From Candidatus Vampirococcus lugosii (GTDB lineage: Bacteria; Patescibacteriota; Gracilibacteria; Absconditabacterales; Absconditicoccaceae): 10,597 nucleotides of DNA. Position numbers and translations under genes: made by a program. This document shows, one piece after another, positions 1 to 10,597 of this stretch. Positions within the stretch are counted from its first letter, which is position 1, and the number at the start of each line of letters is the position of its first letter. The notes under the pieces are model-generated. The model did not search any database, was not told where the DNA came from, and saw only the letters and a program-made list of their open reading frames with translations. The stretch lies in contig NZ_JAEDAM010000036.1 of assembly GCF_018420025.1 (NCBI RefSeq), positions 1 through 10,597 of the forward strand. The letters run 5' to 3'.

Positions 1-1116
1 TTTTAAAAGAGGCTTTACTTCTCTATCAATATTTGTTTCATCTAAATGGAAACACACTTGTATATTTGTATCTGTATCAGGCAAGTAAAAATCTATCTCA
101 TTTTCATCTTCTTTATAAAATACTTTATTATATTTTGTTTTTAGATTTAGATAAATAAGATTTTCAAAGTTTTGTCAAAGATTGTCTATATATCAAAATA
201 AAGTTCAAAATCAAAAATTATATAGATATTTATTTGAAGTTTTTTTATAAAAATTGTTTATATCTTCAACAAAAAATATGTTTTTTAGATATTCATAATA
301 ATTATAGATAGTATTTTTTCATATCTTAATTCATTGAGATTGTAGATTATTGTATATTTTAATAAGATTTAGTCTTTTGGTATTTGAAAGTATTATTCTT
401 TTTATCAGATACCTTATAGCTTTTTCATTTTCTATACTATATCTTTCAGTTAGGTCTTTATAAAACAATATATCAAAATATATTTTTAAAAGCTCTGTTT
501 TTACCATAGAATTTTTAGATATGACAAGCTCAGGAAAGGTTCAATATTTTAATATATCATTAAAAACTGATTTTATATATCACCTTGTAGAAGAAGAATA
601 TTTTTTTTCTTTTTTTATATCTTTAAAATGAAGTATTTCATTAAAATCAAGAGGATTTACAAAGTATTCATACACTCTTCACCTAAATTCAGTTACTAAC
701 TCACTTGATAATAATTTTGAATTTGAACCTGATATAAAGATTTGATATCATTGAGTGTATAATTGCAATACTAATTTTTGAAAATTTTCTATATCTTGAA
801 CCTCATCAAAAACAAGTAAGGGTTTTTTATTGTTTCCTAAAGAGTAGTAGCTTTTTATTATATCTTCAGGATCTACCTTATCTCATGCAAATATTGAAAA
901 ATCTATAAAAACTACTTGTTCTATTGAGTATAAATTTTTATCTATAAGTTCTTTTATAAATTGAAACATAAGATAAGTTTTTCACACCCTCCTAGGTCAT
1001 ATAAAAGAAACTATTTTGTTTAATTCTAAAATTTCTTCCTCAAAACTATAATTTCTTTTTTTTAGTTTAAGATTTTTTAGCTTTTCTTGATTGTCTTTTA
1101 TGATTTGAGAAAACAT
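1..1116 (-). CDS. AAA+ ATPase, DUF4143/COG1373 type (C-terminus runs off the left edge of the window)
   Basis: ATG at 1116-1114, with an in-frame TAG 16 codons upstream. The frame stays open to nt 1 when TGA is sense; I checked 1-600 codon by codon and found no in-frame TAA/TAG. Walker A F-I-G-P-R-R-V-G-K-T lies at 976-1005, with both glycines encoded by TGA (997-999 and 982-984). Walker B is LLVFDEVQ. It is followed by GSNSKLLSSELVTEFRGR, KYGTFPE, and a C-terminal ...ENLIYLNL...EIDFY... region typical of this family. Confidence 0.85.
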
Positions 1117-1296
1117 TTTGTTATTTATAAGTAAATAATTAAATAGAGTTCTATTCTTTATCTATAGATAATATAATTATTTTTAAAATAAAATCAACTT
1201 TTTTAATATTCTTTTATATAATAACTCCATTTGCTATTTTTTATAAAATATAATTTTTAGCAAGTATACTTGTTAAAAATAAAAATATAAAGTTTT

Positions 1297-2523
1297 TTAT
1301 CTATTAAATAAATTATAATATTTTTTTATATTTTCATTCCAATTAAATTTTGTTTCTATAATTTTTTTATTTTCTCTAGAATAGTTTTCTTTTTTATCTA
1401 AACTATTTATTCATGCTATAAGTCATTTTTTAAGCTCTTTTAAACTATCATTTTTTAATAATATACCATTTTTATTATCCTCTACCACTTCTTTAGCTCA
1501 CTCGTAAGGAGTAGAAACTATAAAACATCATAAATTCATAGCTTGTAATAGAGTAGTTGCAAGTCATCAACCAGGACTTGAGGTATGAAAATGTATATCA
1601 AATTGTTTTTGTAAATTTATTGCTTCTTGAAAAGATTTTCATCAAGTAAAGTACACTCCAGGGTGCTTTCTCTTGCTTTGCAATTCACCTTGTAACTTAT
1701 TTTCAGTATCTATTTTGTTTAATCTTTCAAAATCTTCTCATTCACCAACAACTACAATTTGTATTTTATCTTTAATATTTTCATCTAAATCATAATAAGC
1801 CTTTATTAAGGTGTCTATATTTTTCCACTTATAAAGTCTTCAAATAAATCAAACTATTATCTTACCAGGATAGCTTTCTTTTAGATTTTCAACTTTTTCA
1901 TTACTTTTCAAATCAAACTGCATTCATCTATATATAACTTCCACTTTTTTATTTATAAACTCTTTTTGTACAAAATCTTTACAAGCATTACTAACTCAAA
2001 CTAGCTTGTCTGCTTTCTTAAATATCCATTTTCAAATTATTTTATCATATATCTTAGCTATAAAACTTTTAAATTTACTATTTAACTTCACATAATCACT
2101 TCCATGCTCTATATGACACCATTTTAAATTATTTTTTCTAGCAAATAATCATCATATCAAACTTGTTAAGAAAAATCTTGTTCTTGTTATAACTATATCA
2201 GTTTTTTTTGTTTTTAAATATTGTTTGATAAGTTTATATTCCTTTGACCATATCTTATACATTGGGAAATTTGAAATTATCTCAAAACTTGGAACTATAA
2301 GATTTTCAACTCATTTTTCTATATATCATATAGATTTTCATTCAAAAGTTATTTGATTTTCTTTAGATATCTTATCTTTTTGATCAAAATCAGTGATAAT
2401 ATTTATAACATCTCAAAAATTATTTTCTCTATACTTTTCTCAAAACTGTTTAGCATGAGTTTCAAGTCCTCACTTATGTGGAGGAAAATAGGGTAGAAAT
2501 TGGATGATATTCAATCTTTTCAT
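1297..2523 (-). CDS. Glycosyltransferase, family 4 (GT-B fold)
   Basis: ATG 2523-2521, TAA 1299-1297, 408 aa. Every codon was checked and no in-frame TAA/TAG was found. N-terminus is MKRLNIIQFLPYFPPHKGGLETH, a GGxE-type motif whose first G is TGA at 2470-2472. Further motifs: VGFIGRLYKWKNIDTLIKA, VVVGEGED, and HTSSPGGGLATTLLQAMNLGCFIVSTPYEGAKEVVEDNKNGILL, which is the GT4 C-terminal nucleotide-sugar region. Many conserved Gly are TGA. Confidence 0.85.
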
Positions 2524-2761
2524 ATTTTATTATAATATTTTAAACACTTTTTATATATATATTTTTTCTTTAAAATCAATTTATATTTAAGAATAATCTA
2601 ATTCTAAATTATATTTTTTAGCTATCTTTAAGTAAATTTAATAATTTTAATATTGTATAAATTTCTCAAAATAGATAATCAAATTCGTCAAAAGTATCTT
2701 GAAAATTATTTTTAATGAGAAGTTTCAAACTTTTCCAAAAGATTATTTATTATAGTATAAA

Positions 2762-3949
2762 TTATTTTTTATCCGTCAAACTATTTCAACAATTTGAACA
2801 AAAAGGCATTCATTGTACAGTATATTTTTTGCAATGAGGACAAGCAATTTGTATTTCATAAGAACAAAGAGCACAATATGGTTTTTTTATATCAACATGA
2901 TTTCAACAATTTGGACATTTTTTGTCTGCTACAAATCTTTTTATAATATTTTCTTTACTATAAAGTCTTTTTTGTATTTTATATACTATAAATCAAAAAA
3001 TTCAAATTATAAAAACTGGCCATATAAATTGAAGTAAATAAATAATAGGTTTGAATGCAGTCAAAAAATCTACTATATATTCAAAAATTCTATGAGGAAT
3101 TATATCCCATAAAAATAAAAGAATAACTTGTAATAAGATAAATCCATAAGCAAAACTTGCAACTGAAAATATTATAGAATAAGGACTATTTTCTTTTTTT
3201 AATTTTGAATATAGTTTATAAACTATCAAAAATATTATAATTGAAAATATAAAGCTCAATATAGCTATATATATTCTATATACAAGATATGCTTTATCAT
3301 ATTCTTTTTCTACTCTTTCTATTTTTCCTCTTAATTTACTTATTACAACACTATTTTTATCTATCAAATTTGTTATTTGATTTTCTTTATCATTAATAAG
3401 ATTTTTATTTTTTTCCAAATCATGATAAAGTTCTTGCAGTTTATATTGTATACTTCATTTATCATATATTTTATTATCTTCGTTGGCTATATCTTCAGTT
3501 AAAGAAGTATCATAATTTTTATTTGTATTTGAAATATTATTTTCTATATTTTCTTTTTTTCTTTCAAGATCATTTAATTCTTGTTTCAATTCTGTTATAT
3601 TTTTATAATCATTTATTAATTTATCATATTCACTTGTAAAATCATATTTAGGTTTTGAAGAAATTAATTTGTAGTTTGAACATTCCAAGTTATTAGAGTA
3701 ATAATTCCAATAATTTTTGTTTTCAAATGTATTAATCATTCTTTCTATGCAAAAAGGTAGATCTTGAGGTTTATCTGGTATATCTTGTATTATATTTATA
3801 GTCCATTGTGAAGTTGATATAATAGCAAAAAACATAAGAAAAAGTAAAAAATATCATCATTTAGTAGTTTGCTTCTCAGTAAGTTCTTCTCATATATTAT
3901 GTTTGATATTTGTTTTAAAAATATTCTTAATATATTTTAACATCTTCAT
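2762..3949 (-). CDS. Membrane protein with central coiled coil and C-terminal double zinc ribbon (hypothetical)
   Basis: ATG 3949-3947 (TAA three codons upstream), TAA 2764-2762, 395 aa. It joins track ORFs 3455..3835 and 3002..3418 (same frame, separated only by TGA 3455-3457) to an unlisted 80-codon tail after TGA 3002-3004. N-terminal TM is YFLLFLMFFAIISTS. It is followed by a K/E/N-rich heptad-like region and at least three hydrophobic helices (IYIAILSFIFSIIIFLIVY, IIFSVASFAYGFILLQVILLFLW, IIYLLQFIWPVFIIGIFGFIVY). The tail reads CPNCGNHV..CALC...CPHC..........CSNCG, and the G of both CxxCG knuckles is TGA (2903-2905, 2786-2788). Confidence 0.7.
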
Positions 3950-4043
3950 AATATTTAATTATATAAAATATATATTTTTTATATAAAGATATTTATTTTT
4001 TTTTCAAACTAAAATTTATTATAAAAAATATTAATATAAAAAT

Positions 4044-4077
4044 AAAAACTCATATGTTAAGTGTTATATGAGTTTTT
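4044..4077 (-). terminator. Rho-independent terminator-like hairpin downstream of the sensor gene
   Basis: Perfect 12-bp inverted repeat aaaaactcatat (4044-4055) / atatgagttttt (4066-4077) with a 10-nt loop, 12 nt past the TAA of the 4089..5504 gene. On the minus strand the stem is followed by atttttat. The stem is AT-rich (2 G:C pairs), as expected in this genome. Confidence 0.5.
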
Positions 4078-4088
4078 AGATTAATATT

Positions 4089-5504
4089 TTATTTTAATTC
4101 GTCTGTCAATACTGATAAATGTTTAATAATTCATTCTTTTTTTGCATTTAAATCTGTATTAATATAGTCATATATTTCTTTTAATAAGTCAAGATCTGGA
4201 GATTTTGAATATTTATCAATTTTATCTTTTATTGCTTTTGCCATAGAATGAAATTCTTCATGCTCAGATAATAAATTTTGATAAGTTCAATTTTTAGACA
4301 AATTATTCATATAAGGTTCAATTTCTCAAGAATACAAAAACTTTCATAAATTACAACTCTTATGATCAGATACTTCAAAATCACTTTGTCATAGTATGAA
4401 ATTATTAAATTTAATAATAAACATTAAATGTTCAAATTTAGCTATTTCAATTTGTGATATTGCTAAATCAAGTCATTCCAATTTTTCATGATAAAAATTT
4501 CTTAAGTCAGAAATTAATTGATGCAATATAGTATTCATTCATCAAATTTTTGAACTAAGATTTGTCAAAAGTTTATCTACATTAGATAATATAGTATCTA
4601 ATTCATCTTGTATAGTATTATCATTAATTAAATCTCATATATTAGATTCTATCTTTTCAGCTTCTAATTTTGATTTTTCTATAGATTTATTTAAGTCTTT
4701 TATAGATCATTGAACCAAATTTCATGCAAGTTCAGAAATTTCTCTAGTTTCATTTGCTATAACAGAGAAACCTTTACCTTCATCTCATATTCTTGCAGCT
4801 TCAATAGAACCATTTATAGAAATTATTTTAATTTGTTTAGATATTTCTTGTACTTTTTCATTATTTCATACAACACTAGAAAAAAGAGCTAAATCTTCGT
4901 TTAATTTATTAAGAGAATTTTGTAATGCAGAATTTATAAAATCTTTTTGATTTATAACTCAATTTTTGGATAATTCTACCATTCAACTTGTCATTTTAAG
5001 AGATATTCATAATTCAGAATAATATTCAATTAATTCATATAAAGACATTAAAGATTCTCTAAGTTTATTAATATGATTTATTTCTTTTACTTCAGAAGTA
5101 ATATCAGTAAATATTCATATATAATATTTTTTACCTCAAATTTCAATAACATTTGAACTAGATCAAACTATTCTATCTCAAGCTGGAACTGTTGCATTTC
5201 TCATACTATCTCAGGGTTTAAGATTAGATAATTTAGTTGCCGATCTTTTTGGTGTTTTATGAAAATCGTGCATTGAAGTTTTTCAATCTATAATATTTAC
5301 TCAAGTAGCATCATAAATAATTTTCCTACCTATAGCATTACTTTTAACAATTATTCAAGTTTCAAGGTCTTCTACAACAAATATTCATTCACTTTTTAAA
5401 ACATCAAAAATAGAATAAGCAAGATCTCTTTGTAATTTTGTCTCTTCTAATTCTTCTTTCAAATTTGAAATATTTTTAGTATTTGATAAAGTATTTAATA
5501 CCAT
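4089..5504 (-). CDS. Soluble chemoreceptor-like sensor: PAS-like domain + MCP signalling hairpin + CZB (chemoreceptor zinc-binding) domain
   Basis: ATG 5504-5502, TAA 4091-4089, 471 aa; the hand translation count matches the nucleotide length exactly. Residues ~25-140 are PAS-like (…IFVVEDLETGIIVKSNAIGRKIIYDATG…KKYYIGIFTDITSEV). The MCP tip is IKIISINGSIEAARIGDEGKGFSVIANETREISELAGN, with the G in ARIGDE encoded by TGA 4785-4787. The C-terminal CZB pattern is AKFEH…SDHKSCNLGKFLYSGE…SEHEEFH, with the G in CNLGK encoded by TGA 4344-4346. No hydrophobic TM segment. Confidence 0.85.
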
Positions 5505-5773
5505 AATAAAATTTATGTTATATATATAAAATATAAAAGTAAATTCTTATAAATAATAAATTTTAAAAGTCAATATTTTTTTGACTAATCTTCTGCACCT
5601 AAATTAGAGAAAAGAGTGAATAATGAATGTCTACTAATTTCTGATAAAGAAATATCTTTTGTTTTCAAAAATCACTGTACTATTATCTTTTATTAGTTTA
5701 ACTGAATCTTTTTTGTAATTATATGTAAGTTTATATAACTTATGATAATATAATAAAAATATATTTAAATTTA

Positions 5774-6097
5774 TTAGTCAATCCAAAAGTTGTTTGAACA
5801 ATAATCACATTTGATATATGATTCTTTTTTACATTTTTTTTGAATTTTTGCTCAACAATTAGGACAAATAATATTATTTAATTTAGTATTATTTTGTTTT
5901 GATGACTTGGTAAAATATTTCAATATAATATAAGGCATTCAAAAAAAAGAACTAATAACTAATCAACCCAAAACGACTTCAAATTCTGATTCTTCTCATA
6001 GAATAAAAGCTATAAAAAATAATAAAGAAATAAATAAGCAAATATAGAAAAGTATTTGTAATATAATTATTATCGTATTTTTTATTTTGATTCACAT
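5774..6097 (-). CDS. Small membrane protein with C-terminal zinc ribbon (hypothetical)
   Basis: ATG 6097-6095, TAA 5776-5774, 107 aa. All codons were checked and no in-frame TAA/TAG was found. It is absent from the ORF track because it contains 6 in-frame TGA. Sequence: MGIKIKNTIIIILQILFYICLFISLLFFIAFILGEE…VVLGGLVISSFFGMPYIIL (two hydrophobic helices), then CPNCGAKIQKKCKKESYIKCDYCSNNF. The G of CPNCG is TGA 5852-5854. Confidence 0.6.
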
Positions 6098-6272
6098 ATT
6101 TAATTTTATTAATTAGAAGTATAAAAAAAATTATTATTTACTAATGAATTTATAATAAAATTTTTGAAAAATACAAGAAATAATAAAAAAACTTGCAAAA
6201 TAAAAATGGCGAACTATTTGCTAGCTTATTTTTTTTAGATTAAAAGTTTGAAACTACAAGTATTGAAATTCT

Positions 6273-7052
6273 TTACTTTATATTTTCTATTATTTTTTCT
6301 TGAAATAAAGGAGAAGACCAAATATTATTATGTCCTTTATTTTTAATTAATATATATTTTTTATCTTTACTAGGAACTTTTTCAAATAATTTTTTAGAAA
6401 ATTTGTTAGGTATTACTAAATCATTGTCTCAATGAAGAATTAATAATGAGCCTTCATAATTTTGTAGGTATTTAATGTTATCAAATTTTTCTTTCAAAAG
6501 AATATTGGCAGGATAGATAATATATTTTGATTGAACAAGATCAACTAATTTTCAAAAAGGTGTAGTTAATATTAATTTATTTACATTTCATATACTAGCA
6601 TGATAGCTAGCAGGACCAGAACCAATACTCTCGCCATAAATAATTATTTTTTTGTATCATTTTTCTTCAATGTAATTTTTAATATTTATAGCATCTTTAA
6701 GAATTAAATTCTTGGATGGTCTAACTGTATCATTTGAATATCATGCATATTCAACAAAAACTAATGAGGCATTTGATTTTTCAAATATAGATTTGAAATA
6801 ACTTCTATCACAAGCTGATCATGCATTTCAATGATAGTAAACAATGACTTTATCTTTATTATTATTCTTGAAATAAAATCTTGTTCCATTAAAATTTATT
6901 TTTTCATATTCATTAAATCCATCACATTTATCAAAATCTTGATTATTTGGATAATATAACATTGTTTTTTGATTAAAAAATAATAACATACCAATTATTA
7001 TATAAATAATTGTAATTAAAATAAAAATAGAAACTAATATTTTTGTATACAT
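6273..7052 (-). CDS. Membrane-anchored alpha/beta-fold serine hydrolase (COG1073/BEM46-like)
   Basis: ATG 7052-7050, TAA 6275-6273, 259 aa. It extends track ORF 6828..7052 through TGA 6828-6830. N-terminal anchor is ILVSIFILITIIYIIIGMLLFF. Motifs: oxyanion-hole YYHGNAGSA (first G is TGA 6828-6830), EYAGYS, nucleophile elbow GESIGSG (6615-6635), acid motif LHGDNDLVIP (G is TGA 6429-6431), and catalytic His in KGHNN. Confidence 0.85.
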
Positions 7053-7310
7053 AATAATACATTTAGTAATTTTTATAAAAAGTGTTAAAATTTATTTATA
7101 TAATATATTTTTTATAAAAATTTTCAACTTAATATCTTTTCTTATTAGTAGATATTATGGTGGAAATAAAAAAGTTAAATATATTTGTGGAATTAAAGAT
7201 GTTAATATAATAGAAATTTTAAAATAAAAATATTTTTAGTTTAAAATTGTTTATTACTAAGTTTCTGCATTAAAAATGCACTGAAATTAATTTTTGGTAT
7301 TTTTAAATTA

Positions 7311-7340
7311 AAAAATATAAAAAAATATAAAAAAATATTA
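7311..7340. repeat. Three phased 10-bp A-tract units (aaaaatataa aaaaatataa aaaaatatta)
   Basis: Direct reading of 7311-7340 shows a 10-bp period, which matches the helical repeat. It lies about 25 bp upstream of the candidate promoter for the CCA-enzyme gene. Confidence 0.6.
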
Positions 7341-7365
7341 AATTGCAAGACTAATAAATTTCCTC

Positions 7366-7394
7366 TTGAAATATGATATATAAATAGATATATT
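7366..7394 (+). promoter_or_regulatory. Candidate sigma70-like promoter for the CCA-adding enzyme gene
   Basis: TTGAAA (7366-7371), a 17-bp spacer, then TATATT (7389-7394), about 50 bp upstream of ATG 7444. This is weak evidence, because such hexamers arise by chance in DNA this AT-rich. Confidence 0.25.
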
Positions 7395-7443
7395 ATTTAT
7401 TGATAATAAGAAAATTATTTTTAAACTAATTAATTTTATAAAA

Positions 7444-9162
7444 ATGCTTAATTTAGATTGAATTAATATTTTGGATAAACATTTTAAATATTTGAAAACA
7501 AAGATAAATAAAGAAAATATTTTTATAGTTTGATGAAGTATTAGAGATATACTTTTGGATATTGAAAAAGATCCTAAAGATATAGATATTACAACGGATC
7601 AAGATCCGCAAACTATATTTTCTCAAATAAAACAAGAAGAAATTTCTATTTTTAAAACTGATAAATTTGGTACAATAACTATTGTTCCCAAATGACAAGA
7701 TTCAAATATTGAAAAAGTGAAATATGAATTAACTCCATTGAGAAGTGAATGACAATATGATGATTTTCGTCATCCTTGAAAAATAAATCGAACAAATAAT
7801 ATAGTTTTAGATAGTAAGAGAAGAGATTTTACAATAAATTGTCTTTACTATTTTAGTATTGATTTAGATTATATAAAACCTAATTATAACAAGATAAAAG
7901 ATGAATTAGATTTAATAAAAAAATTAAAAAAAAATTGAAAAGTTTTTCTTTTAGACAAAAATATTTTGATAATAAAAGATAAAGAATTGATCAATAAATT
8001 ATTTCCAAATGCTAATCTTGATATAGAAATTTTGAAAGATATTATAAAAAATAATTCTTATAATATAAGTAATGATTTTGTTGATAAAAAAAATATAAGT
8101 ATAATAATAGATCCTTGGTGAGGTATTGAAGATATATTAAATAAAAAAATTAAAGCTGTATGAGAAGCAGATTCTAGATTTCAAGAAGATGCTTTGAGAA
8201 TTATAAGATGAGTTAGAATTCCAAATATATTAAATCAAAAAATAAAAAAAGATAAAAATAAAATAAAAGAAACTATTTTTTTTGATTATGATTGAGAAAC
8301 TTGGGCTAGTATGAAAAAAAATTATTTCTTGGTACAATTTATAGCAAAAGAAAGAATTAAAGATGAAATAATGAAAGTTTTTATTGCTGATAATCCTTTT
8401 GGATTTGTTGTATTGCTTGATGAATTAAATATATTAAAATATATATTCCCATATTTGTATATGACAAAAAATAATAATCAACCTGTAAGATATCATGCAT
8501 TTGATACTTATGCTCATACTATTTTGTGTTTTTATAATATACAATTTATAAATAAAGATCCTTTAGTTAGATTTGCTATGTTATATCATGATGTAGGTAA
8601 ACCGGATCAATATTACTGTTCAAGTTTATTGGATAGAGAAGAAAGAAAAAAAATACATTCTATGCGAATAAACCATTCAACTTGTTGAGCAGATATGACA
8701 TTACAAGATTTTAAAAAATTATGATTTTCCAAAAAAGAATGTGAAACTATTAGTTTTTATGTAAAAGAACATTTATTGGCTTGAGAAATATTGTCTTGAA
8801 AAGAAAAAAATATTATTAAAAAAATAAAAAAATTATTATCATCAATATGATACAAAAAATTACAAAATTTGATAGATATATGTATAGCAGATAGAAGATG
8901 ACAATATAATCCTCTCCAGTTAGAAAATGTAGATGTATTACAAAATTTAAAAAAATTAATTGATGAAATATATGAAAAACAATGAGAATTTACACAAAAA
9001 GATTTAAAAATTGATGGTAATATCGTGATTGAAGAAATGCAAATAAATCCTTGACCTCAAGTATGAATCTTATTACAAAAAGCTTTGAATTGGGTAATAC
9101 AAGATATTGATAATAGAAATAATAAAGAAATAATAATTGAATATTTAAATAAAAATATGTAA
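7444..9162 (+). CDS. cca: Class II tRNA nucleotidyltransferase (CCA-adding enzyme) with C-terminal HD domain
   Basis: ATG 7444, TAA 9160-9162, 572 aa, in frame with track ORF 8311..8688. Motifs: IFIVGGSIRDILL (GG is TGA-TGA at 7531-7536), DIDITT, LRSEGQYDDFRHPG, RRDFTIN (7819-7839), [37 protein letters not shown] (from 8110; TGG for W is immediately followed by TGA for G at 8119-8121). HD-domain motifs are YHAFDTYAHT and LYHDVGKP. I cannot separate CCA-adding from CC-/A-adding or poly(A) polymerase activity from sequence alone. Confidence 0.88.
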
Positions 9163-9243
9163 TCTCGATAATGATATAATAAAAATATAAATAAATTGAG
9201 ATAAATAAAAATGAGATTTTGAATAATAAGAAAAAATATTTTT

Positions 9244-10597
9244 TTATAAAGAATTATTTATAATATTTAATTCTTCAATTTTTTCTTTTTGATATTTTAG
9301 TTGTCTATATAAATCATCTAAATCTTGATTACAATTATATTTATTTTCTTCACACCATTGTATATCAGCTTTTAAAATATCTACCATTCTTTTGGCATCT
9401 TTTAGTTTTTGTTCATCATTACGATTATCTTTTCAAGATACAAAATCAATAATTTTTCAAACTTTTTTACCTACATCTTTTGATATTTTTTCAATTCATT
9501 TATCTATATTTAATAATTTTCAAGGTCTTAAATTTTTTAGTTTATTTCAAAATTTTTCAATTTGTAATGATAGCTTGGGAGATATTTTGTATACCATATT
9601 ACTAACATTTGACACCATAGTTCAAACAGTATCAATAGTTTTATCTACTGGATTATTTTTTAAAAGTTCATTTGCAATTCCATTTAGATATCAAGTAACT
9701 TTTGCTTGTACTTGTGACATACCTTTATTTTCATAATTTTTTATTTTATCTTTTATAGTTTGAATTTTTTGATAAGTGTTAAAAACTTTCAATAATTTTG
9801 ATCAATTTTTTGTTTTTTTGAGATGATTTTTTATACTTTCTTCATTAAGATATTTATTTTTTATAAATTGTTCAGGTTTATCTATAATATTTTTTATTTT
9901 TATAATTTTTTCAATTTCATCTTTATTTTTTGATTTTAAATTTTTAATAAATTCTTGTTGTTTTTTATTTTTGTATTCATCAGCTTTTTTTCTTACAAAT
10001 TCTTCTGGATCATCTTGAAATTTTTTATAATCATCATATATTAATGACCAGTATTTTTCCTTTCTTTTTAAATCATTATTTTTTGATTTTAAATTTTTAA
10101 TAAATTCTTGTTGTTTTTTATTTTTGTATTCATCAGCTTTTTTTCTTACAAATCCTTCTGGATCATCTTGAAATTTTTTATAATCATCATATATTAATGA
10201 CCAGTATTTTTTCTTTCTTTTTAAATCATTATTTATTTCTTTTAATTCATTTGAATATTTTCTCAAATCATTTTTAATTTCATTTATATTGTTCTTTCAA
10301 CTTTTAATAATTTTAAAAAGTCAATTAGAATTTTGAAAAACATTTTTAATTTTTTCTTCATTATCCAATATTTCTTCTATTTTTAAAGTTCAAGTATTTA
10401 TTTTTTTTATAATTGAATCTATATCTTTGATACCATCATCAACTTTATTAAAAATATTGTCCAATTCATTATTTGCATTATTTTCATTATTTTCATTATT
10501 TTCATTATTTTCATTATTTTCATTATTTTCATTATTTTCATTATTTTCATTATTTTCATTATTTTCATTATTTTCATTATTTTCATTATTTTCATTA
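9244..10597 (-). CDS. K/N/E-rich repeat-containing coiled-coil protein (hypothetical; N-terminus beyond the right edge)
   Basis: TAA 9246-9244. The frame is open from 9247 to 10597 with TGA as sense, checked codon by codon outside the track ORF 9802..10266 that it extends in both directions. It reads (NNE)n-NNANNELDNIFNKVDDGIKDIDS…, then two 51-aa repeats NNDLKRK(K/E)KYWSLIYDDYKKFQDDPE(G/E)FVRKKADEYKNKKQQEFIKNLKSK, then …VTGYLNGIANELLKNNPVDKTIDTVGTMVSNVSNMVYKISPKL…QWCEENKYNCNQDLDDLYRQLKYQKEKIEELNIINNSL. I recognised no known domain. Confidence 0.7.
9923..10234. repeat. Tandem duplication, 2 x 153 bp (51 codons), inside the repeat protein gene
   Basis: Position-by-position alignment of 9923-10075 against 10076-10228 (offset 153) gives only two mismatches: 10001 t vs 10154 c, and 10059 c vs 10212 t. 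Homology continues a few bases, to 10234. Confidence 0.9.
10465..10597. repeat. 9-bp coding microsatellite (ttcattatt)n, about 14.8 units, truncated by the window end
   Basis: Units start at 10465, 10474, 10483 and so on. Only the second unit differs (tgcattatt). It is in frame with the 9244..10597 gene and encodes (Asn-Asn-Glu)n on the minus strand. Confidence 0.95.

Follow-up and report, generated by a model that had tools for sequence, protein, structure and literature searches.

Eight genes were recognised in the window, a term used here for the whole 10,597 bp stretch of DNA that was analysed (GC content 19.9%), when TAA and TAG were taken as the sole stop codons, and under this reading 86% of the window is coding. 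The genes are as follows.

1–1116, minus strand: gene 1, an AAA_14/DUF4143 ATPase with its 3′ end beyond the window and its stop unseen (TGA 13 versus GGN 2).
1297–2523, minus strand: gene 2, a GT4-family glycosyltransferase of 408 aa with a TAA stop (TGA 22 versus GGN 8).
2762–3949, minus strand: gene 3, a membrane protein of 395 aa with a coiled-coil region, a C-terminal double zinc ribbon and a TAA stop (nine TGA).
4089–5504, minus strand: gene 4, a protein of 471 aa that combines an MCP signalling domain with a CZB zinc-binding domain at its C-terminus and ends in a TAA stop (TGA 25 versus GGN 5).
5774–6097, minus strand: gene 5, a small membrane protein of 107 aa with a C-terminal zinc ribbon and a TAA stop (five TGA).
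6273–7052, minus strand: gene 6, an alpha/beta hydrolase of 259 aa with a TAA stop (seven TGA).
7444–9162, plus strand: gene 7, a CCA-adding tRNA nucleotidyltransferase of 572 aa with an HD domain and a TAA stop (TGA 20, GGN 5, TGG 3, CGA 2).
9244–10596, minus strand: gene 8, an Asn/Glu/Lys-rich repeat protein of unassigned function, with its 5′ end beyond the window and a TAA stop (11 TGA).

The family assignment of gene 7 is based on the Pfam families PolyA_pol, PolyA_pol_RNAbd and HD and on the NCBIfam CCA tRNA nucleotidyltransferase family, while gene 4 is matched by NCBIfam MCP families in addition to Pfam, and gene 5 gave a weak NCBIfam match to a YnfU-type zinc-binding protein. Gene 8, which carries internal tandem repeats of 153 bp and 9 bp, matched no family in Pfam or NCBIfam, and a PDB search with gene 1 returned no match. 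AGG usage in gene 1 is unusual. Neither tRNA nor tmRNA genes were found in the window, nor were any Rfam families.

Between TAA or TAG codons, the frames of these genes extend over 592, 485, 450, 409, 398, 387 and 272 codons, with one further frame of 112; in 300 shuffles of the window the longest run free of TAA and TAG averaged 98 codons and reached a maximum of 176. With the standard code, the longest open reading frame is 164 codons. The preliminary description had held that the long frames are broken by TGA alone, and this is borne out by the counts: among the 3,034 codons of the eight genes, read in their sense frames, there are 112 TGA and neither TAA nor TAG, versus TAA and TAG by the hundreds in the non-sense frames over the same gene regions. 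Its statement that eight genes end in clean TAA stops is correct as to the number of genes, while TAA stops lie within the window for seven of them (genes 2 to 8), because gene 1, the leftmost, extends past the window edge without reaching a stop; the rightmost, gene 8, lacks its start. Antisense frames free of TAA and TAG are also present (for example 4495–5022 on the plus strand, 7338–7844 on the minus strand and 9230–9736 on the plus strand), and these were dismissed as shadows because their length, 168–175 codons, falls within the shuffle range.

The positions of the TGA codons within recognisable motifs point to the residue that they specify. Both glycines of the Walker A motif G-P-R-R-V-G-K-T in gene 1 are TGA (997–999 and 982–984), as are those at 2470–2472 in the GGLETH motif of gene 2, at 2903–2905 and 2786–2788 in the CxxCG knuckles of gene 3, and at 5852–5854 in the zinc knuckle of gene 5, the frame of which is open solely with TGA as a sense codon. 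In gene 4, TGA encodes the glycine of the receptor tip EAARIGDEGKGF (4785–4787) and that of CNLGK in the CZB domain (4344–4346), while in gene 6 it occurs in HGNAG (6828–6830 and 6819–6821) and LHGDND (6429–6431). In gene 7 it is found in GGSIRD (7531–7536), in DPWGG (8119–8121), where the adjoining codon at 8116–8118 is TGG, and in AVGE…RF (8161–8163). With the exception of 6819–6821, all of these positions had been put forward in the preliminary description, and each proved to be an in-frame TGA, or, at 8116–8118, the TGG that it had reported.

Were the standard code in use, these TGA codons would be real stops, and the interrupted frames would have to be ascribed to pseudogenes, sequencing errors, selenocysteine or programmed read-through. 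This explanation finds its only support in the fragments returned by standard-code ORF callers, and we consider it refuted, with a probability close to nil, by the frame counts in eight of eight genes, by the occurrence of TGA on invariant glycines in several families, by the same TGA pattern in relatives, and by an independent assembly in which near-identical DNA (99.98%) is present, represented by Logan contigs from SRR13241708 and SRR13241709, both of them short.

A reading of TGA as glycine rather than tryptophan, as proposed in the preliminary description, is supported by several comparisons at sequence level. Translated in this way, the proteins hold 4.9% Gly and 0.56% Trp, versus 1.2% Gly and 4.25% Trp if TGA is taken as tryptophan, and UGA specifies most of the glycines (112 of 148, or 76%). 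For gene 7, a codon-level alignment was built from 39 SR1-clade and 15 standard-code loci, the interchange count being based on 743 SR1-clade cells. In the SR1-clade loci, columns with TGA in the window contain GGN in 33.5% of cells, TGA in 29.2% (about 29%) and TGG in 0%; conversely, TGA occupies 31% of cells in the GGN columns of the window and 0% in its TGG columns. The analysis was replicated with gene 2, for which a codon alignment with metagenome relatives was chosen because its PDB matches (E about 1e-4) were too remote for reliable column counts; in 18 such relatives (322 cells) the TGA columns hold TGA in 60%, GGN in 18% and TGG in 0% of cells. For the two genes together, TGG thus occurs in none of 1,065 cells.

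The residues that homologues hold at TGA columns, a tabulation that the preliminary description had suggested, are mostly glycine and never tryptophan. In standard-code homologues of gene 7 (Woesebacteria, Roizmanbacteria, Saccharibacteria and others), Gly accounts for 54.5% of the cells in TGA columns and is more frequent than any other residue at 10 of the 16 TGA positions that could be aligned; the other six fall in variable non-Gly columns, as do some GGN codons. In CCA enzymes of the PDB, the TGA codons of gene 7 correspond to GG at residues 30–31, G at 226 and G at 240. A strict ‘mini-Codetta’ analysis, confined to columns at least 70% conserved, assigned G to TGA in 73% of 244 cells.

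Profile scores under alternative readings of TGA, which had likewise been proposed beforehand, were highest for glycine in all seven Pfam families tested. Summed over these seven families, which represent five genes, the scores amounted to 429 bits for G, 375 for S, 373 for A, 359 for R, 349 for C and 337 for W, and gene 7, compared with an HMM derived from 10 CCA enzymes of the standard code, reached 263.1 bits with G, 239.9 with S (the second best) and 220.2 with W. Individual scores for G versus W were 98.7 versus 77.5 bits for AAA_14 in gene 1, where DUF4143 exceeded the Pfam cut-off only with G; 91.0 versus 70.3 for Glycos_transf_1 and 71.1 versus 42.7 for Glyco_trans_1_4 in gene 2; 45.2 versus 38.9 for MCPsignal and 38.5 versus 23.2 for CZB in gene 4; and 39.5 versus 29.9 for Hydrolase_4 and 29.6 versus 18.0 for Abhydrolase_1 in gene 6. 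Sub-threshold matches in gene 3 followed the same direction (DZR 25.5 versus 21.3 bits, and Zn_ribbon_3 with G only).

NCBI table 4, in which UGA is tryptophan, is the code of Mycoplasmatales, Entomoplasmatales and several insect endosymbionts. The window resembles these systems in being AT-rich, in using UGA as a sense codon and in terminating with UAA, and the public database entry P0001, for a protein of the window, has W at every TGA; the amino acid, however, is Gly and not Trp. The resulting composition (4.25% Trp and 1.2% Gly), the lack of any TGA/TGG interchange in 743 and 322 cells, the absence of Trp from TGA columns of standard-code homologues and the position of W among the worst choices in HMM and Pfam scoring together refute a Mycoplasma-type code, which we regard as extremely improbable.

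Glycine at UGA corresponds to NCBI table 25, described for candidate division SR1 and Gracilibacteria (Campbell et al. 2013; Rinke et al. 2013; both as cited in PMC8629427 and in the gTranslate preprint 10.64898/2026.05.24.727570). The window shares with this code the use of UGA as a glycine sense codon and of UAA as a stop, as well as AT-richness and nearest relatives in the Absconditabacteria/SR1. It differs in that TGA makes up the majority of its Gly codons, at 76%, and it departs from table 25, where CGA and CGG are Arg, in that its CGA codons behave as Trp. There are two of these, both in gene 7:

7789–7791, plus strand: CGA codon for residue 116, for which a Trp reading is best.
8665–8667, plus strand: CGA codon for residue 408, in an aromatic column, for which a Trp reading is best.

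At the first, the SR1-clade loci hold CGA 30 times, TGG eight times and CGG twice, while the standard-code relatives have W in nine, Y in three, F in two and I in one; CCA enzymes of the PDB have F, and the standard-code HMM scores W 6 bits above R. At the second, Tyr is present in the nearest relatives (L003 and L004), TGG in two others (L005 and L037) and Phe in standard-code relatives from the Candidate Phyla Radiation (CPR), with the HMM placing F, Y or W 3–5 bits above R. Across 21 conserved-Arg columns, CGA and CGG account for none of 541 Arg codons in the SR1 clade versus 65 of 237 in standard-code relatives, the window itself using AGA 12 times and CGT once. Clade-wide, TGG alternates with CGA and with CGG, and CGG shares columns with both TGG and CGA. 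Since Trp columns in the strict ‘mini-Codetta’ set were too few for a CGA call, the argument is founded on this looser column analysis, and clade-level evidence was transferred to the organism of the window because identity to the nearest genome representative reaches no more than 60% in gene 7.

A reassignment of CGA and CGG to Trp has been reported for Absconditabacteria (Shulgina and Eddy 2021, eLife; PMC8629427) and restated in PMC13092985. The window agrees with it in that CGA falls in Trp or aromatic columns and is kept out of those where Arg is conserved, and in that CGN is rare with AGA as the main Arg codon; the tRNA(UCG) genes of two distant relatives (L034 and L041) bear G73, and U20 rather than A20, and are thus of Trp type under the published rule. 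Compared with the published case, the window offers two CGA and no CGG codons, and the tRNA evidence comes from relatives only. An unmodified table 25, in which both CGA codons are Arg and all else but TGA is standard, is consistent with so few CGA codons, which make the evidence within the window thin, with the lack of CGA in the gene 7 homologue of the closest relative (L003), and with one clade column (837 of the gene 7 alignment) in which CGA stands alongside the true Arg codons AGA, CGC and CGT. Set against this are the Trp or aromatic columns of both codons, the advantage of 3–6 bits that the HMM gives to W, F or Y relative to R, the exclusion from conserved-Arg columns and the published reassignment, so that we judge the unmodified table unlikely, while granting it a small share of probability. 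We conclude that CGA is very probably Trp in the organism from which the window derives, and, by inference from the clade, CGG would be read likewise. The table 25 named in the preliminary description therefore holds for TGA but is very probably incomplete in leaving CGA as Arg, an assignment that is probably wrong for both codons; if CGA and putatively CGG are read as Trp, the appropriate translation would be table 25 with CGA and CGG as Trp. TAG and the codons CGG, CGC, GCG and GGG are missing altogether from the 3,041 codons counted, and it is conceivable that they have lost their assignment or acquired a different one.

On sequence similarity, the source of the window is a member of the Absconditabacterales/BD1-5 (GTDB class JAEDAM01). 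Those of the best full-length matches, taken from match lists rather than from a tree, to which their sources give a name are metagenome-assembled genomes of Candidatus Absconditabacteria, Absconditabacterales, Absconditicoccaceae or SR1, and the origin from Gracilibacteria or Absconditabacteria (SR1) previously surmised is thereby narrowed to one of the two lineages named. The window sequence was absent from GTDB species genomes and JGI metagenomes in an exact-match DNA search. Relatives from JGI metagenomes have GC contents of 17–28%, and the 19.9% of the window lies below the clade range of 0.21–0.53 quoted in 2021 (PMC8629427); that the window represents an undescribed Absconditabacterales lineage of genus or family level, more AT-rich than the members surveyed in 2021, is nevertheless a proposition to which we attach little probability.

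The window might also belong to a phage or mobile element that shares the code of its SR1 host. Such an origin would accord with the unusual AGG usage of gene 1 and with a tblastn comparison in which the window showed no synteny to loci of the CCA enzyme from 39 related genomes, but the gene content is that of cellular housekeeping and envelope functions (CCA-adding enzyme, GT4 transferase, hydrolase and chemoreceptor-like protein) and no phage or plasmid hallmark was detected in Pfam or NCBIfam, and we hold it to be very unlikely. The conclusion on the code would be unchanged by a mobile origin.

The explanation that we favour, with high confidence, places the window on the chromosome of an uncultured organism of the Absconditabacteria (SR1; JAEDAM01), extremely rich in AT, in which UGA specifies glycine and CGA very probably tryptophan. 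Both code and clade are already published and well documented, and the window reveals no new code. AT mutational pressure may have replaced GGN by TGA, as would fit the 76% share of TGA among Gly codons. Termination relies on UAA. By analogy with the clade literature, UGA would be decoded by a tRNA-Gly(UCA), release factor 2 would have been lost, and CGA would be decoded by a Trp-type tRNA(UCG). ARAGORN identified no tRNA(UCA) in 58 SR1-type loci (about 0.6 Mb of flanking sequence of relatives).

For annotation, the choice of code has direct consequences, as table 11 breaks up every gene of the contig, table 4, already applied by one or more public pipelines (P0001), introduces 112 false tryptophans across eight proteins, and even table 25 would mistranslate the CGA codons. 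With the window, a clade in which two codon reassignments are already present gains an unusually AT-rich member (19.9% GC). Among its relatives, the sum of TGA and GGN codons in a gene stays roughly the same (30 ± 5), and the share of TGA declines as GC content rises (Spearman rho −0.81, p = 2e-9). With UGA ahead of GGN for glycine, this member illustrates codon capture at a late stage of ‘rebound’, and is useful for studying the spread of reassigned codons.

When only TAA and TAG were counted as stops, eight long frames were identified in the window (10,597 bp, 19.9% G+C), seven on the minus strand and one on the plus strand, which together provide a coding share of 86%:

g1, 1-1116, minus strand, AAA_14/DUF4143 ATPase, leaving the left edge before its stop
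g2, 1297-2523, minus strand, GT4 transferase
g3, 2762-3949, minus strand, zinc-ribbon membrane protein
g4, 4089-5504, minus strand, MCP-signal and CZB domain protein
g5, 5774-6097, minus strand, zinc-ribbon membrane protein
g6, 6273-7052, minus strand, alpha/beta hydrolase
g7, 7444-9162, plus strand, CCA-adding enzyme
g8, 9244-10596, minus strand, repeat protein whose start is missing

The TAA/TAG-free runs extend over 592, 485, 450, 409, 398, 387 and 272 codons; in 300 shuffles of the window the mean was 98 and the maximum 176 codons, while under the standard code the longest frame comprises 164 codons. The preliminary description had given all eight genes TAA stops; the gene count stands and TAA terminates all seven visible gene ends, g1 exiting the window before its stop. 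TAA and TAG occur in the hundreds in the remaining five frames across the same regions. An origin of the in-frame TGAs in pseudogenes, sequencing errors or selenocysteine is excluded by the ratio of TGA to TAA/TAG in the 3,034 codons of the sense frames (112:0, with neither TAA nor TAG present), by the conservation of the TGA pattern and by the presence of the same sequence in an independent assembly. The gene content is cellular, and since no phage or plasmid hallmarks were detected among the genes (Pfam, NCBIfam), derivation from a mobile element is unsupported and would in any case leave the conclusion on the code unaffected.

On sequence evidence, TGA is glycine, as four independent lines (composition, profile scores, standard-code homologues and codon interchange) concur. 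The preliminary description had proposed this meaning from TGA at conserved glycines, all of which proved to be in frame, and from a TGG at 8116-8118, which is present. With TGA as Gly the proteins contain 4.9% Gly and 0.56% Trp, as opposed to 1.2% and 4.25% with TGA as Trp, and TGA is the main Gly codon of the window (112 of 148). The profile comparison suggested there placed glycine ahead of tryptophan in all matched Pfam families: AAA_14 (98.7 versus 77.5), Glycos_transf_1 (91.0 versus 70.3), CZB (38.5 versus 23.2), PolyA_pol (82.7 versus 66.1) and Hydrolase_4 (39.5 versus 29.9). When six meanings were compared on concatenated domain segments from five genes (45 TGA codons, seven Pfam families), the summed bits were G 429, S 375, A 373, R 359, C 349 and W 337, G being the top-scoring meaning in 7/7 families. 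An HMM trained solely on ten standard-code CPR CCA-adding enzymes, with all 20 amino acids tried at TGA, likewise gave G 263.1, the runner-up S 239.9 and W 220.2 bits on g7.

Tabulation of homologue residues, also suggested in the preliminary description, revealed 54.5% Gly and no Trp among the aligned cells of standard-code homologues at the g7 TGA columns, with Gly most frequent at 10 of 16 alignable positions; solved CCA-adding enzymes have GG, G and G opposite g7 residues 30-31, 226 and 240. Among 39 SR1-clade (Absconditabacteria) loci (743 cells), the g7 TGA columns hold 33.5% GGN, 29.2% TGA and 0% TGG, the GGN columns hold 31% TGA, and the TGG columns hold 29% TGG and 0% TGA. This pattern is repeated in g2, where the TGA columns of 18 metagenome relatives contain 60% TGA, 18% GGN and 0% TGG. 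Table 4, in which TGA encodes Trp, is rejected as it fails every one of these tests.

Across relatives, the sum of TGA and GGN per CCA gene is near-constant (30 +/- 5) and the TGA share declines with higher GC (rho = -0.81), as expected of AT pressure on synonymous codons. The GT4 relatives L057-L072 (JGI contigs Ga0114934, Ga0256827/29/40/43, Ga0100392/93 and PDWI01; 17-28% GC), with 19-28 in-frame TGAs in full-gene contigs and 5-20 in shorter fragments, come, by their sequences, from extremely AT-rich organisms with TGA = Gly, and some fall under the 0.21 lower GC bound of the 2021 clade survey (PMC8629427).

Absconditabacteria are reported to read CGA and CGG as Trp in addition to UGA as Gly (Shulgina and Eddy, PMC8629427; restated in PMC13092985). 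The window contains no CGG and two CGA codons, both in g7; the preliminary description took these as Arg, but they lie in Trp or aromatic columns. At 7789-7791 the SR1 clade has CGA 30, TGG 8 and CGG 2, standard-code relatives have W 9, Y 3, F 2 and I 1, PDB enzymes have Phe, and the standard-code HMM favours W by 6 bits over R. The column of 8665-8667 holds Tyr in the two closest relatives, TGG in two more and Phe in standard-code CPR relatives, the HMM favouring F, Y or W by 3 to 5 bits over R. Three more g7 columns alternate TGG with CGA/CGG across the clade. At 21 columns of conserved Arg, SR1-clade sequences have AGA 362, AGG 72, CGT 78, CGC 29 and CGA/CGG 0 times, and standard-code relatives use CGA/CGG in 65/237 cases. 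Two relatives (L034, L041) carry a tRNA(UCG) with G73 and U20, a signature regarded as Trp-type by Shulgina and Eddy (PMC8629427). CGA therefore very probably encodes Trp in this organism, on a within-organism basis of two codons, and the right translation would be table 25 plus CGA = Trp, which points toward Absconditabacteria and away from Gracilibacteria/BD1-5. Since that basis is so small, plain table 25 with CGA left as Arg retains a slim chance of being correct.

Column 837 of g7 (residue 457, ATT 8812-8814) is the sole column where SR1-clade loci (L003-L041) mix CGA with genuine Arg codons (CGA 9, AGA 8, CGC 5, CGT 2, AGG 2); the position might accept either Trp or Arg, be an ancestral-Arg relic, or reflect members still reading CGA as Arg.

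From the clade literature, UGA would be read by tRNA-Gly(UCA), RF2 would have been lost, and a Trp-charged tRNA(UCG) would decode CGA and CGG. No tRNA genes were found in the window, and no tRNA-Gly(UCA) there or in approximately 0.6 Mb of relatives' flanks.

The g7 protein has >1,300 database relatives, and its named full-length best matches belong to Candidatus Absconditabacteria, Absconditabacterales, Absconditicoccaceae or candidate division SR1, in keeping with the Gracilibacteria or SR1 origin initially proposed. The closest GTDB species-level genome (L003) is only 60% identical in g7, and the window itself was found in neither GTDB species genomes nor JGI metagenomes. Parts of it match two short Logan contigs (SRR13241708, 99.98% identity; SRR13241709, 99.6%). 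The code is not new, table 25 dating from 2013 and its CGA/CGG extension from 2021, and the clade is as expected, making this a correct and useful annotation call rather than a discovery; what is new is a clade member without a close genome representative at the AT-rich extreme, its 19.9% GC lying below the 0.21-0.53 quoted for Absconditabacteria (PMC8629427). TAG, CGG, CGC, GCG and GGG are unused among 3,041 codons and TCG occurs once; that this is an undescribed lineage in which the unused GC-rich codons have also been lost or reassigned is improbable.

Public SR1 proteins are translated inconsistently, Logan-derived entries following table 4 and NCBI entries table 25, neither of which gives Trp for CGA; such entries consequently distort the identity values and family profiles derived from them. 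The database copy of the g7 protein (P0001) is a table 4 translation with W at all 20 TGA positions. L003, L004 (18-25 in-frame TGAs in these two), L006, L008 and others are titled 'uncultured Candidatus Peribacteria bacterium', and L032 Candidatus Gracilibacteria, despite clearly SR1-type CCA enzymes and codon usage; such record names are an unreliable guide to genetic code.

The g4 protein joins an MCP signalling domain to a C-terminal CZB zinc-binding domain, a chemoreceptor-like arrangement in a reduced-genome SR1-type bacterium; no signal or transmembrane start was predicted for it, nor were chemotaxis partners found within the window. In g1, TGA accounts for 13 of 15 Gly codons, and of the six AGG codons in the window five fall in this gene, including both Walker A Arg (GPRRVGKT), an excess that might reflect a different gene history, e.g. 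horizontal transfer within the clade. The g8 protein, for which no family match was obtained (Pfam, NCBIfam), contains a 9-bp repeat (10465-10597, minus strand, 14.8 copies) coding for an (Asn-Glu-Asn)n tract that leaves the window, and a 153-bp tandem repeat (9901-10245, minus strand, 2.3 copies, 92% match) through which a stretch of approximately 51 aa occurs twice. The two Logan contigs from this organism both stop at 9952, inside the 153-bp repeat, which thus disrupts short-read assembly.

Follow-up and report, generated by a model that had tools for sequence, protein, structure and literature searches.

A soluble PAS-MCP-CZB chemoreceptor-like protein of Candidatus Vampirococcus lugosii and its relatives in TGA-recoded CPR genomes

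What would a cytoplasmic chemoreceptor do in a bacterium without flagella? The question is raised by a gene of the predatory CPR bacterium Candidatus Vampirococcus lugosii that lies in a stretch of 10,597 nt (contig NZ_JAEDAM010000036.1; the whole stretch is referred to here as the window). According to its genome paper, this organism has neither flagella nor flagellar genes, and it carries many type IV pilus genes (Moreira et al., 2021). CPR bacteria are described as lacking the full motility and chemotaxis machinery (PMC11974145, a review-type statement). The complete CDS occupies 4089..5504 on the minus strand, from an ATG at 5502-5504 to a TAA at 4089-4091, and encodes 471 aa under translation table 25, as the original prediction had it, the strand being added here. 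When only TAA and TAG are taken as stops the frame is a single ORF; in the table 11 reading it is interrupted by 25 in-frame TGA. These TGA make up 25 of the 30 Gly codons and sit at glycines conserved in standard-code homologs, e.g., G240 (tip), G387 (CNLGK) and G98 (KPGD). Codon usage is fully ameliorated and the GC content is ~20%. In DNA of this composition, a promoter and terminator scan around the gene gave signals at chance level and no terminator, and no tRNA was found in the window. The predicted absence of a TM helix is borne out, the highest 19-residue Kyte-Doolittle mean being 1.08.

The protein is identical to a GenBank entry of Ca. Vampirococcus lugosii named 'methyl-accepting chemotaxis protein', and the genome paper lists its gene as VAMP_85_59, one of 126 HGT genes, along with another 'chemotaxis protein', VAMP_18_221 (Moreira et al., 2021). 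The MCP annotation and the HGT listing were already known. The new elements are the monophyly of a family in seven lineages, its dN/dS, the conservation of the tip, the che-free flanks and the contrast with the gene clusters of Aquificota. A seemingly close relative considered for the dN/dS analysis (P0002, '95% identical') was discarded: it is the identical DNA (Logan contig L001, which shows no difference over the gene) translated with TGA as Trp. Translation of such recoded genes with table 4 or 11 harms annotation, because the table-4 copy of the V. lugosii receptor loses its CZB match. Read correctly, the gene encodes an intact, soluble PAS-MCP-CZB protein. It is a genuine member of families already known, and what is unusual is the genomic setting in which it occurs. 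The structural reading of the original prediction stands, and needs to be completed by the type of the PAS domain, the prior annotation and the family-wide occurrence. The best explanation, which as a whole we hold to be slightly more probable than even, is that the gene encodes a functional, soluble and dimeric sensor of the MCP class, predicted to have two cytoplasmic inputs.

The center of the protein is an MCP coiled-coil hairpin (residues 136-341, 4482..5099, minus strand), recognized by Pfam, PDB matches, the model and Foldseek. MCPsignal (PF00015) covers residues 217-309 with 45.2 bits (gathering cut-off 34.6), and MCP sequences in the PDB match with E-values of 1e-7 to 7e-5. In the AF2 model, two long helices (136-294 and 297-341) form an antiparallel coiled-coil hairpin, and Foldseek matches Tm14, TM1143 and Tsr (Tm14, 3g6b, is a strong match for the hairpin, with a TM of 0.61 over 211 columns). 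Thermotoga maritima Tm14 (3g6b/3g67) is also the top PDB sequence match (E 1.3e-7) and has a hairpin of similar length, but no sensor domains. The tip, EAARIGDEGKGF, is found at residues 235-246, exactly where the original prediction of a short hairpin had placed it, and the sequence EAARIGDEGKGFSVIANETR conforms to the MCP pattern EAAR-G-x2-G-x-GF-x-V-x-A-x-E-x-R.

Full-length homologs with 26-41% identity and in-frame TGA at Gly positions define a code-25 family that spans seven TGA-recoded CPR lineages. Within this family the tip core (residues 225-256, IKIISINGSIEAARIGDEGKGFSVIANETREI, 4737..4832, minus strand) is the most conserved stretch: 10 of its 32 residues are invariant (31%), as opposed to ~1% in the hairpin arms. 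Near-canonical positions are kept at N231, E235, R238, F246, V248, E252 and R254, and ETR replaces the canonical EVR as a signature of the clade. The N-arm, counted from Thr136 of the PAS to Gly240 of the tip, measures exactly 104 residues in 7/7 code-25 homologs, and the C-arm extends over ~101 residues between the tip and residue 341, where the helix ends. This corresponds to ~14-15 heptads per arm, roughly 28H-30H as estimated from residue counts. Pfam gives no HAMP match in the protein; in the model the I-beta strand of the PAS continues straight into the hairpin helix at residue 136. The methylation consensus [ASTG]2-x2-[EQ]2-x2-[ASTG]2 has no match in the sequence. This is not disqualifying, because TlpD and Tm14 lack methylation sites as well.

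Compared by layout, the protein resembles TlpD of H. pylori, a soluble protein in which a PAS at the N-terminus is followed by a short MA hairpin and, at the C-terminus, by a CZB with a 3His/1Cys zinc site. [quoted passage not shown] If the TlpD type comprises soluble proteins that carry an MA hairpin and end in a CZB, the N-terminal PAS being optional, the V. lugosii protein belongs to it, and both proteins, devoid of canonical methylation sites, keep the trimer-contact Glu/Arg. However, the PAS of TlpD is degenerate and pocketless, whereas that of V. lugosii is Aer2-like and has kept the heme-ligand His. Furthermore, the bacterium in which TlpD signals to CheW/CheA/CheV has flagella (PMC6715182), whereas the V. 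lugosii gene has no che neighbours and its organism no flagella.

The output is the weakest step of the proposed mechanism. The tip, on which both inputs would converge, would still engage a conserved partner. This may be a minimal module of the CheW/CheA kind encoded elsewhere, or a protein outside the Che system. For an epibiont that has no flagella, the most plausible target would be the use of type IV pili to attach to a host or to seek one within the oxic/sulfidic gradient of the mat, a link to pili that we purely infer. The window holds no che genes, in line with the earlier statement that cheA, cheW and cheY are missing from it, and none occur beside the seven code-25 copies. Each copy examined stands alone among housekeeping genes, with no adjoining pil genes. 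An output of another kind, such as the type IV pilus control or orphan function suggested in the original prediction, is neither favoured nor contradicted. It is possible, and in our view doubtful, that the protein is the ordinary soluble receptor of a CheA/CheW/CheY set that V. lugosii and the related code-25 bacteria encode at another locus, for example of a Tfp/Chp-like pathway by which type IV pili are steered. An almost canonical tip that is also the most conserved region of the family is what would be expected of a receptor that binds CheW/CheA, and thus favours this explanation. The Glu/Arg trimer contacts highlighted in TlpD, the many pilus genes of the genome and the second 'chemotaxis protein' (VAMP_18_221) listed in the genome paper point the same way, and che genes are not always clustered with receptors. 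Against it, tblastn searches with CheA/W/V/Y/Z/R/B over ~104 kb around the seven family members found nothing. In addition, the terms CheA, CheW and CheY are absent from the partial supplementary tables of the genome paper, which name only an MCP and the one 'chemotaxis protein'. Papers on the gene content of Gracilibacteria/Absconditabacteria do not mention chemotaxis, the literature searched offering only generic statements, and the reported lack of a full chemotaxis machinery in CPR (PMC11974145) also argues against such a pathway.

In the two-input sensor that we favour, one input would reside in the C-terminal CZB domain (residues 344-470, 4095..4475, minus strand), identified by Pfam, a DgcZ profile match and the model. 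CZB (PF13682) matches residues 359-425 with 38.5 bits (cut-off 29.4). A single-sequence phmmer search of this region against the PDB returned nothing relevant, and a family profile was therefore needed; it matches E. coli DgcZ (3t9o) with an E-value of 3.7e-6. The modelled helices (344-370, 385-391, 406-434 and 438-470) have pLDDT >94. All four zinc-ligand residues lie at the positions originally predicted: His359 (4428..4430, minus strand), Cys384 in DHKSCNLGK (4353..4355, minus strand), which is the sole Cys of the protein, and His415-x3-His419 (4248..4262, minus strand). They are invariant in 7/7 code-25 members and in 17 CZB sequences, and in the alignment they coincide with the ligand motifs conserved in DgcZ, a CZB-GGDEF protein with a homologous CZB. 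The zinc/HOCl mechanism via the CZB Cys has been established in DgcZ (PMC8262984), and by this alignment Cys384 would be both zinc ligand and redox-reactive residue. Zn(II) is predicted to be held by H359/C384/H415/H419, and the C-arm of the hairpin would change if Cys384 were oxidised or the zinc lost.

The other input would lie at the N-terminus. A helix (residues 2-35, 5400..5501, minus strand), assigned from the AF2 secondary structure and poorly conserved in the family, precedes a PAS core (residues 36-135, 5100..5399, minus strand). The PAS-like fold of the original prediction is supported, but its generic reading gives way to a PAS of the Aer2 heme type. While the profile searches proposed at that time recover MCPsignal and CZB above their cut-offs, no Pfam PAS model matches the V. 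lugosii protein itself. PAS_9 is found in 7 of 10 homolog N-domains, and the family profile matches Aer2 PAS structures in the PDB (3vol, E 4.8e-9; 4hi4, E 9.9e-9; 6ceq, E 2e-4). The hhalign comparison with the Aer2 PAS has a probability of 97.4% (E 1.3e-11). The AF2 model (pLDDT 93.7) contains a five-stranded sheet at residues 39-134, and Foldseek matches it to the heme-PAS domains of FixL, DOS and DosP. Judged from sequence, the N-domain and the heme-binding PAS domain of Aer2 are homologs.

The hallmarks of the heme pocket used for comparison are those of PMC10107281: in Aer2 PAS domains the heme is ligated by an E-eta His, the DxT motif connects the domain with the helix that follows it, and O2 is stabilised by an I-beta Trp described as 'universally conserved'. 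His82 (5259..5261, minus strand, motif MHDFHKTP) aligns with His234 of P. aeruginosa Aer2, the E-eta residue that ligates heme, in a numbering checked against the 3vol chain. It is kept in 7/7 code-25 members. Of the seven standard-code homologs whose alignment spans the PAS, six have it as well, and P0019 carries Glu instead. His79, three residues upstream, is conserved in most members, not in all. D134-I-T136 (5097..5105, minus strand) aligns with D285-R-T287 of Aer2 at the junction of PAS and output, and the motif is invariant among code-25 members. The I-beta Trp is missing: Phe132 (5109-5111, minus strand) occupies the position of Trp283, with Phe in 7/7 code-25 members, and the H-beta Leu of Aer2 is Ser in V. 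lugosii. Phe81 and Asn103 are highly conserved in the family PAS. By residue spacing, the invariant Asn103 may occupy the G-beta position of the O2-binding Tyr found in some Aer2 PAS domains.

Aer2 proteins of P. aeruginosa, V. cholerae and V. vulnificus share with the V. lugosii protein the homologous PAS with its E-eta His and DxT, and are likewise soluble MCPs. However, in Aer2 the PAS is flanked by HAMP domains, the hairpin is long, the I-beta Trp is present and a CZB is absent (PMC10107281), whereas the V. lugosii protein has no HAMP, carries Phe and Ser at the Trp and Leu positions, and possesses a CZB. Aer2 genes also lie in F7 che clusters, in contrast to the V. lugosii copy, near which there is no che cluster. 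Orthology to Aer2 was rejected on these grounds (HAMP, I-beta Trp and F7 cluster are all missing). Because HAMP and a nearby che cluster are missing, only the PAS can be called Aer2-like.

By analogy with this family of PAS domains, heme b bound to His82 would report a gas or redox state, and the signal would pass via the DxT junction into the N-arm helix. The distal pocket appears altered, with Phe in place of the O2-binding Trp and Ser in place of the H-beta Leu, and the ligand may therefore be something other than O2. Cofactor biosynthesis is missing in V. lugosii, which makes no heme, so that any heme would need to be scavenged from the host. These same features feed the argument that the CZB is the sole sensor, the PAS being a cofactor-less structural module as in TlpD and the response restricted to oxidants or zinc; we consider this unlikely. 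TlpD indeed offers a precedent of a PAS without a ligand pocket (bioRxiv 10.64898/2026.01.16.699579), and the failure of Pfam PAS models to match the V. lugosii protein, the loss of the Aer2 distal Trp and H-beta Leu, and the absence of heme synthesis fit such a module. The last three points also speak against a heme input as such, and both cofactors are predictions. A merely structural PAS is nevertheless at odds with a core that is as conserved as the CZB (13% invariant residues in each), with the invariance of His82 and DxT in code-25 members and the strong conservation of Phe81 and Asn103, and with a homology that is specifically to the heme-binding PAS domains of Aer2.

The history of the family bears on whether this two-input sensor functions at all. 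The homolog records bear the names Ca. Gracilibacteria, Ca. Altimarinota or Patescibacteria, and the family is monophyletic in TGA-recoded CPR (Absconditabacteria, Gracilibacteria and Altimarinota), with 200/200 NJ bootstraps. A scan of genome-collection contigs recovered only three family loci; the one locus found by a metagenome scan (L008) was rejected as an unrelated, ordinary transmembrane MCP. A word-index profile search built on the family alignment was uninformative because common tip words swamped the candidates; beyond the query and its table-4 twin it yielded only ordinary MCPs. Two copies (L003 and L014) share synteny. The family is under purifying selection, with a dN/dS of 0.20 for one close pair (L003 vs. 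L007). A decaying, presently functionless remnant of a horizontally acquired gene, which the HGT listing in the genome paper, the lack of partner genes nearby and one damaged copy (L012, with in-frame TAA/TAG within the DxT motif and His for the tip Arg) might suggest, is very improbable in the face of this dN/dS, an ORF intact in 6/7 code-25 lineages despite divergence to 26-41% identity, invariant ligand residues, ameliorated codon usage at ~20% GC and the use of TGA for 25/30 Gly.

The nearest standard-code homologs are Aquificota receptors (Hydrogenobacter sp. WP_409154083.1, here P0169; Venenivibrio stagnispumantis; P0014). They share the three-domain architecture over the full length (25-31% identity), and IHxFHKxPxR, DxT and the CZB ligands are common to both groups. 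The I-beta Trp is retained in the two Aquificota sequences P0016 and P0169, and P0014 has Met there. Unlike the code-25 family, they use the standard code, carry EVR instead of ETR at the tip, and occur as tandem paralogs within che and flagellar clusters: the Hydrogenobacter homolog and a related one lie among CheV, CheA, CheW, CheZ, CheY, CheR, CheB and FliG/M/N. A flagellated donor probably passed on the receptor gene, and it alone, to an ancestor of the code-25 clade. A further, tentative and rather improbable proposal is that the clade retains a chemoreceptor without CheA/CheW, whose tip signals to a non-Che partner and so couples the gas/redox state sensed by heme and the oxidant/zinc state sensed by the CZB to attachment or predation in an obligate epibiont. 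Conceivable partners include ATPases or regulators of type IV pili and the HD-GYP-type hydrolase recorded for this genome.

For the biology of these organisms, a conserved receptor under selection provides a concrete, clonable handle on environmental sensing by CPR epibionts and predators and on the ways in which they find hosts or stay attached to them, in lineages generally described as lacking chemotaxis machinery. Its predicted heme and zinc/thiol inputs are likely. If a Che kinase is present in these genomes, the receptor would reveal that Absconditabacteria and Gracilibacteria possess a cryptic chemosensory pathway that is probably linked to pili. If there is no Che kinase, the receptor would be a naturally occurring example of an MCP acting outside the Che pathway, and a non-Che partner of the tip, if true, would represent a type of MCP output pathway that has yet to be described.

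Candidatus Vampirococcus lugosii is an epibiotic predator of Halochromatium within the Absconditabacteria (SR1), with a 1.3-Mb genome in which UGA encodes Gly; it is non-flagellated, lacks flagellar genes and carries many type IV pilus genes (PMC8080830). The window has a GC content of ~20% and contains almost no long ORFs under table 11. Taking TAA and TAG as the only stops yields eight long genes with many in-frame TGA codons, and reading TGA as Gly restores the textbook motif GPRRVGKT in the AAA ATPase, HGNAGS and GESIGSG in the alpha/beta hydrolase and GGSIRD in the CCA-adding enzyme. Of the 30 Gly codons in the 471-aa receptor ORF (4089-5504, minus strand), 25 are TGA. The translated sequence matches at 100% identity the GenBank entry 'methyl-accepting chemotaxis protein [Candidatus Vampirococcus lugosii]'. 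The table-25 protein (P0001) has both the MCPsignal and the CZB annotation, whereas P0002, translated from the same DNA with table 4, keeps MCPsignal and loses CZB. Because G387 of the CNLGK motif is a TGA codon, this loss independently supports the Gly reading. Over the same gene (window 4089-5504, L001), TGA=Trp inserts 25 Trp into a protein without any genuine Trp; as this pair of translations illustrates, domain annotation in public protein sets silently suffers when code-25 genes are translated with the wrong code.

The PAS, MCP and CZB domains of the receptor all pass their family tests. Its MCP signalling domain scores 45.2 bits against MCPsignal (cut-off 34.6), with the hairpin tip EAARIGDEGKGF at residues 235-246, as originally predicted. 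No TM segment is present (19-residue hydropathy maximum 1.08), in agreement with the predicted cytoplasmic location; a HAMP domain is absent by Pfam profiles and in the AlphaFold2 model, and the methylation consensus has no match in the receptor sequence. By sequence, the receptor best matches PDB entries of soluble or cytoplasmic MCP fragments, with Thermotoga Tm14 in first place (E 1.3e-7). The N-arm of the hairpin, between PAS Thr and tip Gly, is 104 residues long and the C-arm, counted from the tip up to residue 341, ~101, or an estimated 14-15 heptads per arm. The tip has counterparts of N381, E385, R388, F396 and V398 of Tsr. It also retains the Glu/Arg pair cited for trimer formation in TlpD (bioRxiv 10.64898/2026.01.16.699579). 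Residue 253 (window 4743-4745) is Thr in all seven code-25 receptors, giving a tip motif E-T-R where the standard-code MCPs read E-V-R; judged from these alignments, the kinase-control tip carries a substitution here that is specific to the clade.

The C-terminal CZB domain scores 38.5 bits (cut-off 29.4), and the zinc-ligand pattern H359, C384, H415 and H419 lies where it had been placed, C384 being the sole Cys of the protein. In the match of the CZB family profile to E. coli DgcZ (3t9o, E 3.7e-6), each of the four zinc ligands is aligned. The soluble CZB chemoreceptor is the commonest CZB architecture (PMC8262984). The AlphaFold2 model (51-sequence alignment, mean pLDDT 93.7, pTM 0.77) bears out the predicted layout of PAS, hairpin and CZB helices. 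An N-terminal helix (residues 2-35) precedes the PAS strands (39-44, 51-55, 100-108, 111-122 and 125-134), the last of which is continuous with the long hairpin helix (136-294, tip near 240); a second hairpin helix (297-341) is followed by the CZB helices (344-370, 385-391, 406-434 and 438-470). By Foldseek, the PAS part resembles the heme and LOV PAS sensors FixL, DOS, DosP and YF1, and the hairpin part Tm14 (TM 0.61), TM1143 and Tsr. [quoted passage not shown]

The PAS-like fold proposed for the N-terminal domain is backed by homologs, profiles and the model, although the protein itself has no Pfam PAS match. An exhaustive HMMER search gives a small set of full-length homologs sharing the motif (S/T)-I-H-x-F-H-K-x-P-x-R ... 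L-K-P-G ... N ... D-x-T, and 7 of 10 homolog N-domains match PAS_9. The N-domain family profile finds the PAS-heme structures of P. aeruginosa Aer2 (3vol, E 4.8e-9; 4hi4, E 9.9e-9) and the Aer2 PAS of V. cholerae (6ceq, E 2e-4), and hhalign aligns it to the Aer2 PAS with a probability of 97.4% (E 1.3e-11). In this alignment, Aer2 His234 corresponds to His82 of the receptor, Asp285-x-Thr287 to Asp134-x-Thr136, Trp283 to Phe132 and Leu264 to Ser115. His82, the DxT motif and Asn103 are invariant in the seven code-25 members; position 132 is Phe in all of them and Trp in the Aquificota homologs P0016 and P0169. Since His82 and DxT are kept while the Trp and Leu are replaced, the N-domain is, at the level of sequence, an Aer2-type PAS with a retained heme-ligand His and an altered distal pocket. 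It likely binds heme, and the ligand of this predicted heme need not be O2.

All of the nearest homologs are encoded in TGA-recoded genomes: 'Ca. Gracilibacteria bacterium GSC-VFA-60' (P0008, loci L002/L005, 41% identity), 'Ca. Gracilibacteria bacterium STC_120' (P0161, L004/L006, 33%), 'Ca. Altimarinota bacterium' (P0157, L003, 26%), 'Patescibacteria group bacterium' (L007), and metagenome or Logan contigs (P0009 on L013, P0012 on L014, P0013 on L012). These homologs contain 5-23 in-frame TGA codons each, at a locus GC of 17-36%. In an NJ tree with 13 standard-code homologs, all 200 bootstraps group the seven code-25 sequences as a clade. Within it, 10 of 32 residues of the tip core, 13 of 100 of the PAS core and 12 of 91 of the CZB are invariant, versus ~1% of the hairpin arms, and PAS and tip are exactly 104 residues apart in 7/7 members. 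For the pair L003/L007, dN/dS is 0.20 (14.5 synonymous versus 11.5 non-synonymous differences). L003 (7473-15549) and L014 (39-4436), whose receptors have similar BLASTP identity to the first query (about 25-26%), share partial synteny, with an RNHCP protein upstream of the receptor and TilS-like ATP_bind_3 and PG_binding_1 proteins downstream, a sign of vertical descent within this sublineage. The ENA metagenome homolog L012 (6100-7539) has an in-frame TAA/TAG exactly within the DxT junction (GIF*DET), and His instead of the invariant tip Arg; this copy may be a pseudogene or be split into a PAS-only and an MCP-CZB gene. The standard-code homolog of Venenivibrio stagnispumantis (P0165/P0166, P0016 cluster) appears as two ORFs (194 aa and 333 aa) in the RefSeq genome and undivided (494 aa) in metagenome copies, and could reflect a frameshift, gene fission or sequencing error.

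The closest standard-code homologs sit inside che/flagellar clusters, whereas the code-25 copies do not. P0169 (Hydrogenobacter sp. Uz 6-8) and P0014 are in tandem with paralogous MCP-CZB genes, in clusters encoding CheV, CheA, CheW, CheZ, CheY, CheR, CheB, FliG, FliM, FliN and rod proteins. One Hydrogenobacter che cluster (L009 versus L010, 6500-10004) is annotated differently in two assemblies, with full-length 478-aa and 512-aa MCP-CZB paralogs in one and only 146-149-aa 'CZB-only' ORFs at those places in the other; the cluster includes two further conserved genes, a small DnaJ-like one and a 169-aa PAS gene that stands alone. No che, fla or pil gene flanks the code-25 copies at the loci examined, which instead carry housekeeping genes such as GroES/EL, FtsH, LeuRS, EF-Ts and EF-P. 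The window, as predicted, has no che gene among the receptor's neighbours (AAA_14 ATPase, GT4 glycosyltransferase, two zinc-ribbon membrane proteins, alpha/beta hydrolase, CCA-adding enzyme). Using Aquificota-cluster CheA, CheW, CheV, CheY, CheZ, CheR and CheB, tblastn under table 25 finds none of them in 104 kb of code-25 DNA, where only the CZB of the receptors themselves scores. This contrast suggests either that the receptor gene was acquired without its pathway or that the pathway disappeared afterwards.

The receptor (VAMP_85_59) is among the 126 HGT acquisitions in the genome paper (PMC8080830). HGT is compatible with our data; as the family is monophyletic and codon amelioration complete, we infer that it predates the divergence of the code-25 lineages rather than having occurred in V. 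lugosii itself. The AAA_14/DUF4143 ATPase at 1-1161 (minus strand), cut by the window start, is probably the HGT-listed 'VAMP_85_12 ATPase', which would put two HGT-flagged genes on one 10.6-kb contig. Membrane proteins ending in CxxC zinc ribbons lie on either side of the receptor gene (2762-3958 and 5774-6112, both minus strand), the larger combining a long coiled coil, four TM helices (weak MARVEL-like match) and a double zinc ribbon. An ORF of >451 aa without Pfam match (9244-10597, minus strand), open at the window end, contains a 153-bp tandem repeat (9901-10245, 2.3 copies, 92% identical) duplicating a 51-aa block and a 9-bp repeat (x14.8, 10465-10597) encoding an N-terminal (NEN)n; its product may be secreted or surface-exposed and variable.

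The strongest argument for a CheW/CheA-like partner is the near-canonical tip, with its Tsr-equivalent residues and TlpD trimer Glu/Arg. Speaking against such a partner, chemotaxis is generally absent in CPR (PMC11974145) and clade-specific genome papers are silent on it. A complete Che pathway, unlinked to the receptor gene, is rather unlikely in V. lugosii. The terms CheA, CheW and CheY do not occur in the accessible part of the supplementary tables of the genome paper (PMC8080830). The V. lugosii HGT list in Supplementary Data 1 includes one further 'chemotaxis protein' (VAMP_18_221), an HD-GYP-type hydrolase (VAMP_22_222), the zinc transporter ZupT (VAMP_8_278), superoxide dismutase and an entry named 'coproporphyrinogen III oxidase' that may be a HemW-like heme chaperone (PMC8080830); these could bear on a heme/zinc/oxidant sensor.

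The domain order, ligand residues, fixed register and purifying selection of the receptor are observed, and a mechanism can be proposed around them. The receptor would be a homodimer in which heme on His82 senses gas or redox state and signals through the DxT junction to the N-arm. Zn(II) on H359/C384/H415/H419 would sense oxidants (HOCl, peroxide) or zinc availability through Cys384, and this CZB input would act on the C-arm, in the manner of TlpD and DgcZ (PMC6715182, PMC8262984). Both inputs would be integrated at the tip, which would control a conserved partner. The TlpD-type architecture is already known, and the gene is already annotated and in a published supplement. In the literature searched, two points seem to lack an earlier description: that the PAS in CZB receptors is of Aer2 type, and that the UGA=Gly CPR clade shares a conserved, selected receptor family not linked to che genes. 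A genome without any CheA/CheW, if true, would make the receptor substantially more interesting. In a pilus-rich, non-flagellated predator at an oxic/sulfidic interface, plausible outputs would be pilus-dependent attachment, detachment or host seeking.
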